This document shows positions 1 to 64,000 of a stretch of 64,000 nt of DNA, in pieces. The notes beneath the pieces were generated by a model. The model did no database searches and had not been told where the DNA came from. It saw only the letters and a program-made list of their open reading frames with translations. Both the position numbers and the translations under genes were made by a program. Numbering within the stretch: position 1 is the first letter of the stretch; every line of letters begins with the position of its first letter. Source of the stretch: a virus. Location of the stretch: the UHGV virus genome UHGV-0141727. One strand, written 5' to 3'.

Positions 1-90
1 TAAATCCGCCTTAAGCGGTACGGTTTGAGAGGGTATGGAGTGTGTTAATTTCGCAGAATCACACCCCGAAGGTTCTTACTCAAAAGGGGA

Positions 91-588
91 TCATGGTTGA
101 ACCTGGATAACATCACCGTTCTTAACGGTAATGATTTTGTTCAGAAGAACGATTTGCGGGAAATTTCCAGCATACCAACTGAACGAACCAATCACTTCAT
201 ACTGGCCTGGTGGTACGTTTTCGAACTCAAATTTGCCTTGAGCATCTGTCAGGACAGTTCTGTCATATTCCGCAACCCTGCCGTCGATTATTTCTAAGGT
301 CTGAGTGTCGTAATCAATTTTGGGGGTATTTTTGATATATGAAGTATACGGACGCAGTATGATATTGGAGCCAGCACCAATCTTCACATCCCCTCCGCGA
401 GTTACTCCAAATAATTCCCCCTTAACCTTACCTGTGCCTTTTTTCGGCAATGCCTGATATTCCTCGACAGGGAATGCCGGGCGTTTAACAAACTGTTTTA
501 CTTGCTGAGGCTTGTTGTATGTCTGAACCGGAGCACATCCTGATAATGCAAATGCACAAACAATAGTCGCTAATATTGCTTTTTTCAT
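91..588 (-). CDS. secreted lipoprotein with carboxypeptidase-regulatory-like beta-sandwich domain (possible moron)
   Basis: ORF 91..624; probable start at MKKAIL (588). Signal peptide ends in lipobox LSGC. The TDAQGKFEFENVPPGQYEV motif is typical of CarboxypepD_reg-like folds. Confidence 0.6.
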   Translation of the reverse strand: MKKAILATIVCAFALSGCAPVQTYNKPQQVKQFVKRPAFPVEEYQALPKKGTGKVKGELFGVTRGGDVKIGAGSNIILRPYTSYIKNTPKIDYDTQTLEIIDGRVAEYDRTVLTDAQGKFEFENVPPGQYEVIGSFSWYAGNFPQIVLLNKIITVKNGDVIQVQP

Positions 589-775
589 AACTTTCTCTTT
601 TCTCAAATAAATAACGCAAACCAATAATAACTAGTGTTATCATTAACTTAGCGCAACTTAACTTTTCTGTTAGATAATACATTGAATAAAGTTAAAGATG
701 AATGCCGTTTAATAATGTTTGGTGTAATAGAAATCACATTCTCAACATAGTTATTGCTCTTTTTTCATTCGGAGC

Positions 776-1267
776 ATGATTATGATCAATAATGAACCTC
801 GCTGGCTTATTGAAGCCCGTAAAAATATTGGAGTCACCGAAATAAAAGGAGCGAAACACAATCCTGAGATCGTCCAGTTCTGGCGGGATATTAAGCGCAG
901 CGGAATTAAAGACGACGAAACGCCGTGGTGCGCTGCATTTGTTGGTGCAATGCTGGAACGTGTAGGTATCCGCTCAACAAGATTTGAGTCGGCAAAATCC
1001 TATCTGGATTGGGGCGAGAAATTAGATACACCGGCATACGGATGTATCGTTGTATTTACTCGCGCAGGCGGTGGGCATGTAGGCTTTGTTGTCGGACGCC
1101 GCGCCAATGGCGATCTGCTTGTCTTGGGTGGGAACCAGGGGGATGCTGTTAATATTCGCGCATTCCCAACATCAAGAGTGTCTGGCTATCGCTGGCCTGC
1201 TGGCGAACCACGCAATACAGCTCTGTTACCAGTCGGAGACGCAGCAACCTCAACTAATGAGGCATAA
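776..1267 (+). CDS. cell-wall hydrolase, CHAP/NlpC-P60-like (TIGR02594-type); probable endolysin
   Basis: 163 aa with PWCAAFV (Cys) and GGHVGFV (His) motifs. The GGAG SD spacing favours ATG at 782 over 776. Confidence 0.6.
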   Translation: MIMINNEPRWLIEARKNIGVTEIKGAKHNPEIVQFWRDIKRSGIKDDETPWCAAFVGAMLERVGIRSTRFESAKSYLDWGEKLDTPAYGCIVVFTRAGGGHVGFVVGRRANGDLLVLGGNQGDAVNIRAFPTSRVSGYRWPAGEPRNTALLPVGDAATSTNEA

Positions 1268-1290
1268 AAAAGCCCCGGCCAGGCCGGGGC
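1265..1290 (-). terminator. rho-independent terminator after immI-like module 1
   Basis: GCCCCGG/CCGGGGC stem at 1272-1290, followed on the minus strand by UUUUUU (A-run 1266-1271 on plus). Confidence 0.6.
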
Positions 1291-1298
1291 ATCACACT

Positions 1299-1496
1299 TC
1301 AAGTTACGATCCAATCATTACCGACTGCATCCGCCGTCGATAAATCGACTTCCCGGATCTGGTATCCATTAATACAAAACCATCCAGTGGTAGAGCTATT
1401 ATCAGGCCAGACCCATACACCAACACTCCATGCTTTACGGCGGCACACTTCAGCCTGTCCTTCCCTGATTTTTTTTACCGCCTGCATGATGTCCAT
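1299..1496 (-). CDS. DUF2829 / Tad2-like small protein
   Basis: ORF 1299..1511. Start MDIMQAV (ATG 1496) overlaps the upstream stop as TGATG. The pattern AVKKIREGxxVxRRxAW ... DLSTADAVGNDWIV matches the DUF2829 N- and C-terminal signatures as recalled. Paralogous to the C-terminus of 51286..52227. Confidence 0.55.
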   Translation of the reverse strand: MDIMQAVKKIREGQAEVCRRKAWSVGVWVWPDNSSTTGWFCINGYQIREVDLSTADAVGNDWIVT

Positions 1497-2203
1497 CACT
1501 CGCCTCCCCAACCGATTACCTGGAATTGCCCCATCCTTGGGTGATACCAGCGTTTTCCTCGGTGTTCAGCCTCCGACATCATCAGGGTAAAGGCATTCAT
1601 GAAGGGAGATAAGGCCACAATAGTACGACGCGACAATACCCCCTCTGGCGTCAAAAACTCATGCGTATCTGTGGGGATCCGGTAAGCGTTGACCAAGTTA
1701 CGGCATTTGGCTTCAGTCAGGCCGCATTTCGCCGCTAACTGGCGATAGCCAATGTAACCTTCCGGCATGTTGCCCTTCTTGATCTGCTCGACGGTTTCAG
1801 CGACCTGGCTAACCTTTGACTCAACAGCATGAAGCCGCTTTTGCTGCTGAACTGCATTCGCAGCCATTGCAGCGATCATCTCTATTTCGGTCAACGGCTG
1901 GCGTACTTGTTCTTCCAGTTCGCGCCAGCGGTCCACCAGCCGGGCGGTAAATTCGGGAGAAAGCTGCGCAACGACAATGATACTGTCACGCTTGCCTTGC
2001 TCGCCTTCGAAGAAATAGGCTTTTGTGTATTTATTAGGGCTAAGTGATTGATTATTCTCAACTGTAGCCAATGGCGTATGTTGGATAACTCCTTTAGCAA
2101 CAAGTCTTTCGATGCTGCGTTTAACATCAGAGTGACGACTTCCCACCAGTTCCGCGATCTCAATGCTGGTCATTGATGGCTTTTCGAGAATGCAGATATC
2201 CAT
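1496..2203 (-). CDS. Rha-family phage regulatory protein / antirepressor (immI-like module 1)
   Basis: N-terminal TSIEIAELVGSRHSDVxRSIERL (Phage_pRha-like). About 90% nt identity over several hundred bp to 51286..52227. Its ATG overlaps the icd-like stop (TGATG). Confidence 0.7.
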   Translation of the reverse strand: MDICILEKPSMTSIEIAELVGSRHSDVKRSIERLVAKGVIQHTPLATVENNQSLSPNKYTKAYFFEGEQGKRDSIIVVAQLSPEFTARLVDRWRELEEQVRQPLTEIEMIAAMAANAVQQQKRLHAVESKVSQVAETVEQIKKGNMPEGYIGYRQLAAKCGLTEAKCRNLVNAYRIPTDTHEFLTPEGVLSRRTIVALSPFMNAFTLMMSEAEHRGKRWYHPRMGQFQVIGWGGE

Positions 2204-2427
2204 CAGTGAGCCTCCGCAATGCCGGGATTGGTAATATTGCGATACCAGGGATTAGTGTTTGGTTGTGGGGAAGTAGAGAAACGACCAGTGAGAACGCCAT
2301 ACTGATCAGGGATCAGAGAACGGGCTTCTTTTTCAGTTGCGGCAATTGCGAAGTGATCACAATGTTTTTGCAGGGAGTGGAAACGCCAGATGAATTCTGG
2401 ACGTGAGCAAGGATTGGCATTAACCAT
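2203..2427 (-). CDS. icd: Icd-like (host cell division inhibitor-like) small protein
   Basis: C-terminal 74 codons of ORF 2203..2751. ATG 2427 is preceded by GAGG. EFIWRF...AATEKEARSL motif as in Icd-like proteins. Position upstream of, and coupled to, the antirepressor as in P1 icd-ant. Confidence 0.6.
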   Translation of the reverse strand: MVNANPCSRPEFIWRFHSLQKHCDHFAIAATEKEARSLIPDQYGVLTGRFSTSPQPNTNPWYRNITNPGIAEAH

Positions 2428-2483
2428 AGTTACGGCCTCATGTACAGGTTTAACAACCTGCAACCCGCTGCTAAACGGGTGGC

Positions 2484-2551
2484 AGGACGTGACGGGGTTA
2501 GCAGACTGGCGTACATGAAACCAGCAGGCCGAAGCCTCCCCATCACGCCCC
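2484..2551 (-). ncRNA. c4: c4-like antisense RNA (module 1)
   Basis: 68 nt with a 14-bp closing stem (GGGGCGUGAUGGGG / CCCCGUCACGUCCU). Contains an AGGC-UUCG-GCCU hairpin and a CUGG/CCAG hairpin with an 11-nt loop carrying CAUGUAC. Single-stranded CUGCUAA follows, and 3' GCCA. The loop and single-stranded boxes are complementary to boxes at 2642-2636/2628-2622 and 2474-2468/2445-2438. Confidence 0.6.
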
Positions 2552-2583
2552 ACCATAATTTGGGCGTAACGTGGTTTACGGAC

Positions 2584-2614
2584 ACAAAAATACCGCAATA
2601 TCGGATATCTGCGG
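2584..2614 (-). terminator. terminator-like hairpin between the a1/b1 boxes and the c4-like RNA
   Basis: Minus strand CCGCAGAUAU-CCG-AUAUUGCGG followed by UAUUUUUGUGU. An analogous element is present in module 2. Confidence 0.4.
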
Positions 2615-2742
2615 TTGTCCGCATGTACATTCAGGCTGCTAAACCCGGTCGCAGAATTTGCTACGACGGCATGAATATAAGCCTGAACATTAGAAAGATC
2701 AACAGAATTTTTATCAGATGCTGTTTTTTTGTGACGATGTAA

Positions 2743-2788
2743 ATCATACATTCCTGATTAGAAACATCAATTTAATTTTCTAACACAC
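2743..2788 (-). promoter_or_regulatory. promoter-operator of immI-like module 1
   Basis: Minus strand GTGTGTTAGAAAAT-taaaTTGATGTTTCTAATCA-ggaatg-TATGAT. The -35 is TTGATG (2770-2765), the -10 is TATGAT (2748-2743), spacer 16. The palindromic operator overlaps the -35. Confidence 0.6.
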
Positions 2789-2842
2789 AATTACGAGCGA
2801 TGATTTTTCCGCCGCACGGTTATTGTACAGTCAATCGCAACA

Positions 2843-3802
2843 TCATCCCCGAAAGCCCTCCGGAATTGACCAGTCTTCCCGGTCAAATTCAGACCGATAG
2901 CCACGCTGTTTCATCTGGTCAAATGCTTCATTGATGGTTGCACATCCCTGGGAACCAGAATAATCCATAGAGAAATCCAGGGCGCTGGATCGTTTGGGCT
3001 TATTCACCGTGGTAGCACTACGTATCCATGCAAATTTTTTTGCCAGTTTTTCAGCGGTACGATACAGAGCCTGCCGTTTTGCGTACCCCTCGTCTGAACG
3101 ACGCTTTGCAGCTCTCGCTTTTGCCGCCGCCAAACAGTGGTTGGTATGTTCTTCCCTGATTACTGTTTTTTTATCCAGCAAGCCATTATCCGCTTGAGAA
3201 CTATCTGCTGGTGAAGCCTTTGGCTGAACCGCGCATGATCTTTCTCTTCTTTTGGCTATAGAGTGACTCTTATTTTCTATTGGCTGTTCATTTTGAACAT
3301 GGGGGGACTTGTTCAATTTGAACAGGGGGTGCCCAGTTTCAAAAAAATAACGAACCTTTGAAATCAACTGCTTAACCAGTTTTGTGGCGTTGGCAAATTT
3401 GATGCCCTGCTTACTCCCTATCTCCATTGCTACATGAATGAAGTGGAGAAATTGTGTTGTAAACCGGTACACGTTACACACCTGAGCATTGTTATTCGCT
3501 ACCTGATGCTGCTTAACAAGCATTCCGCACTTCGTCGCTTCGGTAAATGCCCGGCGCACAGTAGAAATACTGCGTCCTGTAATCTCGGACATATCAGCAT
3601 ATGAGCGACGGATCATGTATTCATCGGTAGCTCCTGCCAGGTTGGCGAACTCGGCAATAATGGCGCTATGTGAAGGGGAAAGAAAACCGCTATGACGAGC
3701 AAAAAAACTCAACTGATGACCTTTGATTTTTTTGTGGTATTCAGTGTTGTTTTTATACTCAGAAGTGTTGAAAGTTACTGGAACTGAATTTAAAATACTC
3801 AT
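2843..3802 (-). CDS. winged-helix DNA-binding protein of unknown role (possible RepL-like initiator or regulator)
   Basis: 319 aa. HTH-like SYADMSEITGRSISTVRRAFTEATKCGMLV with a basic C-terminal half. Lies between two operator sites; own putative promoter with ATAGATTT direct repeats at 3810-3860. Confidence 0.4.
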   Translation of the reverse strand: MSILNSVPVTFNTSEYKNNTEYHKKIKGHQLSFFARHSGFLSPSHSAIIAEFANLAGATDEYMIRRSYADMSEITGRSISTVRRAFTEATKCGMLVKQHQVANNNAQVCNVYRFTTQFLHFIHVAMEIGSKQGIKFANATKLVKQLISKVRYFFETGHPLFKLNKSPHVQNEQPIENKSHSIAKRRERSCAVQPKASPADSSQADNGLLDKKTVIREEHTNHCLAAAKARAAKRRSDEGYAKRQALYRTAEKLAKKFAWIRSATTVNKPKRSSALDFSMDYSGSQGCATINEAFDQMKQRGYRSEFDREDWSIPEGFRG

Positions 3803-3863
3803 CAGATAGTTCCGTGAAAAATCTATCTACCGTATAAATCTATGCCAGTGGATTTATACACCC

Positions 3864-3896
3864 AAAAGCCGCTACTCAGCGGCTTTTGCTTTTTTG
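3864..3896. terminator. bidirectional rho-independent terminator
   Basis: AAAAGCCGCU-ACUC-AGCGGCUUUU hairpin. Tail is UUUUGCUUUUUU on plus and a U4 tail on minus. Confidence 0.55.
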
Positions 3897-3970
3897 GCAG
3901 TCGCTACCGGAGCAGTGACCGCGATCCTACTCGATCACGTGCCGTCGGATCAACAGTGTATAAAAACACA

Positions 3971-4004
3971 CTGTGTTAGAAAATTAAGCTAGCTTTTAGC
4001 TCAC
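3971..4004. promoter_or_regulatory. operator site (strong left half, degenerate right half)
   Basis: CTGTGTTAGAAAAT at 3971-3984 is identical to the left arm at 42127-42140. The right half CTTTTAGCTCAC matches the consensus at 7/12. Confidence 0.45.
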
Positions 4005-4999
4005 ATCCTCTTAGACACAAAGATCAGCGGAGTCACCGTCTTGTTCTCTTTCACCGGTATTTCTTGTTGTTTATTGGCTGATATTGGCAGACCATAAGTG
4101 GCATTAGCCCCTAGGGATTCAAGCATCGCTGCGACAATGCGTGCATCATCCTCTGACTGCATACGGCAGAGCGCCCGGCGCTGTTCTGCGCTGATAAAAA
4201 CAGGCATTTCCTGGATAGCATCACGCAAAATACGGCGGCATTTCTTCGCGTTCTCCCCCTGGCTTTCCATCATCGCGGCCTGGTCGCGTAGTTTGTCGCG
4301 AAGCTGCATATTTTCCACTTCAAGATGTATCAGTTCCGATTCCAGAGCTTCACGCTGTGCTGATTCAATCATTGCTTGTTGACTTTGCATTTGTGCAAAG
4401 TGATGAACAATATCTGTAGCCTGATTGTCAGTGAAACCTTGATCCATCAGCGACGTGTGCATAACAGCTTCACGCTCTTCAACGGACTCCATCATCGGTA
4501 TCTGTTTATCGAGGCTGATATAGTTCGGCACGGTAACGTAATCAAATCCATGAAAGGAGTTTACTATTGACACGAAAGAATCAGGTCCAATAGTCGCCCA
4601 TGACCAACCGCCAGCATTTGAGTTGATCAATCCTTGAACAATATGCCCTGTATATGAATCAAGAATTTCTTGGGTGTGCGTAATGACACCATTATCGTCA
4701 ATAGAAATATCAACTGTTCTGTTAGATGGCACATTTTCCAGAAGAAGAGGCTTACCATCCATCATAACAACGCAAACCTCTGGCAAATCTAGTGATTTAG
4801 TTTTGTTGTAATACATCGAGCGGCGACCATGACCGTAATATCCAAATAGCTCACCAAGAGCCATGCGCTCTTTAACTAGCGGTGATGTTATGGTTTTTCG
4901 CACAGCCTCAATAATGTATTTTCGGTTGTTCTGCGGTGTATGTTTGCGGATTTTCTCTACCAGGGAGAAGCGATCCGTAACGGTATTCAGTGATTGCAT
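4001..4999 (-). CDS. putative prohead protease/scaffold (P1 Pro position)
   Basis: 332 aa immediately downstream of the portal gene, with a C-terminal coiled-coil-like region (ELIHLEVENMQLRDKLRDQ). Call rests on position. Confidence 0.45.
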   Translation of the reverse strand: MQSLNTVTDRFSLVEKIRKHTPQNNRKYIIEAVRKTITSPLVKERMALGELFGYYGHGRRSMYYNKTKSLDLPEVCVVMMDGKPLLLENVPSNRTVDISIDDNGVITHTQEILDSYTGHIVQGLINSNAGGWSWATIGPDSFVSIVNSFHGFDYVTVPNYISLDKQIPMMESVEEREAVMHTSLMDQGFTDNQATDIVHHFAQMQSQQAMIESAQREALESELIHLEVENMQLRDKLRDQAAMMESQGENAKKCRRILRDAIQEMPVFISAEQRRALCRMQSEDDARIVAAMLESLGANATYGLPISANKQQEIPVKENKTVTPLIFVSKRM

Positions 5000-5012
5000 T
5001 ATTTCCCTCCGG

Positions 5013-6698
5013 TTAATTATTGCTCATCACAAATTTTGCAAAGTTGATTAATTGTTCTTGCGTCCAGTTTTCCGGATCGTCACCGGACGACAACGGCGCG
5101 GATTCGTACATACCATGCTCGTTGTTTTGCTCTGATTCATTCGCCTTAAACTCTTTGATCATTACGTTGAGAGTGTCATCGTCGATACGAAGCTGTTCGG
5201 TGAACAGATAGCGCATAAACGCGTCGCTACCCGCCAGTTTCGGGTTGTTCTGGATCTGGTCCATTATTTGCGAGATGACAGCTACGAAGTTGGCGCGCGC
5301 ATCCAGCTCTCGGTTTTCCTCTTCCTGGATAGCTGTGTTCATTGAGTTGAATTGCACGTCATAAGGACGGTTTTTTTCGGTGTAAACCTTCCCGTATTTA
5401 TAAGCGAGGTGAATGTCATGAAGCCGATAAATAGTCCGCTGGGCGGCCTGTCTGATCCAGTTCGCGCGTAATGCGGCCTGGATAGCTGTTTGCTGCCAAC
5501 CGCCTTCTCCAAGCCCCCCACTCATCTGATCAGCCCAGCCAAGCATTGTTGCGTCAATGCCGAGGCTTGCCGCGAGCTGTCGGAGATGAAACATAACGTC
5601 TTCGATACCACTGATATCTGCGGGTATAGATTGCGTATCAATGGTGATCCCGTTCTTCCCATCCCCCATGACAGGTATCAGATGGTTAAGTACAGATGGG
5701 AGAGCATTAGAATTAATTGACCGTTGCGCTACGAGGTCGCTATGGCGCTTCAGTGCCTGGCTGACCCCGCGCGTATAATTCGCCGCGTTTACCGGATCTA
5801 TCGTGTTCGTTGTGAGTGCAATCAGGCGATCAATTTTTGCAGCGTTGTTTCGCGTTGCTTTCAGCGCAGCAAGCGCGGCACATAAATTCAGGTAGGGTTC
5901 ATAACTGTATTCAAGAAACGACGTACCGTAGTTCTGTGTCTCCATTAACGGCTTGTCCTGCTGTTCACTAAGCAAGGAATAGCCTGTAGTGCCGTAAGTT
6001 ACTGGCATTACTTTATGCTGAGGCGTCCAGTACGGGTTTTTCATGGAAACCAGATTCCACGGCTCGGTTATAACTCTGCGCAAAGTATGCGTGTCCAGAA
6101 TGTAATCACCGCTGAATCCGACAAGTTGGCTACCGCGATAAAACTCCTGAACGAAATGAGGGAGCGTGTAATAGCTCGACTCAATTCCAGTTATCCCCTT
6201 CCCTTGCTCTGCATATGGACGGATATACGACACACCGAAAATAGCCATGATCATGGCCCACGATGGAAGGCCATCATTAATCATTGAGCTTAAATCAGCG
6301 GTCAATTCCTCACATCGACTTACAGCCTCCTTATCCGCCCCATTTTTCGGAGCGAGAATAAATGCGAGGCCTGTTTTTTTTGATGGAGCCAGAGAATGCG
6401 CAATGTGAATGTTTAATGCTGTGGAGATAGTCGGACTTTTCGCCATCGTCTCCAGTATGTTGTATTTTTGCAGGCGGTCACTCGGTAATTCTGCCGATAT
6501 AGATACTGTATCCGCCGCGCTTGTCATTCCATCGCTATTGCTCCCCAGGATGCCTGGACGCAAGGCGGACAGGCCAGAACGAGCAACGACGCTATGCCCG
6601 CTCGCAAATACGACCGGATCGGCAGGCGTAACATCACCACCGCTGAAGGCTTTCTTCAATGCCGACAGAAAGCCCTTGTTTTTGTCTTTCGTTGCCAT
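5013..6698 (-). CDS. portal protein (P1 Prt position)
   Basis: 561 aa. Size and position upstream of the protease-like gene, with an acidic C-terminus. Call by synteny only. Confidence 0.55.
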   Translation of the reverse strand: MATKDKNKGFLSALKKAFSGGDVTPADPVVFASGHSVVARSGLSALRPGILGSNSDGMTSAADTVSISAELPSDRLQKYNILETMAKSPTISTALNIHIAHSLAPSKKTGLAFILAPKNGADKEAVSRCEELTADLSSMINDGLPSWAMIMAIFGVSYIRPYAEQGKGITGIESSYYTLPHFVQEFYRGSQLVGFSGDYILDTHTLRRVITEPWNLVSMKNPYWTPQHKVMPVTYGTTGYSLLSEQQDKPLMETQNYGTSFLEYSYEPYLNLCAALAALKATRNNAAKIDRLIALTTNTIDPVNAANYTRGVSQALKRHSDLVAQRSINSNALPSVLNHLIPVMGDGKNGITIDTQSIPADISGIEDVMFHLRQLAASLGIDATMLGWADQMSGGLGEGGWQQTAIQAALRANWIRQAAQRTIYRLHDIHLAYKYGKVYTEKNRPYDVQFNSMNTAIQEEENRELDARANFVAVISQIMDQIQNNPKLAGSDAFMRYLFTEQLRIDDDTLNVMIKEFKANESEQNNEHGMYESAPLSSGDDPENWTQEQLINFAKFVMSNN

Positions 6699-6930
6699 GA
6701 TTCACCGCAAAAGGTTTCCGATTTCGTGGCAGCTTATCCAGTGTGTGATTTCATCAGTAATTTTTCGTTGTTTTCACTATATGCTGATGTTTTTTCATAT
6801 GCGGAAATGCTTTTCCAAAAACGCAACCGCCAAACAAAGAAGTTATGTTTATAAACATTTTTGTTGTGTTTTATATCTTTTGTGTTATTATTCTTGTCGC
6901 CCATGATGGATAAATTGCATAAGGAAACTT

Positions 6931-7113
6931 GTGAAGTATTCAGAGTTCAAACGCTGGTTAATCCAGCAAGGGGCAGAGTTCAGGAAAGCGCCAGGTGGCG
7001 GCAGTCATCAGAAAGTGAACCTGAACGGAAAGCGGTCGGTTTTCCCGGACCACGGTTCAAAGGAAATGCCTGAACCGCTACGCAAGAAAATAATGAAGGA
7101 CCTGGGGCTTTAA
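6931..7113 (+). CDS. hicA: HicA mRNA interferase toxin
   Basis: 60 aa, GTG start after AAGGA. MKYSEFKRWLIQQG...GSHQK...PLRKKIMKDLGL closely parallels E. coli HicA. Confidence 0.9.
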   Translation: MKYSEFKRWLIQQGAEFRKAPGGGSHQKVNLNGKRSVFPDHGSKEMPEPLRKKIMKDLGL

Positions 7114-7143
7114 GCCCCAGCCTTTTTCACTAGGAGCTTCTCT

Positions 7144-7575
7144 ATGTTTAACTATCCGGTAAAACTGGAGCGCGACGACAATACCGGCGCGTATGTCGTA
7201 TCATGCCGCGACCTACCATTGTTTAATTCCGTGGGTGACTCAGTTGAAGAAGCGTTGCTTGAGGCTGGTTATGGATTGGTCGCAGCGGTTGCGATTGAGA
7301 TTGAAGAACGCCGACCTGTTCCCACTGGTAGCGAGCCAAAAGAAGGTGAGTACGTTGTCTCTTTGCCAGTGCTACCAGCAATGAAGGCTGCACTCCACAA
7401 CGCGATGATAGAAACCGGCACACGCAAAGCAGAGTTGGCGCGCAAACTCGGAAAAAATGGAACACAGATTGATCGGCTTCTCGACGTCGAACATTCATCG
7501 AAAGTTGAAACTGTCGAGTTGGCACTGCATCAACTGAATAAAAATATCGCCGTATCTGTCACACCAATGCGGTGA
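7144..7575 (+). CDS. hicB: HicB antitoxin
   Basis: 143 aa. N-terminal YPVKLERDDNTGAYVVSCRDLP (HicB fold) plus a C-terminal HTH (TRKAELARKLGKNGTQIDRLL). Confidence 0.9.
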   Translation: MFNYPVKLERDDNTGAYVVSCRDLPLFNSVGDSVEEALLEAGYGLVAAVAIEIEERRPVPTGSEPKEGEYVVSLPVLPAMKAALHNAMIETGTRKAELARKLGKNGTQIDRLLDVEHSSKVETVELALHQLNKNIAVSVTPMR

Positions 7576-7687
7576 CTGCTCCCCGCCCTGGCTGGGCGAG
7601 GATTTACGGGGTATTTGTTAAAAACGCTCTATTCAAAGAAGAAATACCGAATCCCCCGGAGGTTATCCGGGGTGTCCGGTCGCCAGG

Positions 7688-9073
7688 TCAGGTTTCCAGC
7701 CCAAAATCGCTTTGTTCTGTTTTGGCTTCGAACATCGTGAAGTTAAGCCCTTTCCCCTCTCCATGTTCCAGTTCAATCTCATTAGAAACAGCGGTCAAAA
7801 TACTACGTAGATCGACATCTCCACCGCCGAACATATCGCCCAACGCCTGCTGTTTATGAATCAGTTCGTCGTTGATTTTTTGTGCCATTTTTTTGAATGC
7901 AGCCCCCATGCGCTTCGCGCTTCGATTATTTGCCACGATGAATAGCGCCAACGCCTCAGCTTCCGGCGTGCTATCACCGAAGAGTCCGCGCTGGGCTATC
8001 ACCTCTTCCACTGCCTGACCGTTGTCTTTGGCTTCACGAACAAGGTTAATCGCGTCCTGGAGTGCTGCTATAGCCTGTTTATCCAGACCGTTCACCTGCT
8101 CTATACCATCAACCAGACCAGTTACAGCATCATGATGTGCATCGCCAGAAATCGACTGCATTTGCGCAAAGTCACTGGCTGCTGTATTAAGCGCGGTCAG
8201 GATATTGCGCATTTCCGGATCCGGTTCTTCCGCCACAAGCCGAACAAGTCGCTCATCCTTATAGGCTTTGGCAAAAATCGCATTCTGAATGCGATCGATA
8301 AGCTGTTTCGTTGGACGTCCATCGGCTGTAAGCAAACCTGCCGTCGCGGTATCGCCTATTTCGTGCAAAAACGCACGAATAAACGCATCATTGGACCGCG
8401 CCAGTAGATTGCCATCATCTGAAGGATTAAATAGCGCCATGACGCTCTCAGTGAGAAATTGCGCATCCGCATACGCTTTCTCACTTGCAGCCATCTCTTG
8501 CAGATCGCTGATGTTTGAGTCGCGTGCAAATTGAGCACGATCAACGTCAGTGAGGCGCTCGCGAACCAGTACAGGCATCACCATTGCCCTGACGTCTTCG
8601 GGATTAAGGCCAAACTCTTTAGCGTGATCGATAAGATATTGTCGGTAATCTTCAGCCTGCCCTTGTTCATAAGCACGCCAGATTCCCATGCTTCGACCAT
8701 TACCAGACTCAACGACATTATCCGGACCAACAATCGGGGAACCATGACTACTCATACCCGAATCAGTGAGTTGTGCCGGGCGTAAATTGGCGGCGATACG
8801 GTTAACCTGGAGCTTACTTGACAGTCGGGTGCGATCGCGAGGCTGGAGTTCCTCCGGAAATGACGGATTTATACTTCCGTCCAGGTTGTTAGAAATGATG
8901 AGCTTTTTGGCATCAATAACCTTGAACGCTGTTTTAACTTCGTCGCCTTTGCTGGTGACGACATAGCTGCTACGCCCCAACTTCGTCTCTTGCTTTTCAA
9001 GAGATGACACCACAGCGATAACCCCCTCAATGTTCGCTGCGGCTAGAAGTGCTGATGTTACGTTTTGAGTCAC
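7688..9073 (-). CDS. DdrB-like protein with ParB/Srx-like domain (Dar antirestriction operon position)
   Basis: 461 aa. N-terminal region with the ELQPRDR motif of the ParB-like (DdrB-type) family. Last gene of the lydA..ddrB-like operon. Confidence 0.45.
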   Translation of the reverse strand: MTQNVTSALLAAANIEGVIAVVSSLEKQETKLGRSSYVVTSKGDEVKTAFKVIDAKKLIISNNLDGSINPSFPEELQPRDRTRLSSKLQVNRIAANLRPAQLTDSGMSSHGSPIVGPDNVVESGNGRSMGIWRAYEQGQAEDYRQYLIDHAKEFGLNPEDVRAMVMPVLVRERLTDVDRAQFARDSNISDLQEMAASEKAYADAQFLTESVMALFNPSDDGNLLARSNDAFIRAFLHEIGDTATAGLLTADGRPTKQLIDRIQNAIFAKAYKDERLVRLVAEEPDPEMRNILTALNTAASDFAQMQSISGDAHHDAVTGLVDGIEQVNGLDKQAIAALQDAINLVREAKDNGQAVEEVIAQRGLFGDSTPEAEALALFIVANNRSAKRMGAAFKKMAQKINDELIHKQQALGDMFGGGDVDLRSILTAVSNEIELEHGEGKGLNFTMFEAKTEQSDFGLET

Positions 9074-9164
9074 AATTAACCACCTTTCTGTAAAAAAGGC
9101 AGTGTAAAAAGTGTGTTATTTCGCTGACTATTTTAAGAAGAAAGGGGCATTCTGCCCCTCTCTT

Positions 9165-9536
9165 TTACGCTGCATACCCGTTAGCTGAAACCCAGTTTAC
9201 GGTCTGTTCTTTGGCCTGGTCGAGTGTCAAAAATTCACCAATATATTGAGATATGCCTCTCAAAGCATCGATGAACTCCATTTGTGATGATTTAGTAAAT
9301 GCACCACTAAGGAAGTCAACAACAATTTTAGGCGTTTCTTGTGCCGCCGGTTGCACTTCCTCTTCTTGCTGTTGCGCTGGATTATTCGATGAACCAAGCC
9401 CCAGCTTCATCATCACTTCAACTATCCGCACGCCAATAGTGACACGTTGTACCGCAGTCGCGCTTTTTTGCGCTGACATCAGCTCAGACAGTTCTTTGCC
9501 TAAGCTAAGGCGCTCCGTTACTGATATTTTCACCAC
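9165..9536 (-). CDS. DdrA-like small protein (by synteny)
   Basis: 123 aa, between the DarA-like and DdrB-like genes. No motif recognised. Confidence 0.3.
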   Translation of the reverse strand: MVKISVTERLSLGKELSELMSAQKSATAVQRVTIGVRIVEVMMKLGLGSSNNPAQQQEEEVQPAAQETPKIVVDFLSGAFTKSSQMEFIDALRGISQYIGEFLTLDQAKEQTVNWVSANGYAA

Positions 9537-11482
9537 ACGCCCCCTTGTTGTATCTCTGCCAAAATGTTGATCAGGTGATCGGCTGCCGCACCAACAAGTG
9601 ACTCGTTCTCATCATATCGACCTGCGTTGATAAGAACATTAGCTGCCTCCTGAATGCGATCAAACTCCGCTCTAATCACCGTCAAATCACGGGACGTAAA
9701 CTGCAACGGCACGGATTTCAGATATTCCAGCGCACTGTCCGCCTCCTGATCAGCCTCACTAACGACTGGCCCATCTGAACCTGTATCAGACTCTTGGGGG
9801 GATTCAGGTTCAGACTCAGGTACTGGTACTGGTACTGCTTCCGGTGCCTGATCTAATGTCTGTTCAGCTTCGACTACTTCTGATTGATTCTGAAGCGCGT
9901 CATAGATATCCATTATAAAAAGGTTCTCCCCATCTCCAAGTGGATAAGCGACGTTAGGAAATGCTTTGCGGAAGAGGATTTTTATCTGCGCCTTAAAGGT
10001 TTTCAAGTCGCTTCCAAACAGATCAACATAGCCATCAATATGGTTCGACATACTGGACGCAACCAATTCGCCTGCAATCTCTTTCAATTCATCGTCACCA
10101 GGGAGATATAGCAACTCGTACTGACTGACTTCTTCGTCTGTCAGTTTGCGGTCATACGTAATGATTCCGTGACGAGCATATTCGTAATACGGATCAGCCT
10201 GATCAGGACGGTCAAGTACAGCTTTATTTCCTTCAGGAACCGCACCAACACCCGCCGGGCGAGATTGGAGCGCATAGCGATATTTACCAACCTCCAGGGG
10301 ATCAGGATGTGATTCTGGTTGTGGCTCCTGTTCAGGCTGCGGCTGATCAGTTGGCTCAGGCTGGCCCGGCAACACATCCACTTTGTATTGATCAGCATTA
10401 TGTTCACGATAGGCTTTAAGTAATTTGGTTGCAGCGTCCGCTGAACTCCCACCTTTAACAGCACTGACATCAATACTGAAATTGCCTTCTGGTGCCTCAA
10501 TCGTGACAAAGCTATCACTGCCTGACGTGACATACTTAACTACAGCACCATTATCCAGCGTTGTTTGGCCTTCTGTAGCAAGATTATGTTTTATGTGTCG
10601 CAGTTGATCATTGAAGGCACGCTCTTTAGTTCCTTGGCTCTTAGCTGACAATAAATTATCGCGTTTAGCCTGCAATTCCGCGTTAAGGGCTTTTTGTGCG
10701 TCTAATTTATTCTGCATATCATTGAGTGTTGAGCGTTTCTCTGCCAGCCCCCGCTGTGCGTCTTCAACCTGCTCAATCAGCACAGAACGTTCTTCTGCCA
10801 GCTTGTCGGCTTCATTGAGATACCCCTCAATATCAGCCTTCATTTTGTCTTGGCGCTCCTTTGCTTTTTTGAATTTTGCACTATTACGCTCAATGAGGTT
10901 AGAAAGCGCCTGGCATACCTGGCTCAGAGATACATCACGCCCACCGATTGGCGCAACAACATGCGTAACGTTTCTTTTGTTAAGAAGAAACTGAAACGCA
11001 ACCAGCTCGTCATCCCCTTTAATTCTTGTGCCGTCTGCGGTTGGAGAATGGAAAATTATGCTTGTCGTTTGCCCATCGGTTAGAGGTATTTGTGCTGTTA
11101 CAACAGGGATATTAGCAACCCGGCGCACGCGCCCAATGATTGCCCCACCGATACTATTACGTCCGTCTTCATATTCACCTGCCTCATCCGTACCCGCAGC
11201 AATGTCAGTGCCATTCAGGCCGCGATTAAGCGCCCGGACAAATGCTCGCATTGTTTGCGCTAACCGCAATTTTGTTGTGGTTATAGCTTCGAACATTGCC
11301 TCATTGGTAGTTACCAAAATTTCGTTGCCCATATAGGCCAGCTCGATATCTTCCAGCGTCGCAGGCTCGATAAGTAAATCATCCTCGGTGATATCTTCCG
11401 CCACCCAACGATTAGGCGTATATCCAGTGAGCGTATCTGCAAAAGTGGACTGGATATTTATTCGAATAGGTTTCTTTATCAT
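9530..11482 (-). CDS. DarA-like internal head / antirestriction protein (by size and synteny)
   Basis: 650 aa. Central coiled coil, Pro/Glu/Gln-rich linker (PGQPEPTDQPQPEQEPQPESHPDP). Same operon position as P1 darA. Confidence 0.4.
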   Translation of the reverse strand: MIKKPIRINIQSTFADTLTGYTPNRWVAEDITEDDLLIEPATLEDIELAYMGNEILVTTNEAMFEAITTTKLRLAQTMRAFVRALNRGLNGTDIAAGTDEAGEYEDGRNSIGGAIIGRVRRVANIPVVTAQIPLTDGQTTSIIFHSPTADGTRIKGDDELVAFQFLLNKRNVTHVVAPIGGRDVSLSQVCQALSNLIERNSAKFKKAKERQDKMKADIEGYLNEADKLAEERSVLIEQVEDAQRGLAEKRSTLNDMQNKLDAQKALNAELQAKRDNLLSAKSQGTKERAFNDQLRHIKHNLATEGQTTLDNGAVVKYVTSGSDSFVTIEAPEGNFSIDVSAVKGGSSADAATKLLKAYREHNADQYKVDVLPGQPEPTDQPQPEQEPQPESHPDPLEVGKYRYALQSRPAGVGAVPEGNKAVLDRPDQADPYYEYARHGIITYDRKLTDEEVSQYELLYLPGDDELKEIAGELVASSMSNHIDGYVDLFGSDLKTFKAQIKILFRKAFPNVAYPLGDGENLFIMDIYDALQNQSEVVEAEQTLDQAPEAVPVPVPESEPESPQESDTGSDGPVVSEADQEADSALEYLKSVPLQFTSRDLTVIRAEFDRIQEAANVLINAGRYDENESLVGAAADHLINILAEIQQGGVW

Positions 11483-12096
11483 GCATCTTCCTCCAGGCGC
11501 GCTATTTCTTCTTTCAATACGCGAGTTTTCGCCAGTTCCTGCGCCATCTCGGTTCTAATGATTTCAGTTTCTCTTGTTGCGCGGTCTGAATTACCTTGCA
11601 CCTGATTTAATTTTTCTTTGGCCCTTTCAATATCCTCGCGGATCGCATCGCGAGATTCCTTTGCCTCTGCTAGTTTCTGCGCATTGGACTTAACGCCTTT
11701 TATTTTCTTATTCCCATCATCAATATCTTTCGCCGCACGAGCTAACTTACGCGCCAATGATTTCTGAAATGATGATGCGCCTTTATTAAATAAAGCAGCC
11801 AGTGATTGCCCTAAAGCCGTCAGCGTTTTAACAGGCTTGAAAGGAACAATTTTTCCGTTCAGTTTTACACCAGAAATATCACCAGTATCATTAACCTGAA
11901 CGTCCATCGTCTGCTCATCGATTCCGATAAGGGTAAACGTGCGCGTCATGATCCCGTCTTTCTTCCTGCCATTACTGGCGGGGATCACCCTCGCTATCTT
12001 GTAGCCTCCTTTACCGATTTCTTTGACGAGTTTTGCCAGCCCCTTTTCGTTTAACTCATCATAATTAAGAAGAACATAATTAGACTTATTTGACAT
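11479..12096 (-). CDS. Hdf-like protein (by synteny)
   Basis: ORF 11479..12120. AAGGAG SD favours ATG 12096. Lys-rich with a C-terminal coiled coil. Confidence 0.35.
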   Translation of the reverse strand: MSNKSNYVLLNYDELNEKGLAKLVKEIGKGGYKIARVIPASNGRKKDGIMTRTFTLIGIDEQTMDVQVNDTGDISGVKLNGKIVPFKPVKTLTALGQSLAALFNKGASSFQKSLARKLARAAKDIDDGNKKIKGVKSNAQKLAEAKESRDAIREDIERAKEKLNQVQGNSDRATRETEIIRTEMAQELAKTRVLKEEIARLEEDA

Positions 12097-12532
12097 TCCA
12101 GTCTCCTTCACACTTTTCAATCATAAACTGGCGTTCTATGCAGTCATTGATAGGGAAAATGCGATAAAGCGGATTCAGGCGGCAATTACCGTTAGTCAAT
12201 GTGACCTTTAGATCCCACTTCGCTGGCTCAAGATATTTCGTGTCGATGAGCAAATATTCTTCTCTCTCACCGCGTTTTGATGCGTCAACTGGTCTTGTTT
12301 TCCCCGAAATAACCACAGATGGATTTTTCAAGTCCTGCAACCAATATTCGATTTGTGCATTGCTTACCCAGCTTCGCTTAACGCGAAGCGACACAGGAAA
12401 CGCTATAGCAGACTCTTTCACTACAGCTTCGCCAATGCTCAAAATATCAACACTCTTGCGACGAAATAAGAAACGGTCAATAACGGCAACAAATGCCATG
12501 ATAAAAATGAAATAATTTCCAAAGTCACCCAT
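12086..12532 (-). CDS. LydB-like protein (putative holin regulator), N-terminal TM segment
   Basis: 148 aa with hydrophobic N-terminus FGNYFIFIMAFVAVI, directly after the holin-like gene. Confidence 0.35.
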   Translation of the reverse strand: MGDFGNYFIFIMAFVAVIDRFLFRRKSVDILSIGEAVVKESAIAFPVSLRVKRSWVSNAQIEYWLQDLKNPSVVISGKTRPVDASKRGEREEYLLIDTKYLEPAKWDLKVTLTNGNCRLNPLYRIFPINDCIERQFMIEKCEGDWNVK

Positions 12533-12858
12533 TACTTCTCTCCACCTTTTCCCCCACTCGCTATTACGCTTAAGAGATTCAAGACGTTACTAGCTCTGGA
12601 CTTCAAGCCCTGTAAAATTTCACTTCCGTTGTTACTGGCAATCAGAACAACGCAGTAAATGATGCCTTCCGGCCATTCATAGCTATCAGCCACCCAAAAT
12701 CCCGCAAGCCCAGCAGTTACCGCAGTAAACAATTCACTCGCGAGGTTGAGCAGTGACGCAGAAATGCGCCCGTCTCTAACTCCGAGAAGGAATACGCCGG
12801 TTCCACTCAGCAGGGATGTTATGACTGCTACAGCCAGATTTTCATAATCTGCAAACAT
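12532..12858 (-). CDS. holin-like membrane protein (LydA position)
   Basis: 108 aa with three hydrophobic segments and a charged C-terminus (GGKGGEK). First gene of the operon. Confidence 0.5.
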   Translation of the reverse strand: MFADYENLAVAVITSLLSGTGVFLLGVRDGRISASLLNLASELFTAVTAGLAGFWVADSYEWPEGIIYCVVLIASNNGSEILQGLKSRASNVLNLLSVIASGGKGGEK

Positions 12859-13171
12859 ACCCCTCCAGAAATGACGTTTAACGCGGCTTCAACTTATCCA
12901 GTTTGTTATTTCCCGACTAAATGCCATTCACACAAAATGGATGCATATGATGGCCCGGTGGTCCGTAAACCTCGTCACTCAGAGCGTGGAGGATGCCAAA
13001 TTCGCGTATCAACAAAATGGTCCAAACACGGCTTTAAAGAGAAATACGCTTGAATGCGCAAGATGTGAGCTGATTCTTGAGGACAAAATGATGACATGTG
13101 AGTCTTCACAAGCGTCATTCAGTGAATATAATACCGACTCTCTCAGATACTACTAACTGGGTGTTCATTAT

Positions 13172-13207
13172 GCCCGCCGTCATTGACTAGACGGCGGGCT
13201 TTTTTTG
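13172..13207 (+). terminator. strong plus-strand rho-independent terminator
   Basis: GCCCGCCGUC-AUUGACUA-GACGGCGGGC followed by U7. Confidence 0.8.
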
Positions 13208-13322
13208 TGCCGAAGGATAGCGTTGCTCAAAAAAAACACAAAACCGCACGCTAATGAAGCCCTCAACAAAAGAGGGCTTGAAATATCAAAAAAAATAGTG
13301 CTGATTGGATTGTTATGATTGT

Positions 13323-13745
13323 TTATGCAGGCATCTCAGGCCATGAGATATCTGCATCAACAGAAGTGTCAACTCTATTAAGAAGAACTCTATACCTCTT
13401 TAACTTTGTCAACATTTCTATTTCCTCATCAGTGGCAATATCCATATCAACAGCATCCTGAAGCGTTGATATTTTTATGCTCACATCATTCATAAGACTA
13501 CTTTTGGTGTTTTCAGCAATGCTGACTCTCTCCTCTAAGCTCATAGGTTGTGGGTCAGATAACATTGGATAACCATCGCCATTTGCAATTATTATTTTCC
13601 CATTGCCATACCCTGATAACAGTTCATCATATAAGTCATCAGGTATATGTACAGCATCGGACGGCCATGAACCGTTTTTATCGTAATCTTCTTTTAGTCT
13701 ATCGTCGTAGAAACCACCAGTCTCTTTGCTGTAATACTTTGCCAT
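13323..13745 (-). CDS. tail fibre assembly protein (P1 U-like)
   Basis: 140 aa. N-terminal YYSKETGGFYDD... typical of Tfa/gpU-type chaperones, directly downstream of the tail fibre gene. Confidence 0.75.
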   Translation of the reverse strand: MAKYYSKETGGFYDDRLKEDYDKNGSWPSDAVHIPDDLYDELLSGYGNGKIIIANGDGYPMLSDPQPMSLEERVSIAENTKSSLMNDVSIKISTLQDAVDMDIATDEEIEMLTKLKRYRVLLNRVDTSVDADISWPEMPA

Positions 13746-13776
13746 TTAAAAACCTTCATTCTAATTAGCTATATTT

Positions 13777-16700
13777 TTAATACCCATAAGCAACATACTG
13801 TGCATATATTTTATCAGTGGAGCTACTTTTTACTGTAAAACCAGTGGCAGAGTTGTTGTATGTATAAAGAATTGCATTAACAGCATTCCCGCTATGAGGT
13901 GAAATCACAACTGCCGCACACGACTCAGGAAAAGAAGTCGGAAATTTAACTACGCTTCCTGGAGTAACAGCCGCTATAGTCCCCCACTGCATCATCACCT
14001 TAGTTGATGTATCCTTATGCCATCCATGAATGTTGGCATATGCAGTATTTTTAGCCTGATATTTCGTGTTGAAATTACTATAGTTACCAGGGGTAATCTG
14101 ACCAGCGGCAGATAAATTCCCCATAACCCTTACATGACCATCAGCACGTCCTAATTCTACGCGACCATCACCGCCATCTATCTTTAATGGAGTGTAAACG
14201 ACATCACCATTAACATTTTGCCCAGTGGTTGATATCTGGAAACTATATCCAGTATTAGTTATTAGGAATCCATAGTTATTATTATAAGTTAGGCGTATAG
14301 CATTTTGGCTGCTGGATATAATTTCACCGGTAACAGTACCACCTGTTGTTGGTAACGCACCAACATGACTTGCCGTTAATGTGATATCTGCAGAACCATC
14401 AAAAGCCACGCCACTTATTTTTCTGGCAGTTTTTAACTTTGTAGCTGTAGCTGCATTGCCACTTGTATTTTGATTCCCGGCAATATTAACGCCCGGAAGA
14501 TTGATGTTTGCTGAACCATCAAACGAAACCCCGCCTATTGTGCGTGCTGTTTGCAGTTTTGTGGCAGTTGCAGCATTGCCGGTAGTGCTCTGATTGCCTG
14601 TTTTATTCACGCCCGGCAGGTCGATGTTTGCGGTGCCATTAAATGAAACACCACCAATAGTTCTTGCCGTTTGTAATTTCGTTGCAGACGCCGCGTTTCC
14701 GGTTGTGTTCTGGTTGCCCGTGGTATTTACACCAGGGATGGAATCTTTCGATGTGTAGACCTGCGCCCACTCAGACCAACTAGCTGTATCAGTATCTCGT
14801 CGCGAACGTACATGTACAGGCGCATGAGCACCACTTGTACCGCTCCAACCTATGAACAACTCGCCTTCACCAGCGGCTGTTGCGCCCTTAAGATGAAGCA
14901 CATTCCCGTAAGCAGAAGGATAGCCGTTGTTGTACGCCTCATACATCTGCAATCCAGTGGTAGCACCTTGCGTTGTACTGGTGAGCGCAGTAACACGCCC
15001 TCTGGACGTAATTGTTGGTATCGAAATGTTCGCAGAACCATCAAACTTAACACCGTTGATTGTGCGGGCTGTTTGCAGTTTTGTAGCGGTTGCCGCATTA
15101 CCTGTTGTGTTCTGGTTACCGGCAATGTTCACACCCGGCAGGTTGATATTGGCGCTGCCATCAAATGCCACCCCGCCGATTGTGCGGGCCGTCTGAAGTT
15201 TCGTTGCGGTTGCCGCATTACCGGTTGTGCTCTGATTACCCGTTTTATTCACGCCAGGCAGGTCGATATTAGCACTGCCATCAAATGACACTCCACCGAT
15301 CGTTCGAGCTGTCTTGAGCTTTGTGGCAGTATCGGCGTTCCCGGTCAGCGTACCAGTAATCCCACCGCCAACTTTTACGCCGTTACCGATGGACACCAAC
15401 CCAGTTCTTAAGTTTATAGAAAATGGTCTTAATGGCCCGATGTCACCATTTTCACCCTCCCCTTCATTTGTCGGGATAAGATGAAGATATTCCTCGGATC
15501 TCCTGAAGATAAGGCCAAAGGCCTGGTTAAATATTCGAAGGGCATTTATTGTGCCAATTTTTAGCTGCCCCCCCATTGTGTCGCCAGAACGCTGAACGGC
15601 GTTACCAGCTTGAGAAGCAATATCCGTTAAGCCAAGATCTTCAGGGGTCAGAGTAATATCTGCCGAACCGTCAAATGCCACACCGTTAATCTTTCTGGCT
15701 GTTTTTAATTTCGTCGCAGTATCGGCGTTCCCGGTCAGCGTACCAGTGATCCCCGCGCTGAAAGTCTGGCGTGCACTCCATGTGTTAGCCGTGCTCAACA
15801 GGGGGATTTTTTCACCGCTGGTACCGAGTTCTCTTAAACCAAGGTATTGGATAACAGCCAGAGTGCTTGTTTTAGCCAGAATATCGCGACCGACTGACGT
15901 TAAATCAGTCTGGGCTACAGTGTCTGTTCCGGTAAAGTACGGTAATTTATTTGCCCCCGTCGCCAGGCCAGCGAGCGCGGTTAAGGTTGCGTCGAGAGGC
16001 TGCTTACCTGCAAGGGCATTTGTCATTGTAGTCGCAAAGTTCGGGTCATTGCCCAGTGCTGCGGCAAGCTCATTCAGGGTATCAAGAGCTTCTGGTGATG
16101 AGCCGACCAATGCAGAAATAGCGGCACGAACATAAGCGGTTGTTGCAATCTGAGTGTTGTTCGTACCTTGTGACGCCGTAGGAGCTGTTGGAACCCCCGT
16201 AAATGCCGGGCTTAATAACGGCGCTTTAAGAGCTAACGCATCATTAATCGTCTGGCTAAACTGGGGATCATTGTTTATTGCATCTGCAATTTTTTTCAGC
16301 GTATCCAACGCTGAAGGAGAACCATCAATAAGGGCGGTTATTGCGGCCTGAACAAAGGCAGTGTTTGCGATTTGTGTACTGTTTGTACCTTGTTCCGGAG
16401 TTGGAGATTTAGGTATACCAATAAACTCCGGGCTATCAACCGGAGCTTTTAGTTTGTTTAACGTGCTGATAGCAAGAGGTGTTGCGGCTTTATATTCTTC
16501 GTCACTATCCAAAGCACTGGAAAACTCAACACCAACAGCACGATTAGCACGATATTCAGTGCTAATCATATCTGCGGTAACGGCTTGAGCATTGTCAGGC
16601 ACGATCACGCGGCATAGCTCAATCTGGTTAGATGCTATTTCCTCATCAACGAGAGCAATAATTCTCGCTGCGCTAATATCCGATGAACTATCTACCTGGC

Positions 16701-17046
16701 TGGTTTTCACTCCATGTTCGTAATTAGCTTCAAGAACGATGATTGTCGTTACACCAGCTTCTACAGGAACAAGAACATCACTGACTTGCTGCACGGATAT
16801 CTGACATTTACCCACGTCAATTGAAGCCGCCCCTTTTCCCTCTGTTTTCTCGGATGTAATCCGCACAAACAGACCATCCCCTGGCACCGGGTCAAACCCA
16901 CAGTACACTCCGGGCAGAACGATATTTTTCATCTTCCTGTTTAGAGCTTCGGTGCTATACAGCTCAAAGTATTGCATGTCTGCAATTAGTGGAGCGGAAA
17001 TGTCCGAAGATAAGGTGACAATATTCTTTACTTTATCTGCGCACAT
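13777..17046 (-). CDS. tail fibre protein (P1 S-like) with phage tail-fibre repeats
   Basis: 1089 aa with seven copies of TGNAxTATKLxTARxIxGVxFDGSANI. Follows the baseplate genes. Confidence 0.85.
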   Translation of the reverse strand: MCADKVKNIVTLSSDISAPLIADMQYFELYSTEALNRKMKNIVLPGVYCGFDPVPGDGLFVRITSEKTEGKGAASIDVGKCQISVQQVSDVLVPVEAGVTTIIVLEANYEHGVKTSQVDSSSDISAARIIALVDEEIASNQIELCRVIVPDNAQAVTADMISTEYRANRAVGVEFSSALDSDEEYKAATPLAISTLNKLKAPVDSPEFIGIPKSPTPEQGTNSTQIANTAFVQAAITALIDGSPSALDTLKKIADAINNDPQFSQTINDALALKAPLLSPAFTGVPTAPTASQGTNNTQIATTAYVRAAISALVGSSPEALDTLNELAAALGNDPNFATTMTNALAGKQPLDATLTALAGLATGANKLPYFTGTDTVAQTDLTSVGRDILAKTSTLAVIQYLGLRELGTSGEKIPLLSTANTWSARQTFSAGITGTLTGNADTATKLKTARKINGVAFDGSADITLTPEDLGLTDIASQAGNAVQRSGDTMGGQLKIGTINALRIFNQAFGLIFRRSEEYLHLIPTNEGEGENGDIGPLRPFSINLRTGLVSIGNGVKVGGGITGTLTGNADTATKLKTARTIGGVSFDGSANIDLPGVNKTGNQSTTGNAATATKLQTARTIGGVAFDGSANINLPGVNIAGNQNTTGNAATATKLQTARTINGVKFDGSANISIPTITSRGRVTALTSTTQGATTGLQMYEAYNNGYPSAYGNVLHLKGATAAGEGELFIGWSGTSGAHAPVHVRSRRDTDTASWSEWAQVYTSKDSIPGVNTTGNQNTTGNAASATKLQTARTIGGVSFNGTANIDLPGVNKTGNQSTTGNAATATKLQTARTIGGVSFDGSANINLPGVNIAGNQNTSGNAATATKLKTARKISGVAFDGSADITLTASHVGALPTTGGTVTGEIISSSQNAIRLTYNNNYGFLITNTGYSFQISTTGQNVNGDVVYTPLKIDGGDGRVELGRADGHVRVMGNLSAAGQITPGNYSNFNTKYQAKNTAYANIHGWHKDTSTKVMMQWGTIAAVTPGSVVKFPTSFPESCAAVVISPHSGNAVNAILYTYNNSATGFTVKSSSTDKIYAQYVAYGY
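14390..15760 (-). repeat. intragenic tandem/dispersed repeats (about 87-nt units) in the tail fibre gene
   Basis: Seven copies in clusters of 1, 3 and 3. Exact stretches of at least 30 nt recur, e.g. gcagtatcggcgttcccggtcagcgtaccagt at about 15320 and about 15717. Confidence 0.75.
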
Positions 17047-17048
17047 AA

Positions 17049-17495
17049 TTATCCCTCGACCTGTTCAATGGTCATGAGCAAGCTGTATCGCTTACCTTTG
17101 AATAAGGTGTCCTGTTGAGTGCAAACAACCCCAAAAGCCTGATCCTCTGCATCTACGAGAACCAGCGTATTGAAATCGTAAGGTGTATCGTCCGGCATCG
17201 TTTCTTGTGGAAAAGCGGCATTAATCGTAATGACACCATCGAGGCTGGAAAGAATGAGATTGGATTCAGCAAAATGCTGTGCATCACTTAACTTGAAGTC
17301 GAGCGGAATATCAGAAATAGTCCAGCCACCAGCACTATTTACCGTCACAAGATCTGACTTGCACCAATAAGCCTTTGTCATAACAAAACGCTCACCCCTG
17401 CCGATTGCAGACTCTGCACGGCGAGAGTAGTAGTAAGAAAGGAGTTGCGCCTTGTAAATACTTGAATCGCTTTGAGATTTTAAAGTTTCAGCCAT
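17049..17495 (-). CDS. tail fibre/baseplate accessory protein (P1 R position)
   Basis: 148 aa, immediately upstream of the tail fibre gene. Call by synteny only. Confidence 0.35.
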   Translation of the reverse strand: MAETLKSQSDSSIYKAQLLSYYYSRRAESAIGRGERFVMTKAYWCKSDLVTVNSAGGWTISDIPLDFKLSDAQHFAESNLILSSLDGVITINAAFPQETMPDDTPYDFNTLVLVDAEDQAFGVVCTQQDTLFKGKRYSLLMTIEQVEG

Positions 17496-17611
17496 AAGAA
17501 CATAGCCCCTTTAACAAGCAATAAATCGAAGGGCAGTATGTTCAGTTTGTGATTTCCGGTGGTCTTCTGTTTTAAGAAATGGCCCCACCCAGTTTGGCGG
17601 GGCCTGGTTTG

Positions 17612-18454
17612 CTAAGGTGCAAAATTATAATCCAGCGCCCAGGCGTCGAGCGGGAGTTCATCGAGATGAAGCACTCTTTCCGTCGTCCGGTCTGGCCTTC
17701 CTGCGAACTGGATGCCGTCTAATTGAATGATCGTATCGCTAATAGATAGTTCATCGACCATCTCTTGCGTCGTGTACACCCCCTCAATAAAGGACACTTC
17801 CGCAGATAAGCAATTCAGGATCTCCGCCATTTCCGGCAATGTTGCGCTCAACTGGAAAGAAACACCATCAAACACGATATGCAATGGCAATAGCGGCGCT
17901 ATAACCGTATCAAAATCAGCAAGTAGCTTCTGTACAGCAACGTCTCGGTCATCGCTATCATAAGCTCGATACAGCTTATTTTGGTTGACGACAACCAGCC
18001 CTCTGGATGTCAGGAAAAACTCACCATATTGTGCCTGAGCGGTCGGTATTTCATTTGCGGTCGCGAAGAATGAACCATAGGGATGTTTTTCTGTATCGAC
18101 AGGCGCATACAAAGGTTCCCATGAGACGGGGATTGTGCCAAATTCACGCCAGAACGTTTGCTCTATCGGCCTTACTGTTCCTTTGAAGTGCACCTCATCC
18201 AGTCGTTGAGCTAATAGCATTGGCCTGCGTGTTTTGTCCGTTTCTGTGATAACAAAGAAACGACCATATTCAGCAATGCGAGTGTCCATATCCTCGCTTG
18301 CCATTGTGAAAAACGATTTACGGTTGCTTATTCGCGTGAGAATAGGTTCAACCGATTCATTCCACACGTCCTGAATCGTATCAACAAAGGCGGCCCACAA
18401 TTTAGAATCCTGTTTAAATTGCGTCAGACGCTCTTTTAGCCAGTTATTCTGCAT
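17612..18454 (-). CDS. baseplate protein (P1 gp16 / P2 gpI position)
   Basis: 280 aa, downstream of the baseplate J-like gene. Confidence 0.4.
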   Translation of the reverse strand: MQNNWLKERLTQFKQDSKLWAAFVDTIQDVWNESVEPILTRISNRKSFFTMASEDMDTRIAEYGRFFVITETDKTRRPMLLAQRLDEVHFKGTVRPIEQTFWREFGTIPVSWEPLYAPVDTEKHPYGSFFATANEIPTAQAQYGEFFLTSRGLVVVNQNKLYRAYDSDDRDVAVQKLLADFDTVIAPLLPLHIVFDGVSFQLSATLPEMAEILNCLSAEVSFIEGVYTTQEMVDELSISDTIIQLDGIQFAGRPDRTTERVLHLDELPLDAWALDYNFAP

Positions 18455-18463
18455 TGTGACCTC

Positions 18464-19894
18464 TTACGGATAGGTTATGCTGAACGTTGATGATTCCACG
18501 TCCAGATAAACAAAATCATTAAAGTACACAGCTTCTTTCATGTTCTGCGTAGCCACGTCATAAGACAGGAACATATCCAGCGATTCGATTACTCGCCAGA
18601 TATCTTTTACTTTGACCTGTGCATAACATTGCTGTGAGTCGTCATCACTCTGCAATAGCTGGCTAAATGACATGGAGTCTTTACCGAAGTTCTCCTCCAG
18701 TGCCGCTTTAATTGCAGTTAGCGCGTCATCCACCAGCACACTCTTTTTTACGATACCGGTAAATTTGATGTTGAACGGCTGTTCATTGGTGGCGACGTAT
18801 TCGAACTTCTTATTCAGCTCATTAGGGATACTCTCAAGGGCTGATAATATCTCTGTTTTCAGAGCTTCCTGTGTTACGCCGGGCTTATGCCCACAAAAGA
18901 AAATTTTGTTGATATTACGCACATCAAAGCCCGTTATTTTCTCCTGTAGCGCCTCCCCCCACACGTTAAGCCATGACGTGCCACTGACCACGTTCTGAAT
19001 GAACTGGCGGTAATCACCGCCCCAAACAACCTGCTCATCGTAGGCCACATAATACTGCGCCCTGTTTCGGGTTTCCTCGGTAGTTTCCATGCCACCACCG
19101 CCAGAAATGATCGAATCGGTTTTTACTTCCAGTGATTCGACATACCCGGAGATGTTCCCTGCTGGTTCAAGTTTCTGGCCTTCAGCCAGCGTGTAATCAC
19201 CGAGGCTTGCCATAATATCAATGCGTACCTGACTCCCTGCCGCTGGCATCATCCCCATTGATCCATCACCGAAGCGCACGCCGATCTGTTCTGTCGGCTT
19301 ATAAACCAACACATAATGTTTACTGTTATCCCTGGACATGCGGAATAGGGGGTTATGTGTCCATTTTTCCTCGACACCATTAGTTATCACGACAACTTCC
19401 AGGCTGGCGACTTCTGCTGTTAACTCACGGGAAAGTAACAACGTCAGGAATGGTGTTTCTTGCACCACGTCGAACGTTATGCTGACTGCTTCATGCTGTT
19501 TTACTTCTATGCCGGATACTGTTTCACCAGCAGGGATAACAACACTACTGCTTGTTGCAATTGGTGTCTGGTCGCTTGTCAGTAATTCAGCCCCTCCGGG
19601 TAGCGTAATATCCCTGTCGGTTTTGTTGGTGATGGAAACAGTGCCGTATGACGCATCGACCAAACGACCGACATAGCCACGGTCTTCCGCTGCCGCGAGA
19701 ATACTTGCTCTGCGCGTCGCGGTGGAAATGAATCCTTCTGTAAGTGCACGGCTTGCAAATGTACGCGCAATATAAACAATCTGCGCGCCCAAAACGGACT
19801 GCATTTGAATAAACTGGCTGTTTACAAATCGCGCCCACCAGGGGTTTTCGTTCAGCTTGGCATTAAACTTGTCCAGTAATTCGGTAATACTCAC
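18464..19894 (-). CDS. baseplate J-like protein (P1 BplA position)
   Basis: 476 aa. Size and position after the gp25-like gene; overlaps it by 4 nt. Confidence 0.6.
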   Translation of the reverse strand: MSITELLDKFNAKLNENPWWARFVNSQFIQMQSVLGAQIVYIARTFASRALTEGFISTATRRASILAAAEDRGYVGRLVDASYGTVSITNKTDRDITLPGGAELLTSDQTPIATSSSVVIPAGETVSGIEVKQHEAVSITFDVVQETPFLTLLLSRELTAEVASLEVVVITNGVEEKWTHNPLFRMSRDNSKHYVLVYKPTEQIGVRFGDGSMGMMPAAGSQVRIDIMASLGDYTLAEGQKLEPAGNISGYVESLEVKTDSIISGGGGMETTEETRNRAQYYVAYDEQVVWGGDYRQFIQNVVSGTSWLNVWGEALQEKITGFDVRNINKIFFCGHKPGVTQEALKTEILSALESIPNELNKKFEYVATNEQPFNIKFTGIVKKSVLVDDALTAIKAALEENFGKDSMSFSQLLQSDDDSQQCYAQVKVKDIWRVIESLDMFLSYDVATQNMKEAVYFNDFVYLDVESSTFSITYP

Positions 19895-20265
19895 GCTGTA
19901 TCTCCGCTATCTTTCTGCATAACAACATTCACGGTGCCTCCTTTTGCCTGGAAGCTAATTAGTAACTGGTCTTCAGAGACAGTCGCGCAGCGGATCGCCT
20001 GGAGTCCAAGCCCTGGTAAGTCCTGCTGTAGCTTCGTCATCATTCGCGCTTCAATCGCCACTTCAACAATGTGTGACGTATCAGAACCGAAGGGTTCGTG
20101 TTTGAACTCCTCCATCGGATTCCCCCATGACGGCAATCCGTAAACGCTGCCATTTGGTGTCCGTAGCCATTCATCGAGTCGGGCTATCCAGGCGTTTGTG
20201 TCGCCTTCAGCGATCACCACCCCGCTCTCGTTTGTCTGAAGGCGGGCATCAATCTCATAAAGCAT
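19891..20265 (-). CDS. baseplate wedge protein, GPW/gp25-like
   Basis: 124 aa. LRTPxGSxxxxPxxG and EVAIEARM...L pattern typical of gp25/W family proteins. Confidence 0.65.
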   Translation of the reverse strand: MLYEIDARLQTNESGVVIAEGDTNAWIARLDEWLRTPNGSVYGLPSWGNPMEEFKHEPFGSDTSHIVEVAIEARMMTKLQQDLPGLGLQAIRCATVSEDQLLISFQAKGGTVNVVMQKDSGDTA

Positions 20266-20270
20266 CGGTC

Positions 20271-23200
20271 TTAATCCTCCAGTAATTTGTCAAGAGATGG
20301 GTCATTGATAGTCGTGCTGGCACGCTGACGAGGTTGTGGTTGTGATGTGTTCACAACTTTGTCCTGATCGCCTTTGCGGTTGTCTTTGCTTACGCCAAGA
20401 ATCTCTTTGAGAACGGAATAAACGTTCTCCAGTGCTTTCAACATAGCCGGATCGTTATTTGCGGTATCTGTTGTTAGCATCTGCCTTATTCCGCTTCGAG
20501 CGAGGTCCGTGACGGTTGGTAGCTGAGGAGGCATTGCAAGGAACGGTTCTTTAGCAGCCACGCCCGAAGCAAACAGGCTTTGATTGATTGCGCCAGTCGT
20601 GTCCCTGATCGTATCCGCCGTTTTCTGTATGCCACCATTCAGCCAGCCGCCAACACTTCTTGTTAACGGACTAATAGCGCGAGCAACATCGGTATTCTGT
20701 CCAGAGGACTGCAATACAAAGTCATTTAACATTCCGGTGCTATCGATACCGCCAACAAGTCGCGAGAGGTTATCTCCAACGGCGGGGAGGACGGCGGAGC
20801 CTACCTGTTTAAGCCCTGACACCGTTGAATCAAATAGCGAGCCAAAGAAGCCCCTGTCCTCACCTTCAACCACCTTGTAGCCGTTGTCGTAAATCTGCAC
20901 ACCCGCCGGTGTCGATGTGGCACGCTTCCCGCTGATGGTTGCCGGACTCTCCGGAAGCAGGTCAATGGTTTCTGTATCGCGGTTAACGTTGCGCTTTTGC
21001 TGTATAGCCGTAGTGATATCGGCGATCTGTTCCGCCTTCTGGAAACTAAAGTTTTTGCCCGTTGCTCTGGATATTTTTTCAACAAGGAACTTATCCAATT
21101 GCTTGGCTTTTGCTGCTAACGAGGACATCTCTTCCGGAGAACTGACAGGGCCGAGATTTAGCCCCATATTGGGATCTCCCCCAACTATCCCGGCGATGAC
21201 GCCCCCAACACCGTCTGCACTCATTAACCGATCCGTCAATCCGGCTGCGGCGGAAGAGTTGCCACTAGCTTTCGCGTGGCTGATCGCCTGGGCATTTTCC
21301 TGTTGAGCCGCCTTCGGTTTTTTAGCTGCCTGTGCGTGTTGAACCACATCAGTAGGGGTAGGCATTACAGCCTGGGCTACGCTTGACGCAGGAATAGCAG
21401 AAGATGAGCCATTGGCGTATTTGACTTTGCTACCGACACTATATTGGGAGTTGCGAGCGATTAGAGGACCGCCCTTTTCCTTCTGGATTTTATTAATGTG
21501 TTCCAGCGTTTCATCATTGAATTGCCCTTCCCAACGCCCAGTTTTAGCGTTGAATGAACCAAGAGCTGTTTTGATGAAATTGTTGTTAACCGCCGGGTTC
21601 CCCCCCTCCTTCGTCGCAATAGCGCGAACAAGGTGCGTCATAACTTCAGGGTTACTAACGTCTATTTTATCGTTGGGGGATACCCCTAGATATTTGCTGA
21701 CGTTTTCAATGTACTGATTGGTGTTGTTCTCTGTTGGTGGTGCCCATTTTGAAATGATGCTGGATACTGTTTGCAGCTTCTGATACCCGGCGGCAGCACT
21801 TGTACCGTTGTAATAACTCGATACCTGGTTTGCCAATGCCCGAATCCCTTCTTCGGGCGTATTAAACCGCGCAAAACGCTGTTCGCCTTTCGCGTTCGGC
21901 GCTTCCAGTACCGCCCCCTCCTGATTTGCAAAAACCAGGTTCCCCAGGTTGTTATTCCGGTAATTCCTGTTCTTGGCGTTGCTTCCGCCTATATTCAGAT
22001 CAGCCGTTATTGTATTTTTTTCAGGCGCTTTAAATTCGTCTGGCGATTTGTAGCCGTGTTCACCCACGCCATCCTCACCTCTGCGCCCGCCCTGTAGCTG
22101 TCGGGCCAGATCATTAATTGCGGCTACCGTTTGCTTGGTGCCATCTTCAACGGCTTTCTTAACCTGCGCAGTGCCTTCGCTGCTTGATGAGAACGATTCT
22201 TTTAGGCTGCTGAATGCGTTCTTCGACGCGTCGATAGAACTATTTATGCCGCGAGCGATATTGCTGGTATCAAGACTCTGAAGTTTTTGTCCGACACCTT
22301 CAAAGCCTAGCGCGGACATCCCCTCGCCAATGAGGTTAGCCGCTCCCGTCACCAGACCGCCCATATCCAGGACGTTAGCAGCGGCGTAGGCGCTCTTTTG
22401 CTGTGTTGTAACGTCCTGCCCTTCCTTCAGGTTATAAGTCGCCCTCTGCGCTTCTGTGTCGCTGTAGCCGTCTACGGCATCATAACCAACCATAGCCACC
22501 TGGCCGATGACTGGAATCGCCCTGAATCCGGCCCTTGCGGCAACACCTCCGGCAGCTTTGAGAGCCACTTTTCCAGCTTCTTTTTTCGCGATGTTTTCAC
22601 CAGTGGCAACGGCAACCTTACCCGCCTCTTTCCTGGTAAGGCTTTCCCCAGCGGAAGTTGCCGCTTTACCAGCGTCTTTCCCTGCCGCTCCACCAGCCGC
22701 CGTTTTGGCTACGCTTTCTTCAGTGACCTTACCTGCTCTGGTTTTAACTGAAGATTTATCACCCGATGATTTTGGTGAGGTACTACCCTCGTTCCCACCA
22801 GCATTTTTTGTCCGATTTTTTTCCTCGCCCGCACTGTTGTTTTTGCCTGGCTGATTTTTTTTCCCCTCTTTGCCTTCCTGACTCCTGCCCGTCTCAGTAG
22901 GTTTGCTGGTGTTTTTTCCCTTCTTGCCCTTGTTTTCTTTACTGTCTCCAGTGCGGCCCGTGTTGCCACCACGTGCACTGCTACGACCGCGTGTAGGGGA
23001 TATTTTGGAACGTAATCTGCCACCGCCGAGGAGGTCGCTCAGTTTTAGCCCACTCTCCTGCGACTTTCGTAGTTTCCGGATCTCTTCGGATACAGTTTCC
23101 AGCTCATCAATTATCTGGCTGTCGTTGCGTTGAAGAACTTTCGTTTGTTCTTCGATCGCACGTACAGATTTTTCTTTAACGGCTTCAGTAAATGCCTTTG

Positions 23201-24134
23201 CTGAACCGGGCGCGTTATCTGGAGTCTTCCTTTCATTGTCAGGTGCCGGGTAAGTAATGGCGGGGGCTTTTGCGACCACCGGTGCGCCAGCCGCCTTGTC
23301 GTTGCCATTATCTATCCATTCTTTCAATGATTTAGCCTTACCAGTAATCTCGCGGCTGATATCAAATACGCCCCGTGCTGCCATCCATAGTGGACCACCA
23401 GCCCCTACCCCGGCAGCATCGGTTACAGCTCCATCGTCGGCTTTCCCTGAACCATCAACCCCCATAATGGAACCGAGTTTTCGCAGGAACCCAACCTGTA
23501 GTTTTGCCTGTGCGCGTAGCTCATTCTGGCGTGCGAGATCCTCGTTTTTTTTCTGAGAGGCAAATCGTCCGTTGCTATCCCGTAACGGTGCACCAGAGGT
23601 GCTCTGGCTTTCTCTAACTGGTTGTTCTTGCCTTGCAGGCTGAATGTCAGGAGTGAGCAACTGAATGCGCTCTGGCGATGACTTCGTGGCTTTGCCTTCA
23701 GCCAGTGGTGCTGTTTTTGATTCCGAATGAGCGGTGCGGTGATCTGCTGCTGCTTTTTGCGGATTATCTATCTCGCTAGTGTTGTTTATACGTAATCTCT
23801 GTTTCCTGGTAGGGAGCCGGTCTTTATACGGCCCCTGTGTGAAACTGTTGCGTTGCGCCCCTGCTTTCCCTGTTCGGGCCAAGCGACGACTTACGCGTCC
23901 TTGTGGTGCGTCGCTGGTATCAGGATTGCGTCCGTAAGACTCAAGTGCTTTTTTTATTTCTGAAAGCGCAGCTAGCTCTTTCGCGTTTGCCGTTTGTATT
24001 GCGTCGATTATCGCTATTCGGTCTTTTTTATCGTTCAAAATAACCTCACTTACATCGGCGGTGATCACCCTGTTTTTTTGGCGTGGGCTTTGTATTTCTC
24101 TTCCAGTGCTTTTTCCATATGGAGTGCCCGCCAC
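20271..24134 (-). CDS. tape measure / structural injection protein (P1 Sit-like) with cell-wall-hydrolase-like domain
   Basis: 1287 aa, GTG start. Long Gly/Lys/Ala-rich low-complexity core. Contains the RNNNLGNL...FARFNTPEEGIRAL module seen in virion-associated muralytic proteins. Precedes the baseplate genes. Confidence 0.65.
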   Translation of the reverse strand: MAGTPYGKSTGREIQSPRQKNRVITADVSEVILNDKKDRIAIIDAIQTANAKELAALSEIKKALESYGRNPDTSDAPQGRVSRRLARTGKAGAQRNSFTQGPYKDRLPTRKQRLRINNTSEIDNPQKAAADHRTAHSESKTAPLAEGKATKSSPERIQLLTPDIQPARQEQPVRESQSTSGAPLRDSNGRFASQKKNEDLARQNELRAQAKLQVGFLRKLGSIMGVDGSGKADDGAVTDAAGVGAGGPLWMAARGVFDISREITGKAKSLKEWIDNGNDKAAGAPVVAKAPAITYPAPDNERKTPDNAPGSAKAFTEAVKEKSVRAIEEQTKVLQRNDSQIIDELETVSEEIRKLRKSQESGLKLSDLLGGGRLRSKISPTRGRSSARGGNTGRTGDSKENKGKKGKNTSKPTETGRSQEGKEGKKNQPGKNNSAGEEKNRTKNAGGNEGSTSPKSSGDKSSVKTRAGKVTEESVAKTAAGGAAGKDAGKAATSAGESLTRKEAGKVAVATGENIAKKEAGKVALKAAGGVAARAGFRAIPVIGQVAMVGYDAVDGYSDTEAQRATYNLKEGQDVTTQQKSAYAAANVLDMGGLVTGAANLIGEGMSALGFEGVGQKLQSLDTSNIARGINSSIDASKNAFSSLKESFSSSSEGTAQVKKAVEDGTKQTVAAINDLARQLQGGRRGEDGVGEHGYKSPDEFKAPEKNTITADLNIGGSNAKNRNYRNNNLGNLVFANQEGAVLEAPNAKGEQRFARFNTPEEGIRALANQVSSYYNGTSAAAGYQKLQTVSSIISKWAPPTENNTNQYIENVSKYLGVSPNDKIDVSNPEVMTHLVRAIATKEGGNPAVNNNFIKTALGSFNAKTGRWEGQFNDETLEHINKIQKEKGGPLIARNSQYSVGSKVKYANGSSSAIPASSVAQAVMPTPTDVVQHAQAAKKPKAAQQENAQAISHAKASGNSSAAAGLTDRLMSADGVGGVIAGIVGGDPNMGLNLGPVSSPEEMSSLAAKAKQLDKFLVEKISRATGKNFSFQKAEQIADITTAIQQKRNVNRDTETIDLLPESPATISGKRATSTPAGVQIYDNGYKVVEGEDRGFFGSLFDSTVSGLKQVGSAVLPAVGDNLSRLVGGIDSTGMLNDFVLQSSGQNTDVARAISPLTRSVGGWLNGGIQKTADTIRDTTGAINQSLFASGVAAKEPFLAMPPQLPTVTDLARSGIRQMLTTDTANNDPAMLKALENVYSVLKEILGVSKDNRKGDQDKVVNTSQPQPRQRASTTINDPSLDKLLED

Positions 24135-24188
24135 TGCGGTAATTGTTCAACGTCACTAACTGGCTGGTAGCCGTATAACGTCAGGTTA

Positions 24189-25010
24189 TTAATAATGGTT
24201 AGCCATCCATTCAGATCTAATTGATGGGATAAACTCTCTATTGAGAAATGGGGCGTACAGCGTGGTAGTCACGTCTGCACCCTCCTTAGCGTTTTTGCAG
24301 CGTTGTGGCGGTAGGATCAGGCGGCTTGTGCCTCGTTCAATAGCCATTTTTAAGCCGTGGCGAAGGTCTTTCTGCATGAGCTGAATGCGAGCTACCAGAG
24401 GGGTAAACTCGGTTTCCAGTGCCATGTTTTCAATGATATCGAATCGTCTGTTTGCAGCTTGTGTGAAGTCTTCTGGATCGTCGTTCAGAGATGTACACAA
24501 GGCCAACTCAGCTATGCGGAGACGAGCAACCTCAGCACTGTACTCTGGAGTTTTCATATCAGGCAAAGTGGCGCGCATACGTTCAAGCAATTCAGCGCCT
24601 TTCCCTGTTAATGGTTTAAGCGTCCACTCGGTTGGTACTCCGTTTATAGGGACCATAGTTTTAATAAACGGCGGGACAGTCAGGATTTCTACCGTTTCGG
24701 CAAGGTCTGAAAGGTTAATATCTGCGTGATGAACGTTTCCACAGTGACCACACTCGTATGAGTAAGTCATTACGGCATCTGGTCTGGAATTGACAAAGAT
24801 CCACCAAAGCGCGGTTCTGCGATCCTGAACTGTCCAGTTTGAGCTGTCGTTAATTTCGCCGTCTTGCATGGCGTTGAGGTATTCTGTTGTGGTTGCCTCG
24901 TCTTCTGCCGGATTGATGTCTGAATATTTCAGGGCATCTTTCACAGTAGGTGCATGAAACTGAATTTCTATTTCAGGCTGTGAAGGCAATGGGAATTTGG
25001 GAATGTTCAA
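24189..25010 (-). CDS. structural/assembly protein upstream of tape measure (unknown)
   Basis: ORF 24189..25136. A GGAGGA SD 4 nt before TTG at 25010 is the favoured start, because the longer ORF would run into the origin (DnaA box/GATC cluster). Contains CGHCGNVHH. Confidence 0.4.
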   Translation of the reverse strand: MNIPKFPLPSQPEIEIQFHAPTVKDALKYSDINPAEDEATTTEYLNAMQDGEINDSSNWTVQDRRTALWWIFVNSRPDAVMTYSYECGHCGNVHHADINLSDLAETVEILTVPPFIKTMVPINGVPTEWTLKPLTGKGAELLERMRATLPDMKTPEYSAEVARLRIAELALCTSLNDDPEDFTQAANRRFDIIENMALETEFTPLVARIQLMQKDLRHGLKMAIERGTSRLILPPQRCKNAKEGADVTTTLYAPFLNREFIPSIRSEWMANHY

Positions 25011-25081
25011 GGATTCCTCCAGAAAAGTCGGTACTCGTTTGGCTGGAGGATAGGGAGTGTGTGATTTTGACTTTAACCTAT

Positions 25082-25330
25082 TTATCCACAGGGTAGATCC
25101 AATAAATAGATCCCAAAGAGAACCAGTAAGATCCAAAGAAGATCCCGGATCGCTGCGAGCCGCGCCATCACTGGCCTAAATGGAGATCAACATTGACTAT
25201 GTGCGATTTAATGTTGACTATGTGCGATTTTATGTTGACTGTACGCGATTTAATGTTGACTATATGCGATATAAACATTGACTGTATGCGATAATTCTCT
25301 CAGCCCTCAGACGGCTGTGGATAAGTATCT
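25082..25330. other. plasmid replication origin, P1 oriR-like
   Basis: Perfect DnaA boxes TTATCCACA at 25082-25090 and (complement) 25316-25324. Five GATC sites at 25097-25151 inside (A/T)AGATCC heptamers. Five iterons at 25190-25292. Confidence 0.75.
25190..25292 (+). repeat. five direct RepA iterons (incC-like), 21-22 bp phasing
   Basis: A(C/T)(A/G)TTGACT(A/G)T(G/A)(T/C)GCGAT at 25190, 25211, 25232, 25253 and 25275. Confidence 0.9.
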
Positions 25331-25372
25331 TTCATTTGGCTATAAAGCCCCGTCAATCAAGGAAATAACAGG

Positions 25373-26257
25373 ATGGTAGATGACAAAAAAGGCTTTCTGA
25401 ACGTTGAGGAAATATCAGGGAATACCGGAGAAATCCACAGCTTAAAGCCTAACAATAATAGCACTATTCAGCCGATAGCTTTGTTGCGGCTTGGGGTGTT
25501 TGTTCCCACATTGAAATCTACCAGTGTTGCTTTACGTCGCAAGAACGCCGGTTTAACTAACTCCACTGATGCGACAGAAGAACTGTCCAGCCTGAAGATT
25601 GTAGAGCAGGAAGGGTATCAGGGTATTGAGATTCATGGGCCACGTCTGGATATGGATACTGATTTTAAGGTGTGGATAGGCATTACATCTGCATTGTTTG
25701 ACTATAAACCAGATAATGATGGTGTGATCACCCTGACATTCTCTGAATTTGTGGATCGTTGCGGTTATCCAAGGAAGCGGCTGTCCAAGGCTTTTCGCAA
25801 GAGCATTGGCGACTCTCTAACGCGTATTCAGCAGACGTTGCTGAAGTTCAACTTGCCCACCAGCAAAGAACATGTTCGTTATATCCAGATGAATTTATTG
25901 GCATTTAGTGAACTTGATACTGAAAATGACATTATAAGAATCCAACCGCAGAAGCAGTTGTCTGAGTTGTATTACGTTGACTATAAGCGAATATTGAAGC
26001 TCAAAATGCTCGATAAACTTGGCAGGAAAGAGACAGCCAAGGTGCTTTATACGTTTTTCGAAGCGTTACCTTCAAACCCTGCGCCAGTGAGTATTGAGCG
26101 CCTTCGCGCCAGATTGAACCTCAAATCATCGGTTAGCGTTCAGAACAGTGTGATTCGTAAAGCCATGAAAGACTTGGAAGCTGTTGAATATCTTAAATTT
26201 TCAGAGATAAAGAATGGTCGGAAAATAGGTTTCCAGATCCATAAACGAAATCCATAA
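25373..26257 (+). CDS. repA: plasmid replication initiator RepA (P1 RepA family)
   Basis: 294 aa. TIQPIALLRLGVFVP and GPRLDMDTDFKVWIGI match recalled P1 RepA motifs. Flanked by iterons; AAGGAA SD. Confidence 0.9.
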   Translation: MVDDKKGFLNVEEISGNTGEIHSLKPNNNSTIQPIALLRLGVFVPTLKSTSVALRRKNAGLTNSTDATEELSSLKIVEQEGYQGIEIHGPRLDMDTDFKVWIGITSALFDYKPDNDGVITLTFSEFVDRCGYPRKRLSKAFRKSIGDSLTRIQQTLLKFNLPTSKEHVRYIQMNLLAFSELDTENDIIRIQPQKQLSELYYVDYKRILKLKMLDKLGRKETAKVLYTFFEALPSNPAPVSIERLRARLNLKSSVSVQNSVIRKAMKDLEAVEYLKFSEIKNGRKIGFQIHKRNP

Positions 26258-26486
26258 CATTGACTGTGTGCGATTCCAAGCGTTGACTATACGCGACAAA
26301 CATTGACGCTGGCGGATTTAGTTATTAACTTTTTCACATGATCAATGGATAAACCAGCTATTTCATTGAGTATTTGTCGCTTATAGTCAATCTTTCCTCA
26401 TTTCTTGTCGTGTGTAGTCAATGTTTTGTGATCGGGATCGAGTACAGTCAACATTAGTTGTAAGCCATTTCGCCTATAGTCAACAT
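26257..26486. repeat. incA-like iteron array downstream of repA (3 direct + 4 inverted)
   Basis: Direct copies at 26257, 26280 and 26300. Inverted copies (..GTCAATGT/GTCAACAT) at 26376-26393, 26407-26424, 26437-26454 and 26469-26486. Confidence 0.8.
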
Positions 26487-26502
26487 TTCTCCATCAGCAG
26501 TC

Positions 26503-26796
26503 TTAAGGGCAATTTCTACACCTCTCTGTAGGTGTAGGATTTGCCCTTAAAGATGGGAGATTGAGGGCAATTCTTACACCATTAGTGAGTTGGTTGGAGC
26601 TTTAACGGCTAACATCATTTGTAATTTATTGATTAATAAGTAATGTGTAAAAATCACCCTCAGATAGCATCGTATGTTATAGCTATTTTTATAGCACACC
26701 TGTTAAGTGTTTTTTGAATGTAACTCATTGATTTTGTTGTGATGTGTAAAAAATGCCATCATTGACGTAAACAGCAGGTGTAGAAATTGCCCTCAA
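26503..26796. repeat. second, unrelated 19-20 bp repeat family (6 copies) around an AT-rich core
   Basis: Consensus TT(A/G)AGGGCAATTTCTACACC. Copies at 26503-26522 (+), 26531-26550 (-), 26561-26580 (+), 26644-26662 (-), 26743-26761 (-) and 26777-26796 (-). The first two form a 20-8-20 palindrome. Confidence 0.7.
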
Positions 26797-26837
26797 GTTT
26801 GCCCCTTCCCCACCTTCTCGCACTTTAATATTGCATT

Positions 26838-27575
26838 TCAAAACTTGATCACGTTGCTGGCGGCGCTTTTAAGTGCGCTTGTTGCTAAACCAGCAGCTCC
26901 ATTGACTAATGCGGACAGGCCGGAACCAGCAGATGTGTATCGCTGGAACGTGATCGGATAGGACAAGAATTCGGACACCTGATCACGTGAGCGGCTGATC
27001 TCTCCTATCTGAGTAGGAAATACACGCATTTCCTCTTCCAGCTCTTTCCCGCCTTCCTGTGTAACGCGGTATAGCCTGATATTCATGAGATAATCTGGCG
27101 GCAGGTTTAGCGTACCATCGCTATTGGTTACACGGGCGCGGCGCTCCTTGAACCAATTCATTATTTTGCCGTCTTCTGTGTCTCTGACCGTCATTGTTAC
27201 CGGTCCGGCGGTTACGTGCGTTGGCTTATTGAACTCGACGCTACCAATGATTTTGCTTTCTGTTTCAATATTCCCGCTACTGTAAGTTATGTCCTTAACG
27301 AACATATCAAAGCCGCTTAATCCGTCTACATCTACCGTCCACTGCCAGCCCTGGGCATAGCGGATACGCATAGCCGTAGCAACTACGTTCTTTCCGTAAG
27401 CGATGTCATTGCCATAGCTCCCACTAACGCCACTGCCAGACACCGCTCTATCCAGAATGTCGCTGATAAGGTTGCTGGTGAATGATTTCGCGCTAAACGA
27501 TACCGCACTGGCTAGCGTTTGCGTTGCAGCACTAAAAATACTCACGTAGCCCTCCGTGTTAAAAAATGGTAGCAC
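26838..27575 (-). CDS. virion structural protein (unknown)
   Basis: 245 aa in the operon with sheath/tube-like genes; overlaps the upstream gene. Confidence 0.35.
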   Translation of the reverse strand: MLPFFNTEGYVSIFSAATQTLASAVSFSAKSFTSNLISDILDRAVSGSGVSGSYGNDIAYGKNVVATAMRIRYAQGWQWTVDVDGLSGFDMFVKDITYSSGNIETESKIIGSVEFNKPTHVTAGPVTMTVRDTEDGKIMNWFKERRARVTNSDGTLNLPPDYLMNIRLYRVTQEGGKELEEEMRVFPTQIGEISRSRDQVSEFLSYPITFQRYTSAGSGLSALVNGAAGLATSALKSAASNVIKF

Positions 27576-28110
27576 CAGGGATAATGGCCCGGTTGGCTGC
27601 CATTTTTTCTTCTATCTCCTGAACACGCGCGTAGAGCGTCGCCTCATCAGGAAGATCGGAGTAATCAAACTTGCCATCAATTGACGCCCTTCGCTGGCGG
27701 GCAACGTTGCGGACATTGATAAGTGCTTCAAGATATTCCTCAAGCATTCCGATAATCGCAGGTGGCACTTGCCACTCATCCAGGTTGCGATCGCGGAGAT
27801 TTACAAGGTATTGCATCTTGAAAGGCCAGCGTTCAGAACCGGTAAGCTCAAGTTCGACAAAACCGGCAATCTCGTCGGCGTAAACCAGAAGTCCGTTGTG
27901 GTCAGTGACGTGGACCAGAGACAGATAATCATCCGGAACAGGGATCGCCGTACCGTCTGCTTTCTCCAGCTTTAATGCCTTCACTACTCCCGCTCTGTCC
28001 TGGTAAGTAGTCAATGCTTTGATCAGGAATGCTTTCAGTGTCTCCTCTTCCCGTACAAGAAGAGGATTGAATCGCGCTTTAACGCTTTCTAATAGTTCAG
28101 AAGGTGTCAT
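27559..28110 (-). CDS. putative head-tail connector/adaptor
   Basis: 183 aa. The N-terminus resembles gp6-like adaptor starts. Call rests on position. Confidence 0.3.
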   Translation of the reverse strand: MTPSELLESVKARFNPLLVREEETLKAFLIKALTTYQDRAGVVKALKLEKADGTAIPVPDDYLSLVHVTDHNGLLVYADEIAGFVELELTGSERWPFKMQYLVNLRDRNLDEWQVPPAIIGMLEEYLEALINVRNVARQRRASIDGKFDYSDLPDEATLYARVQEIEEKMAANRAIIPGATIF

Positions 28111-28161
28111 AGATGCTCCGGACGGAGGGGGATAACCCCGCTCTTTTGAGCGGGATCGGTA

Positions 28162-28653
28162 TTACTCAACCCAGTTGTACACAATACGCAGGGTCGGTCT
28201 GACAACCGCCGTTACATCTTCTGATGAGAAATCAACGGCATCGGAATACACTTTGCAGTGTGAGTAAGTACGTGACAGACCTTTGCTGTCACCGCTGTTA
28301 GATTCAGCGGCAGCCTGGAAAGAGATATCCAGATATTTCTTCTCATAAACCATCTCTTTGACGGCAGCGAGTACAACACCTTCAATCGTCTCCGCACAGG
28401 TAACCTGAAATTCACCTGAGTTACGCAGCGGACCGTGTTGGTTGAACTTCATACCGCCTGGTGCGTAGTCTTCTACGTCTTCACGCGTCATTTCCGGTAA
28501 CTGCGCAGTGCGGATCAGCACTGACAGATTTTCGTATCCCTTAATGGTCATCCAGTATTCAGTGCCAATTAATTTTTCGCCTGCTGCCAGGTTCTTGTTG
28601 AATCTGGCTTTCAGGAAGGCGAGATCGGCTTTTGTGTTTGAAAAACCGGCCAT
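28162..28653 (-). CDS. putative tail tube protein
   Basis: 163 aa, with size and beta-rich composition as in myovirus tube proteins. Same operon as the sheath-like gene. Confidence 0.4.
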   Translation of the reverse strand: MAGFSNTKADLAFLKARFNKNLAAGEKLIGTEYWMTIKGYENLSVLIRTAQLPEMTREDVEDYAPGGMKFNQHGPLRNSGEFQVTCAETIEGVVLAAVKEMVYEKKYLDISFQAAAESNSGDSKGLSRTYSHCKVYSDAVDFSSEDVTAVVRPTLRIVYNWVE

Positions 28654-28661
28654 AATTACTC

Positions 28662-29279
28662 CTAAACAAAAACAGATGAGATATTGCTGCGGTTAATAGA
28701 TGTGTTACCACTGCATTGCAGAGTGACCGTGTTGTGGGTGAAATAGCCTTCCGATGTGCGCGGGGCGTCAAGCTGATAGCTGACGCTTTTGATCACAACG
28801 TTCGTTAACATCACGTTTCTGCCGATATTTATCGTTACGGCTTCCGGGATTCGACCAAAAAGAGCAACGTCGTTTAGTTCTGGCGATGCCATTTTCAGCA
28901 ACGTCGTTATGGCGTCGTTTACCTCAGTTTTTGCGTTGGACATCGCTAAAAAATCCAGCACCAGGGTAAACTCCGGCGGCTGCTGCCCTTCCCACACAAG
29001 GGTGGAGTTGAGGCGGCTTTTGGTTGTGCGCCCGCTTATCACCTGTGCCACGCCAGTAAGAGCTGACGTCGCCTCGCTGATAGCGCCTAACACACTGCCC
29101 ATTGCCTTATCTTCGAACGGCGACTGCCACAGAGACGTTAATTCGGCAGAGGAACCTTCGCCGATATATCCGATGACCATATCCTCGCTTGATATGATGT
29201 ATGCTTTCATTAGCGGACTGATTCCGTCCGCAACGTTAGCGCCGCAAATCACTGCTATTTCTCCCAAACAGGCCACCAT
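28662..29279 (-). CDS. virion structural protein (unknown)
   Basis: 205 aa, tightly packed within the structural operon. Confidence 0.3.
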   Translation of the reverse strand: MVACLGEIAVICGANVADGISPLMKAYIISSEDMVIGYIGEGSSAELTSLWQSPFEDKAMGSVLGAISEATSALTGVAQVISGRTTKSRLNSTLVWEGQQPPEFTLVLDFLAMSNAKTEVNDAITTLLKMASPELNDVALFGRIPEAVTINIGRNVMLTNVVIKSVSYQLDAPRTSEGYFTHNTVTLQCSGNTSINRSNISSVFV

Positions 29280-29297
29280 TACAGGTGGCTTACATCA

Positions 29298-30044
29298 TTA
29301 CAGACCGCGTTTTTTGCGAATGCGGATAGACTTACGGCGGCGAGTGTTAGCTATCGACGTATGTGCCTTACGGCGAGCTTTTTTCAGCGCCTGCTTTTGT
29401 AAGGACGTCATGCGACGCGGGCGCGGGCGTTTGCGGATGATAGTAACCTTGCCATCACGAACGACTTTTTTGCTGACAGCTTCGAGCATTGCGGCATTGC
29501 CACCAGCAACGGTGTAAATCGCAATGGCTTCTTCCATCATTTCACTATCGCTTTCTGACAGTGCGTCAAATACGCGTTCTGCTGCCGCGTCATCTTCGTC
29601 ATCGATCATCTCGGTGACGTCGTCCTGATCAGCGCCCAGGGCCACAGCCGCGTTAGCCAACGCCGCGAGTGCGTCGTTATATGCGTCAACCTGTTCGTCG
29701 GTCAGTTCCGTGTCTTCGTCAATGTCGGCCAGGCCAGCCATTGTGATTGCCAGCGCATCAAATGAATCCGCTTCAGGGTCGCCATCTTCTACCCAGCTCG
29801 CCAGCATTGAAGCTGCCAGACTGCGGATGTCACTTAGTGCACGGGATTCCACCGCTTCCATCATTGCGGCTTCGATATCCGCGCCATCGGTTCCATTCTT
29901 GGCACTTTCCAGGATGGCGTTATCGCCACTTTCAAAACAACCAGAATCTTTGGCGCTTTCCAGTATGGCTGTATCTGCGTTACCGGCTGTTTTGCCTGCA
30001 AATAGCGCGCGCATGAATGGATCAACAACAGAATAGTTTTTCAT
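29298..30044 (-). CDS. acidic protein with highly basic C-terminal tail (structural/internal protein?)
   Basis: 248 aa. Internal repeat DTAILESAKD / DNAILESAKN. C-terminus RKRPRPRRMTSLQKQALKKARRKAHTSIANTRRRKSIRIRKKRGL. Confidence 0.3.
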   Translation of the reverse strand: MKNYSVVDPFMRALFAGKTAGNADTAILESAKDSGCFESGDNAILESAKNGTDGADIEAAMMEAVESRALSDIRSLAASMLASWVEDGDPEADSFDALAITMAGLADIDEDTELTDEQVDAYNDALAALANAAVALGADQDDVTEMIDDEDDAAAERVFDALSESDSEMMEEAIAIYTVAGGNAAMLEAVSKKVVRDGKVTIIRKRPRPRRMTSLQKQALKKARRKAHTSIANTRRRKSIRIRKKRGL

Positions 30045-30087
30045 TAGGAAACCTCATTCATCCCCGCGTTTCAGCGGGGAAGATAAA

Positions 30088-31743
30088 TCAACGCATCAGG
30101 ATTGGTTTGCCGAGGATTCGACGAGCAGTGCCTGTTGGACACACGGACCATTCCACTTCCCACAAGTCGATGTCTTTTTGAGTTACCTTGACCACATAAG
30201 GGTCAGAACCTTGAGATTCATCGCGTGGTGTAACCAGCGCACCAGCCGCATAAAAACGGTCCAGAAGATCTGTCAGTGCGTTAGTCAGACTTTCCTGCGT
30301 TACGCCATCAGGTTCATGCTTGATTGCCTGAGCAACTTCATAGAAATTGCGGGCAATTGCATTCATCAGTGATGAAACGTGCTGGAATCGCAGATAGTTA
30401 TTTTTGCTGTATGTCGTCAGGGAGTCGTCGATGTAGACAGAACCATCCGCTGCAACGCTTACTGGGTTAATACGAGCGGTCACATACGCTTCACGATCGA
30501 TTGTGCCAATCCCGGAGAGTCTGGTGATGTTCTGGCGATCAATGATTGCGCGAGACAGACCAGCCGGGGCGTAATGCCAGCCGCCTACATCAGACACAAG
30601 CGCAACGCCTTTAGCTTTTGCCACAAATGCGTCGCAACTGATTCCGTAAACCACATTCATACCGCTGAAAGTGTCACGGCATGAGTACGGGAAGTGATAA
30701 CGTGCAGCCTGGTGGGATTTGCCGAAACCATGTGATTTAGCTTCCGCGATAGCGTTATCACCAGTCTGAGCACATTTCAGGTCGTAGAACATATCCACGC
30801 GAACGTCTTCTGCCAGCGAATTAATTTTTGCCAGCACGGATGCGTCGTAGCAGCCCATAGAAAGCAGCGCGGTATAATTAACTTCTGACGCTTCGAGAAC
30901 CTCTAACGCTTTCAGATAATCATCAGTGTCAATTGAGGACAGATCGCCATCTGTACCGCCTTCAAACGCTACATCTTCGAAAGTCAGCAAGTGAGCGGAG
31001 TCTTCGGCACCATCAGCCAGTACAGCTCCAAGCCTGGTGGACTGACTTTCTAACAACGCAGGAATCCATGCTGGCTGGCCCATATCGTTCGTTGCATCCG
31101 GATCGAAAGAAACCTGGTAGCTTTCCAGCGTTTCTACAGAACCATCGGTCTGTGTCTCTTTCAGTTCCAGAGTGAACAGGTCATTTTCTTCGTCCTCACG
31201 GGTCAGTGATAACGTGCGGTTTGTCGAAGCATCACCGTCCTTTATGTAGAAAATAGCCAGTTCACTGCCGGAAATTTCAGGTGTTTCGCTTGCAGCGAAA
31301 GTTACCGGAGAAGTGGCTCCAGAAACGGCACGAACGGTCAGTGTATCGCCGATATTTACCGTTGCTTCGGTCGGAGCAATTTGCAGAGTTTTTGCTGACT
31401 TGGTGCTTTTCGACCTGGCCTGAACAGAAACGGCAATGCCCGGTACTTTCATGTCTTTTGCGCATACGCGAACCACATAACCGGTGCCGCCTTTTACTGC
31501 GCGTTCAACGTGGCGATATGGTTCAAATGCGGCCCCGGTGCGCGGGTGAAGAGGTGAACCTAACACGCTCTGATAGTTGGCTGCTGTAACCTGCAAAACC
31601 TTGCCTGGTGCCCCTCTGCGGGAAATAACCAACCCGGCAAAGACGGAAGCACCGCCAGATGTGTTGGACAGGGTAGCATCGGCATTTACGTCCGCTACCG
31701 CAACGCCCGCCGCCTGACCAACAGAAAAACCAATTTTATTCAT
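30088..31743 (-). CDS. tail sheath protein (P1 gp22 position)
   Basis: 551 aa. Size and position between the capsid and tube-like genes. Preceded by an SD (AAAGAGGAAAAG). Confidence 0.55.
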   Translation of the reverse strand: MNKIGFSVGQAAGVAVADVNADATLSNTSGGASVFAGLVISRRGAPGKVLQVTAANYQSVLGSPLHPRTGAAFEPYRHVERAVKGGTGYVVRVCAKDMKVPGIAVSVQARSKSTKSAKTLQIAPTEATVNIGDTLTVRAVSGATSPVTFAASETPEISGSELAIFYIKDGDASTNRTLSLTREDEENDLFTLELKETQTDGSVETLESYQVSFDPDATNDMGQPAWIPALLESQSTRLGAVLADGAEDSAHLLTFEDVAFEGGTDGDLSSIDTDDYLKALEVLEASEVNYTALLSMGCYDASVLAKINSLAEDVRVDMFYDLKCAQTGDNAIAEAKSHGFGKSHQAARYHFPYSCRDTFSGMNVVYGISCDAFVAKAKGVALVSDVGGWHYAPAGLSRAIIDRQNITRLSGIGTIDREAYVTARINPVSVAADGSVYIDDSLTTYSKNNYLRFQHVSSLMNAIARNFYEVAQAIKHEPDGVTQESLTNALTDLLDRFYAAGALVTPRDESQGSDPYVVKVTQKDIDLWEVEWSVCPTGTARRILGKPILMR

Positions 31744-31808
31744 GCTGCTCTTTTCCTCTTTATCGAGCGGATTAGAGAAGTCTCCCCATTTGCATGGGGA
31801 GACTTTTA

Positions 31809-32087
31809 TCAGGCTTCGCCGACCGTGAAGCTGTCACCTACCGTCACTTCTTTGGTTGACGGTTCAACGCTGACGGCGCTTACGCTCTTTGGGGCTTCAT
31901 TAACCGTTACGGTGCATGTTGCCGTTTTATTGCCATCGGTGGTTTTGATAGTGAGCACTGCCTGACCTGCTTTAAGTGCGGTACAGGTTTTGCCATCTAC
32001 GCTCACAATTTCCGGATGATCTGACTCGATAGTGAAAGATTTATCTGTCGCATCGGAAGGTGTAATAGTTACCTGAATATCAGCCAT
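31809..32087 (-). CDS. Ig-like (Big_2) domain protein, possible capsid decoration
   Basis: ORF 31809..32099; GGAGG SD favours MADIQ at 32087. VTITPSDATDK...VSVDGKTCTALKAGQAVLTIKTTDGNKTATCTVTV is Big_2-like but lacks the first strands. Confidence 0.6.
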   Translation of the reverse strand: MADIQVTITPSDATDKSFTIESDHPEIVSVDGKTCTALKAGQAVLTIKTTDGNKTATCTVTVNEAPKSVSAVSVEPSTKEVTVGDSFTVGEA

Positions 32088-32124
32088 TTTTTCCTCCATA
32101 TAGCCCCTTATTCAGGGGCTGGTC

Positions 32125-32238
32125 TTACTTCTTTTTGGGTGTTTTTCGTGTCTTTGAAGTGCTCGCGGCGATAGTTTCACCTTCGTTTACTTCAATTGCC
32201 GTTGGTGAAACTGACACGTTCGCCACTGCTACTTTTTT
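32125..32238 (-). other. candidate -1 programmed frameshift site plus 35-codon extension at the capsid gene end
   Basis: mRNA reads GA-A_AAA_AAG-UAG, with the heptamer at 32238-32232 directly before the stop. The -1 frame is open to 32125 and encodes VAVANVSVSPTAIEVNEGETIAAS..., which resembles Big_2 N-terminal strands. Confidence 0.35.
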
Positions 32239-33926
32239 TCGTTGATTTGCCCGCTCAACATGTCAATCGCACCTTCTTTCGAACGTGTCAGGCGAAGGCG
32301 AGTGAAATAGTTCTCACCGTTGCGCGGATGCACATCGTTGATTGCTTTGCCCCAAAAAGTGGTGCGGTTCACTAGGGCTGGATTTGTTTCGTGGACATAC
32401 GGAATAGCAGGCACAGCATCACCTGCGACCAGGCCTGCTTTACCAATGCCTTCGCCACGACCATAGAAATAGATGTCGTCCAGGCCGAAGTCGTAGCCAT
32501 ATTTCTGGAATTGTTTGCAGATAGGCTTCGGCACTTCGTAGATACGAATGGAACCAAACAGGGTGCCGATGTATTGAATGTACGGCGACTGTACATAGCC
32601 CGGTGCCAACTGGAAGTGCTGCGGCGGTAAGGAACGCAGGAAGTTAGCAGCATCGCCACCAGCAAAGCCACCACGGATACCGGTGGTCAGGGTGCGGTCA
32701 GCCATCTCCTGTGACAGCGCGTTCACAACATGGCGAATTAAACCAACCCACGACTCGTAGTTCTGCGCTTCTGGCAGTGCCACATCAAATTCACGACCGT
32801 AAACGGTGTGGAATACCAGAGTGCGCAGGCGCATCATATCGATTTCGTGGGAAATCCAGTTGCGCATTGCAGAGAATTGCAATGCTGCCAGTTCGAGTCC
32901 GTGTTCACGGCTCAGGTCAGATGCAGCCATAACCGTATGTTCGGATGCGATCACGTACTCCGACGGGCGCAGGGCGTAATTGCGCATGGACTGGTTAATG
33001 ACTGGTATCAGGTTCGGATTGCGTTCAATGTTGATTTCAACCTGAACAGCGATTTCAGTGCCTTCTGCTGGTGCTTCATTAAAGGTGATATCGATAACGC
33101 CGGTATCGTATCGAACCTTTGCCGTCACAGAGAAAGAGTTGCCGTTGACGTCTTTGTCGTTGAAATACAGGTTGCCGTCACCATCATCTACTTTGGACGG
33201 TTTGCGGTTAATCAGCAGTTTGTTGTAGCCCTGGCGCAGCGGGCAGGCCTGGCCTTCGAAGTTCTGGATATCAAACTGGAAGGTGGTTTTTCTGCCATCG
33301 CCTTTTTCGGTCAGGATGTACAGGCGTTTCATCTGCGAATACACGCCAGCAGACTGCATGTTCAGTTCATCGCCCTGCTCGAATGTACCGAATTTTGTAC
33401 CAGCAACGTTGGTCAGCTCGTAAATATTGGTTTCATCACGATCACAAGGGATAAACGTACATGCGTCGCTGGTGGCTGCGCCGAGAGAAGCAGGCAGGAT
33501 CAGTGCGGCATATTGTGCAACCTTCATTACACCATCGGAGGTGCGCATGTCCTTGGCTACTGATTCAAACATGGCTTTGCCAGCGCCTTCATGCGTCTCT
33601 TTAGCGGACTCCATCATCAGGCGCTCAAGTGCCACATGGGCGTTGGCTAATACATCGCTTGCCGGATAATGCCCATACTGGCGTTTGTATTCATGAATAG
33701 ACATGGCCCAGCTACCAATGATCTGGCGAGCTGCTTCTGGTTCAACGCCTTCAAACATAGGCTCTTTCTGGATAGCTTTTTCCAGGTTAGCCATCATCAC
33801 TTCGTTGTCGGCAATCATGTTACCGGCAGCATCAGTGGTTGGATCGACGGTCATAGCCATGACGCTTGCCGCCCGATTCATAATCTCGCGCTCGCGCTTA
33901 CGAGCTGGCTCAATGTTCTTGTTCAC
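32229..33926 (-). CDS. major capsid protein (P1 gp23 position)
   Basis: 565 aa, GTG start. Size and placement next to the sheath gene as in P1 (22, 23). Confidence 0.6.
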   Translation of the reverse strand: MNKNIEPARKREREIMNRAASVMAMTVDPTTDAAGNMIADNEVMMANLEKAIQKEPMFEGVEPEAARQIIGSWAMSIHEYKRQYGHYPASDVLANAHVALERLMMESAKETHEGAGKAMFESVAKDMRTSDGVMKVAQYAALILPASLGAATSDACTFIPCDRDETNIYELTNVAGTKFGTFEQGDELNMQSAGVYSQMKRLYILTEKGDGRKTTFQFDIQNFEGQACPLRQGYNKLLINRKPSKVDDGDGNLYFNDKDVNGNSFSVTAKVRYDTGVIDITFNEAPAEGTEIAVQVEINIERNPNLIPVINQSMRNYALRPSEYVIASEHTVMAASDLSREHGLELAALQFSAMRNWISHEIDMMRLRTLVFHTVYGREFDVALPEAQNYESWVGLIRHVVNALSQEMADRTLTTGIRGGFAGGDAANFLRSLPPQHFQLAPGYVQSPYIQYIGTLFGSIRIYEVPKPICKQFQKYGYDFGLDDIYFYGRGEGIGKAGLVAGDAVPAIPYVHETNPALVNRTTFWGKAINDVHPRNGENYFTRLRLTRSKEGAIDMLSGQINEKK

Positions 33927-34004
33927 GGTTAAACCCTAAATTCGGGCGCGGCGTGAAGATTCTTTTGACGAGGTGACAATACTCACTTTGTTATTTAGTC
34001 AATA

Positions 34005-34070
34005 GCATTAGAAAAATAATTTTCGTTAACAATCTTGTGTTAGTATGGTTTAATCTTAATTTTCTAACAT
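34005..34070. promoter_or_regulatory. double operator region between capsid gene and plus-strand operon
   Basis: GCATTAGAAAAAT at 34005-34017, plus the palindrome GTGTTAGTATGG-N10-ATTTTCTAACAT at 34037-34070. Confidence 0.55.
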
Positions 34071-34084
34071 AAAACATTAGAACA

Positions 34085-34477
34085 ATGGCGTACAAGATCT
34101 TCGTTTCATACAAAAATGGTGCTAAAAGCCATTCTCTGAACACAAGCAGCAGATGCCTTGTAGAAGCTCAACTGTCATCAATCCTTACTGAAAGAGACAT
34201 TCTTTCCTTGGCTGAACGAATCGTGATTCTCCATTCAGGTAAGGCTATTCTTAATGTTCCTGCGCTTACCCCGCCTTCTGACGTTTTGGCATCTGTTAAG
34301 TGGCCTCAAATCGGCACACCTGTAAGAGTGGAAGATCCTGTAACCACCACTCTTTATATGCCGAAGTCAGTAAGGGATTGGCTTGCTGCGGTTGGTAATG
34401 GGAAGGTCAGCGCGGGGCTTCGGAAGTTAGTGGAAATGGCTGATATTCCGGAGCTGAAAAATGCATGGAGACAGTGA
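34085..34477 (+). CDS. small protein with C-terminal ribbon-helix-helix-like segment (candidate regulator)
   Basis: 130 aa. TTLYMPKSVRDWLAAVGNGKVSAGLRKLVEMA has a strand-helix-helix pattern. No SD, and the ATG is close to the predicted transcription start. Confidence 0.35.
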   Translation: MAYKIFVSYKNGAKSHSLNTSSRCLVEAQLSSILTERDILSLAERIVILHSGKAILNVPALTPPSDVLASVKWPQIGTPVRVEDPVTTTLYMPKSVRDWLAAVGNGKVSAGLRKLVEMADIPELKNAWRQ

Positions 34478-34947
34478 GCAGAGGACACATGAGTCACGCG
34501 AACCCATCGAAAACACAATATCGTTTAATGCTGGCTATCGCGTCAGCTATACCAACCAGCCTGAATCCACCCGCTGGCTATCCCGCTATTGTTGATGATT
34601 GTTTTCAGTATTACGGAGAAGACATCCTGAGCCAGTCCAAAGCGCTCAAGCAGTTATGTAAGGCAGGTATTCTTCACTGTATCGGAGATCCGGACGATTT
34701 TGTTGTTATGCTGGCGGATCGTGACTCTTTTCTGCTGTCATGGAAAGCCGGGGCGCGCGAAGCGCGTTTGGGCAATGGTATTGGCTACATCGACTATAGC
34801 GATTGTCCGCTGGCATTTGCTGGTGGATATATGCATTGGCATGAGCGAAATAGAGGCCGTCAGCGCCAGTATCGCTTGAGTGACTTTAACGTCTGTCACG
34901 GTTTCGAAGAAGCTGACAGCCAGGACATCTGGCTTCAGGAGCCTTAA
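34465..34947 (+). CDS. hypothetical protein
   Basis: 160-aa ORF. AGAGGA SD favours the internal ATG at 34489. Possible wHTH-like SKALKQLCKAGILHCIG. Confidence 0.45.
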   Translation: METVSRGHMSHANPSKTQYRLMLAIASAIPTSLNPPAGYPAIVDDCFQYYGEDILSQSKALKQLCKAGILHCIGDPDDFVVMLADRDSFLLSWKAGAREARLGNGIGYIDYSDCPLAFAGGYMHWHERNRGRQRQYRLSDFNVCHGFEEADSQDIWLQEP

Positions 34948-35267
34948 CCCCCCTTCCCTTCCCAAATCTCCCTATTCCTTTGGTTATTCAGTACGTTTCG
35001 TTGGTTGCATTCATCGATAGTGCTGAATAACTGTTCAGTGTATGCCGGATACTTGTTTAACAGCACAGGCGTGTCCTCTGGCACTATGCAAGGGGTATAA
35101 TCAATCAGATTTCCCTGCGGTTTGCTGGTGGCTTCTACGGTAATTTGCATTGGCACGCTGATTGATTTCTTTTGCCCGTTCCCGCTGCATCCTGATAACG
35201 TCATCAGGCACACGCACATCATTAACCCCAGCATTGCGTAAAGCAGTTTCAAGACGAGTAATTTCAT
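34944..35267 (-). CDS. o-spanin (outer-membrane lipoprotein, Rz1-like)
   Basis: Signal peptide with lipobox LSGC. Starts inside the i-spanin gene in another frame and extends beyond it (overlapped architecture). Confidence 0.7.
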   Translation of the reverse strand: MKLLVLKLLYAMLGLMMCVCLMTLSGCSGNGQKKSISVPMQITVEATSKPQGNLIDYTPCIVPEDTPVLLNKYPAYTEQLFSTIDECNQRNVLNNQRNREIWEGKGG

Positions 35268-35559
35268 TCTGGCTTTCCTCCCGTTGTTTGATCAGGCTGG
35301 TATTCAGTTCTGCTGTTTTGCGCTGGTACTCCTTCTCCAGTGTTTTAATTCTTTCGTTTTCAGCCATCATGGCAGATCGCGATTTTTCACTTAACTGCAA
35401 TGCGGTAGAAAGCGTGTTGTTCTCGCTTTCAAGTTGTGATTTTGAGTCTTCCAGGGAACGGATATACCTGATGTGATCGATAACTGCCGCCGTAGTACGG
35501 TAAATTCCATAAATGGCTAAAAGCGCAACTACTATCAAAATTATCTTTTTCAAAACCAT
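35101..35559 (-). CDS. i-spanin (Rz-like)
   Basis: 152 aa. N-terminal TM KKIILIVVALLAIYGIY, then a coiled-coil periplasmic domain. Confidence 0.7.
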   Translation of the reverse strand: MVLKKIILIVVALLAIYGIYRTTAAVIDHIRYIRSLEDSKSQLESENNTLSTALQLSEKSRSAMMAENERIKTLEKEYQRKTAELNTSLIKQREESQNEITRLETALRNAGVNDVRVPDDVIRMQRERAKEINQRANANYRRSHQQTAGKSD

Positions 35560-35629
35560 CCTCTTCAGATTTTTTGTTGGTGTGATATGTGTACCAATTT
35601 GTAACCATTTATGGGCTTAAATGGTGTGG

Positions 35630-36424
35630 TTATGGTTCCTTTTTAGTGTTGCTTTGGAGCGCATCGATTACACCTTGTGGCATGATCAAACTGATTGCCG
35701 GACTCATTACTTCATCGCCCAGTAGAGAACCGGTTAACGTAATAGCTACAGCATTTTCCAGTCCCTGTTTGGCTTTTCCGGTAGAGTCCTTAACTTGCTG
35801 TGCAAGTGTTGAGAGACTACTGCTCGTGTTGTTTATTGCATTTATTTGTTCTGTTGCTGCTTCCACAGCGTCTTTTAGTGCTTTGATCTCTTCTTCTGTT
35901 AGTGCTGGTTGCTGTGTTGTTCCGGTGGAACTTCCGTTGCCTGAAGCCTCCTCGCTTGACGCCTGAACTTTTGCATTTATAGCGGTCATAGCTGAAGTGA
36001 TTGGCACCAGTTCAAATGCTGCCAACGCGTCAATAAGCGATTGCGGATGCAGGGTATCTCCCATAACTGTTACGAGAGCAAATTCTGGCGCAGGAGATAA
36101 CTCATTACCTTTGACGTAACATTCCCAGCCAATTTTCATCTGAAGTAATTCAGTTGGCGAAGTATACGGAGACAGCGAGTCGGCTAAATGGGTTGCTTCT
36201 GCACTGACAGTTTTCAGTTGTTCTGAAAAGACAGAAAGCTGATTGACCCATGAAACCACCGACGCCGGGTATGCTTTATCCTTCAGGATAAGAGCCTGGA
36301 TATTCTCTTCCAGAGAACTGGCATTGGATGACGCTGTTTTACTTAGCGTGATAGATGCAGGCGTAGTTGTGCCTGATGCATTTAGAATTTTGAATGCGTT
36401 AACTTCAGCGATTGAATCAAGCAT
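35630..36424 (-). CDS. hypothetical protein downstream of PAAR gene
   Basis: 264 aa, Ser/Thr/Ala-rich. Its start overlaps the PAAR stop. Confidence 0.35.
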   Translation of the reverse strand: MLDSIAEVNAFKILNASGTTTPASITLSKTASSNASSLEENIQALILKDKAYPASVVSWVNQLSVFSEQLKTVSAEATHLADSLSPYTSPTELLQMKIGWECYVKGNELSPAPEFALVTVMGDTLHPQSLIDALAAFELVPITSAMTAINAKVQASSEEASGNGSSTGTTQQPALTEEEIKALKDAVEAATEQINAINNTSSSLSTLAQQVKDSTGKAKQGLENAVAITLTGSLLGDEVMSPAISLIMPQGVIDALQSNTKKEP

Positions 36425-36708
36425 TATGACACCTGAAAAATTGCCTCACCATTAGCGATGACTGAGCCACAAGAAAGGGGATCTCCCACACAAACAACTC
36501 CTTTCCCGCCTATTACAAACCATGAGCGCGTCGATACGGCTGATCCGGGGTGCGCGCTATTTCCGTCTGTATGGCTGGGGAACGCTCCCCCATCTACAAC
36601 CACTGGCTTTCCATTTACGGTAAACCAGGAAACTGTTTCTGCTACAGGTCGCGGAGGGAATCCTCCATGACCAGAACAAACTGTGTCACTGGTCGCAATT
36701 GCACTCAT
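36424..36708 (-). CDS. PAAR-like spike-tip protein
   Basis: 94 aa. CSGHGGFPPR..., HTDGNSAHPG and GDPLSCGS resemble PAAR repeat motifs. Strong AGGAGG SD. Confidence 0.7.
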   Translation of the reverse strand: MSAIATSDTVCSGHGGFPPRPVAETVSWFTVNGKPVVVDGGAFPSHTDGNSAHPGSAVSTRSWFVIGGKGVVCVGDPLSCGSVIANGEAIFQVS

Positions 36709-36788
36709 CTAACACCTCCTTTTTCTTAAATCTTCTCCACTTTGTGATTTTCACTCTTCAGATTTCTTACTTCTCATATTTGTCTCTG

Positions 36789-36953
36789 ATTTGTCTCAAA
36801 AGGGTATCATTGGTACATCATGTATCATCTAAGTCTCTTTTGTGTCTCTTTTGTGTCTCTAGTTTGATGCTTTTTACGCTATCTAACTTCTGGTCTTATT
36901 TTGTTTTCTCATATAAAATTCAATTCTTTCTCAAATGTGTCTCAGAAGTGGAG
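36789..36953 (+). repeat. parC: parC-like centromere/promoter iterons (11-bp phasing)
   Basis: (T)TTGTGTCTC-type repeats with the GTCTC core at 36792, 36803, 36843, 36854, 36865 and 36949, in sets spaced exactly 11 bp. AT-rich and upstream of parM. Confidence 0.6.
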
Positions 36954-36957
36954 CAAT

Positions 36958-37917
36958 ATGATGCGCATTTTTATCGACGATGGTTCTACCAATATCAAAA
37001 TGCTGTGGGAACAAGACGGGGAAACTCGAACCCATATCTGTCCGAACAGTTTTAAACGTGGATGGTCCGCCACATTTGGCGCAGGAAAGCCGTTTAACTA
37101 CATCATTGATGACGAAAAATATTCATATGACTTGATCTCGCCGGATGTGCTGCCGACGAATAACGTTGAATGGCAATACAGCCCGCTTAATGTGCTTGCT
37201 GTTCATCATGCCCTGCTTACAAGTGGCATTGAGCCTCAAGAAGTGGAAATAGTTGTCACGTTGCCACTGGCAGAGTTTTATGACGACGACGCACAATACA
37301 ACATGAAAAATATTGAGCGGAAAAAGGCCAGCCTGATGCGACCAGTCACCCTTAACAAAGGTCAGGTTTTTACTATCAAAAAAGTGACTGTGCGCCCGGA
37401 GTCAATACCCGCAGGGATCGGTCTGTGCGACAGCCTTGTGCCAGCGCATTCTGTGCTTATTGTTGATCTTGGTGGGACTACTCTGGATGTGTCGATGGTC
37501 GCCGGGCAAATGACCGCCGTTTCTCGCGTATTTGGCGATTCTAATCTCGGCGTTTCGCTGGTAACTAAAGAGGTCAGACAGGCACTTGCAAAAGCGAATA
37601 CCGAAACCTCTAATTATAATGTCGATCAATTAATCATTAATCGTGATGATGAGGATTATTTGACCGACAATATTAACGATCCGTCTGCTATTGATGATGT
37701 TAAGAAAGCCATTTCGTCAAGCATAGAACGACTCCGTACACGCGTACTGGATGTGATCAGTGATTTCAAAGGATACACGCATGTTATGGTCATTGGTGGC
37801 GGCGCGCCGCTTGTTGCTGATGCTATCCGTGAGCAGGTAAACATTCGTGACGATAGGTTTTTCGTTGCTGATGATCCACAACTTGCTCTTGTCTATGGTC
37901 TAAAATCTATCGGTTGA
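36958..37917 (+). CDS. parM: ParM actin-like plasmid segregation ATPase
   Basis: ORF 36901..37917; start MMRIFIDDGSTNIKM at 36958 after GGAG. Collinear similarity to R1 ParM (FIDDGSTNIK, ESIPAG, DLGGTTLD, YTHVMVIGGGA). Confidence 0.9.
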   Translation: MMRIFIDDGSTNIKMLWEQDGETRTHICPNSFKRGWSATFGAGKPFNYIIDDEKYSYDLISPDVLPTNNVEWQYSPLNVLAVHHALLTSGIEPQEVEIVVTLPLAEFYDDDAQYNMKNIERKKASLMRPVTLNKGQVFTIKKVTVRPESIPAGIGLCDSLVPAHSVLIVDLGGTTLDVSMVAGQMTAVSRVFGDSNLGVSLVTKEVRQALAKANTETSNYNVDQLIINRDDEDYLTDNINDPSAIDDVKKAISSSIERLRTRVLDVISDFKGYTHVMVIGGGAPLVADAIREQVNIRDDRFFVADDPQLALVYGLKSIG

Positions 37918-37927
37918 TGAGGTTGCC

Positions 37928-38293
37928 ATGTCTCAGGAACGTCGAAAAGTATTGTTTTATCTTCGTCCTGGTCTTAACGCCAGTGAGCAATATGCTGATG
38001 CAAAACTTGAGGGCCATCCATTAAGAGATCGCAATGATATGGCGCGCACAGCGATGCTTGCAGGTATCGCTCTTGGCGAGGTTGATAGCAGATTACCTCC
38101 CATGTTGGCATCGCTTTTATCCGGTGATAATAGCCCTGAAGTGATCAGAAAAATGCTGGTTTCATTTCTTGAAATTTCGCCTGAAGTTCGGGAAGCCTCT
38201 GAAGGAAACACCTCTGTCTCAGAGGATGTAAAAAAACCAGGCGTTCCGAAAAGCCGCTCTGCACAGAATTTGGCAAACTCACTCCCTGATTAA
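37928..38293 (+). CDS. parR: ParR-like centromere-binding adaptor
   Basis: 121 aa directly after parM. N-terminal RRKVLFYLRPG...R..MARTAMLAGIAL resembles the R1 ParR RHH region. Confidence 0.65.
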   Translation: MSQERRKVLFYLRPGLNASEQYADAKLEGHPLRDRNDMARTAMLAGIALGEVDSRLPPMLASLLSGDNSPEVIRKMLVSFLEISPEVREASEGNTSVSEDVKKPGVPKSRSAQNLANSLPD

Positions 38294-38310
38294 CCAATCT
38301 ACATCTTCAA

Positions 38311-38337
38311 AGGCTGCAATTTGCAGCCTTTTTTATA
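38311..38337 (+). terminator. rho-independent terminator after parR
   Basis: GGCUGCA-AUU-UGCAGCC followed by UUUUUUAU. Confidence 0.8.
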
Positions 38338-38339
38338 CC

Positions 38340-38570
38340 GTTATGGTTCTGGTTTGGTGCTCTTTTAGTACCAAAACGGTGTTGTTATGGTGCTGCTTTG
38401 TATCTGGTTCCACTTTGGGGCTGATTTCGTGTTAAACAGGATGCAACAGAGGGCAAATTTAGAGTGTTTAGTGTTATACTTTTGCAAAGCATAGTGACTC
38501 CACTATAGAGCCAAAACCGCATCAATAAGGCTTCTGTTTGGAACCAGTTTGATACCAAAATAACACCGAG
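38340..38570. repeat. degenerate 14-bp repeats upstream of parA (centromere/operator-like)
   Basis: GT(A/T)CC-N5-(C/T)GGTG-type motifs, e.g. GTACCAAAACGGTG at 38368-38381 and variants at 38346, 38405 and 38540-38567. Confidence 0.5.
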
Positions 38571-38578
38571 GAACGGAT

Positions 38579-39220
38579 ATGATTATATTGGTAGTCAGCC
38601 AAAAAGGTGGCTGTGGAAAATCAACCACAAGCGTAAACATCTGTGCGGAGCTTGCCCGCGAAAATAAGGATGTAGTGTTACTAGATGCAGACAAGCAAGG
38701 AACAGCTGCCCGCTGGGCAGCTGACCGTAACACGGCAGAGGTTTCTCCTGTAATTCATTGTGTCCAGAAGTTTGGTAATATTCGAGAAACACTTCTCGAT
38801 CTGGATAAGCGTTATGAATTTGTAGTTGTTGATACAGCCGGGCGCGATAGCAAAGAGATGCGTACAGGCATAACCGCTGCAGATATTGTGTTGGTCCCAT
38901 TCAGACCATCTCAACCAGATTTAGACACGCTGGCACACTTTGTTGAAGTGTTTGAAGAGGCTTTGGACCTGATGCCTAATCCTAGCATTAAGGCGTTCGC
39001 AGTCTTAACAATGGCCCCATCCAATCCGGTTGTGAATGAAACCAATGAGGCCAAAGAGTACCTAGCTGAATATCCGCAACTGAAGTTGCTGAAAACCATC
39101 ATTCGTGATCGTAAGGTTTACCGCGATTGCATGGCTGAAGGGAAGGGCGTTGTTGAGATGGACAACGGGAAAGCTAAAGGTGAAATCCAGATGTTGGTTA
39201 AGGAGTTATTAAGTGATTAA
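38579..39220 (+). CDS. parA: type Ib ParA/ParF-like Walker partition ATPase
   Basis: 213 aa. Deviant Walker A VVSQKGGCGKST. No N-terminal HTH extension. GAGGAA SD. Confidence 0.85.
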   Translation: MIILVVSQKGGCGKSTTSVNICAELARENKDVVLLDADKQGTAARWAADRNTAEVSPVIHCVQKFGNIRETLLDLDKRYEFVVVDTAGRDSKEMRTGITAADIVLVPFRPSQPDLDTLAHFVEVFEEALDLMPNPSIKAFAVLTMAPSNPVVNETNEAKEYLAEYPQLKLLKTIIRDRKVYRDCMAEGKGVVEMDNGKAKGEIQMLVKELLSD

Positions 39221-39500
39221 GCCTCGTAAATCGGTAAAAGCCCCCGAAGTAAAAGACCCCGATCTTGAACGCCGAATTGAGGATTTTGCCAGTAAGGCTG
39301 ATTTGGTGCCGGGTGAGCAACCAGAAGACAACAAAGTGCTCGATAAGGACGCCCCACGTGATTTTAAATCCATTCGTGTTGGCTTCAATGAATACGAGTA
39401 CCAGGTACTTGATGCGTTAAGCAAAAAGCATAATCGCAGCAAATTGAATATGATCCGCCATGCTATTCTCATGCTTGCAGAGTCTGAGGATACAAAATGA
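39213..39500 (+). CDS. ParG/ParB-like ribbon-helix-helix centromere-binding protein
   Basis: 95 aa, GTG start after AAGGAG, overlapping the parA end. C-terminal IRVGFNEYEYQVLDALSKKHNRSKLNMIRHAILMLAE is RHH-like. Confidence 0.6.
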   Translation: MIKPRKSVKAPEVKDPDLERRIEDFASKADLVPGEQPEDNKVLDKDAPRDFKSIRVGFNEYEYQVLDALSKKHNRSKLNMIRHAILMLAESEDTK

Positions 39501-39504
39501 CGCC

Positions 39505-39600
39505 GGAATAACACCGTTTTGGTTCCATGTGTTATTTTGAAGCTATTTTGATGCCTTTTTAGTACCAGAATGGTGTTATTAGTGTACCGTAACGGTGCTT
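39505..39600. repeat. same 14-bp repeat family downstream of the parA/RHH cassette
   Basis: CACCGTTTTGGTTC at 39512-39525 (inverted), GTACCAGAATGGTG at 39562-39575 and GTACCGTAACGGTG at 39584-39597. Confidence 0.5.
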
Positions 39601-39613
39601 GTTTGATGTTATA

Positions 39614-39637
39614 AAAGCCCCATATGGGGCTTTTCTT
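39614..39637. terminator. bidirectional terminator between the par cassette and dam
   Basis: AAAGCCCC-AUAU-GGGGCUUU with U-rich tails on both strands. Confidence 0.75.
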
Positions 39638-40478
39638 AATTAAGCGTGGCTATAATGTCGTTAGCTATCATTCGCGTTGATGCTTTACAGGATACAGAGC
39701 GACGGGATGGCATAGGATACACCTTGAAGCCATTGCCAACGTAAAGTTCGCGAATGTTAGGCGCTCCACTGTTTGTTATCACAATTTTCGCCCCGCGTCT
39801 GTGAGCATCTACCAGCAGCGACACCAGCCGTTGTTGATCTTCAAACCTAAAGCTATGCCCTGAGTAATTTGTAAATCCGGTAGTGTCGGGCAATGGTTCA
39901 TAGGGGGGATCGCAGAAAATCACATCATCATTCCCGGCAGCCTCAATTACACCAGCAAAATCGCCGGACACAAATTCCGAATACTTTGAAATATCGTCAG
40001 CCAGGAACGCCTCCATTTCCGCGAGAGGGAAGTGGGGTGATTTCTGCTTTCCATATCCGACGTTGAACTCTCCTTTACGGTTATAGCGAGTGACGCCATT
40101 AAAACAATGACGATTGAGATACAGGAACGCCGCTGCATGGTGAAGGGAATCATAAGCACCATTGTTGAATGCATTGCGAACATTCAAAAATGCATCAGCA
40201 GAGTTGTAATCCTGAAAAAAACGATATGCCAGTGTGATAAGAGAATGCCCTTCACGCTGCAATGTCTGATAGAAGTTAATCAGGTCATTATTGATATCGT
40301 TCAGCAGGTTGCTTTTAAATCCGGCATTAGTGAAAACAGCGCCACCTCCAACGAAAGGTTCTATCAACCGTTTTCCGTGGGGCAGGTGTTCGAAGATAAT
40401 GGGCAGTGCAGAAAATTTGCCGCCGACCCACTTAAAGACTGGGCGATCAAATTCGTCCTCCGAGCGAATACGTCGCAT
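39636..40478 (-). CDS. dam: DNA adenine (N6) methyltransferase, Dam family
   Basis: ORF 39636..40670. Conserved core starts at FKWVGGK. Motifs EPFVGGGAVF and DPPYEP. Start at M65 (40478) avoids a 125-nt overlap with the upstream gene. Confidence 0.85.
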   Translation of the reverse strand: MRRIRSEDEFDRPVFKWVGGKFSALPIIFEHLPHGKRLIEPFVGGGAVFTNAGFKSNLLNDINNDLINFYQTLQREGHSLITLAYRFFQDYNSADAFLNVRNAFNNGAYDSLHHAAAFLYLNRHCFNGVTRYNRKGEFNVGYGKQKSPHFPLAEMEAFLADDISKYSEFVSGDFAGVIEAAGNDDVIFCDPPYEPLPDTTGFTNYSGHSFRFEDQQRLVSLLVDAHRRGAKIVITNSGAPNIRELYVGNGFKVYPMPSRRSVSCKASTRMIANDIIATLN

Positions 40479-40545
40479 ATGGCTGATAGTGGCTTCCGCC
40501 GCAGGACGATGATTGTCGCTATAAGAAATAAATTTAGCACCAATA

Positions 40546-41193
40546 TCAGCCACGGATTCCCTCCTTATTTGCTTCAAATACAGCTCTTGCAAAACCGTAA
40601 GGTGTCGCGCTACGAAAATTCGCTCTTTCAGGTCCTGGCGGTGCCTTGTGTATTCGGTTATCTGGATCACCTAACGACTCGTCGATTCGCGGAGTTGGCA
40701 TGATGAATCCTTGTCCGCTCCACAGGCATGTTTTTTTGGTGTAATTGTCTTCCTTGCAATATGCAGTGAAGTGATAAGGATGGAATATGTGGTCAGGTTT
40801 ACGCCAGAATGTCGATATTTGGCTGACCGGGTTTTCAATCATGTACGGGCAACCAATCATCTTTGCAATGTCGTAACACTGCCAGACAACCTGCATTGCT
40901 TTGAACTGGAAAACCGGATCTTTTTTCGCTTTATCTGCGAACCAGCGTGCGCCAGATACAGCCAGGTCAGTACATGGAGGGAAACCGGCTAAAAATACAA
41001 CTCTGTGCAAATTTTTCCGAAGGAAATTGTAGACCTCATCACTGTCAATAATTGCGCTGATACGTGTGAGTACAGCACCTGACTCCATCAATTGGCTGCC
41101 GGACTCCTGGTGTTGCGGATCGACAATGACTGCATCAATGCCGTGTTCCAGCCAGGGGGAAACCATATTCCCTGTATAATCACAAAGACTCAC
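40546..41193 (-). CDS. DNA cytosine-5 methyltransferase-like protein (small, orphan)
   Basis: ORF 40546..41352 overlaps rdgC, so a probable start at GTG 41193 (VSLCDYTG = motif I-like) is preferred. GFPPCTDLAVSG (PC motif), IENP (ENV-like) and RSATPYGFA. Confidence 0.65.
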   Translation of the reverse strand: MSLCDYTGNMVSPWLEHGIDAVIVDPQHQESGSQLMESGAVLTRISAIIDSDEVYNFLRKNLHRVVFLAGFPPCTDLAVSGARWFADKAKKDPVFQFKAMQVVWQCYDIAKMIGCPYMIENPVSQISTFWRKPDHIFHPYHFTAYCKEDNYTKKTCLWSGQGFIMPTPRIDESLGDPDNRIHKAPPGPERANFRSATPYGFARAVFEANKEGIRG

Positions 41194-41209
41194 CGCCAGC
41201 GGTCGGTTA

Positions 41210-42115
41210 TTAATGCTCTGCTTCACCGCCAATGGCCTCCACCAGCGAGCTAAACATCGCGGATAATTCGCTTGTGAACAGAATGAAGTCAGCATCAAAT
41301 CGCTGGGCAACATCTTCACGGTCGATGTCATCGTTCTGGTCATAGAGATCATCGCAAAACGTCAGTGCTTTGATGCTCATGTCATCGTTTAACCTGAAGG
41401 TCGCGCGGTCCTGCCAGTTGATTGCAACTGTTGTTGCAACTTTTCCGGCTTCAATATGAGTCATTATTTCCTCTGACTGTAGGTCTACTTTCTTGCAACG
41501 AACTGCGCCGCCGTCATCGAACAGAGATTTCAATATGGCTTCTTCGCCTGCTTTAAAGCCTTGAGGAAATGTTGACTTGAACCATTCGGTCATAGTCATT
41601 TCGAGCGGTTCTATCGGCGTGAATGGAATCACCGGAAGGCTGCCAAGTGATTTACGTAAGAGCGCCAGCATTTCTTCTGCTTTTCTGGCGCTGGAAGCTT
41701 CTACGAAGACCAGATAGTTGTCGCGATCAATAAGGATTCGCGACAATGATTTGCGAGTGAATGCGCGAGGCAACAAAGAGTGGAGAACTTCATCCTTCAG
41801 GGTGTTTTTTTCCGACTTCTTCAGCTTACGGGATTGCTCATTTTCGAGCTTTTCCACTTTTTTCTGCACTTCCTCCTTAATGACATGAGAGGGCAGGAGC
41901 TTAATTTCTCGCTGTTGCTGGAGAAGTAGAAAACCGTGGTATTCATGGATCAGGTTGTCAGCCAGAACCGGCACCCATCCGACTTTTGCCATTTCTTGTG
42001 ATGCGCATGGAGTGAATGTGAATTGGCTTAAGGCATCACTAACGGTGGTTGAGTCCAGTTTAATTTCGCGGGCAAGGCGATAGACGTATATGTTTTTAAA
42101 TGCGACCAATCTCAT
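41210..42115 (-). CDS. rdgC: recombination-associated protein RdgC
   Basis: 301 aa, collinear with E. coli RdgC (FKNxxVYRL, FTPCxSQxMAKxGWVP, LKDEVLHSLLPRAF, LALLRKSLGSLPV). Confidence 0.9.
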   Translation of the reverse strand: MRLVAFKNIYVYRLAREIKLDSTTVSDALSQFTFTPCASQEMAKVGWVPVLADNLIHEYHGFLLLQQQREIKLLPSHVIKEEVQKKVEKLENEQSRKLKKSEKNTLKDEVLHSLLPRAFTRKSLSRILIDRDNYLVFVEASSARKAEEMLALLRKSLGSLPVIPFTPIEPLEMTMTEWFKSTFPQGFKAGEEAILKSLFDDGGAVRCKKVDLQSEEIMTHIEAGKVATTVAINWQDRATFRLNDDMSIKALTFCDDLYDQNDDIDREDVAQRFDADFILFTSELSAMFSSLVEAIGGEAEH

Positions 42116-42120
42116 ATTTC

Positions 42121-42163
42121 GTAAAACTGTGTTAGAAAATAAAACTCAATTATCTAACACAGT
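42121..42163 (-). promoter_or_regulatory. promoter-operator of the rdgC / C5-MTase / dam operon
   Basis: 38-bp palindrome ACTGTGTTAGAAAAT-N8-ATTATCTAACACAGT (1 mismatch). The -35 is TTGAGT at the centre and the -10-like element is TTTTAC at 42126-42121. ATG at 42115 has no SD. Confidence 0.65.
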
Positions 42164-42174
42164 TTTGTATTTTT

Positions 42175-42852
42175 CTATCCCTTCACAAAGGAGAAATTGC
42201 TCGCTGTTGCTTTTAGCGCGCCACCAGCGTTCAGGGCTATATCACCATCAGCGGCGACGGTTACATTGCTGCCTTTTACATTAACGTCTCCATCGGAGGA
42301 TACATTGGTTTTGCTGCTTGATTTGACGTTAACCTCACCTCCAGCATTAAGCACTATATTCGCCGGGCCGATTATGTAAATCTGGCCGGATTCGTTCATC
42401 CCTATCCTTGATCCTGCGGCGGTGTTTGCTATTTCATAGCCACCGCCAGCCGTTCTGACCTCAAGGATATTGTTTCGGTGAATAACAAAATCTTCAGTCG
42501 CCGAAAACTGGGGGCGGGCAGGAGCACCATCAACTTCTTCTGGCGACCATCCGTTTCCTTGTCCGGAGGCTTCCGGAGGCACATTTGGTACGCCTCCTGG
42601 GGCATCCTGCGCCGCGCCAACGATTAAAGGTCGGCGCGTGTCTATCCTGCCTTTAGCATCCAGATAAGGAAATTCGACCCAGACTAAATCGCCGCTGACT
42701 GTAGGTGTAAAGGCGTTACCGATAGGCATTTGATACTCTGCCCATGGGAGGTCTTCATCCGGTACACCGTTCCAGTCAGGCAGTATGCGGACCTGCGCTC
42801 GCATAAGTCCGGCAGGGTGTTTGGTCCCTACGATTTGCGCTCTGCGTTTCAC
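42175..42852 (-). CDS. baseplate central spike (gpV / Mu gp45-like) with C-terminal beta-helix
   Basis: 225 aa with an OB-fold-like N-terminus (LPWAEY..GDLVWVEFPYLD) and C-terminal repeats NVKSSSKTNVSSDGDVNVKGSNVTVAADGDIALNAGG. Confidence 0.7.
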   Translation of the reverse strand: MKRRAQIVGTKHPAGLMRAQVRILPDWNGVPDEDLPWAEYQMPIGNAFTPTVSGDLVWVEFPYLDAKGRIDTRRPLIVGAAQDAPGGVPNVPPEASGQGNGWSPEEVDGAPARPQFSATEDFVIHRNNILEVRTAGGGYEIANTAAGSRIGMNESGQIYIIGPANIVLNAGGEVNVKSSSKTNVSSDGDVNVKGSNVTVAADGDIALNAGGALKATASNFSFVKG

Positions 42853-43829
42853 TGGTTGGGTACTCCTAATATCATTCGTGTTGTATAGCCGATCCGGTCT
42901 TCAAAATGGGCTACGTTTTTCACCAGCAGCTTACGAGGCAACGATTCGTCCAGCTTATTTTCCTGGTCGTAACGATACACGAGGATCTCAATAACCATTC
43001 CCGGCGTGATGTCGGGATTACCCGCGACCTCAATATCCATTTTGGGTACGAGCGACAATTGCATATTGCGCAGAGTTTCCATATCCGGATCGGATATATA
43101 GCGTATTGGAAGTGAGCTATCGCCATATTCGACATAGCCTTCAGTCATTGAATAGCCGGTAAATCGATACTGAGTATTTGCCGTAACGGCATACTCTTGC
43201 TGTATAAGCCTCATTTTTGAAATCGTGTATTCCGCCCTGGGGTTGTTCCCTTCATAGGTGAATGATGGTTTGGCTTTCATAAGGTCAGCTAATGTATAAA
43301 AGTTAAACTGACCACGGCAGGCCCAGCATAAAGCGCCTTTGTCGCGGGCCATTTCAGATAGCATTTTGGAGGGTTTTTCCCCGGCGGAAAGATGGTACGT
43401 ACAGCTTCGTTTCAATGCGCTGGAGGCGATTTTCAGTGTACCGGTATACGTCTTGAAGATGGTATCAGGCGTTTTATTTGTATGCAGGTTAGCCCGTAGA
43501 GCGGGGATCTTAAATATCCGAACGTCTTCACTGACTGCAATGACCGTAATGACATCACCAGCCAGCACCGCAGATGTTACGAAAAAAGTTGTTTTAAACG
43601 TACCTGAATTGCCTTGTGGATCACCCATCTCTGCAACCAGTGCTGCGCCGTATTTTGTTTTCCAGTCATCAATTATGGTGCCGGTAATGTCGTGAATTTC
43701 CAGTTTCAGCAATGGTGCTCGCAGGTTTGCCTTTTCCACATATACGGCAGTGAATATCCACTCCCTGGGCACTTTGTTTCCGTTGATGGTAATGGACTGT
43801 AGAAAGTATTGCTGTAGCTCCTGGGACAT
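42849..43829 (-). CDS. baseplate hub protein (P2 gpD / Mu gp44-like)
   Basis: 326 aa, immediately upstream of and overlapping the spike gene. Confidence 0.55.
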   Translation of the reverse strand: MSQELQQYFLQSITINGNKVPREWIFTAVYVEKANLRAPLLKLEIHDITGTIIDDWKTKYGAALVAEMGDPQGNSGTFKTTFFVTSAVLAGDVITVIAVSEDVRIFKIPALRANLHTNKTPDTIFKTYTGTLKIASSALKRSCTYHLSAGEKPSKMLSEMARDKGALCWACRGQFNFYTLADLMKAKPSFTYEGNNPRAEYTISKMRLIQQEYAVTANTQYRFTGYSMTEGYVEYGDSSLPIRYISDPDMETLRNMQLSLVPKMDIEVAGNPDITPGMVIEILVYRYDQENKLDESLPRKLLVKNVAHFEDRIGYTTRMILGVPNQ

Positions 43830-43832
43830 GGC

Positions 43833-44600
43833 TTACCCCATTCTCAGAGAGGTTTCAGTAATAATTCGTTTCGCGTCCAGCTCCCAGGCGGTGATCACGT
43901 CTGCTATAACACTAATTGCCGTTTGTGCAGCATAAATACGCTCTTCCCCAATTGGGGCTGAAACATCAGTAAAACTGATGTCTTTAGCATCCTGAATCGC
44001 GCAAATTAGCGGGACGGGTACTCGTACCAGCGGGGTTGTTGCTTCAAACTGCGTTCCTGCCATCAAGCGAAGACGTGCTCCTAGCGAATTACACATCAGA
44101 CTCATGGTCGCCTTATCCGTCGCCATTAACGTAACGTCATACGTCAGATTTGCCTGGGTGTATTCCAGGGCTACTAAAGGCATACCGCTGCCAGGTTCGC
44201 AGAAGTGATCACAGCTTTTGCGGTCTATCTGCTGGTCATTGTTGATATAGCTGATATCCATTGAGCGCGAGATATTAATCAGAGGGAGCGCATCGCGATT
44301 AATGTTCGGATTCTCTGGCTTTCTCCCTTGCCCTGCATTAGCACGGCGAACCGCTTTAAGGAACTCGACCGCGTTATCAAAACGGGCAACATAAACACGC
44401 TCCGCTGGTGGGCGACTCAGGAATGATGCAAAGCGCCTTTCTTCTTTTGCTGGTTCCACCAGCGTTACGTCAGAAAAAATGTCGCTGATTAGCGTAGCAA
44501 AAGCGTTATCCACTCTTTCCAGACCAGTTGTCTGGAATTTTCCAGTACGCGTTGTCTGCCACTCGCCAATGCGGGACAGTAGAGTTTTGTTAGGTGTCAT
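43833..44600 (-). CDS. tail/baseplate-associated protein (unknown)
   Basis: 255 aa in the same operon, with 4-nt overlaps. Confidence 0.3.
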   Translation of the reverse strand: MTPNKTLLSRIGEWQTTRTGKFQTTGLERVDNAFATLISDIFSDVTLVEPAKEERRFASFLSRPPAERVYVARFDNAVEFLKAVRRANAGQGRKPENPNINRDALPLINISRSMDISYINNDQQIDRKSCDHFCEPGSGMPLVALEYTQANLTYDVTLMATDKATMSLMCNSLGARLRLMAGTQFEATTPLVRVPVPLICAIQDAKDISFTDVSAPIGEERIYAAQTAISVIADVITAWELDAKRIITETSLRMG

Positions 44601-45403
44601 TCGATCACTCCGTTTTGAGTGGTATCAAAGTTCCTGGCCGGGATGCAGTAATAAAGGGAACCAACGTGTTGTGTTCCGTAGCTGAAGATTCGATGCACGT
44701 ACCACCAGCGGCGGGCGAGGCCATTCGCCATTTCTTCGTTCCATTCCAGGATTGAACCAACAGGTACGTTGTTTGCAGCAATACGCAGGATTAGCACTTC
44801 ATCAGCAAGACCATCCTGTTCTCCATCGGCATCAATGGCATGAAACGAATCCCTTCCGTCCGGGTTATCTAGGACGTATACGATTTCCGGTTCCAGATAG
44901 GTAAGCTCACGCTGGTTGTTGTCCAGTTGCGTGAAAGACTCTTCACCTGTTTCATCGTTTACGACGCCATAGGTGCCATCAGCCGGGCGATATAAAAGCG
45001 CCTCGAATGCGTCAGGGCTTGATTCAATAATAAGCATCCAATCGGCGCGGATCTGGTCGTTGAACGCTTTGTGTCCGTTATATCGGGTTTTAAGCTGCTG
45101 GTTTGGTTCTCTGTTTGCGAGCGATGCCGGTAGGGGAGCGATGTCAGGTTCAATCACTTCCGTAACAGAGTCACCAGCATTATCAGGCCAATTATCATGG
45201 CGGCTATCTGCTTCGGTGGCAGCGCGTTCTTCCAGAATACTGAATGGCCCTGTACTGACCTTCCCATTTTCCGTTGTGCTTCCTTCATTCGCTTCAACCG
45301 TCGTTGTCTCTTCTCTCTGCGTGCTGTCATGTTCTGTTCCCTTTCTCATCAGGCTTGCATCATCAGCAAGCCATTCATCAAAACGGCCCATAAGCGTCCT
45401 CAA
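44597..45403 (-). CDS. acidic structural-module protein (unknown)
   Basis: 268 aa, first gene after the plus-strand insert. Confidence 0.3.
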   Translation of the reverse strand: MRTLMGRFDEWLADDASLMRKGTEHDSTQREETTTVEANEGSTTENGKVSTGPFSILEERAATEADSRHDNWPDNAGDSVTEVIEPDIAPLPASLANREPNQQLKTRYNGHKAFNDQIRADWMLIIESSPDAFEALLYRPADGTYGVVNDETGEESFTQLDNNQRELTYLEPEIVYVLDNPDGRDSFHAIDADGEQDGLADEVLILRIAANNVPVGSILEWNEEMANGLARRWWYVHRIFSYGTQHVGSLYYCIPARNFDTTQNGVIE

Positions 45404-45540
45404 AGGTCGATTTATCAGGTATAGAGGGGAATTGTCTGGAGATTGTGATTTGTTTGTCGCCAGGTAATTTCTTTAGATTGATGAGGCGAAATCTATCGGA
45501 GGTGCGGTATCATTGTTCGGTCAGAACTTAAGGAGAAACA

Positions 45541-46080
45541 GTGAGTCAGGAAGTTGAAAAGTGGCGAGCATTTGAACACCCTGATGGTGTTATTCGTGAT
45601 TTGTCATTTCTTGACGCTCATCAGGCTGTGTTTGTTCAGCAACAAGAAGGAAAGCAACCGATAGAGTATCGCTTTTGGGTTACGTACTCTTTTCACTGCT
45701 TCACAAAAGACTATGCACACCAGACTGAGGAAGAGAAACTGGCGTTAATGTACCACGCCCCTAAAGAGTCTCGTCCATTTTGTGAGCGTCGCTATAATCT
45801 TGCCAAACTTCACTTAAAAGAGGCAATTCTGTCATTGTCGGAAGGTAAGGTGATCCATGCCGGATACGGAAGCTATGCCGTTATTGAGGTAAATATTGGG
45901 GAGGGTAACAAGGAGTATTATTTTGTTGCGTTTAAGGCTTTCAGGGAAAAGAAAAAGTTGCGGTTACACATCACTAGCGCCTACCCGGTATCAGAAAAAC
46001 CAAATGGCAGGTCAGTGAAGTTTTTCGCAATCGCATACAATCTGTTAAGGAACAAACCGCTTCCTAAGCCACCAAAATAA
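45541..46080 (+). CDS. hypothetical protein, opposite-strand moron inside the baseplate operon
   Basis: 179 aa, GTG start 5 nt after AAGGAGA. Own upstream gap of 137 bp and a downstream hairpin. No family recognised. Confidence 0.6.
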   Translation: MSQEVEKWRAFEHPDGVIRDLSFLDAHQAVFVQQQEGKQPIEYRFWVTYSFHCFTKDYAHQTEEEKLALMYHAPKESRPFCERRYNLAKLHLKEAILSLSEGKVIHAGYGSYAVIEVNIGEGNKEYYFVAFKAFREKKKLRLHITSAYPVSEKPNGRSVKFFAIAYNLLRNKPLPKPPK

Positions 46081-46082
46081 CA

Positions 46083-46104
46083 AAGCCCACCTTAAGGTGG
46101 GCTT
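46083..46104. terminator. hairpin terminator between convergent genes
   Basis: AAGCCCACC-UUAA-GGUGGGCUU. The U-rich tail is better on the minus strand (UUGUUAUUUU). Confidence 0.5.
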
Positions 46105-46305
46105 CGCCAGAAATTATTTTCTGGTATTCAGAACGCCATTACCGGACTTTGCCTTGACCAAGTATCACAACTGGTTTGACCTGTTATGATAGCTGGTTGC
46201 GGGATGTCTGAATTTCTTCAGTCTGCTGCATCCTCGAAGGTTTGGTTCAACATGTACCATTCCTTCACCGTCATAATAGTGTACTATTCACGTCCTTGCA
46301 AACAC

Positions 46306-47511
46306 TTATACATTTTTTACGTTGTTCTTCACATACGCCATGAACATCTTTTCGGCTTGTGCTGGTGGTGTTCCTGCCATAACAAGCGCATCAATGAACG
46401 CCTGCTTCTTCAGTGCGAACTGATCAGCAAGGCGTTGCTGAAGTTCCTTGTTTTTCTGCTTCTCCCGTTGCAAAGCTGCTTCTTTTGCCGCTGCCCGTTT
46501 TTTCTGTGCGTCGGATAACTTTCTGGCCCTGGTCAGTTGGTCACGCAGCTTGTCGATCTTACCGTTGTCCTTTGCCAGTTTTGAGCTTAAAGCGGCCTGG
46601 CGTTTCTGATAGAGCTTCCATTCACGTTTAGCTGCCTCAACATTCGTTTTGCTGCTACGGTTTCGATTGAACGCCTTCTCGTCTTCTTTTGTGAAGTGTT
46701 TTGTCGTGCGGCGGCGATCGTCACCAAAGGCAACTTGCTTTGCAGCTTTTTGCAGGGCGCGAGCAATACTCATCTGCCAACTGGCAGACTGTAGTCGTGT
46801 CATTGAGTGGATCACATGTTTACAGGCGACGCCTTGCAGCTTAGGGTTGCGAACTTTTGGATAGGCGTATTCTTTTGGCGGGGCCAGGGCAAAGTTACCC
46901 GCAGTGGCGATGTAGCGATACCAGTATTGATGGCGACCGCAGTCACAGTCGAAAGACACTCGCCCGGCACACAGTGATTTTGTGACTTTCAGGGCTGATT
47001 TATCGTCTTCTGCGATGTCATCGACCATCTGATCCCATTCTTCAAAACGTACCCGGACAATGTGGTGCTGGTGAACGGATATATCGGACGCTTCCACGCG
47101 GATATTAATCACATTGTGACGAAGAGATACGGGCGTAGCTCTTTTGATACCAGAACCGTCGTCTACGGCGTTATTTGCTCGCTTAATATCGATAGCCTGG
47201 CTGGACGCTACCAGTTGTGCGTATGTGATGCCAGCCGTCTTGCTGTCATATTTTTCGCGTGCTTTGCTTCGCAGCTTTTCGAAGCCTTTCAGATCGTCAC
47301 GCGTAAAGAACGTGCCGCCTTTCTTTTTCCCCAGCTTAAGAATGTCTTCGGCTGATTTATTCCTAAGCCTGCCCGGCGTGAGTGTCCTGTGCGCCTGGCG
47401 GCGTTTGCGGTTTTGCTCTTTCCTGATGAGTTCAAATACGCGTGTGAAATCCTTAGAGGACAGACCGTTAGTGATATATCGCCCGTCCTGATTTTTCAGG
47501 AAGTCAGGCAT
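46306..47511 (-). CDS. SWIM zinc-finger-containing tail-module protein
   Basis: 401 aa with a CDCGRHQYW...CKHVIH (CxC...CxH) motif and a long basic coiled-coil C-terminus. Confidence 0.45.
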   Translation of the reverse strand: MPDFLKNQDGRYITNGLSSKDFTRVFELIRKEQNRKRRQAHRTLTPGRLRNKSAEDILKLGKKKGGTFFTRDDLKGFEKLRSKAREKYDSKTAGITYAQLVASSQAIDIKRANNAVDDGSGIKRATPVSLRHNVINIRVEASDISVHQHHIVRVRFEEWDQMVDDIAEDDKSALKVTKSLCAGRVSFDCDCGRHQYWYRYIATAGNFALAPPKEYAYPKVRNPKLQGVACKHVIHSMTRLQSASWQMSIARALQKAAKQVAFGDDRRRTTKHFTKEDEKAFNRNRSSKTNVEAAKREWKLYQKRQAALSSKLAKDNGKIDKLRDQLTRARKLSDAQKKRAAAKEAALQREKQKNKELQQRLADQFALKKQAFIDALVMAGTPPAQAEKMFMAYVKNNVKNV

Positions 47512-47833
47512 TTTCTATCTCCGGTGCCGAGCCAGCGTAATCGCGAATCTTGTTTCTTAGCCATGCTGCGTCAGGAAGAGTTAACGTTGTCCCTACCGGC
47601 ATTTCTTCCATTTCTGACTCATGGCCCACCAGCACGCGAAATACCCAGCGCAAATCAGCATTGCCATAGGCGCGATAGGCCGCCAGGTCTGAGCGATAAA
47701 CCTCATCAATTTTTATCGTGTACTGGAAATTATCGGAGTGATACTCCGATACCCGCTTGATCATCTCCTGATGGAATAGTGCGCGCAGCACATCGTCTTC
47801 AATGCATCGATCGTCGAGCCTGCTGTAACTCAT
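47504..47833 (-). CDS. tail protein X-like (LysM-like)
   Basis: 109 aa. YTIKIDEVYRSDLAAYRAYGNADL...PVGTTLTLPD resembles the P2 gpX family. Confidence 0.5.
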   Translation of the reverse strand: MSYSRLDDRCIEDDVLRALFHQEMIKRVSEYHSDNFQYTIKIDEVYRSDLAAYRAYGNADLRWVFRVLVGHESEMEEMPVGTTLTLPDAAWLRNKIRDYAGSAPEIENA

Positions 47834-47925
47834 AACAGTTCCTCACAGTCATAACCTGTGGGGAACTGTATGCAGGGTGTGAAATGCGGGAAAGCAGCGT
47901 CACCTGGCCTGGTGACGCTGTAAAA

Positions 47926-48207
47926 TTATGCGTGGGAAAATAATGGACGGATGTTTGGGCGAGCGGTTTGCGAAGCAACCCAAAGCTCATACTGGGATTG
48001 CATACCGGTCCACATTTCGGCACTGGTTCCAAGAGCGGACTCCAGACGAAGTGCCATATCAGCAGAAATACCTGTTTTTTCGTTCAGAATTCGGGAAAGT
48101 GCCGTGCGAGTAATGCCTAATGCAGCAGCTGCGTCTGTGACTGACATGTCTCCCAAATATTCACGAAGAACCGCGCCTGGATGCGCGGGATTATGCATAC
48201 GACTCAT
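47926..48207 (-). CDS. higA: HigA-family antitoxin (addiction module antidote), no cognate HigB adjacent
   Basis: 93 aa. [12 protein letters not shown]...[35 protein letters not shown] is the canonical HigA/VapI HTH pattern. Its start overlaps the upstream stop. Confidence 0.85.
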
Positions 48208-48503
48208 ATGTGGAAAGCAACCCGTTTACCGGTTGGCAATTCAACGTCCAGACTCAACTTTCCACCCATAGCCTCAACGTAACGTTTAAGCGTTGCTACT
48301 TTCAAGTCATTGCCTCGTTGTTCAAGTTTTGTGATGGCTGGTTGACTAATTCCCATCGCATCGGCAACTGTTTTTTGTGATAACTGAAGCTCCTCTCTCA
48401 ACATCTGCAATCCGACTTCCAGAATCATTTCATCAGCCTGCTCTTTGATACGAGCTTGGCTTTCAGGGGATTGCGCAGCAATAACTTCTCTTAGAGTTCT
48501 CAT
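48204..48503 (-). CDS. XRE-family HTH antitoxin
   Basis: 99 aa. [25 protein letters not shown]. Overlaps the toxin stop by 1 nt. Confidence 0.75.
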
Positions 48504-48850
48504 TATTTTTTCTCAAGTTCTGCAAGATGGTTGGAAAATTCGTCGTCTGCAATCCGTATCATTCTTTCGTAGAACTTTTTATCGTTACTCTTATCTCCGG
48601 CGCACAGGATTATGGCTTGCCTTACCGGATCAAATGCGAAGAATGCTCTGATAGGGCGACCAGCGTACTGAATCCGTAACTCCTTCATGTTTTTATGGCG
48701 TGAGCCTTTAACTGTGTCGGCATATGGCCTTGATAATGAAGGGCCATATGTTTCCAGATTGATCAGGTCAACCAGGATTTTTTCTTTTAATGCAGGTTCC
48801 TGTTCCTGGAACCATTCATCAAAAATTTTTCCAAAATAAATTTGCCACAT
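48503..48850 (-). CDS. RelE/ParE-superfamily toxin (phage gp49-like/DUF891 type)
   Basis: 115 aa. LKELRIQYAGRPIRAFFAFDPVRQAIILCAGDK is typical of gp49-like toxins. Confidence 0.8.
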   Translation of the reverse strand: MWQIYFGKIFDEWFQEQEPALKEKILVDLINLETYGPSLSRPYADTVKGSRHKNMKELRIQYAGRPIRAFFAFDPVRQAIILCAGDKSNDKKFYERMIRIADDEFSNHLAELEKK

Positions 48851-48870
48851 AGTTATTCAAAATCCTTTTT

Positions 48871-48923
48871 AATAAACTACATGTTATAAACTACAGGTTA
48901 TATCATATAACCTGTAGTTTATA
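48871..48923 (-). promoter_or_regulatory. TA operon operator: perfect 18-3-18 palindrome plus an extra half-site
   Basis: TATAAACTACAGGTTATA-TCA-TATAACCTGTAGTTTATA at 48885-48923. A third copy, ATAAACTACATGTTATA, lies at 48872-48888. Located 35 bp upstream of the toxin start. Confidence 0.7.
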
Positions 48924-48955
48924 TTTTCAAGGCCATTTTTTATTCGATTTAGCAT

Positions 48956-49609
48956 TTAAAGTATCACGGTATCCTCATCAACTTCTTTCCCTGCCAGTGA
49001 CTTTGGCTGGGAGGCTGCTGCTTTAACCTTCTCATGCCCAATAATGGACAGGAACGAGGCCATTATCCCTGCTTTGTTTTCTTTCTCTACCGCTCCTGTC
49101 ATTTGTTTCAGGTAATCCGCGCTGGCAACATTGTGGTATACCGTTGCATAGCAGCACAGAATCATCAGGATGTGCTCTGGTCGGATATCTTGCCAGTTAA
49201 CTCGATAAACCTCTTCACCGTTGCCGTTGTATTCGGTATCGACGATAGAGTCGGGGATCTCAAATGCCCCTTTGTTCTTGTCAGGCAGGGATAGCAGCCT
49301 TTGTAGTTTCAGCTCCCGGTATCTTTCCATGCCGACAATGATCGCCGCTCTGCCGTCGGCGTGCCGTGTTTTTAATGTTACCTGACTGGCACCTGTACCG
49401 GCTGAAATGGTTGGCGTGATTTCGTCAACCAGCACCTTAAATTCACTTTTACGCAGCTCGGCAATTGCTGGTGGAATTTTTCGTTTTTGTTCAATAGCAG
49501 ATGCAGGGAGCGGCTTTACTTTGTCAATTACAAGCGCGCCGTCTTTCAGGACTGCCGTAGCCATCAGCGGCTTGTTAGTCGAAAGGCTGAATATTGCGAT
49601 CTTTTGCAT
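48956..49609 (-). CDS. hypothetical protein
   Basis: 217 aa. Preceded by a minus-strand terminator, so probably has its own promoter. No family recognised. Confidence 0.5.
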   Translation of the reverse strand: MQKIAIFSLSTNKPLMATAVLKDGALVIDKVKPLPASAIEQKRKIPPAIAELRKSEFKVLVDEITPTISAGTGASQVTLKTRHADGRAAIIVGMERYRELKLQRLLSLPDKNKGAFEIPDSIVDTEYNGNGEEVYRVNWQDIRPEHILMILCCYATVYHNVASADYLKQMTGAVEKENKAGIMASFLSIIGHEKVKAAASQPKSLAGKEVDEDTVIL

Positions 49610-49634
49610 GGCTTTTACTCCACGATAGCAGGCA

Positions 49635-49660
49635 CAAAAAAAGGCCGCACATGGCGGCCT
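49635..49660 (-). terminator. rho-independent terminator (minus strand)
   Basis: AGGCCGC-CAUGU-GCGGCCU followed by U7 on the minus strand. Confidence 0.6.
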
Positions 49661-49874
49661 GCTTTGGCGTTATGACTCCCTACCGCGCATCGGCTGAAAG
49701 TTAGTCGTCAAAAGAACCTTCAACGGGAGCCGTTTGCGTAATGGATTTTGTCCAGATTGTGATTTCCAGAATAGTGTCAACAATTTTTTTGAATTTTTTA
49801 TTCGCTCTGAATTTGGCCTAGGTCATTTTGGCGTAGATGTTTGCTTTTGTAACATAAAGCTTCAGTTTGTTTAC

Positions 49875-50498
49875 ATGAAGGATGGTTTTGTGAAGTTAAG
49901 GGTTTTGGGAGCAGTGCTCGCGGTTATATTGGGGGGAGTTTCTCTTAATGCTGCCTATGCAGGCGCGTTACCTGCAAAGTATGAGGCTGGGCTGAAGGTG
50001 TTACGAAACGCCAAAACAAACTATACGCCTGATGAAGTTTCAAACTATTGCCAGAAAGAAAATATCCCACTGAAACCTGTAGAGCCATTCTTTAAAAGCA
50101 ACATAGAGTTCTGTGTATTTGCGTATGCAGCAGATGAAACAGGAAAGGCCATACAAAAGACAGGGTATTCCACCAAAGACACAATGTCAGTGTTAAGTAA
50201 CGGCGTGTTGCAGTTTGAGCTTTATCGTCAGCAAGGAATGGGAGATCTATTGCAGCCTTTGTATGGTCTAGCATTGGTGCCGGAAGGTCAGCAGTTTCTG
50301 ATCAAAAAAGGCCTCATGAGGCAGGAAGATGTAGCTGGTTTCGATGCCATCGTTGCCTATGAAAAACAACTCAAGGAACAGCGCAATAAAAAACCATCTG
50401 CCTCATGCGTGCAAAGCAAAACAGCAGAATACAGCGCAGTGGCTGGGCCTTTAGCCCCACAAATGGCAGAGCAATGGTGTAAACAATACGGGCAATAA
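49875..50498 (+). CDS. secreted (periplasmic) protein, unknown function
   Basis: ORF 49734..50498; start MKDGFVKLRVLG at 49875. Signal peptide ...VSLNAAYA|G. Confidence 0.55.
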   Translation: MKDGFVKLRVLGAVLAVILGGVSLNAAYAGALPAKYEAGLKVLRNAKTNYTPDEVSNYCQKENIPLKPVEPFFKSNIEFCVFAYAADETGKAIQKTGYSTKDTMSVLSNGVLQFELYRQQGMGDLLQPLYGLALVPEGQQFLIKKGLMRQEDVAGFDAIVAYEKQLKEQRNKKPSASCVQSKTAEYSAVAGPLAPQMAEQWCKQYGQ

Positions 50499-50518
50499 GT
50501 TACGCAGCGGAGGCAGAA

Positions 50519-50911
50519 TTGAAAAGATTAGCTATTGCTTTATTGGCAGCTTTCCCTTTGATCGCTCACGCCGGGAATTTACAAGTGAAGTGCGGTAGGT
50601 TTGATATAAAAATCTATCCGAACGCCATATTTCTGAATGGGAATAAGGTCGATAACGCGCACCGGAAAACTGAATCTGACGTAATGAGCTATGTGTTCCA
50701 GGAGTATGCCGAGATGGGGGGAACTTACACGTTGTACTCGCTGGATGTTCCATCTCGCGGTGATATGACGTTATCTCATCAATGGCAGAACGCCGATGGC
50801 GAAGCTCTGCGCGAGGTTAAAACAGAAAAATGTGGCACTTTCCATTCTTTTAAAGGGAAAGCGCCCAATGTTAAATCTACGCTTGAAAAACAGCGTGCTG
50901 GTGAGCTTTAA
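50519..50911 (+). CDS. secreted (periplasmic) protein, unknown function
   Basis: 130 aa, TTG start 6 nt after GGAGG. Signal peptide MKRLAIALLAAFPLIAHA|G; two Cys in the mature part. Confidence 0.55.
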   Translation: MKRLAIALLAAFPLIAHAGNLQVKCGRFDIKIYPNAIFLNGNKVDNAHRKTESDVMSYVFQEYAEMGGTYTLYSLDVPSRGDMTLSHQWQNADGEALREVKTEKCGTFHSFKGKAPNVKSTLEKQRAGEL

Positions 50912-51246
50912 ACCCCTTTAATCACGGAGATTTCGTTTCCCGCACGATAGCGGCGGGGAACGGAACTCTCCATCAGGTCACGAATTACTCCCGCTTCACG
51001 CAGTTCCTCTGTCTCCCAGTATCTGTTTGTCACCAGGTCAAGGCTGGCAATGACTTTATGCCGGTCATTCGGCATTGCTTCTTTTTCAGCCATTATCATC
51101 AGTGAGAACTCTTCATCCAGTAGAATTTGATACCAGACTTTTGACAGTTCCAACTCTCTAATGAGGGTGAAGCGCCGCTCAATTGTGGCAGCAGAATAAG
51201 TGAAATCTATTTTTTTGGTGGCATACATTTTGCTGTGTCCGGTCAC
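50908..51246 (-). CDS. hypothetical protein
   Basis: 112 aa. Its stop overlaps the convergent stop of 50519..50911. Confidence 0.45.
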   Translation of the reverse strand: MTGHSKMYATKKIDFTYSAATIERRFTLIRELELSKVWYQILLDEEFSLMIMAEKEAMPNDRHKVIASLDLVTNRYWETEELREAGVIRDLMESSVPRRYRAGNEISVIKGV

Positions 51247-51258
51247 TTAGTAGTTAAA

Positions 51259-51277
51259 GCCCCGGCATGACCGGGGC
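51259..51277 (-). terminator. hairpin after immI-like module 2 (weak U tail)
   Basis: GCCCCGG-UCAUG-CCGGGGC. The stem is related to the module 1 terminator at 1272-1290. Confidence 0.35.
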
Positions 51278-51285
51278 AAAAGCTA

Positions 51286-52227
51286 TTAACTAATAATCCA
51301 GTCGGTTGCTGCTACATCTTCTGGCTGCAAATCAATCGCACAGATCTTACCGTCGCGAATGGTGCGCCAGTTTTTCCGTGAGCCTCTTTCGGGCCATACC
51401 CAGACACTTTCAGGCCAGGATGCTCGACGGCATACGGTTGCATACCCTGTTTTAATCTTCTCTCTGGCGGTATGCAACGACAGGTTTGCCTTTGGACTTT
51501 CAGGCACAGGATGGTGAATGGCCTGAAATAGCCCCATCTTGGGATGATACCAGCGTTTGTTACGTGGTTCTGCCTCCGACATAACCTGCTTAAAGGCTTT
51601 CCGGAAGGGGGCCAGGGCCACAATGGAACGTCGCGCAAGCAAACCGTCGGGAGTTAAAAACTCATGCGTATCAGTGGGTATCCGGTAAGCGTTGACCAGG
51701 TTACGGCATTTGGCTTCAGTCAGGCCACATTTCGCCGCCAACTGGCGGTAGCCAATGTAGCCTTCCGGAATATTGCCTTTCTTGATCTGCTCGACGGTTT
51801 CAGCGACTTTGGACACTTGTGCCGATACTTCGGCTACCTGGGCATTAACGGCGTTGATCCGGCGTTCATGCTCAAGATGCATTTGCGCCATTTCAGCCAG
51901 AATTTCGGCTTTTGATTTTAACTGTGCCCGGGCATTCTCCAGTTCGCGCCAGCGGTCCACCAGCCGGGCGGTGAATTCGGGAGAGAGCTGCGCGACGACA
52001 ATAATGCTGTCTCGTTTGCCTTGCTCGCCTTCAAAGACATAGACCGGATCTTTGACAACCTTCCCTAAGTTATTGATTCTTTCGACGAACTCATTTTGAG
52101 TTTCTCGGATGACACCGCTCGCCATCATATTGCGAATGGTACGTAAAACGTTGCCATGACGACTACCAACTAACTCTGCAATATCCAGGCTATTCATTGT
52201 AGCTTTTTGGGTGATAGACAGATTCAT
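51286..52227 (-). CDS. Rha-family antirepressor fused to C-terminal DUF2829/Tad2-like domain (immI-like module 2)
   Basis: 313 aa. N-terminus NSLDIAELVGSRHGNVLRTIRNM. The middle is about 90% identical to 1496..2203. C-terminus REKIKTGYATVCRRASW...DLQPEDVAATDWIIS parallels ORF 1299..1496. Confidence 0.7.
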   Translation of the reverse strand: MNLSITQKATMNSLDIAELVGSRHGNVLRTIRNMMASGVIRETQNEFVERINNLGKVVKDPVYVFEGEQGKRDSIIVVAQLSPEFTARLVDRWRELENARAQLKSKAEILAEMAQMHLEHERRINAVNAQVAEVSAQVSKVAETVEQIKKGNIPEGYIGYRQLAAKCGLTEAKCRNLVNAYRIPTDTHEFLTPDGLLARRSIVALAPFRKAFKQVMSEAEPRNKRWYHPKMGLFQAIHHPVPESPKANLSLHTAREKIKTGYATVCRRASWPESVWVWPERGSRKNWRTIRDGKICAIDLQPEDVAATDWIIS

Positions 52228-52442
52228 CAGTGCACCTCCACGCAGTTCATTGGTAGATTCCAGTAATTGAGGATCTCCATCGCATCAAGAGTGAAGCGTG
52301 CGGCAAAAATGCAGGGTTCTTCGGGAAGGTATGAGCGCGCCTCTGCTTCGGTAGCAGCCATTACGCAGATATAGAGGTGTTTTTGGCAGGAATAGAAACG
52401 CCAGATAAATTCAGAATGAGTTGGGGTAGGGATAGTAGCCAT
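52227..52442 (-). CDS. icd: Icd-like small protein
   Basis: 71 aa. EFIWRFYS...AATEAEARSYL. AAGGAGG SD. Stop overlaps the antirepressor ATG (TGATG). Confidence 0.65.
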   Translation of the reverse strand: MATIPTPTHSEFIWRFYSCQKHLYICVMAATEAEARSYLPEEPCIFAARFTLDAMEILNYWNLPMNCVEVH

Positions 52443-52502
52443 ATTGGCAGCCTCCTTTGACTAAGTTAAGGAGCTACCGCGTGAGGTTCCAATCTCAATG
52501 GC

Positions 52503-52578
52503 GGTAGCACTGACTGGGTTGGAACTACCGGCGTCAAAGGGAACCGGCCTGCCTTTCGGCAGCCCAGCCAGCACTACC
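52503..52578 (-). ncRNA. c4: c4-like antisense RNA (module 2)
   Basis: 76 nt with a 16-bp closing stem (GGUAGUGCUGGCUGGG / CCCAGUCAGUGCUACC). Contains a GCC-GAAA-GGC hairpin and a 5-bp hairpin with a 12-nt loop carrying CCUUUGAC. Single-stranded GUUCCAA follows, and 3' GCCA. Complementary boxes lie at 52681-52675/52664-52657 and 52492-52486/52461-52454. Confidence 0.65.
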
Positions 52579-52626
52579 ATTGATCTCTGAGCTAAACGCT
52601 ACGTATGGCTGTGCGATGGCATGACA

Positions 52627-52650
52627 CAAAAAAAGACGCTTTCGGCGTCT
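52627..52650 (-). terminator. rho-independent terminator between the a1/b1 boxes and the c4-like RNA
   Basis: Minus strand AGACGC-CGAAA-GCGUCU followed by U7. Confidence 0.7.
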
Positions 52651-52755
52651 GTGTCGCCTTTGACATTATCCGGGGTTCCAATCCCGGCACCCGTTTTTCT
52701 AAGGTGCCGTAGAAATATACCCCACGATAATGCCAGGGCGCAACTGTGTGTTTTC

Positions 52756-52923
52756 TTATGCTTTTCTTTTCTTCTTTTGGGCTTGCTTGCAAGCGTAGGC
52801 CATTGCTTTAGCTTTCACTTCATCCAGCTTCCCGGTGATCACTTCTTTTCCAAGAGTGACAAACCAATCATAGCAACCGCCAGTGATGTTCTGGATTTGA
52901 AAGTTGAGGTAGCGAACGGTCAT
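52756..52923 (-). CDS. small hypothetical protein (55 aa), not in the ORF track
   Basis: ATG 52923 after GGGGGTG. Sequence MTVRYLNFQIQNITGGCYDWFVTLGKEVITGKLDEVKAKAMAYACKQAQKKKRKA. An upstream 29-codon ORF (53009-52920) ends in an ATGA overlap. Confidence 0.35.
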   Translation of the reverse strand: MTVRYLNFQIQNITGGCYDWFVTLGKEVITGKLDEVKAKAMAYACKQAQKKKRKA

Positions 52924-53208
52924 TTTGACACCCCCAGCGCGAGTAAAGAATGCAGATTATCGCGTGAGTGGCGGACAACGAGTGATGGGAAAAGACAGTA
53001 GCTGTTCATAGTGTAGTGACTCCTTGCTTTTGGAGCCGCCATCGACTGTTCCACGGTCTGGTGGCGGCGCAATAAAGGTTGGAACACCGTGAGTCAACGG
53101 GGGCTTTTCAGCCACCTATATTGCACCGCCATTGGTATGGCGGCGGCAATCATACGAAAAACCAAACGGTTTGTCTCAAAAAGTTGACCGGTGTACCAAT
53201 CGGTTGTG

Positions 53209-53256
53209 AATGTACAACGGTGAATTTCACAATTCAACTTAAAATGTTAGAAAACT
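53209..53256 (-). promoter_or_regulatory. promoter of immI-like module 2 with upstream operator half-site
   Basis: Minus strand GTTTTCTAACAT (53255-53244), then 6 nt, then TTGAAT (53237-53232), N17, TACATT (53214-53209). The spacer contains the palindrome GTGAAATTCAC. Confidence 0.5.
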
Positions 53257-53830
53257 AATTTATTAATTCAGTCACCATCTGATACAACGTCATTTCATCG
53301 GCATTGTGCCGCCTGAAATCTGCTTTGCCGCCTATTTTTCCATCAGCATGAACAGGGACCAACCAGGGGTATTGCTCGCGTATCTCTGCTGGCGCTGCGT
53401 GTTGATGGTGCCATTTACACAAAGGGAGAACGTATTTATGCGCGTTCTCTGCCGTTCTCCCGAAGATGTGGTGCAGGGATACCACAGGGCTATGCTGTCC
53501 GTGCATATGGCAGGCAATGCAGGGGAGAGCACCGATGGCAGTTTGTATCCGGCGCTCATCTGCTGTGAGCGTTCTGCCTTTCAGGCCACGTGACGTGCGC
53601 GTTTTTTTGACTGGAGCAGAAGCGGCCTTCTCTTTTCTTCGCTGTTCATATTGCTTCGCTTTTTCAATTTTCTTTTGCCGATATTCAGGCGATGCAGCCT
53701 TTTCTCGCGCACGCTGCTGCTGGCGTTGAGCTTGCTGAAGACGCTTTGCCCTTTGTTCCTCCCGCCATTTCGGATCAGCCAGTTTTTTCAGGGCTTTTTG
53801 CGTCTGTTTCTCCCAATAGCTTTGCTTCAT
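53255..53830 (-). CDS. ref: Ref-like HNH endonuclease (P1 recombination enhancement function)
   Basis: ORF 53255..53872 has a TTG start; ATG 53830 is likelier. Basic disordered N-terminus, then RGLKGRT..ERRI...GALPCIACHMHG...SLHHI.GRT...LPLCKWHHQHAAPAEIREQYPWLVPVHADG, closely matching recalled P1 Ref. Confidence 0.8.
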   Translation of the reverse strand: MKQSYWEKQTQKALKKLADPKWREEQRAKRLQQAQRQQQRAREKAASPEYRQKKIEKAKQYEQRRKEKAASAPVKKTRTSRGLKGRTLTADERRIQTAIGALPCIACHMHGQHSPVVSLHHIFGRTAENAHKYVLPLCKWHHQHAAPAEIREQYPWLVPVHADGKIGGKADFRRHNADEMTLYQMVTELIN

Positions 53831-53873
53831 AGAAATACCCGGTTTGTCTACATCGCCGCTATGGTTGATCAAA

Positions 53874-53920
53874 TGTGTTAGAAAATCAAAATTGATTTTC
53901 TAACACAAAATGAAGATACT
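53874..53920. promoter_or_regulatory. best-conserved promoter-operator (divergent: ref / plus-strand early operon)
   Basis: Perfect 15-bp arms TGTGTTAGAAAATCA-aaat-TGATTTTCTAACACA at 53874-53907. Plus-strand promoter is TTGATT (53892-97), N17, GATACT (53915-20). Confidence 0.7.
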
Positions 53921-54101
53921 TTTTTCGGACGCTATATCAGGAGGTCATGATGCTTGTCGCAATAAGTGCAATCCACCAGCAATCCGGTACAGAAATTGGG
54001 TTGCTATATGCCCTGTTTTTCACTGTCCTGGCGTTGTTTGAGCTGGGTATTGAACTCTTTGCTCTCATTAACTTTTGCGTAACGTTCCTGGGGAAACTTT
54101 G

Positions 54102-54713
54102 ATGGCTATACGCATTATGAAAATTTACATCGCGGGTCCGATGACTGGTTATCCCGACTACAACCGCACAGCGTTTTTTTCGAAAGCAAAAGAGCTGATG
54201 GAGGAAGGGCATATTGTTCTGAATCCGGCGCTGTTACCTGCTGGCCTCTGCCAGAGCGAATACATGGATATTTGCCTTGCTATGGTGCGTTCGGCTAATG
54301 CGGTCTATTTGCTCAAGGGGTGGGAGGAATCAGTTGGCGCTCGTGCAGAGCACGAGCTGGCTCAAAAGCTGGGGCTGAATGTAATTTATGAGTCACCAAC
54401 CAACATTGAATGCCAGGTTGCTCCGCATATTTACCGGGAACTGGTCAATGCACTGCGTGATATCGCTGCTGTATATCACGGCACAGAACAGCTTCGTGAG
54501 CGTTTAGCCCATACCATTTCCTATTACCTGTCTGCATCTCATGAGCACAAGCTCCGTCAGAAGGTAATGATCAAATTTATCATGAGGTTATCGAAATCCC
54601 TGGCAAACGCCGATCCAAAGAATCCATTACCGAAAGTGGCAATGAATTACCTGAAGTCCTGCAACATTGTTTCTGAAGATGGCGTTCTTTTGGTTAGAAG
54701 GAGTTCTGCGTGA
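54102..54713 (+). CDS. DUF4406 / nucleoside 2-deoxyribosyltransferase-like protein with C-terminal extension
   Basis: ORF 54075..54713. MKIYIAGPMTGYPDYNRTAF...VLNPA...W(E)ES.GA..E matches the DUF4406 signature. Start at 54102 or 54117. Confidence 0.65.
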   Translation: MAIRIMKIYIAGPMTGYPDYNRTAFFSKAKELMEEGHIVLNPALLPAGLCQSEYMDICLAMVRSANAVYLLKGWEESVGARAEHELAQKLGLNVIYESPTNIECQVAPHIYRELVNALRDIAAVYHGTEQLRERLAHTISYYLSASHEHKLRQKVMIKFIMRLSKSLANADPKNPLPKVAMNYLKSCNIVSEDGVLLVRRSSA

Positions 54714-55027
54714 GCTGGCGGGGATGGGGAAGGGCAGAAATCATGATACTCCGCCAGTGCGCCGGGACTATGACAGTCGAGGGTATTGGGAGACTGATCG
54801 GGCGTACCGGTGGTGCTGTCAGGACTAAAGCGCGGCAATTGCGGATCAGCATGATTCTGAAAGGTGACTTTCACCAGTCAGCCAAATACCGGCAGAGCGA
54901 TATAGAGCTGGCGCGGCAGCTTCATCAGTGTGGCGTTCCCCGCCGTGAGATCGCAGAAAAACTCGAAATGCCCTTGGGCATGATTAATCAGTACGTTTAT
55001 TTCGAAAGGAGAGTGCATGAAGTCTGA
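54710..55027 (+). CDS. small HTH-containing protein
   Basis: 105 aa, GTG start (GTGA overlap). Two HTH-like segments (MTVEGIGRLIGRTGGAVRTKARQL; PRREIAEKLEMPLGMINQYV). Confidence 0.45.
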   Translation: MSWRGWGRAEIMILRQCAGTMTVEGIGRLIGRTGGAVRTKARQLRISMILKGDFHQSAKYRQSDIELARQLHQCGVPRREIAEKLEMPLGMINQYVYFERRVHEV

Positions 55028-55520
55028 AGGTTTAACGCCCGCACAACTGGCAGAGCGTAACGCTGAGTATGTAACGGAAATTTCCCGACTTGAGAAAGAG
55101 CGCGCGGCGCTGGCGGCGGAGAATGCACTTGCTCGTAAAGCTGTTCAGGCATTCTGTGATGTTGTTGGCGACAACACTGAGATTATCTCCGAGTTGGTTG
55201 GGCGAGATGGCGTTCTGGTTATTTTGGAGGCCATGAAAGTAACAGGAAATATGCCAGCCACCGACGCTTTCCTGGCTGAAATACGTGCGGAGGCACGCAA
55301 CGAGGGGATTAACTACACCGCAAGCCGCCTTGCTGCCGCTTTCAACCACGGATTTATCAATAAGTCTTTACGTGAAGTTTTCGACGTTACACGCATGATT
55401 CTGTCAGCGAAAGAAGAGTTGGCTAATGAACCGCACCCAATTGATGGCCTGTCCGGTGAATATGCGGAGAAATCCCTTGAAGAATGGGCGGAACAGATTC
55501 GCAAAGGAGTTCAGTCATGA
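55017..55520 (+). CDS. ead/Ea22-like family protein
   Basis: 167 aa. ERAALAAENA coiled coil and the [13 protein letters not shown] motif, shared with 56701..57411. Confidence 0.55.
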   Translation: MKSEGLTPAQLAERNAEYVTEISRLEKERAALAAENALARKAVQAFCDVVGDNTEIISELVGRDGVLVILEAMKVTGNMPATDAFLAEIRAEARNEGINYTASRLAAAFNHGFINKSLREVFDVTRMILSAKEELANEPHPIDGLSGEYAEKSLEEWAEQIRKGVQS

Positions 55521-55750
55521 GCATCCGAACTGAACATGGATTTGGTCCGTCAACGGTCGAAGTCGAATGGCTTGATGATTGCCCTAAGTGCCAGCACGGC
55601 AAAGCCAAGGTAACAGGATGGTCGGTAACCAAAGATTCTTTGTGGGCGGGTGATGAGGCCGTCTGTTCCAAATGCGGTCACAAAGGCGAAATCGATGCTG
55701 ATGGAGAGAATGCCTGGGTGGAATGGGACGAAATCGAGGAGGCACAATGA
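55517..55750 (+). CDS. small zinc-ribbon protein
   Basis: ORF 55484..55750; MSIRTEHG start after GGAG. CPKC...CSKC. Confidence 0.45.
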   Translation: MSIRTEHGFGPSTVEVEWLDDCPKCQHGKAKVTGWSVTKDSLWAGDEAVCSKCGHKGEIDADGENAWVEWDEIEEAQ

Positions 55751-56379
55751 GCAATATCGACACACTGGCGCTGCGTGAGGCGGCAGAACGTGCAATTCCG
55801 GCAATGGAACGCCTGTTAATGTTGCCAGTTGATGATGATCTGATAAGTGAACAGGAACTTAAAGATTACGGTGTGGATATTGATGCGCTCAACGCCTTCA
55901 AATTTCTGGCCGGACCAGAAACCGTGCTGGCACTACTGGATGAACGGGAAAGAAACCAGCAATACATCAAACGCCGTGACCAGGAGAACGAGGATATTGC
56001 GCTAACGGTAGGGAAGCTGCGTGTTGAGCTTGAGGAAGCAAAATCAAAACTCAACGAGCAACGCGAGTATTACGAAGGTGTTATCTCGGATGGGAGTAAG
56101 CGTATTGCAGAACTGGAAGCACGGGAAATAAAACCAGCCAAAGGTGAAGTTCTTGTCGTTGTTTCTGGTTTTACTGGTTGCGGAAAAAGCGCCATTGCCG
56201 GGGAAATAGAAATCGCGATGAAGGCTATTGGTGTACCGGTTCAGTGGACTAATGGCGATGCGGAAAAGCGCATGACAGGAGCTGACTGGCTGACAGCAAT
56301 TGAGATGTACAAACCAACTGTGCGCATCGTGGAAGTTAATGTGCCACGCGCCCCTGGCATTCGCATCAAAGGAGAGTGA
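55747..56379 (+). CDS. Ea22-like N-terminal module fused to a short P-loop-containing C-terminus
   Basis: ORF 55723..56379; start at 55747 after GAGGAGG. The N-terminus is paralogous to 60980..61732. C-terminus has GFTGCGKS (Walker A-like). Confidence 0.5.
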
Positions 56380-56380
56380 G

Positions 56381-56704
56381 ATGACCACATCGCATTCTGC
56401 AATCACCCAGGAAAAAGTATTTCGCTTGCTCGAACGTCTGGAGGCGCTCGCCACGGAGGAGGATATATCCCCGGAGATGCTGGTCGAGTGCAGCCGTGTG
56501 ATATTGCGTCGCAAGAACGACATCGCGCGGCTGACATCCGGCGCACCATCCGTATCAGCCAGTCCAACGCTTTATTGCAGCTTCTGCAACAAATCCCAGC
56601 ACACCGTTAAAAAGTTAATTGCCGGTGACAACGTTTTCATCTGCAACGAGTGCGTGAAAGATTGCAACAACATTATCCAGGAAGAGCAAAGGGAATCAGC
56701 ATGA
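56381..56704 (+). CDS. stand-alone ClpX-type C4 zinc-finger (ZBD) protein
   Basis: 107 aa. C-terminal [39 protein letters not shown] is near-identical in pattern to the ClpX N-terminal [29 protein letters not shown]. Confidence 0.8.
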
Positions 56705-57411
56705 AATTTTCCAAATTTTCTGAGTTGGTGAATCGTATTTTGTCCAACAACCACAGCCATCGTCGCGATATGGATGTAACAATCGTTATTCATTCGCCTG
56801 GCAGCATTGGTTCAACACCTTCAGTTGAGGTTCAGTCAATTCACGCTGGTTTTGATTGGGATTCCGGGAAAGTGCTGATTTTCCCAGCACAGCCACTGAC
56901 CGCGCTAACACCAGAACAGATTACTGATATCACGGATAGTGTGCGCAAAGGTCAGTCTTGGCACGCATATCAGGAATACAAGAAGCATAAAGAGCAGTTG
57001 GAAAAATTGTCGATTGAACTTGATGCTGCAAGACGGCGCATTACAGAACTGGAGAGCGAACGCGCGGTGCTGGCGGCGGAGAATGCGGATCTGAAGTCTG
57101 TGCACCCTCAACCATTCGGAGCTGAGATGATGAAGGCTCTTGATGCGTATGAGAAGCATCAGGATGAAGTGCCAGAGACTGGAATGCTCAATGCATTTTT
57201 CATCTTGCGCGACAGTATCCGTGTTGACACCCCAGCCACCGATGCTTTCCTGGCTGAAGTACGTGCGCAGGGCGTGGATATGGCTCGTAACGCGATGATT
57301 GATTTTGTCGATGGTGAAGTTGGTCCAAACAAGAATGTTCCGGGGCTGATTAGAGGCGCAGAGATATGCGTAAGTATTGCTGAACAGCTTCGCAAAGGAG
57401 GCAGCCAGTGA
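56701..57411 (+). CDS. ead/Ea22-like family protein
   Basis: ORF 56650..57411; ATGA-overlap start at 56701. [13 protein letters not shown] and [17 protein letters not shown]. Confidence 0.55.
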
Positions 57412-57683
57412 ATATCGACACGACAATAACGATCGATACGCTCCTAAATTCCGGTCTGGCACTTCTCGGTTGGCTTTACATCATGTCCCGTACATGGCGA
57501 TGGCTGGGTTCCATTTTCCTGAAACAGTGGAAAAAACGGCGCAAACATGAACTACGCCAGAAGGCATTAGAAGCGTTCTATGACGCATTTGAACTTGGCA
57601 GCATTGAACCAGGCACAACAGCGAGGATAGCGACAAAAGGCGACCTGATGATAGTGATGTTCAGACAGGAGAAAACAAAATGA
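57408..57683 (+). CDS. small membrane protein
   Basis: 91 aa, GTG start. TM segment LLNSGLALLGWLYIM. Confidence 0.4.
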   Translation: MNIDTTITIDTLLNSGLALLGWLYIMSRTWRWLGSIFLKQWKKRRKHELRQKALEAFYDAFELGSIEPGTTARIATKGDLMIVMFRQEKTK

Positions 57684-57904
57684 CAGAACAGACGATGACA
57701 AATCGCGAACTTGTTGATGCCGCGATTGAACTTGCTGGCGATTTTTATTCCATGATGGGTTACGAACATCGTCCTGGTTTTAAGTATTGGGAGTCACCGC
57801 ATCCGCAAGAACAACAGGTGTTTGAAATGGCCTGCCGTGCTTTTGAGGTTATTCGCGGTTCTGATGTGATGGAGGCCGTTGCCGACTTGGAGGATGAAGA
57901 GTGA
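57680..57904 (+). CDS. hypothetical protein
   Basis: 74 aa. GGAG SD with 4-nt overlaps on both sides. Confidence 0.45.
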   Translation: MTEQTMTNRELVDAAIELAGDFYSMMGYEHRPGFKYWESPHPQEQQVFEMACRAFEVIRGSDVMEAVADLEDEE

Positions 57905-58212
57905 GCATCATTGTAGAAATGCCGGTAGAACGTGATGAATATGGCTGCTGGACACATCCGGAGTATGAAAAGTTTTGCGCAGGTCGTGAATATATATCCA
58001 CTGAGGAATTTGACGCCTGGATGAAGGAAAATAATCTTCAGTGGACTATTCGCAGTATGGATGAAGATGATTTTAATCTGGACGCAGATGGCCCCGATAT
58101 TGCCGCCTGGGAACCAGAGCGACCAGAGGGCGAAGGCTGGTTTGTTGGCTCTATTCATGACACTGAAGATGGTCCGGTTTGTATCTGGCTGCGGGAGAAG
58201 GTTGCCGCATGA
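57901..58212 (+). CDS. hypothetical acidic protein
   Basis: 103 aa, GTG start, operon packing. Confidence 0.4.
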
Positions 58213-58895
58213 CCCAGGTGCTGCATGAAGTGAATTTATATAGCCGTATTGATGGTTCAGGCTACAGAAACATATGGGTTGTTGGTGATTTGCACGGTTG
58301 CTACACCCTACTTATGAATGAACTCCATCGTGTGGATTTTGACCCTACACAGGATTTACTGATATCGGTTGGCGACCTTATCGATCGCGGCACCGAAAAT
58401 GTTGAATGCCTGGAGCTATTGCAGATGCCCTGGTTTCGGTCGGTTATGGGAAACCACGAGCGATTAATGATCGATGCGTTAAGTCCCGCAGGCAACGTGA
58501 ATAACTGGCTAATGAATGGTGGTCAATGGTTCTTCATGCTGGACGCTGATCGGGAAATATTAGCCAGGGCGCTGGTGGAGCTGGTAAGACGTTTGCCCTA
58601 TATCATTGAGCTGAACACCGGGCATGAAACTATCGTTATAGCCCATGCCGACTATCCTGATAACGAATACCAGTTTGGTAAACCTGTTAGCGATCTCAAT
58701 GTTACCTAGCGGCGTGAGCGATTTTATGACGCGGTTGATGGTGTTGGTGGAATAATCACTGGTGCAGATAGCTTTATTTTCGGGCATACGCCAGTAAGCA
58801 GCCCGAAATCTTTCTGGAACCAGCACTACATAGACACTGGTGCGGTTTTTTGCGGAAATCTGACGCTAAAGCAGGTGAAGGTAGGGCAGTCGTAA
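58209..58895 (+). pseudogene. lambda-type Ser/Thr protein phosphatase interrupted by one in-frame TAG
   Basis: GDLHGC, GDLIDRG and GNHE motifs in 58209-58706. TAG at 58707-58709. The same frame continues RRERF...[11 protein letters not shown]...[14 protein letters not shown] to TAA at 58893-58895. Confidence 0.8.
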
Positions 58896-58926
58896 TCCTG
58901 AACACATCGTTTATGCACTCAAAATG

Positions 58927-58966
58927 ATGTTAGAATATTGATTTTAATTTTCTAACAGATTATTTT
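58927..58966 (+). promoter_or_regulatory. promoter-operator of the 59000+ operon
   Basis: ATGTTAGAATAT-N8-ATTTTCTAACAG. The -35 is TTGATT (58938-43), N17, TATTTT (58961-66). Confidence 0.6.
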
Positions 58967-58999
58967 ACCGCTCGGAACAAAACAGAGTCGGTATACATT

Positions 59000-59995
59000 A
59001 TGAGTGCAATAATCACACCTCATTTCGTAAACGGAGCTGGTGTGGCTGTCTTTCCGGTAGACAAGCCCACCAGTAACTACATTGGCGCAGGTCGCCGTTT
59101 CATTATCTCTCCACTTCCGCGTGAACAGGCTGAAAACACGCCAGATGGCGTAGTGGATCTGAATTATTCGCTGGTTGCCAACCAGTCTCTGAAACCGTTT
59201 TTTCAAAGCGAGCGCGTATTTAACGCGTTGGGCGGTGAAGATTCGCTTGTTCATTGGGTAAGTTCCAATATCCACGATTGCCAGGCGCACGATAAGCGCG
59301 ATTGCAGCCACCAGCTAACCACTCATTTCTATAACGGCTCTGCCGTTCGCCTGTGCTGGAAGCATGATGCGGAATACATGATGAAGGGGTACAGCAAGCT
59401 GGACGACCAGTTATCCCTGAATCGTGCCAACTGGGTTATGAACTGGGCTGCGAGCGAGTTAAAACTACCGCCAGAACGCGATCTGAGCATGGTTGAACTC
59501 ACTTTTTGGGCCATTCGCCGAAATCTTAAAGACGAGCTGCCAGATGAAGCCGGTCGCATTGCATTTTGTCAGCCAAAACAGGAAATCCCTACCGGCACAC
59601 TGAAAGAATCGGATATCACCTGGGAGCACAGCACCCGTGAGCTGGTGGACATAACCGCAGAGCAGATCGTCAACCTGTCTGTAGATGAGGATTCCGGCCT
59701 GCTGTATATGCGCCGACCAAAAGCGGTTCTCGGTAAAAGCCCGACTTATCTCCGGTTTGTGATTTCTCGTCCGTGCATCGGATGCGGTGGCAAAGTTAAT
59801 CACCCGTTCATGTACCGCGCCCGCTCGTTAAACGAACACGATCGCTGGGCCGTTCCTCTTTGCGATGAATGCGCCAGAAGCGCAGAAAACGATGTCCGTG
59901 CATGGGAAAAAGCACATGGCATACGCCTTTACGTAGCCGCTAACCAGCTTTTCGACTTCGCCATCGAGCGCGGAGTGATCACGTTCAATAACTGA
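59000..59995 (+). CDS. hypothetical protein with C-terminal Cys-cluster (DUF968-like?)
   Basis: 331 aa. C-terminal CIGCGG...H...PLCDEC suggests a zinc/HNH-like module. Family assignment from memory only. Confidence 0.35.
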   Translation: MSAIITPHFVNGAGVAVFPVDKPTSNYIGAGRRFIISPLPREQAENTPDGVVDLNYSLVANQSLKPFFQSERVFNALGGEDSLVHWVSSNIHDCQAHDKRDCSHQLTTHFYNGSAVRLCWKHDAEYMMKGYSKLDDQLSLNRANWVMNWAASELKLPPERDLSMVELTFWAIRRNLKDELPDEAGRIAFCQPKQEIPTGTLKESDITWEHSTRELVDITAEQIVNLSVDEDSGLLYMRRPKAVLGKSPTYLRFVISRPCIGCGGKVNHPFMYRARSLNEHDRWAVPLCDECARSAENDVRAWEKAHGIRLYVAANQLFDFAIERGVITFNN

Positions 59996-60011
59996 TGGAG
60001 TGGATCAAAAA

Positions 60012-60734
60012 ATGAAAGAACGCGGGATGATTTTTAACGATGAAATGGTCCGGGCCATCCTCGAAGGAAGAAAAACGCAGACTCGCCGACCTGTAAAAAA
60101 TGTCAGGGCCGATAACTGCCTAGTTATCCGTAAACCGACAAAGAAACGCAATGGTGTCTATACCCACGTTATGGATGCACCTGAACATGGTTTATGCCCG
60201 TTCGGTAACGTTGGTGATCGCATATGGGTCCGTGAAGCGTGGGCGATATTAGGCAATGAGGATGGTTGCAGTGTGGACTGGAACGACAACCTTTGTCGTG
60301 GCGATGAGAAGAACGCAGCAAGGATTTATCGGGCCAGTTGCGAGCAAAAGCCTGGTGATTACGGCTTATGGTCGATACCCGATGATGCCGACTGGAAACC
60401 TCACACTGTGAATGAAAAGTTTGATGGCGGGTGGTGTCCATCAATTCACATGCCGCGATGGGCATCACGCATTCTGTTGGAGATTACCAACGTGCGCGTT
60501 GAGCGGTTGAACGATATCAGCGAATGCGATGCAGGGGCTGAGGGCGTTCCGCCTGCTGGAAGTTTGCTTCCTGATTACCCGGAAACATTCCTTACTCCCA
60601 AGGGGGATTTCGCAATGGCCAAGGTTGCGTTCCAGCGTCTGTGGGAATCCATCTATGGTGAAGAAAGCTGGAACACTAATCCCTGGGTATGGGTAATCGA
60701 GTTTAAGCGTATTCAGGGGGCAACCTGTGAGTGA
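60012..60734 (+). CDS. conserved phage protein (ASCH/PUA-like fold suspected)
   Basis: ORF 60000..60734. N-terminal MIFNDEMVRAILEGRKTQTRRP is a motif common in phage proteins of this type. Confidence 0.35.
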   Translation: MKERGMIFNDEMVRAILEGRKTQTRRPVKNVRADNCLVIRKPTKKRNGVYTHVMDAPEHGLCPFGNVGDRIWVREAWAILGNEDGCSVDWNDNLCRGDEKNAARIYRASCEQKPGDYGLWSIPDDADWKPHTVNEKFDGGWCPSIHMPRWASRILLEITNVRVERLNDISECDAGAEGVPPAGSLLPDYPETFLTPKGDFAMAKVAFQRLWESIYGEESWNTNPWVWVIEFKRIQGATCE

Positions 60735-60993
60735 GTCAAAATGCCAAATTAATGGCAACAAGATAGAACCGTGCGCGGCGTTGGCACAATCCCTGGAGCA
60801 TGACGCTGAATACACGACGCGAAAAGGTCTGCTGAAATACAAAATCTATAACCATGCATTAATTCATTCACAAGACCTGATCATGCTGCGGTCAGGCGAG
60901 TTTTCTAAATCGCCTATTCGAGTTTCATTTTGCCCATTCTGTGGTGAAAGTCTGAAAACGTGGGAAGCGGAGGCAGCCAGTGAGCAAAATTAA
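60727..60993 (+). CDS. small protein with C-terminal zinc-ribbon half-motif
   Basis: 88 aa, GTG start. FCPFCGESL. Confidence 0.35.
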   Translation: MSESKCQINGNKIEPCAALAQSLEHDAEYTTRKGLLKYKIYNHALIHSQDLIMLRSGEFSKSPIRVSFCPFCGESLKTWEAEAASEQN

Positions 60994-61732
60994 CTATCAA
61001 GAACTGCGTGAGGCAGCAGAACGTGCAATTCCAGAAATGGAGCTACTGACGCTTCCATTTGATGCTTGGTTAAGCAAACAGGAGCTTAAAGACTACGGTG
61101 TGGATATTGATGTCATCAACACCTTCAGGCTTCTGGCTGGACCGGAAACCATGCTGGAACTGCTGGATGAAATTAAGCGCCAGGAAGACACAAATATTGA
61201 TGCCACGTGCCGAATTTCAGAGCTTGAGACTATTCTAGCGACGCTGGTGGCAGAGAACGCCGGGCTGAGACACGTAATGACCACCTCCATTGAGCATGAG
61301 AATGTGGAGATTGAGCAAACGGCAGGTTGCCCACGTTTTAAGCTGAAAGGCAAAGACAGACTGATTGCAGATCTTAGAAAGCAACGTGCCGAATGGATAC
61401 GGAAAGCATTGCGTTACTCTGAAGAACGCGCAGCATTGGCTAAACGAATCGAAGAGATGGAGCAGGCCAACACAAGACAGGACGCCAATATAAACCACCA
61501 GCAGGAGGGCGTGACCCAATCAGTCACCCGATACATATATCACTACAACGCAGTGAATGGTTCTGACTCTATGTCTGGAATTGCGCGGTTAAGTTTCATG
61601 ATCAAATCACAATCTGACCTTGAAGAACTTAAAAGCGCGCTTAGGAATATTGGTGGTTTCCGTGCGAAAGCAATTACATCTCTTTCATATCTTGGGCGTG
61701 AGGAAGAAGGGCAAAACGATGAAAAACCGTAA
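60980..61732 (+). CDS. Ea22-like N-terminal module protein
   Basis: 250 aa, GTG start. The first ~60 aa ([13 protein letters not shown]...[11 protein letters not shown]...LLAGPETMLELLDE) are paralogous to 55747..56379. Confidence 0.5.
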   Translation: MSKINYQELREAAERAIPEMELLTLPFDAWLSKQELKDYGVDIDVINTFRLLAGPETMLELLDEIKRQEDTNIDATCRISELETILATLVAENAGLRHVMTTSIEHENVEIEQTAGCPRFKLKGKDRLIADLRKQRAEWIRKALRYSEERAALAKRIEEMEQANTRQDANINHQQEGVTQSVTRYIYHYNAVNGSDSMSGIARLSFMIKSQSDLEELKSALRNIGGFRAKAITSLSYLGREEEGQNDEKP

Positions 61733-61895
61733 AGCAAAATTACTTCTTTTATCGCGTTCGACGGGGTACGAGAAGCTACCAATCAGCAATCACAAACGGG
61801 CGGTGATCGGCATGTTTGGTAGGGTGGTATTCGCATTTAACTATAAACCCACCGCGTCGCGGAACAGACGAGAGAAGGGGTACGCAGTGCGATGA
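61719..61895 (+). CDS. small basic protein (MKNRKAK paralogue 1)
   Basis: 58 aa within ORF 61620..61895. ATG 61719 follows an A/G-rich stretch. Shares 5' atgaaaaaccgtaa(a/g)gcaaa with the next gene. Confidence 0.4.
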   Translation: MKNRKAKLLLLSRSTGYEKLPISNHKRAVIGMFGRVVFAFNYKPTASRNRREKGYAVR

Positions 61896-62083
61896 AAAAC
61901 CGTAAGGCAAAGATGCTGATAGCAAAGCCCGGGCAGCGTATCCGTATCTCAAATCGGCTTGTTATTTACTATAGATATCTGGGTTTTAGGGGGTGTTCCT
62001 CTATTCGTTTTTACGGTGTCTGGCGGAGCAGAAGCGCGGCGCAAAACCGCTGGAAAAACCACTTGCGCACTAAAGGAGAGTGA
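61892..62083 (+). CDS. small basic protein (MKNRKAK paralogue 2)
   Basis: 63 aa with an ATGA overlap to paralogue 1. Confidence 0.4.
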   Translation: MKNRKAKMLIAKPGQRIRISNRLVIYYRYLGFRGCSSIRFYGVWRSRSAAQNRWKNHLRTKGE

Positions 62084-62084
62084 G

Positions 62085-62540
62085 GTGCCTACACTATTCA
62101 GGAAAAACTATCCGCGAAAGAGTAGAGCAATAGAATTGCTGTTTATCATTCTGTTTTTCGTGTTGCTGATACCAATAGCCTCAATATTAGTGACTGTTCT
62201 AATGGGGAGAGTATTTGAACCGTTAGTTGAACTGTATATCGATATAGTGTGGACCCCATTCAGGAAGCTACACAATAAAATTAACCCACATAAGGAAACA
62301 GATATGGCAACTTTGACAAAAGAAGATCGTTTTACCAAAAAACAAATCGCCGAGGCAAAAATCCTCGATAACAACGGAACCTACTTCATCAACGGTTCCA
62401 TTCTTCCTGTTTATATCAATGAAGATGGAGACACTTACCTTATTGAAGAGTACGAAAAAGGCGAGCCGAGCGAACACCTCATTAAAGATTTGTTCGCGGA
62501 TGGCGTTATTGTTGCTGTTAATCCGATTGGCTACAACTAA
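62085..62540 (+). CDS. membrane-anchored hypothetical protein
   Basis: ORF 61959..62540. GTG 62085 after AAGGAGAG avoids overlap. TM segment LLFIILFFVLLIPIASILVTVLMG. Alternative internal start at 62304 (AAGGAAA SD). Confidence 0.4.
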   Translation: MPTLFRKNYPRKSRAIELLFIILFFVLLIPIASILVTVLMGRVFEPLVELYIDIVWTPFRKLHNKINPHKETDMATLTKEDRFTKKQIAEAKILDNNGTYFINGSILPVYINEDGDTYLIEEYEKGEPSEHLIKDLFADGVIVAVNPIGYN

Positions 62541-62550
62541 AGCATAAATT

Positions 62551-63063
62551 ATGACCAGTATTACCAGAGAACAGGCCAAGAAAATTATTGAAGCTGCCGA
62601 TGAGGTTATTAGTGCGCTTGCCGGAACTAACGAGGATGTTCACCCTGGTAGCGATAACATGCTACGTCTGTGGGATGACCTGAATGACCGTTACGCGCCG
62701 CCGGAAGTTGTGCGTGAGCTGGCGCGTATCGTGCTGGCATCGCTGGAAGCGGAGCCTGTAGCGTGGCGATATCGCTACGTGAAAAAAAGCGTTACGGACT
62801 CTCAGGGGGAGCCGTGGGTTGGTGACTGGAAATATGTACCGACAAAAGAGGATTGCAACGACAGGCCGAGCTATGAGATTCAGGCCTTATTCACTGCCCC
62901 GCCAGTCCCGGTGACATCAGAAGGACTGGTTAAAGCCGTGCGTTTCTATGAACAAGTTAAGCGTGAAAATCCGCCAGTCGAAACCGGAGCATGGAAAGAC
63001 GCGGTTGACTGGGTGCTCAAAGAGGCCTGCCAGGTTGTAAACACTGGCATCAAAGGAGACTGA
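62551..63063 (+). CDS. hypothetical protein
   Basis: 170 aa. Shares ASLEAEPVAW with the next-but-one gene. Confidence 0.45.
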   Translation: MTSITREQAKKIIEAADEVISALAGTNEDVHPGSDNMLRLWDDLNDRYAPPEVVRELARIVLASLEAEPVAWRYRYVKKSVTDSQGEPWVGDWKYVPTKEDCNDRPSYEIQALFTAPPVPVTSEGLVKAVRFYEQVKRENPPVETGAWKDAVDWVLKEACQVVNTGIKGD

Positions 63064-63064
63064 T

Positions 63065-63274
63065 ATGGCTATTGCCGCAAGTTACACCATGCATCTCTAT
63101 TGTGATTGCCTCCAGTGTACAGATGGCAAATATAAGTCGCCAGACTTCGGTGAGTATATCGGTACGTCATGGGCTGGCTGTGCAAAAGAGGCGCGCAAGG
63201 ATGGCTGGCGAATAAGCAAAGACAAAACACGTGCTTTTGCGCCCGGGCATAAAGTTTTGAGGATTAACAAATGA
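63065..63274 (+). CDS. small Cys-rich hypothetical protein
   Basis: 69 aa, GGAGA SD. Confidence 0.4.
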   Translation: MAIAASYTMHLYCDCLQCTDGKYKSPDFGEYIGTSWAGCAKEARKDGWRISKDKTRAFAPGHKVLRINK

Positions 63275-64000
63275 CCACTGTAACCGACAAAGAACTGATT
63301 AAAGAAATCAAAGAGCGCATAGGCAGCCTGGACGTGCGAGACAATATTGAGCGCCGGGCTTATGAAATAGCGTTAGCCTCGCTGGAAGCTGAACCGGTGG
63401 CATGGCAGGTCACAATCACAAAAGACGGTCAGGACTCAGCCTCTATTATTTACCGTGACTGTGCAGAGAAAGACACATGGGTTCGGATACATGAGACACT
63501 TGGTTCTGTCGTACATGTCACTCCGCTTTACATGGCACCGCCAGCGCCGGTAACACAGGCTGATGTCGCGCAAGCAATTGAAAATCTCAGGCAGAAGTTA
63601 GTGGAATGCAATCGCTATAACTACTGCGCAGATGCAGTTAAGGGCGTAGAGGATGCCTGCCACGCTACCATGCTTCAGGGTAGCCAACCTGTAAGCCAAA
63701 CTTACAACTTGCCAGAATTAATCGAAGGGATGGAAGTTTCCATTGATGTAAGCACTTGTGATGCTGATTTAGGTAATCGCTATTTCGGCACCGTCACCGA
63801 GGCGTTAGAACTTGATACAGCCAAGAATGGTTACATCCTCCTGGTTCAGGACGCAGAGCCAAACTTCGATGTAAATGGCAACTCTCCGGGAACTCCGGAT
63901 AGTTGGATAAGCTGTAGTGAGCGAATGCCAGATGATGGTCAGCACGTAATTATTTTATGTGATGGCGCATTCGTTCTTTATGCGCAATATCGAGACGGAG
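63271..64000 (+). CDS. DUF551-like protein, 3' end outside the window
   Basis: ATGA-overlap start at 63271; frame open to the window end. WISCSERMPDDGQHVIILCDG near the end resembles the DUF551 signature. Confidence 0.5.
   Translation, partial: MTTVTDKELIKEIKERIGSLDVRDNIERRAYEIALASLEAEPVAWQVTITKDGQDSASIIYRDCAEKDTWVRIHETLGSVVHVTPLYMAPPAPVTQADVAQAIENLRQKLVECNRYNYCADAVKGVEDACHATMLQGSQPVSQTYNLPELIEGMEVSIDVSTCDADLGNRYFGTVTEALELDTAKNGYILLVQDAEPNFDVNGNSPGTPDSWISCSERMPDDGQHVIILCDGAFVLYAQYRDG

Follow-up and report, generated by a model that had tools for sequence, protein, structure and literature searches.

Six consecutive minus-strand genes in the virus genome UHGV-0141727 raise the question of whether this element carries the lysis and antirestriction operon of phage P1 and, if so, whether its short final gene, ddrB, is a damaged or a complete version of its P1 counterpart. 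Positions refer to the window, that is, the whole 64-kb (64,000-nt) stretch analyzed.

Identity and layout of the operon

The genes span positions 7688–12858 and are as follows.

12532..12858, minus strand: lydA, putative holin, 108 aa (from the open reading frame list)
12086..12532, minus strand: lydB, putative antagonist of the holin, 148 aa, with a start overlapping the lydA stop
11479..12096, minus strand: hdf, 205 aa from the ATG at 12096
9530..11482, minus strand: darA, 650 aa, predicted internal head protein and Dar scaffold
9165..9536, minus strand: ddrA, 122–123 aa
7688..9073, minus strand: ddrB, short (core-only) form, 461 aa, with a GTG start and an AAAGG ribosome-binding site

These co-directional genes overlap or abut; only ddrA and ddrB are set apart, by 91 nt. 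Read from an alternative TTG start at 12120, the hdf product would be 213 aa (11479–12120); the ATG at 12096 is the start annotated in relatives, where the gene is 618 nt. The original prediction recognized the P1 order lydA-lydB-hdf-darA-ddrA-ddrB, and comparison of the ORF map with the P1 and D6 annotations bears this out. The P1 sizes assumed there are also right: the P1 proteins are 109, 147, 203, 639, 121 and 995 aa, and the first five window products (108, 148, 205, 650 and 123 aa) are close to them.

BLASTP of each product against its P1 namesake, the check originally proposed, reveals homology far beyond chance for all six. LydA is 41% identical to P1 LydA (E = 4e-25) and matches the holin family phrog_1527 (E = 1e-38), with a Pfam Phage_holin_3_3 match at 20.5 bits that lies below the gathering score. 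LydB (34%, E = 2e-30) matches Pfam LydB above the gathering score (E = 1.5e-24) and phrog_1898, a lysis-determining protein (E = 4e-68), and Hdf (40%, E = 6e-31) matches Pfam DarA_N above the gathering score (E = 4e-18) and the Hdf-like antirestriction family phrog_1620 (E = 3e-72). The prediction hinged on the 650- and 461-aa proteins, and both clearly match DarA and DdrB. DarA is 40% identical to P1 DarA over 626 residues (E = 3e-144), carries Pfam DarA_N (E = 8e-40) and DarA_C (E = 4e-19), both above the gathering score, and belongs to a DarA-like PHROGs family described as ‘released from the phage upon host infection’; its RefSeq relatives are annotated by PGAP as ‘antirestriction phage head protein DarA’. 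DdrA (35%, E = 1e-25) matches the DdrA-like anti-restriction family phrog_1855 (E = 6e-44); no Pfam family is matched by DdrA, nor by Pro or the portal protein. DdrB is 64% identical to residues 2–442 of the 995-residue P1 DdrB (E = 0), and its PHROGs match covers the N-terminal half of a 995-position profile.

The closest described counterpart is phage D6, in which orf25–orf30 (NC_050154.1 / MF356679.1) have the same gene order and orientation and are annotated as lydA, lydB, hdf, darA, ddrA and ‘similar to P1 ddrB’. The two operons share ~80% nucleotide identity and their proteins are 65–94% identical; divergence is markedly greater in DdrA (65%), DarA (78%) and Hdf (80%) than in LydA (94%), LydB and portal (~94%). 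The D6 DdrB (orf25) has the same short form, at 454 aa versus 461 aa and with 90% identity, and the D6 ddrA/ddrB gap of 91–94 nt is similar to that in the window. The flanks differ. The cin invertase adjoins lydA in D6 and is absent there in the window, and ddrB is followed by a DUF4145 gene and a hypothetical gene in D6 but by hicA/hicB in the window. In P1, where five of the proteins are 34–41% identical to those of the window and the DdrB core is 64% identical, lydC and cin lie upstream of the operon and hxr/isaB/IS1 downstream.

Very probably, then, positions 7688–12858 are the late-expressed lysis and anti-restriction operon of a D6-like (P1-related) Escherichia phage-plasmid; this level of confidence applies to the best explanation as a whole, comprising operon identity, inferred roles, DdrB as a complete core, N-terminal targeting and tail trimming. 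The operon is already known and annotated in phage D6 and E. coli plasmids, and this reading is an ordinary one.

Two noncoding elements may bear on its expression.

12890..12902, minus strand: candidate late-promoter element ACTGGATAAGTTG, ~31 nt upstream of lydA
9143..9159, strand not assigned: GC-rich hairpin AGGGGCAGAATGCCCCT in the ddrA/ddrB gap, with TTCTTCTT following on the minus strand

Exact copies of the 13-mer ACTGGATAAGYTG occur at just two places in the window, one upstream of lydA and the other, at 6730–6742, upstream of the portal gene. Related sequences lie upstream of both lydA and the portal gene (prt) in D6, and P1 has the Lpa-type late promoters LPdar and LPpro at equivalent positions. 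Judged by its sequence and placement, the element upstream of lydA is a putative late promoter; comparison with the P1 -22/-10 geometry gave no exact match and no convincing alignment. The hairpin, scored as a terminator-like site, may serve as an attenuator or terminator. It also lies at the right-hand recombination junction of a ddrB cassette, with homology to sister plasmids lacking ddrB resuming at ~9138.

Relatives and inferred roles

Copies of the operon with at least 99% identity are found in nine complete E. coli genomes, all on plasmids, and a matching region is present in ~100 of 5426 complete E. coli genomes. The ddrB gene is 99.9% identical in nucleotide sequence to that in NZ_CP104667.1. 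By tblastn, neither DarB (a ~2250-aa methylase/helicase) nor Ulx is encoded in the 64-kb window. Homologues of both occur in NZ_CP056699.1 and NZ_CP104667.1, where they start directly past the stretch corresponding to window position 1 and are 43% (DarB-like) and 46% (Ulx-like) identical to the P1 proteins. In P1, darB and ulx adjoin prt; in the D6-like relatives they lie beyond the ant/repL region.

Sister plasmids with a 99% identical darA have lost ddrB, which indicates that the gene is dispensable for plasmid carriage, and have a JukA-like defense gene pair in its place. The position just downstream of ddrB is similarly variable, being occupied by hicAB in the window and by TnpB, JukA-like or AbiC-like genes elsewhere. 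PADLOC assigned no family to DdrB, HicA or HicB. A separate partition system, of the ParM type, is present on the closest complete plasmid.

Roles can be proposed by analogy with the P1 orthologues. LydA would act as holin and LydB as its antagonist; Hdf and DarA would be built into the inner capsid surface as a scaffold for loading the other Dar proteins; and DdrA, DdrB, DarB and Ulx, the last two encoded elsewhere on the element, would be packaged in the head and ejected with the DNA, and would then shield the entering genome in cis against type I restriction. The Dar antirestriction system of P1 comprises six proteins. Among them, DdrB is a head protein of the virion and needs DarA and Hdf for its packaging (PMC9024508, PMC12810830); the order of Dar protein incorporation has been described (PMC12810830), and protection acts in cis (PMC12707154). 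Packaging and antirestriction activity of the window proteins are predicted on this basis.

The short DdrB protein

The prediction that the last protein is shorter than P1 DdrB (461 versus 995 aa) and keeps a ParB/Srx-like domain is correct, and the domain can be placed precisely.

8555..8950, minus strand: ddrB-ParB domain (ParB/Srx superfamily), DdrB residues 42–173

The domain matches Pfam PF18763 (ddrB-ParB) at 137.8 bits against a cut-off of 27.6. The ELQPRDR motif singled out originally falls within it, at residues 75–81; L76–R81 (LQPRDR) is invariant in 33 homologues, and ESGNGR (122–127) is a further invariant motif of the domain. The conserved active-site arginine and the ParB/Srx fold are present, and the AlphaFold2 model has a mean pLDDT of 78.9. 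After the domain come ~275 conserved helical residues that match no Pfam family. Missing are the C-terminal 553 residues of P1 DdrB (P1 443–995), which contain an HELGH metallopeptidase motif, seen in the P1 sequence, and are called an MPTase by Iyer et al. 2017 (PMC5512222). These residues have no counterpart in the 64-kb window (tblastn, best E = 0.1), and the window protein ends 12 residues past the core, with no ~550-aa HExxH extension.

Several comparisons bear on whether this form is complete. Short DdrB proteins of 437–481 aa with PF18763 only are encoded on 80–121-kb contigs from Pantoea, Leclercia, Vibrio, Photobacterium and other lineages. In at least 15 cluster representatives the core stops exactly at ...(L/M)F, and extensions start directly after FES. 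The DdrB proteins of Vibrio and Photobacterium P1-like plasmids (ddrB-ParB plus PF18823) are 44–60% identical in the core over more than 88% of the query and end it at a ...MFES boundary like that of the window protein, but continue for ~168 to 290 residues, including PF18823, which the window protein lacks. The PF18823-containing Vibrio extension is related to the C-terminal domain of a solved phage portal, 9b41. That portal is also the only PDB match of the DdrB family profile; this match was set aside, being due to the Vibrio InPase-like extension that is absent from the window DdrB. The DdrB-like ParB and polyvalent proteins (Iyer, Burroughs, Anand, de Souza & Aravind 2017; PF18763) share the N-terminal ddrB-ParB domain and its active-site arginine, as well as a late or virion gene setting, and the window protein fits the ‘solo’ form of Iyer et al. 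(PMC5512222), a bare core without the fused effector (MPTase, InPase, lysozyme or methylase) of the polyvalent proteins. Finally, the core is 64% identical to that of P1, compared with 48% for portal and 44% for the capsid protein, which points to purifying selection.

The 461-aa DdrB is therefore a complete core module and not a truncation remnant. As the short form is standard in D6 and many P1-like phage-plasmid lineages, the long P1 DdrB is a lineage-specific elaboration, and the suggestion that this element carries a remodeled set does not hold for DdrB. The core consists of a two-helix motif at the N-terminus, the ParB/Srx-like nucleotide-binding domain, in which QPR and GxGR are intact, the conserved helical region, and an (L/M)F-E-(S/A) end, four parts in all. 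After that end P1 has appended its 553-aa metallopeptidase-containing extension and the Vibrio relatives an InPase domain.

The opposite view, in which the gene is what decay has left of a P1-type 995-aa ddrB, its 3’ half gone through deletion or a premature stop and its product non-functional or only partly functional, is very improbable and is rejected. The protein is less than half the P1 length, the region just downstream of ddrB is a hot spot for recombination and insertion, and some sister plasmids lack the gene altogether. However, no trace of the P1 C-terminal half persists downstream or elsewhere in the window, and the reading frame ends 12 residues past a family-wide boundary motif, a boundary at which, in many independent lineages, the protein either ends naturally or passes into unrelated domains. 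The length of 437–481 aa is conserved on many complete-size contigs, and the identity of the core to P1 exceeds that of portal and capsid, which indicates purifying selection.

Two functional alternatives can be weighed against the complete, packaged core. A plasmid-partition or DNA-segregation factor of the ParB/KorB CTPase-clamp type would be in keeping with the best structural matches (KorB, pNOB8-type ParB-N and PadC) and with the invariant QPR and GxGR motifs, which recall ParB boxes. Yet Pfam finds no ParBc, HTH or dimerization-domain match (no ParBc or HTH even at E up to 10), the region downstream of the ParB domain is an unrelated helical module, the gene sits in a late lysis and head operon, and the P1 orthologue is a virion protein; moreover, the closest complete plasmid has its own ParM-type system and stably maintained sister plasmids lack ddrB, making partition extremely improbable, and it too is rejected. 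It is unlikely, though less remote, that DdrB merely lies beside the dar genes and, as a ParB-like nuclease or NTPase, does something else at the start of infection (damage to host DNA, sensing or depletion of nucleotides, superinfection exclusion). In the view of Iyer et al. (PMC5512222), early NTP sensing or degradation is the likelier activity of DdrB-ParB domains; P1 ddrB is non-essential (PMC10695390), and the sole role stated for P1 DdrB is indirect, helping DarB into the capsid. The hairpin and 91-nt gap also set ddrB apart from ddrA, and ddrB behaves like an exchangeable cassette. On the other hand, ddrB stays after ddrA in P1, D6 and distant P1-like lineages, P1 DdrB is a head protein packaged in a DarA/Hdf-dependent manner, its N-terminal motif is common to DarB, and no PADLOC defense family matches it.

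Candidate signals for loading and release

Three short motifs suggest how packaged proteins might be loaded or processed.

9005..9073, minus strand: N-terminal two-helix motif in common with DarB N-termini, DdrB residues 1–23, candidate capsid-targeting sequence
7724..7735, minus strand: MFEA, DdrB residues 447–450, conserved end-of-core motif, candidate prohead-protease site
11285..11296, minus strand: MFEA, DarA residues 63–66, candidate prohead-protease cleavage site

The similarity between the DdrB and DarB N-termini is short; it is undetected by BLASTP and visible with profiles only. In hhalign the two profiles score 25.2 (E = 6e-5), a score reached by none of 200 column shuffles (maximum 16.4), and only the segment of DdrB residues 1–60 scores against the DarB N-terminus. 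The best match of the DdrB N-terminal HMM among 1632 ORFs is DarB residues 2–21, and single-HMM scores are weak (9 and 4.7 bits). The combined N-terminal HMM does not match the N-termini of DdrA, Ulx, Hdf or DarA, and so no signal common to all Dar proteins is claimed. DarB has a proven capsid-targeting signal, its first 30 residues (PMC9024508); Gonzales et al. 2022 found no targeting consensus among these proteins by BLAST. The DdrB/DarB motif overlaps the known DarB signal. From this sequence similarity, DdrB would enter the capsid via its N-terminal motif.

The DarA MFEA aligns with LLE68-A69 of P1 DarA, residues 1–69 of which are missing from the virion structure, with ~9 kDa removed by Pro (PMC12810830). 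The boundary motif of DdrB likewise resembles the experimentally mapped cleavage site of the P1 capsid protein, AMLE120|S121 (PMC9024508), and AMFE|SVAKDM in the window capsid protein. Among genuine window proteins, [LM]FE[SA] occurs in the capsid protein, DarA and DdrB only. Cleavage at MFE|A is accordingly a prediction for both DarA and DdrB, drawn from motif resemblance. The C-terminal peptide of DdrB is ...MFEAKTEQSDFGLET, and its final residues after ...MFE differ from those of D6. Trimming of this short tail by the prohead protease would make the D6-type protein equivalent to the N-terminal processing product of P1 DdrB. Iyer et al. (PMC5512222) cite processing of P1 DdrB to ~76 kDa, which is at odds with a single cut at residue 441, giving ~48 and 60 kDa.

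A joint reading can be offered tentatively, with rather more doubt than confidence. The ~22-residue DdrB/DarB motif would be a common capsid-targeting signal and (L/M)(F/L)-E|(S/A) a Pro site, as in the capsid protein and DarA. Polyvalent DdrB proteins (with MPTase in P1, InPase in Vibrio) would be cut in the head into a universal core and a lineage-specific effector, the D6-type protein would correspond to the mature core, and ddrB would be a swappable anti-defense cassette, exchanged for the JukA-like module in sister plasmids.

Recognition of the operon matters little by itself, as it is known from a common family of Escherichia and Salmonella phage-plasmids. What changes is perspective: P1 DdrB, although the textbook case, is unusual in being extended, and what is conserved is the ~450-aa core, more so than portal or capsid. 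The core is therefore the place to look for any conserved function of DdrB. If both the DdrB/DarB targeting motif and the Pro motif at the boundary are true, simple rules would govern the loading and release of foreign proteins in P1-like capsids, which would be relevant to the development of P1 as a delivery vehicle, already under way. If the joint reading is true, the short DdrB may reveal a general logic of cargo loading and release in P1-like phages.

The six genes and the element that carries them

By sequence, the window is a D6-like phage-plasmid, and the original prediction that it holds a P1 Dar-type operon was correct, as judged from gene order, sizes, BLASTP, Pfam and PHROGs. All six minus-strand ORFs lie where they had been placed:

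12532–12858, minus strand: lydA, 108 aa
12086–12532, minus strand: lydB, 148 aa
11479–12096, minus strand: hdf, 205 aa from the ATG (a TTG at 12120 also opens the ORF and would give 213 aa)
9530–11482, minus strand: darA, 650 aa
9165–9536, minus strand: ddrA, 123 aa
7688–9073, minus strand: ddrB, 461 aa, GTG start

Neighboring genes abut or overlap by 1–11 nt, except that 91 nt separate ddrA from ddrB; this spacer contains a GC-rich hairpin (9143–9159) and a ribosome-binding site, AAAGG. The sizes assumed for P1 are also right (109, 147, 203, 639, 121 and 995 aa), and BLASTP finds homology of every product to its P1 counterpart: LydA at 41% identity (E = 4e-25), LydB at 34% (E = 2e-30), Hdf at 40% (E = 6e-31), DarA at 40% (E = 3e-144), DdrA at 35% (E = 1e-25), and DdrB residues 4–450 at 64% to P1 DdrB 2–442 (E = 0). 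Pfam matches above the gathering score comprise LydB, DarA_N in Hdf, DarA_N and DarA_C in DarA, and ddrB-ParB in DdrB; the LydA-holin match is sub-threshold. PHROGs provides families for all six products, with DdrB aligning to positions 10–447 of a 995-position profile.

The same six genes are annotated in Escherichia phage D6, including a 454-aa product 'similar to P1 gene ddrB', and D6 shares ~80% DNA identity with the region. The first 25 kb of the window is ~96% identical to 92–94-kb plasmids of E. marmotae and E. coli, and the ddrB of NZ_CP104667.1 is 99.9% identical to that of the window. In PLSDB, 657 plasmids match the window at some level, and the matching region occurs in 100 of 5426 complete E. 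coli genomes, plasmid-borne in every case; nine of the 100 show at least 99% identity and the layout of the window. Given the D6 annotation and the near-identical E. coli plasmid copies, the operon was already known and annotated, and it is an ordinary feature that is common on Escherichia plasmids. The additions made here are modest: two leads, an N-terminal motif and a boundary motif, and the replacement of ddrB as a cassette.

In P1, Hdf and DarA are loaded into the head first, and DdrA, DdrB, DarB and Ulx afterwards (PMC12810830); Dar protection acts in cis, on packaged DNA (PMC12707154). Neither DarB nor Ulx was found in the 64-kb window. In the closest relatives, darB and ulx lie beyond the left window edge (L004, that is NZ_CP056699.1, 30965–38272; DarB-encoding locus L011, 3046–10353). 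NZ_CP056699.1 encodes a 2278-aa DarB homolog (43% identity to P1) and a 144-aa Ulx homolog (46%), starting 22 bp past the point equivalent to window position 1, and NZ_CP104667.1 also encodes homologs of both. Since these relatives include a plasmid with an essentially identical ddrB, all six Dar proteins are very likely encoded by the source element. The left end of the window itself contains a carboxypeptidase-regulatory-like ORF (91–624) and a CHAP-domain ORF (776–1267).

On the other side, the cin invertase is missing between lydA and the tail-fiber assembly gene (13323–13745); it is present in D6, P1 and the E. marmotae plasmid, whereas NZ_CP104667 and NZ_LR890273 have the cin-less layout of the window. 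The lydA-side gap (12859–13322) and related sites contain:

12941–13156, plus strand: 71-aa ORF with no Pfam match
13105–13132: near-consensus sigma-70-like site, 11/12 matches
13172–13199, plus strand: strong terminator
12890–12902 and 6730–6742, minus strand: exact shared 13-mer ACTGGATAAGYTG, preceding lydA and the portal gene, respectively

D6 has sequences related to ACTGGATAAGYTG at both places; the equivalent P1 positions are those of the late promoters LPdar and LPpro. The 13-mer is probably a late-promoter element of the D6 group. Rfam matches above gathering scores, on the minus strand, are two C4 antisense RNAs, one c4 a1b1 target, isrK and sroH (2475–2560, 2628–2680, 52497–52584, 52629–52707 and 46082–46267). 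The presence of C4 in duplicate suggests that there are two P1 immI-type immunity regions.

DdrB length and conservation

The original prediction described the last protein as half-size with a ParB domain, which holds, but its further description of the set as remodelled does not, the short form being normal in many P1-like lineages. P1 DdrB continues for 553 residues beyond the end of similarity; these contain WHELGHH and have been assigned as a zincin-like metallopeptidase (Iyer et al. 2017, PMC5512222). The extension left no trace in the whole 64 kb (tblastn, best E = 0.1). A survey of homologs recovered 437–481-aa proteins with PF18763 alone, on 80–121 kb contigs, in Pantoea, Leclercia, Vibrio, Photobacterium and further lineages; in two additional P1-like lineages ddrA is likewise followed by a short ddrB, of 441 and 443 aa. 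The alignment contains a single core with a conserved C-terminal motif, ...GDMFGGG...(L/M)F-E-S. In a set of 120 cluster representatives, at least 15 have ...(L/M)F as their very C-terminus, and in 20 the tail past the motif is no longer than 30 residues; longer representatives carry unrelated modules beyond it, PF18823 in Vibrio and the metallopeptidase part in P1. The window protein ends ...FTMFE-AKTEQSDFGLET, which makes it a member of the short-tail class. That it is a remnant of a longer protein was considered and rejected, as short forms are widespread and the core ends at a conserved boundary motif. On this alignment, P1 is the outlier in DdrB length and the short protein is the normal core form.

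The core is also unusually well conserved. Its 64% identity between the window and P1 far exceeds the 34–41% of the other five operon products, and lies above the portal (48%; 5013–6698) and the major capsid protein (44%; 32229–33926), which points to a constrained, probably enzymatic role. The P1 gene is non-essential (PMC10695390). Within the D6 group, DdrA (65%), DarA (78%), Hdf (80%) and the prohead protease Pro (79%) evolve considerably faster than LydA, LydB, portal and RepL (~94%). The AlphaFold2 model of DdrB (mean pLDDT 78.9) comprises two N-terminal helices, an alpha/beta domain (~35–175) and a long helical region, and has no Foldseek match. L76-Q-P-R-D-R81 and E122-S-G-N-G-R127 are invariant in the alignment, and the helix-turn-helix and dimerization domain of partition ParB proteins are both absent from DdrB. 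These features agree with the published ParB/Srx superfamily assignment.

Putative targeting and processing motifs

The N-termini of DdrB (window MTQNVTSALLAAANIEGVIAVV; P1 MSLSDQVVMATSIETLIELL) resemble those of DarB (D6-like MDKIIDSISQATSIGALIEIV; P1 MNKLSMGVFRCSSVSEILKYI) over a ~22-residue motif:

9005–9073, minus strand: DdrB residues 1–23
L011, 10353 downwards: DarB
L003 (another sequence with a DarB gene), 10237 downwards: DarB

A 22-column HMM built from DdrB N-termini was run on 1632 six-frame ORFs (172,000 residues), and its best match was DarB residues 2–21, at 9.0 bits, equal to the window's own DdrB. Alignment of the DdrB-N and DarB-N profiles with hhalign scored 25.2 (E = 6e-5, 25 columns in register) against a mean of 8.6 and a maximum of 16.4 in 200 column shuffles; among 41 sliding 60-residue DdrB windows, residues 1–60 scored 22.2 and the rest at most 15.1. 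In the reciprocal search, the P1 DdrB N-terminus ranked top among non-DarB ORFs, weakly, at 4.7 bits. Profile searches found no match to the motif in DdrA, Ulx, Hdf or DarA. The first 30 residues of DarB are enough to target a TetR-mCherry reporter into P1 capsids, and BLAST gave no consensus among Dar N-termini (Gonzales et al. 2022, PMC9024508). The shared motif overlaps this experimentally defined targeting sequence; as the match is short, a common capsid-targeting signal in DdrB and DarB is put forward as a hypothesis.

The boundary motif resembles sites cut by Pro. Cleavage of the P1 capsid protein has been mapped experimentally to AMLE120↓S121VAAEM (PMC9024508), and the window capsid protein has the similar sequence AMFE↓SVAKDM. 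Window DarA has AMFE↓AITT, aligned to LLE68↓A69 of P1 DarA, residues 1–69 of which are not in the virion structure, Pro removing ~9 kDa (PMC12810830). The DdrB core ends at TMFE↓AKTE in the window and GLFE↓SVSG in P1. The (L/M)FE(S/A) sites are:

7724–7735: DdrB
11285–11296: DarA
~33561–33572: capsid protein

In the window, [LM]FE[SA] occurs in these three genuine proteins only, plus two antisense ORFs; in P1, Pro contains it twice. The motif is a candidate Pro recognition sequence marking the DdrB module boundary, where, from motif likeness, Pro would cut DdrB. Iyer et al. refer to a P1 DdrB processed to 76 kDa (PMC5512222), a size that does not follow from a single cut at 441, which would give fragments of ~48 and ~60 kDa. 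In virion proteomics, peptide coverage of the 995-residue P1 DdrB reaches 59.5% (PMC9024508), more than the core alone, so at least part of the extension is also in virions.

Replacement of ddrB in sister plasmids

Among seven plasmids sharing darA at 97.8% identity or above, the ddrB region differs. NZ_CP104667 and NZ_LR890273 have the window layout, portal gene (prt)-hicA-hicB-ddrB-ddrA. NZ_CP085065 (L007) has a D6-type ddrB allele (83% identity) adjoining prt, with TnpB-hicAB-HTH-DUF3944 lying between it and ddrA. NZ_CP056699 is without ddrB and has in its place a DUF3944 protein (PADLOC JukA, E = 3e-71) and an HTH regulator. Homology between the window and the ddrB-replaced plasmids breaks at 7763 and ~9138; these plasmids retain a ~75-nt stub of the ddrB 3' end. 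The interval and its neighbors are:

7763–9137: replacement interval, compared with L004 20534–21893 and L007 (darA 99% identical)
6931–7113, plus strand: hicA (Pfam HicA_toxin, E = 1e-9)
7144–7575, plus strand: hicB, antitoxin partner (HicB-like_2, E = 5e-13)

The hicAB pair occupies the interval from ddrB to the portal gene and is encoded on the opposite strand; the position is filled in D6 by a DUF4145 gene plus a hypothetical one, and in P1 by hxr/isaB/IS1. In the two P1-like lineages with short ddrB, the next gene (L009, 7517–8281; L010, 7385–8701) is toxin-deaminase-like (weak Pfam match) or AbiC-like (Pfam putAbiC; PADLOC AbiC, E = 4.5e-6). Sister plasmids have exchanged a presumed anti-defense gene for a candidate defense module. 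The varied contents of the ddrA-prt interval across these elements mark it as an accessory-cargo hot spot, from which ddrB can also be lost.

What the first reader, a model, noticed from the sequence alone, without database searches (positions are those of the whole stretch)
25011..26486. Complete P1-type replicon embedded in the middle of the tail operons
The replicon has five parts.
- Two perfect DnaA boxes, at 25082-25090 and 25316-25324.
- Five GATC sites in (A/T)AGATCC heptamers, at 25097-25151.
- Five iterons phased at 21 bp.
- The repA gene.
- Seven further iterons downstream, three direct and four inverted.

Point by point this is the oriR/incC-repA-incA design of P1, including Dam-methylatable heptamers, but the iteron sequence is unrelated (ATGTTGACTATGTGCGAT).

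The replicon lies between the tape-measure operon and the tube/sheath operon rather than next to a par locus. The element also encodes its own Dam.
Basis: partly seen in the sequence, partly recalled or inferred. Interest (0 to 1): 0.5.

Follow-up and report, generated by a model that had tools for sequence, protein, structure and literature searches.

The report
P1-family plasmid replicon swapped into D6-like phage
The region is a real, intact plasmid-replication unit of the well-known P1 family, sitting where D6-like phage-plasmids normally keep their replicon; it replaced an F-plasmid-type replicon and left that replicon's binding sites behind, so it is an ordinary kind of system with an instructive history.

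Summary
The window's only two perfect DnaA boxes flank five iterons spaced 21, 21, 21 and 22 bp. The densest GATC cluster in the 64 kb lies between the left box and the iterons. An intact 294-aa repA follows, then 3 direct and 4 inverted iterons.

It is a genuine P1-family replicon. RepA is 41% identical to P1 RepA and 85% identical to the "p0111" RepA of P1-like phages such as RCS47 and SJ46. The left half of the origin aligns with P1 oriR base by base. The iterons are not novel: they have the p0111 consensus.

The host element is a D6-like phage-plasmid, and D6 and most relatives keep their replicon at this same pmgB/tub site. Theirs is a mini-F (RepE) type. The window carries a 1,425-bp cassette (25068-26492) that replaced that origin and rep gene. 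It left the last 14 nt of the RepE-type gene and six orphan RepE-type iterons (26493-26796).

Other D6-like plasmids carry a true P1/IncY replicon at the same site, so the site exchanges replicons. The cassette occurs in 6 of 5,426 complete E. coli genomes.

Verdict: a new member of a known kind, of modest interest.

The parts
25068..26492 (+). Replicon cassette: the P1-family, p0111-like origin, repA and downstream control iterons. It is non-homologous to the RepE-type replicon that occupies this site in the near-identical backbone pEC361_3.
   Evidence: The window is 98.2% identical to pEC361_3 up to 25067 and 99.8% identical from 26493 onward, with no homology between. Window 25082-26319 is 77% identical to the RCS47 replicon.
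25082..25090 (+). DnaA box 1 (TTATCCACA), at the left end of the origin.
   Evidence: It aligns with the tandem DnaA boxes annotated in P1 oriR.
25094..25151 (.). Cluster of five GATC (Dam) sites: four in (A/T)AGATCC heptamers, one degenerate heptamer (GAGAACC) and one CGGATCG. By analogy with P1, this is the presumed origin-opening and SeqA-sequestration region.
   Evidence: the densest GATC cluster in the window. (aligned with the five Dam sites annotated in P1 oriR).
25152..25188 (.). G+C-rich spacer conserved with P1 oriR (GCCGCGCC...TGGC).
   Evidence: invariant columns across window, RCS47, pNCYU and P1. (64% GC over 25148-25180).
25189..25294 (+). Five origin iterons (incC-like), with the consensus (A/T)ATGTTGACT(A/G)T(A/G)(C/T)GCGAT and spacing 21, 21, 21, 22 bp. 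By analogy with P1, the repA promoter is presumed to lie within or next to them.
   Evidence: The spacing is the same as P1 iterons 14-10.
25316..25324 (-). DnaA box 2 (perfect, inverted), between the iterons and repA.
25373..26257 (+). repA: a 294-aa iteron-binding initiator with two winged-helix domains, intact and under purifying selection.
   Evidence: Pfam Rep3_C is above its cut-off; Rep3_N is just below. 41% identical to P1 RepA and 85% to p0111 RepA. dN/dS is 0.016-0.035. The AF2 model matches RctB, RepE, pi and pPS10 RepA.
25976..25992 (+). Iteron-like site inside repA (GTTGACTATAAGCGAAT).
   Evidence: It is identical in RCS47, where it is the third-longest identical run in a gene with 49% third-position identity. 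Function unproven.
26255..26316 (+). Three direct downstream iterons (incA-like). The first overlaps the repA stop codon. The third is degenerate or hybrid (ACATTGACGCTGGCGGATT).
   Evidence: The arrangement matches P1 incA copies 9-7.
26374..26487 (-). Four inverted downstream iterons (incA-like), spaced 30-32 bp. RCS47 has five and P1 has six, so the array appears cut short at the cassette's right junction.
26493..26506 (+). Last 14 nt (ATCAGCAGTCTTAA, ...QQS*) of the displaced RepE-type rep gene. This is the right junction scar.
   Evidence: It is identical to the 3' end of the rep genes of D6 and pEC361_3.
26504..26795 (.). Six orphan iterons of the displaced mini-F/RepE-type replicon, at 26504(-), 26532(+), 26562(-), 26645(+), 26744(+) and 26778(+), with an A+T-rich stretch among them. 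No cognate Rep gene is present.
   Evidence: same positions as in pEC361_3 and D6. (100% identical to pEC361_3 over 26493-26800). No RepE-type gene in the window. None in the remaining 30 kb of the near-identical plasmid NZ_CP085065.1. The D6 Rep is a RepE homologue.
24189..25010 (-). Left flank: pmgB homologue, first gene of the sit (tape-measure/transglycosylase) operon. The longer 315-aa ORF reaching 25136 is a start-codon artefact.
26838..27545 (-). Right flank: tail tube gene (tub), last gene of the sheath/tube operon.
39636..40670 (-). Dam-family N6-adenine DNA methyltransferase encoded by the element itself.
   Evidence: PF02086 E 2e-53. TIGR00571 at 231 bits against a cut-off of 115. 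GATC specificity is inferred from family membership.

Best explanation
Window 25068-26492 is the functional low-copy plasmid-maintenance replicon of a D6-like phage-plasmid. It belongs to the P1 RepA family and is closest to the 'p0111' subtype of P1-like phages.

Inferred mechanism, following the P1 paradigm:
- RepA monomers bind the five 21-bp-phased origin iterons.
- Host DnaA binds the flanking boxes.
- Together they open the adjacent A+T-rich GATC-heptamer region, which must be Dam-methylated. SeqA sequesters that region when it is hemimethylated after initiation.
- RepA bound at the origin iterons represses its own promoter.
- The seven downstream iterons titrate RepA and pair ('handcuff') with origin iterons to hold copy number down, and they act as an incompatibility determinant.

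Shown by sequence comparison:
- The cassette arrived by replacing the origin and rep gene of a mini-F (RepE)-type replicon, which is the usual occupant of this pmgB/tub site in D6-like elements.
- The replacement left the last 14 nt of that rep gene and six of its copy-control iterons as orphans at 26493-26796.
- The same cassette, with the same right junction, sits in strongly diverged D6-like backbones. It therefore spreads among them, presumably by homologous recombination in the flanks.

The replication mechanism itself is inferred from homology. It was not tested.
For: Architecture and statistics.

Homology to P1:
- RepA is 41% identical, E 2e-70.
- The origin's left half is conserved at nucleotide level, and the iteron phasing is identical.
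- P1's annotated oriR, incC and incA features are matched one for one.

Homology to the p0111 type: 78% in DNA and 85% in protein, with the same iteron consensus and co-linear iteron positions.

RepA is intact and constrained:
- 17 synonymous against 1 non-synonymous difference versus pNCYU-26-73-5.
- 9 against 0 versus NZ_CP085065.1.
- dN/dS 0.035 versus RCS47.

Fold: the model matches winged-helix iteron initiators RctB, RepE, pi, pPS10 RepA and TrfA.

Sole plasmid initiator:
- No RepE-type gene in the window.
- None in the other 30 kb of the 98.8%-identical plasmid NZ_CP085065.1, whose only other replication gene is the lytic RepL.
- MOB-suite assigns that plasmid one replicon cluster.

The element exists as a 93-95 kb circular plasmid in six complete E. 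coli genomes.

Swap:
- Sharp breakpoints against pEC361_3, 98-99.8% identical outside and unrelated inside.
- D6 and at least 91 PLSDB plasmids carry the RepE-type replicon at the same site.
- The D6 Rep matches F RepE at E 1e-73.
- The orphan iterons are co-linear with those of D6 and pEC361_3.
- The cassette is 94-98% identical between the window and pNCYU, while flanking pmgB is 82% and tub 74.5% identical.

Own Dam gene.
Against: - There is no experimental evidence of replication, RepA-iteron binding, or DnaA or Dam dependence for this variant.
- No consensus sigma-70 promoter was found in or next to the iterons by the simple scan. The repA promoter is therefore unplaced. Weak candidates are TTGACT-17-GACTAT within the iterons and TGGATA-17-TATAAA over DnaA box 2.
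- There is a single DnaA box on each side, against tandem boxes in P1.
- The downstream array has 7 iterons, against 9 in P1 and 8 in RCS47, and seems truncated at the junction. Copy-number control may therefore differ.
- Pfam Rep3_N scores just below its gathering cut-off.
- RepA has no NCBIfam match and no PDB match by sequence.
Confidence: 0.85

Rival explanations
1. The cassette is a decaying relic, and the element is maintained by another replicon, for example one outside the 64-kb window.
For: - The downstream iteron array is shorter than in P1 and RCS47.
- No clear promoter was found.
- The window covers only about two thirds of the roughly 94-kb element.
Against: - repA is full length and under strong purifying selection.
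- All origin elements are intact and perfect.
- The remaining 30 kb of the 98.8%-identical plasmid holds no other plasmid initiator, only lytic RepL, and no RepE-type gene.
- The displaced RepE-type replicon has lost its origin and its gene.
Confidence: 0.04
2. The region is the lytic (vegetative) origin of the phage rather than the prophage-plasmid replicon.
For: It lies among late structural operons.
Against: - A separate RepL-type 'lytic replication protein' gene is annotated at the left edge of the region covered by the window. In P1 and D6-like elements, RepL drives lytic replication (PMC6799933).
- This RepA and origin are homologous to the P1 R replicon, the plasmid-maintenance replicon.
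Confidence: 0.02
3. This concerns the flanking part at 26493-26796. The orphan RepE-type iterons are not a neutral scar. They are retained because they are useful: they titrate the Rep protein of co-infecting D6-type relatives, giving one-way incompatibility or exclusion, while the element's own RepA is unaffected.
For: - Four to six orphan iterons persist in all three swapped lineages examined, including pNCYU, whose backbone is 18-25% diverged.
- From my own knowledge, downstream iteron clusters of F (incC) and P1 (incA) exert incompatibility in trans when cloned.
Against: - In the window the orphan region is 100% identical to that of a plasmid with a working RepE-type replicon. Its conservation here reflects recency, not selection.
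- The other two lineages show decay: an 88-bp deletion and a core substitution in NZ_CP085065.1, and a fusion deletion of two iterons in pNCYU.
- D6 and pNCYU likewise carry decaying P1-type iteron remnants, as expected for neutral scars.
Confidence: 0.2

Closest known systems
p0111-type replicon of P1-like phage-plasmids (RCS47, SJ46, JL22; PlasmidFinder type 'p0111')
   Same: - RepA has the same length (294 aa) and is 85% identical; the DNA is 77-78% identical across 25082-26319.
- The iteron consensus and every architectural element are co-linear: DnaA box, GATC heptamers, 5 iterons spaced 21/21/21/22, the internal site, 3 direct repeats, then inverted repeats at about 31 bp.
   Different: - Synonymous sites are saturated (dS about 3), so this is a distinct subtype. 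MOB-suite assigns it rep_cluster_2164.
- It sits in a D6-like backbone between pmgB and tub, not next to parAB and gene 23 as in P1-like phages.
- It has four inverted downstream iterons instead of five.
- It has a perfect second DnaA box, where RCS47 has a 1-mismatch box.
- A published survey states that the IncY and p0111 replicons occur only in P1-like phage-plasmids (PMC9603915).
Phage P1 R replicon (oriR/incC-repA-incA, IncY)
   Same: - Homologous RepA, 41% identical.
- Homologous left half of the origin, down to the GC-rich spacer.
- Five Dam sites, five iterons with identical phasing, and a first incA-type iteron that overlaps the repA stop codon.
- Three direct then inverted control iterons.
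   Different: - The iteron sequence is diverged, with 8 of 19 positions shared (my own count). P1 has GATGTGTGCTGGAGGGAAA; the window has AATGTTGACTATGTGCGAT.
- There are 12-13 iterons instead of 14.
- There are single DnaA boxes on both sides instead of a tandem pair.
- It is not adjacent to parAB; the nearest partition genes (ParM-like and ParA-like) lie about 10 kb away at 36901-39220.
Phage D6 and D6-like plasmid prophages (MF356679; pYU39_89)
   Same: - Same backbone and same replicon site between pmgB and tub.
- The window retains the D6-type downstream iterons and the last codons of the D6-type rep gene.
   Different: D6's replicon is of the mini-F type. Its Rep (orf42, 251 aa) matches F RepE at E 1e-73 and has GGTGTAAGATTTGCCCTCA iterons. 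It has no detectable similarity to the window's RepA by tblastn.
IncY <-> p0111 replicon replacement in P1-like phage-plasmids
   Same: Exchange of one iteron replicon for another at a fixed site in an otherwise conserved phage genome. This is reported for JL22 and for Salmonella phage-plasmids (PMC9603915; PMC11165635).
   Different: - Here the exchange is in the D6 lineage and at a different site.
- It involves three replicon types: RepE-type, IncY-type and p0111-like.
- It leaves recognisable, layered orphan iterons of the previous occupants.

Membership tests
P1-family plasmid replicon (oriR/incC-repA-incA) | Initiator homologous to P1 RepA | tested here: met
   BLASTP gives 41% identity over 271 aa, E 2e-70. 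tblastn to the P1 and P7 records gives E 1e-58.
P1-family plasmid replicon (oriR/incC-repA-incA) | DnaA box(es) at the end of the origin | tested here: met
   Perfect boxes at 25082-25090 and 25316-25324, the only two in the 64 kb. The left box aligns with P1's annotated DnaA site.
P1-family plasmid replicon (oriR/incC-repA-incA) | Five GATC sites in heptamer repeats between the DnaA boxes and the iterons | tested here: met
   Five GATCs at 25096-25151: four in WAGATCC and a fifth in CGGATCG. P1 has the same pattern of four plus CTGATCG.
P1-family plasmid replicon (oriR/incC-repA-incA) | Five roughly 19-bp iterons in helical phase (21 bp) directly upstream of repA | tested here: met
   Spacing is 21, 21, 21, 22, identical to P1.
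P1-family plasmid replicon (oriR/incC-repA-incA) | Downstream control locus of iterons in both orientations, starting at the repA stop codon | tested here: met
   3 direct and 4 inverted iterons, the first overlapping the TAA stop. P1 has 3 + 6 and RCS47 has 3 + 5.
P1-family plasmid replicon (oriR/incC-repA-incA) | Autonomous low-copy replication dependent on RepA, DnaA and Dam methylation | not testable with these tools
   This needs cloning and tests in dnaA and dam mutant hosts.
IncY (P1 sensu stricto) specificity group | P1-type iteron sequence (GATGTGTGCTGGAGGGAAA) | tested here: not met
   No P1-type iteron (up to 4 mismatches) occurs in 24900-27000. 8 of 19 positions are shared with the window's iteron consensus (my own count). 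The element should therefore not be IncY.
p0111 replicon type | Same iteron consensus and RepA as the p0111 reference group | tested here: inconclusive
   The iteron consensus is the same, but RepA is only 85% identical and the DNA 78%. It is a sister subtype. Cross-incompatibility is predicted but not testable here.
Winged-helix (WH1-WH2, Rep_3) iteron initiators | Rep_3 sequence signature and a two-winged-helix fold | tested here: met
   Pfam Rep3_C scores 26.5 bits, above its 21.1 cut-off. Rep3_N scores 20.4, just under its 22.4 cut-off. Homologues carry PF01051. The AF2 model (pLDDT 71.6) hits RctB, RepE, pi, pPS10 RepA WH1 and TrfA, at probability 0.97-1.0 for these initiators.
Mini-F (RepE) type replicon, for 26493-26796 only | RepE-family initiator gene with upstream origin iterons | tested here: not met
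   No RepE-type ORF is found in the window or in the rest of the close relative NZ_CP085065.1. Only the last 14 nt of the gene remain. This is a remnant, not a replicon.
Mini-F (RepE) type replicon, for 26493-26796 only | RepE-type iterons downstream of rep (incC-like) | tested here: met
   Six copies are co-linear with those of pEC361_3 and D6. F's own iterons share the ...TTGCCCTCA half. The D6 Rep matches RepE structures at E 1e-73.

The most novel reading that the evidence does not exclude
The pmgB/tub intergenic site of D6-like phage-plasmids is a dedicated replicon-exchange locus.

- Whole iteron replicons of three types (mini-F/RepE type, P1/IncY type, p0111-like type) are swapped in by recombination.
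- Each swap leaves the distal control iterons of its predecessor. pNCYU-26-73-5 shows three layers.
- The retained orphan iterons would not be neutral. They would act as a one-way incompatibility weapon that titrates the initiator of relatives still using the old replicon.
- A replicon switch would then both free the element from incompatibility and let it displace its ancestors.
Probability: 0.2. Interest if true: 0.55.

Novelty: new member of a known kind. Interest (0 to 1): 0.3.

Why it matters
Plasmid-typing schemes and surveillance pipelines treat the IncY and p0111 replicons as markers of P1-like phage-plasmids. They screen for D6-like elements with the D6 repB gene (PMC9603915; bioRxiv 10.1101/2025.09.12.675607). 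A D6-like element carrying a p0111-like or IncY replicon would be mistyped or missed.

The shared iteron consensus predicts that this D6-like element is incompatible with p0111-type P1-like phage-plasmids. Those often carry ESBL genes. It also predicts compatibility with ordinary D6-type elements. That would change which phage-plasmids can co-reside in one cell.

The clean breakpoints and layered orphan iterons give a concrete example of modular replicon turnover at a fixed site in a phage genome. They also offer a simple test of whether leftover iterons have competitive value.

Mechanistically, nothing departs from the P1 paradigm.

Tried and rejected
- **Second copy of the cassette.** I looked for a second copy of the cassette or its iterons, because the similarity search reported '2 places' per record. 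There is none in the window, L001 or L007. The second 'place' is probably the inverted iterons matching the direct ones on the other strand.
- **RepE-type rep gene.** I looked for one elsewhere in the window and in the rest of the closest plasmid. None was found.
- **PDB sequence search with RepA.** No significant hit. Fold comparison was needed instead.
- **NCBIfam.** No family matched RepA.
- **Promoter scan.** No consensus promoter lies in or near the iterons, so the repA promoter remains unplaced.
- **Literature.** The D6 genome paper (Gilcrease & Casjens 2018, PMC5800970) is not held. I could not check whether it already mentions alternative replicons at this site. Full-text searches found no paper describing a p0111-like replicon in a D6-like backbone.
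- **Co-residence as a compatibility test.** No complete E. coli genome carries the cassette and a p0111-type plasmid on two separate records (414 matching records in 414 genomes). With 6 and 408 carriers among 5,426 genomes, only about 0.45 co-occurrences are expected, so this is uninformative.
- **Conservation of the orphan iterons as evidence of selection.** Rejected, because the window is 100% identical there to a plasmid with a working RepE-type replicon.
- **Internal iteron-like site in repA.** Its conservation against RCS47 is only the third-longest identical run, so a function is not established.
Full report
**1. The observation**

- TTATCCACA occurs exactly twice in the 64-kb window, at 25082-25090 (+) and 25316-25324 (-). 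Chance expectation is 0.48. The two boxes bracket the iteron array.
- Five GATC sites lie at 25096-25151. No other 60-bp span in the window holds five.
- Four of those five are in (A/T)AGATCC heptamers. The fifth is CGGATCG, and one heptamer slot is degenerate (GAGAACC).
- The core TTGACTRTRYGCGA gives 13 matches at up to 2 mismatches, against 2.8 expected. None of 100 shuffles reaches 13.
- Five cores lie upstream of repA at spacings of 21, 21, 21 and 22 bp. Two strong direct copies and one degenerate direct copy follow the stop codon. Four inverted copies follow at a pitch of 30-32 bp. One further copy lies inside repA.
- repA (25373-26257) encodes 294 aa. Its Pfam Rep3_C hit is above the cut-off, and its Rep3_N hit is just below it.
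- The element's own Dam-family methyltransferase gene is real: 39636-40670 (-).

**2. What the replicon is**

The DNA is 77-78% identical across 25082-26319 to the replicon of the P1-like phages RCS47, SJ46 and JL22, and to about 400 P1-like plasmids. The literature calls this replicon type 'p0111' (PMC9603915; PMC11165635).

RepA is 85% identical to that RepA. It is 41-45% identical to the RepA proteins of SSU5-like phages and of P1 and P7.

NCBI's annotated P1 record lists every oriR, incC and incA feature. Laid side by side, the match is homology rather than analogy:
- The DnaA box, the heptamers and the G+C-rich spacer (GCCGCGCC...TGGC) align almost column for column.
- P1's iteron starts are also spaced 21, 21, 21 and 22 bp.
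- In both, the first downstream iteron overlaps the repA stop codon.
- In both, three direct repeats are followed by inverted repeats at a pitch of about 31 bp.

The iterons differ from P1's. P1 has GATGTGTGCTGGAGGGAAA and the window has AATGTTGACTATGTGCGAT, with 8 of 19 positions shared by my own count. They have the same consensus as RCS47's iterons. The statement 'the iteron sequence is unrelated' therefore holds only against P1 itself.

An AlphaFold model built on 25 homologues (pLDDT 71.6, with a disordered N-terminus) hits the winged-helix iteron initiators RctB, RepE, pi, pPS10 RepA and TrfA.

repA is under strong purifying selection:
- 17 synonymous against 1 non-synonymous change versus pNCYU-26-73-5.
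- 9 against 0 versus NZ_CP085065.1.
- dN/dS of 0.035 versus RCS47.

**3. Context**

The flanking tail genes are 74% identical in DNA to phage D6 and only patchily similar to P1. The element is therefore a D6-like phage-plasmid.

D6 itself has a rep gene (orf42) with iterons at exactly this site, between pmgB (first gene of the sit operon) and tub. So do at least 91 PLSDB plasmids and at least 64 complete E. coli genomes. Living 'in the middle of the tail operons' is therefore the family norm. PMC6799933 already notes a repB with iterons in a D6-like plasmid.

That resident replicon is a different kind:
- The D6 Rep matches F-plasmid RepE structures at E 1e-73.
- Its iterons (GGTGTAAGATTTGCCCTCA) share the ...TTGCCCTCA half with F's.
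- Its origin shows the F ori2 layout: a DnaA box, an A+T-rich stretch, a GATC site and direct iterons.

**4. The swap**

pEC361_3 (NZ_AP027414.1) carries the RepE-type replicon. Against it, the window is 98.2% identical up to 25067 and 99.8% identical from 26493 onward, with no homology between.

By segment, pmgB is 99.6% identical, tub is 99.7%, and 26493-26800 is 100%.

The 1,425-bp cassette at 25068-26492 replaces 1,070 bp that held the RepE-type origin and rep gene.

The right junction keeps the last 14 nt of that gene (ATCAGCAGTCTTAA, 26493-26506). It also keeps all six downstream RepE-type iterons, at 26504-26795.

No RepE-type gene exists in the window. None exists in the other 30 kb of the 98.8%-identical plasmid NZ_CP085065.1, whose only other replication gene is lytic RepL. 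These iterons are therefore orphans, and the P1-family RepA is the only plasmid initiator.

The left junction lies just after a 20-bp block (GGATAGGGAGTGTGTGATTT) that is conserved among D6-like elements upstream of pmgB.

The cassette's downstream array has four inverted iterons, against five in RCS47 and six in P1. It ends at the junction, so it was probably truncated by the recombination event.

**5. Spread and turnover**

- The cassette, at 95% identity or better, is present on 93-95-kb plasmids in 6 of 5,426 complete E. coli genomes and in 2 PLSDB plasmids. The p0111 type is in 408 genomes.
- The RepA cluster at 90% identity has 16 member sequences. Both contigs retrieved for the exact RepA sequence show the D6-like gene order.
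- A 76%-identical RepA from a metagenome sits in a P1-like order of repA, parA, parB and gene 23.
- pNCYU-26-73-5 (CP042620.1) has the same cassette at 94-98% identity and the same right-junction scar. Its flanking pmgB and tub are only 82% and 74.5% identical to the window's. One original swap was therefore followed by transfer of the cassette between diverged D6-like backbones.
- Three other D6-like plasmids (NZ_CP066033.1, NZ_CP077480.1, NZ_AP018804.1) match D6 only in the two flanks of this site, with a rep gene between. I examined NZ_CP066033.1. It carries a true P1/IncY-type replicon there: RepA is 84% identical to P1 RepA, with P1-type iterons arranged 5 + 3 + 4.
- D6 and pNCYU both retain two P1-type iteron remnants next to the tub stop codon, distal to the RepE-type iterons. 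These are homologous to the last iteron of the IncY-type occupant.
- The simplest reading (inference) is serial replacement: IncY-type, then RepE-type, then p0111-like. Each replacement left its predecessor's distal iterons. pNCYU shows all three layers, and the window shows two.

**6. How it most likely works**

All of this is inferred from homology to the P1 R replicon. The P1 biochemistry cited here is from my own knowledge of the Chattoraj and Austin laboratories' work.

- RepA monomers load on the five in-phase iterons.
- DnaA binds the boxes. A single box is reported to suffice in P1.
- The A+T-rich heptamer region, which must be fully Dam-methylated, is opened.
- SeqA sequesters that region while it is hemimethylated.
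- RepA at the origin iterons autorepresses repA.
- The downstream iterons titrate RepA and handcuff the origin, setting a low copy number and exerting incompatibility.

The element's own Dam homologue could ensure methylation (inference).

The repA promoter was not located by the consensus scan.

Because the iteron consensus equals that of p0111 replicons, I predict cross-incompatibility with p0111-type P1-like phage-plasmids. I predict compatibility with IncY P1 and with RepE-type D6-like elements.

**7. Verdict**

The system is nevertheless a sister subtype of a very common replicon, at the standard replicon site of its host family. It is already present in public plasmid records, annotated as a 'RepB family' initiator and typed as MOB-suite rep_cluster_2164.

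What is new, to my knowledge and after three full-text searches, is twofold:
- A p0111-like replicon, and in other members an IncY replicon, inside the D6 lineage.
- The clean cassette boundaries with layered orphan iterons.

This is a useful correction for plasmid typing and a neat case of modular replicon turnover. It is not mechanistically surprising. Interest is 0.3, and the classification is a new member of a known kind.

Noticed in passing
window 26493-26796: Six orphan iterons of a mini-F/RepE-type replicon, plus the last 14 nt of its rep gene, lie immediately right of the reported feature. No cognate Rep is encoded anywhere on the element.
   Followed up: yes
L008 (NZ_CP066033.1) 2020-3380; NZ_CP077480.1 and NZ_AP018804.1 give the same two-flank match with a rep gene between but were not read: Some D6-like plasmids carry a true P1/IncY-type replicon at the same pmgB/tub site. 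In NZ_CP066033.1, RepA is 84% identical to P1 RepA, with P1-type iterons arranged 5 + 3 + 4. This is a third replicon type at one locus.
   Followed up: partly
L003 (phage D6) 8912-8951; L005 (pNCYU-26-73-5) 5194-5233: Two P1/IncY-type iteron remnants sit next to the tub stop codon, distal to the RepE-type iterons. They suggest an even earlier IncY-type occupant. pNCYU therefore shows three replicon layers.
   Followed up: partly
window 25976-25992: An iteron-like sequence (GTTGACTATAAGCGAAT, encoding VDYKR) lies inside repA. It is identical in RCS47 despite 49% third-position identity overall, but it is only the third-longest identical run. It may be a functional internal RepA site or just a coding constraint.
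   Followed up: partly
window 26298-26316: The third direct downstream repeat (ACATTGACGCTGGCGGATT) looks like a hybrid: a p0111-type left half and a P1-type right half (GCTGGCGG). It is conserved in RCS47 and lies at the position of P1 incA copy 7.
   Followed up: no
window 26654-26741: This 88-bp segment is absent from the otherwise 98-99% identical NZ_CP085065.1. It is flanked by 43-nt direct repeats (26620-26662 and 26719-26761), so the orphan iteron region is losing units by repeat-mediated deletion.
   Followed up: partly
window 25015-25067: The 50 bp upstream of pmgB are only about 75% identical to pEC361_3, while pmgB itself is 99.6% identical. They are 100% identical to NZ_CP085065.1. 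The recent recombination tract therefore began at the pmgB start codon and carried in a foreign allele of the sit-operon upstream region.
   Followed up: partly
window 24189-25136 (-): The mechanical ORF list extends pmgB to 315 aa, across DnaA box 1 and the GATC heptamers. Annotated homologues start at 25010 (274 aa), so the origin does not overlap coding sequence.
   Followed up: yes
window 25943-25960 (-): A terminator-like hairpin with a T-run lies on the strand antisense to repA. It could stop late transcription that reads through from the tube/sheath operon, or it could be chance.
   Followed up: no
hits H205, H206 and H209 (NZ_CP127300.1, NZ_CP172188.1, NZ_CP122828.1): Some D6-like plasmids have about 1.6 kb of extra genes (Icd-like, ORF6N or Rha family) inserted at this same replicon site.
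   Followed up: no
window 36901-39220 and 41210-42115: The partition and accessory genes lie about 10 kb right of the replicon. They are a ParM/StbA-like gene (36901-37917), a small partner gene (37928-38293), a ParA-family ATPase (38579-39220) and RdgC (41210-42115), next to the Dam gene.
   Followed up: partly

What the first reader, a model, noticed from the sequence alone, without database searches (positions are those of the whole stretch)
26503..26796. Orphan array of six 19-20 bp repeats around an AT-rich core, adjacent to the replicon
Directly after the incA-like iterons lies a second repeat family, TT(A/G)AGGGCAATTTCTACACC. It is unrelated to the RepA iterons, the immunity operators and both par repeat sets.

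There are six copies. Two of them form a 20-8-20 palindrome at 26503-26550. The other four bracket about 180 bp of very AT-rich DNA (26580-26760).

No protein in the window is obviously cognate. Candidate roles are a second (lytic?) origin, a centromere for a factor encoded elsewhere, or a remnant or novel control site at the position where P1 carries its parA promoter and parS.
Basis: seen in the sequence. Interest (0 to 1): 0.6.

Follow-up and report, generated by a model that had tools for sequence, protein, structure and literature searches.

The report
Leftover iteron array from replaced replicon
The six repeats are real: they are binding sites (iterons) for the replication initiator that phage D6-like plasmid prophages normally carry, stranded here when that initiator gene and its origin were swapped for a different replicon, so this is an evolutionary leftover of a known kind of control element and not a new system.

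Summary
There are four strong and two degenerate copies of TTRAGGGCAATTTCTACACC at 26503-26796, and none elsewhere in the 64 kb.

The window is a phage D6-like (P1-related) plasmid prophage. In phage D6 and about 100 related plasmids, a 252-aa Rep_3 initiator (D6 RepB) sits at this locus, between pmgB and tub. The same 20-mer is its iteron:
- five tandem copies plus one more lie at a DnaA-box/AT-rich origin upstream of the gene;
- one copy lies inside the gene;
- a 5-6-copy array starts on the stop codon.

This is the layout of P1 oriR-repA-incA.

In the window, a p0111-like oriR-repA-incA cassette (25068-26492) has replaced the D6 origin and repB. It left the last 14 nt of repB and the whole downstream array. 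No D6 RepB is encoded in the window or in the closest complete relative.

Other carriers of the new cassette have lost parts of the array (deletions of 99 bp or 58 bp). D6-RepB plasmids almost always keep it intact. D6 itself retains P1-type iterons from an earlier IncY-type cassette at this locus.

Verdict: an orphaned incA-like control array, most likely an inert relic. It may still bind D6 RepB supplied in trans. Modest interest.

The parts
25068..25372 (+). Origin (oriR) of the resident p0111-like replicon. It holds DnaA boxes at 25082-25090 and 25316-25324, six GATC sites at 25096-25185, and five tandem resident iterons (TCGCNNAYAGTCAAYNTT type) at about 25186-25292. Position 25068 is the left edge of the replacement cassette.
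   Evidence: The left breakpoint against L002 is at window 25067/25068. The region is 77% identical at DNA level to the oriR-rep of p0111-type P1-like plasmids.
25373..26257 (+). Resident initiator, a 294-aa Rep_3-family RepA of p0111 type. It is not cognate to the array.
   Evidence: Pfam Rep3_C and Rep3_N match. It is 85% identical in protein to the RepA of JL22, SJ46 and RCS47 and 41% to P1/P7 RepA. BLASTP finds no similarity to D6 RepB.
26256..26487 (.). Resident incA-like iterons downstream of rep294, in both orientations. The replacement cassette itself ends at 26492.
   Evidence: The right breakpoint against L002 is at 26492/26493.
26493..26506 (+). Relic of the 3' end of the displaced D6-type repB: AT CAG CAG TCT TAA, that is ..(Y)QQS-stop. 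The stop codon overlaps iteron 1.
   Evidence: Alignment with L002, L003 and L005, where this is the end of the 252-aa RepB ORF.
26503..26522 (+). D6-type iteron 1 (TTAAGGGCAATTTCTACACC), left arm of the 20-8-20 palindrome.
26531..26550 (-). D6-type iteron 2, right arm of the palindrome.
26561..26580 (+). D6-type iteron 3.
26622..26634 (-). IHF-consensus site 1 (reverse complement of WATCAANNNNTTR), at the start of the first 99-bp repeat unit.
   Evidence: Only 5 consensus matches occur in the 64 kb, and 2 of them are here. The site is conserved in L002 and L003. 76.9% of its columns are invariant across three lineages. IHF binding is inferred, not shown.
26644..26663 (-). D6-type iteron 4 (degenerate: CTGAGGGTGATTTTTACACA).
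   Evidence: PWM score 21.8. It holds the same position in every D6-RepB locus examined.
26721..26733 (-). IHF-consensus site 2, at the start of the second 99-bp repeat unit.
   Evidence: (repeat D2).
26743..26762 (-). D6-type iteron 5 (most degenerate: ATGATGGCATTTTTTACACA).
   Evidence: PWM score 17.7. Its position is conserved.
26777..26796 (-). D6-type iteron 6.
26838..27575 (-). tub (major tail tube protein gene), the right-hand backbone flank of the replicon locus.
   Evidence: Homolog of D6 orf43, annotated 'major tail tube structural protein, similar to P1 tub'.
24189..25136 (-). pmgB homolog, the left-hand backbone flank of the replicon locus.
   Evidence: D6 orf41 is annotated 'similar to P1 pmgB'. 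The flank is 99.4% identical to L002 up to window 25067.

Best explanation
The array is the downstream (P1 incA-like) iteron cluster of the D6-type RepB replicon. It was left behind when the D6 origin and repB gene were replaced by a p0111-like oriR-repA-incA cassette.

Native context (phage D6 and about 100 plasmids). The 252-aa Rep_3 initiator has three sets of iterons: 5+1 at the origin upstream of its gene, one inside the gene, and 5-6 in this array, which starts on its stop codon. By analogy with P1 incA and F incC, the downstream iterons bind the initiator. They hold copy number down by titrating the initiator and by pairing ('handcuffing') with the origin iterons. The two conserved IHF-type bends may help the looping.

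In this window. The cognate initiator and origin are gone. The resident plasmid replicates from its own complete p0111-like replicon. The array therefore has no role in resident replication.

It is most likely a neutral relic. Its only latent activity would be to bind D6-type RepB if a D6-type plasmid prophage enters the same cell.

Shown versus inferred.
- Shown: the identity of the repeats with D6 RepB-associated iterons, the cassette boundaries, the absence of a cognate Rep, the decay in sister lineages, and the analogous older relics.
- Inferred: Rep binding, the copy-control function in the native context, IHF binding, and inertness here.
For: (1) Cassette boundaries. Against plasmid AP027414 (L002) the window is 99.4% and 98.5% identical on the two flanks. 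It differs only by replacement of L002 4938-6007 (origin plus repB) with window 25068-26492. The array itself is 100% identical to L002's.

(2) Same repeats in the native replicon. All 17 D6-RepB loci whose sequence includes the upstream region show 6 iterons upstream of repB and 1 inside it. All 19 D6-RepB loci show 5-6 iterons downstream at fixed offsets: -3(+), 25(-), 55(+), 139(-), 237(-), 272(-) relative to the end of the stop codon. The upstream region has a DnaA-box-like site, AT-rich DNA and GATC sites. The array has none of these.

(3) Same plan as P1. The P1 record annotates oriR (DnaA site, Dam sites, 5 incC iterons), then repA, then 9 incA iterons. The first incA iteron abuts the repA stop codon, and incA is labelled an incompatibility determinant.

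(4) A gene relic. The last 14 nt of repB, including the stop codon, remain at 26493-26506.

(5) No cognate Rep. tblastn with D6 RepB finds nothing in the window (E > 1) or in the complete 94-kb relative CP085065 (best E 0.5). No further iterons occur in either.

(6) Phylogenetic footprint in the native context. Invariant columns: iterons 86.7%, IHF-like sites 76.9%, spacers 24.3%, p = 1e-25.

(7) Decay once orphaned.
- The CP085065 lineage lost a 99-bp unit (It4 plus one IHF-like site). This lineage comprises that plasmid, further E. coli records and one IMG/VR contig.
- CP042620 lost 58 bp (It1-It2).
- By contrast, 100 of 105 PLSDB records matching the D6-type array carry it over at least 80% of its length. 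Nearly all of those listed are full length in one piece.
- 0 of 19 D6-RepB loci examined show such a deletion.

(8) Precedent at the same locus.
- D6, L003, L005 and L006 keep 2-3 P1/IncY-type iterons between the D6 array and tub.
- An IMG/VR D6-like contig (L045) carries a full IncY-type cassette there. Its last incA iteron is exactly that retained sequence.

(9) Published background. Replicon-type switching among P1-like phage-plasmids has been reported (PMC11165635: 17 inferred changes on a tree; PMC9603915: a p0111 rep replacing the IncY repA in JL22).
Against: No experiment shows that D6 RepB binds these repeats, or that the downstream array controls copy number. Both rest on analogy with P1 and F.

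The window's array is complete and identical to that of a D6-RepB plasmid. Within this lineage there is therefore no positive sign of decay. Identity could equally reflect very recent recombination or selection.

The decay argument rests on only two independent deletion events in three lineages.

Only 64 kb of roughly 94 kb is in the window. The absence of a cognate Rep in the remainder is inferred from a relative.

The AT-rich core with IHF-type sites is not typical of P1 incA. It leaves room for the array being a second origin in its native context.
Confidence: 0.8

Rival explanations
1. The orphan array is kept by selection as an incompatibility or exclusion determinant. It would titrate or handcuff the RepB of incoming or co-resident D6-type plasmid prophages. 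That would lower their copy number and displace these closest competitors, while the carrier replicates from an unrelated initiator.
For: Cloned iteron clusters act as incompatibility determinants, and P1 incA is annotated as one. The window's array is intact, with all six iterons and both IHF-like sites. Retention of a predecessor's iterons has happened at least twice at this locus. The 100% identity of the array to that of a D6-RepB plasmid suggests the two types have met and recombined.
Against: Two of the three lineages carrying the new cassette have deleted parts of the array. The older P1-type relics in D6 are degenerate, with PWM scores of 17 and 24 against a maximum of 31, and they are absent from the window's lineage. 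This is the pattern expected of neutral decay. At low copy number, six iterons in trans may have only a weak effect. No co-occurrence data could be obtained.
Confidence: 0.13
2. The array is a second replication origin that still fires in this plasmid. Its features are an AT-rich core, flanking inverted iterons and IHF sites. It could be a lytic origin, or an origin used by a host or phage factor other than D6 RepB.
For: The core is 69% A+T. Two conserved IHF-consensus sites are present. Iterons flank the core in inverted orientation.
Against: - There is no DnaA box and no GATC cluster.
- There are no tandem, helically phased iterons.
- In native replicons a canonical origin (DnaA box, AT-rich stretch, five iterons at 22-bp spacing) lies upstream of repB.
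- The complete relative has a separate lytic replication gene.
- The resident replicon is complete without the array.
- Sister lineages tolerate deletions inside the core.
Confidence: 0.04
3. The array is a partition centromere or an operator set for a DNA-binding protein encoded elsewhere on the element.
For: It is a clustered set of inverted and direct repeats with an IHF-type site. This superficially resembles P1 parS, which contains an IHF site.
Against: In about 100 relatives the identical 20-mer forms the tandem repeats between the DnaA box/AT-rich DNA and the repB start codon, and it also occurs inside repB. No other copy exists in the window or in the complete relative, including near the parM/parR-like and ParA-like loci.
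Confidence: 0.02

Closest known systems
P1 incA (nine RepA-binding iterons downstream of repA; copy-number control and incompatibility determinant)
   Same: Both are clusters of roughly 19-20-bp initiator-binding repeats in mixed orientation that begin at the stop codon of a Rep_3-family initiator gene. In both, the origin upstream has a DnaA box, AT-rich/GATC DNA and five tandem iterons (one search compared).
   Different: The iteron sequence differs: no P1-type iteron is found in the window's array. There are six copies and not nine. Two IHF-consensus sites and a 69% A+T core are present, and P1's annotation of incA lists neither. In this window the cognate initiator and origin are absent.
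Phage D6 orf42 replicon (D6-type RepB; MOB-suite rep_cluster_1704)
   Same: The array is homologous to the DNA directly downstream of D6 orf42: 69% identity overall, with the iterons conserved. The locus is the same, between pmgB and tub.
   Different: D6 encodes the 252-aa RepB and its upstream origin, and the window does not. The D6 GenBank record annotates orf42 only as 'similar to P1 repA?; putative plasmid replication initiation' and marks no iterons. PMC6799933 mentions only 'repB associated with iteron sequences' in pYU39_89.
Replicon-type switching in P1-like phage-plasmids (IncY versus p0111; for example phage JL22)
   Same: A whole ori-rep cassette is exchanged within a conserved phage backbone (PMC9603915, PMC11165635). 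The incoming cassette here is of p0111 type: 85% protein identity and the same iteron consensus.
   Different: The backbone here is D6-like and the displaced replicon is the D6 type. The switch left the predecessor's control iterons in place. pO111_2, a P1 backbone carrying a p0111 rep, shows no left-over P1 iterons.
F plasmid incC and RepFIB downstream iterons
   Same: Rep-binding repeats downstream of the initiator gene act as negative control elements (established knowledge, not tested here).
   Different: Sequences are unrelated, and those arrays sit beside their cognate rep gene.

Membership tests
Downstream control-iteron array of a Rep_3 iteron replicon (P1 incA / F incC type) | The repeats have the same consensus as the origin iterons of one replicon. 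| tested here: met
   In D6-RepB loci the same 20-mer occurs as 5 tandem copies plus 1 upstream of repB and as 5-6 copies in the downstream array.
Downstream control-iteron array of a Rep_3 iteron replicon (P1 incA / F incC type) | The array lies immediately downstream of the initiator gene. | tested here: met
   In relatives, iteron 1 overlaps the repB stop codon, as P1 incA copy 9 abuts the repA stop. In the window only the last 14 nt of repB remain in front of it.
Downstream control-iteron array of a Rep_3 iteron replicon (P1 incA / F incC type) | The cognate initiator and origin are present in cis. | tested here: not met
   There is no D6 RepB homolog and no further iteron in the window or in the complete relative CP085065. 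The array is therefore a member by descent and an orphan by context.
Downstream control-iteron array of a Rep_3 iteron replicon (P1 incA / F incC type) | The array binds the initiator, lowers copy number and exerts incompatibility in trans. | not testable with these tools
   This needs gel-shift or footprinting assays plus copy-number and incompatibility assays.
Iteron-plasmid replication origin (oriV) | A DnaA box or boxes next to an AT-rich unwinding element. | tested here: not met
   The array has no DnaA box within one mismatch and no GATC site. Both are present in the upstream regions of the resident and D6 replicons. The core is AT-rich at 69%.
Iteron-plasmid replication origin (oriV) | Tandem iterons in the same orientation at about two helical turns. 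| tested here: not met
   The array's iterons are in mixed orientation at irregular start-to-start spacings of 28, 30, 83, 99 and 34 bp. The upstream D6 set has 22-bp spacing.
P1/IncY RepA iterons | Match to the 19-bp P1 iteron. | tested here: not met
   A PWM built from the 14 annotated P1 iterons finds nothing in the array. The best hit in the window scores 16.6, at 49169.
Partition centromere (parS/parC) | Repeats adjacent to, or shared with, a par operon. | tested here: not met
   There is no other copy in the 64 kb. The par loci of the complete relative are 10-12 kb away and carry no such repeats.
Known structured RNA (Rfam) | A hit at gathering score. | tested here: not met
   Only sub-threshold miRNA-model hits to the palindrome were found, at 28 bits against a gathering score of 84.

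The most novel reading that the evidence does not exclude
Retained predecessor iterons are not junk. They would be selected 'decoy' incompatibility determinants. Each time a D6-like phage-plasmid changes its replicon, it would keep the control iterons of the old one. These would sequester the initiator of its closest competitors, which still use the old replicon, giving one-way plasmid exclusion. Under this reading the pmgB|tub locus records successive rounds of such competition: IncY-type, then D6-type, then p0111-type.
Probability: 0.13. Interest if true: 0.6.

Novelty: new member of a known kind. Interest (0 to 1): 0.33.

Why it matters
It settles the finding: the 'orphan' repeats have a clear pedigree and need no new protein or mechanism.

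It also shows three further things.
- D6-like plasmid prophages have one locus (pmgB|tub) where at least three unrelated-specificity iteron replicons are exchanged as cassettes: IncY-type, D6-type and p0111-type.
- Each exchange left the tub-proximal iterons of the predecessor. This gives a readable order of events.
- A D6-like backbone can carry a p0111-type replicon. That matters for replicon-based typing of phage-plasmids, which the papers I read treat as P1 = IncY or p0111 and D6 = repB.

If the leftover iterons still bind D6 RepB, such hybrids would be one-way incompatible with ordinary D6-type prophages. This is a simple, testable idea about competition between related phage-plasmids.

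Tried and rejected
- **Megablast against phages** found nothing for this region. Only a distant search recovered D6.
- **Rfam** gave only spurious sub-threshold miRNA hits to the palindrome.
- **Promoter and terminator scan** found nothing above shuffle expectation in the array. The palindrome is not followed by a T-run, so it is not an intrinsic terminator.
- **Naming error, corrected.** I first called the 252-aa Rep 'p0111'. In fact p0111 is the 294-aa RepA type of pO111_2, JL22 and SJ46, and the 252-aa protein is D6-type RepB.
- **Invertible-segment or MITE reading.** I considered 27-nt inverted arms flanking 252 bp. I rejected it because the arms are the same iterons found in tandem at the D6 origin.
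- **IMG/VR pattern search.** Thirteen of 29 hits were unrelated single matches.
- **Gilcrease & Casjens 2018** (the D6 genome paper) is not held in the library.
- **Orphan P1 iterons in a P1-backbone p0111 plasmid (pO111_2)** were looked for and none found. Relic retention is therefore not universal.
- **Co-occurrence data** for P1-type and D6-type elements were sought in 10.1101/2025.09.12.675607 and not found.
- **Higher conservation of repB than of its flanks** is what a coding gene would show anyway. I did not use it as evidence of cassette sweeps.

Full report
**1. The observation**

The region 26503-26796 contains six copies of a 20-bp unit. Four are strong: 26503(+), 26531(-), 26561(+) and 26777(-).

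I built a position weight matrix (PWM) from window and relative copies. It scores these four at 29.9-33.2. It also recovers the two degenerate copies, 26644(-) at 21.8 and 26743(-) at 17.7. Nothing else in the window exceeds 12.8.

Other details of the array:
- Copies 1 and 2 form the 20-8-20 palindrome.
- The stretch 26580-26760 is 69.4% A+T, against 52.4% for the window.
- Copies 4 and 5 each end a 99-bp imperfect direct repeat that begins with a match to the IHF consensus WATCAANNNNTTR. Only five such matches exist in the whole window.
- No ORF of 50 aa or more lies in the array.
- There is no Rfam family, promoter or terminator signal of note.

**2. What the element is**

The flanking genes match phage D6:
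- sit (20271-24134, -)
- pmgB (24189-25136, -)
- tub (26838-27575, -)
- pmgC and bplB further on

The window is therefore a D6-like member of the P1/D6 group of plasmid prophages. Its close relatives are 90-94-kb non-mobilizable E. coli and E. marmotae plasmids.

**3. The key comparison**

Plasmid AP027414 (L002) is 99.4% identical to the window up to 25067 and 98.5% identical from 26493 onward. The DNA in between differs entirely. L002 has 1070 bp holding a 252-aa Rep_3 initiator and its upstream region. The window has 1425 bp (25068-26492) holding a 294-aa Rep_3 initiator with its own repeats.

The 252-aa protein is the initiator of phage D6 itself (orf42) and of about 100 PLSDB plasmids from Escherichia, Salmonella and Shigella.

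- five tandem copies at 22-bp spacing sit just upstream of the repB start codon;
- a sixth copy sits across an AT-rich stretch that contains a DnaA-box-like site and GATC sites;
- one copy lies inside the gene;
- the downstream array starts on the stop codon, with copies at fixed offsets.

This is the plan of P1. Its GenBank record annotates oriR (DnaA site, Dam sites, five incC iterons), repA, and nine incA iterons. The first incA iteron abuts the repA stop codon, and incA is labelled an incompatibility determinant.

The window array is thus homologous, copy for copy, to the incA-like array of the D6-type replicon. It is 100% identical to L002's array.

**4. Orphan status and direction of the event**

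The window keeps the last 14 nt of repB (..QQS-stop, 26493-26506) in front of the array. So the D6-type replicon was there first, and its origin and gene were replaced.

tblastn with D6 RepB finds nothing in the window (E > 1). D6 RepB and Rep294 show no BLASTP similarity.

The closest complete relative with the same cassette is CP085065 (94,191 bp). It has no D6 RepB homolog and no D6-type iteron outside the array.

**5. The resident replicon is complete on its own**

The cassette has two perfect DnaA boxes, six GATC sites and five tandem iterons (TCGCNNAYAGTCAAYNTT). These are followed by rep294 and a downstream incA-like set.

Rep294 is 85% identical to the RepA of JL22, SJ46 and RCS47 and to that of a p0111-type P1-like plasmid. 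It is only 41% identical to P1/P7 RepA. The iteron consensus matches the p0111-type plasmid.

I had first mislabelled the 252-aa protein as 'p0111'. pO111_2 itself carries the 294-aa type. A 2025 preprint states that the D6 replication gene is not in the common typing databases (10.1101/2025.09.12.675607).

**6. Function in the native context**

Three lineages that are about 70% identical overall were compared (window/L002 type, D6/L003 type, L005 type). The fraction of invariant columns is:
- 86.7% in iterons
- 76.9% in IHF-like sites
- 24.3% in spacers (Fisher p = 1e-25)

The iterons and the two bend sites are therefore what selection preserves next to a cognate RepB.

The array lacks a DnaA box, GATC sites and phased tandem iterons. 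The upstream region has all of them. I therefore read the upstream region as the origin and the array as the control locus (titration and handcuffing, as for P1 incA). This step rests on analogy, not on an experiment.

**7. What happens once it is orphaned**

Among carriers of the p0111-like cassette:
- only the window has the full array;
- the CP085065 lineage lacks exactly one 99-bp unit (It4 plus an IHF-like site). It includes CP173545, CP173569, CP165739, OZ121093, a further RefSeq record and IMG/VR contig L014;
- two members of that lineage (L001, L007) also carry a substitution at a conserved position of It2;
- CP042620 (L006) lacks 58 bp (It1-It2). This is the spacing of the direct repeats It1 and It3.

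By contrast, none of the 19 D6-RepB loci I examined has such a deletion. Of 105 PLSDB records matching the D6-type array, 100 carry it over at least 80% of its length. Nearly all of those listed are full length in one piece.

This is what relaxed constraint predicts. It rests on two independent events, though.

The window's perfect identity to L002's array most simply means a recent recombination between a cassette carrier and an L002-like plasmid, with the array serving as right-hand homology.

**8. A second, older layer**

In D6, L003/L004, L005 and L006, the 50-100 bp between the D6 array and tub holds two or three P1/IncY-type iterons. They score 17-28 on a PWM built from the 14 annotated P1 iterons. 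P1's own iterons score 18-31, and background is 16.6 or less. No IncY RepA is present at those loci.

An IMG/VR contig with a D6-like backbone (L045) carries a full IncY-type cassette at the same locus:
- its RepA is 84% identical to P1 RepA;
- it has five upstream and seven downstream P1-type iterons;
- its tub-proximal incA iteron is the sequence retained in D6.

The locus has thus hosted at least three cassettes. Their relics give the order IncY-type, then D6-type, then p0111-like. L006 shows all three layers.

Replicon-type switching in P1-like phage-plasmids is already documented (PMC11165635; PMC9603915). I did not find the left-over iterons, or the D6-backbone/p0111-type combination, described in the papers I could read.

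**9. Rivals**

- A selected 'decoy' incompatibility function remains possible. Iteron clusters do exert incompatibility, and the window's array is intact. The deletions in sister lineages and the degenerate older relics fit neutral decay better.
- A still-active second or lytic origin is unlikely. There is no DnaA box, sister lineages tolerate deletions in the core, and repL lies elsewhere.
- A centromere or operator role is contradicted by the repeats' place in the D6 origin and by the lack of other copies.

**10. Verdict**

The feature is real and correctly described. It is an orphaned incA-like iteron array of the D6-type RepB replicon, left by a replicon swap.

It is a known kind of element in an unusual, stranded state. 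Interest is modest. The main added value is the stratigraphy of replicon swaps at one locus and a testable one-way incompatibility prediction.

Noticed in passing
L039 (phage D6 MF356679) 2854-2895; L005 5340-5442; L003 5353-5394; L006 5653-5694: Phage D6 and many D6-like plasmids carry 2-3 P1/IncY RepA-type 19-bp iterons between their own iteron array and the tub stop codon, with no IncY RepA at the locus. They appear to be relics of an earlier IncY-type cassette. They are absent from the window's lineage.
   Followed up: partly
L045 (IMGVR_UViG_2778261667_000006) 3394-4759: A D6-like backbone (sit, pmgB, tub, pmgC) carries a complete IncY-type oriR-repA-incA cassette at the pmgB|tub locus. 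Its RepA is 84% identical to P1 RepA, and it has 5 + 7 P1-type iterons. The locus therefore has at least three alternative replicon cassettes.
   Followed up: partly
L003 4493-4517 (inside D6 repB); same position in all 17 D6-RepB loci that include the whole gene: One D6-type iteron-like sequence (AGATGTATAATTTGCCCTCTG) lies inside the repB coding region. It is conserved in position. Its role is unknown.
   Followed up: no
window 26620-26662 and 26719-26761: This is a 99-bp imperfect direct repeat. Each unit is an IHF-consensus site followed by a degenerate iteron. Unequal crossover between the two units explains the 99-bp deletion in the CP085065 lineage.
   Followed up: yes
window 25068-26492 compared with L040 (NC_017653.1) 2500-3930: The resident cassette shares its iteron consensus (TCGCNNAYAGTCAAYNTT) and 85% Rep identity with p0111-type replicons of P1-backbone plasmids, but only about 77% DNA identity. 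Replicon typing tools may miss it or mistype it. MOB-suite calls it rep_cluster_2164 and calls the P1-backbone relative 'IncHI1B'.
   Followed up: partly
window 20271-27575, minus strand: In this family the plasmid replicon sits between tub and pmgB, which are neighbours in the P1-type gene order indicated by the D6 annotation. If no promoter precedes pmgB, late transcription from tub towards pmgB and sit would have to cross the whole replicon antisense to rep. I did not examine this.
   Followed up: no
L006 3895-3960 and L045 3380-3440, compared with window 25060-25082: The left junction of the p0111-like cassette in CP042620 has about 28 extra bases. These bases resemble the left end of the IncY-type cassette in L045. 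This suggests the cassettes share, or recombine within, the DnaA-box/GATC part of oriR.
   Followed up: no
NZ_CP061103.1 and NZ_LT906557.1: Two D6-RepB plasmids match the array in two separate places (query positions 1-295 and 1-282). This may reflect an insertion within the array. I did not inspect them.
   Followed up: no
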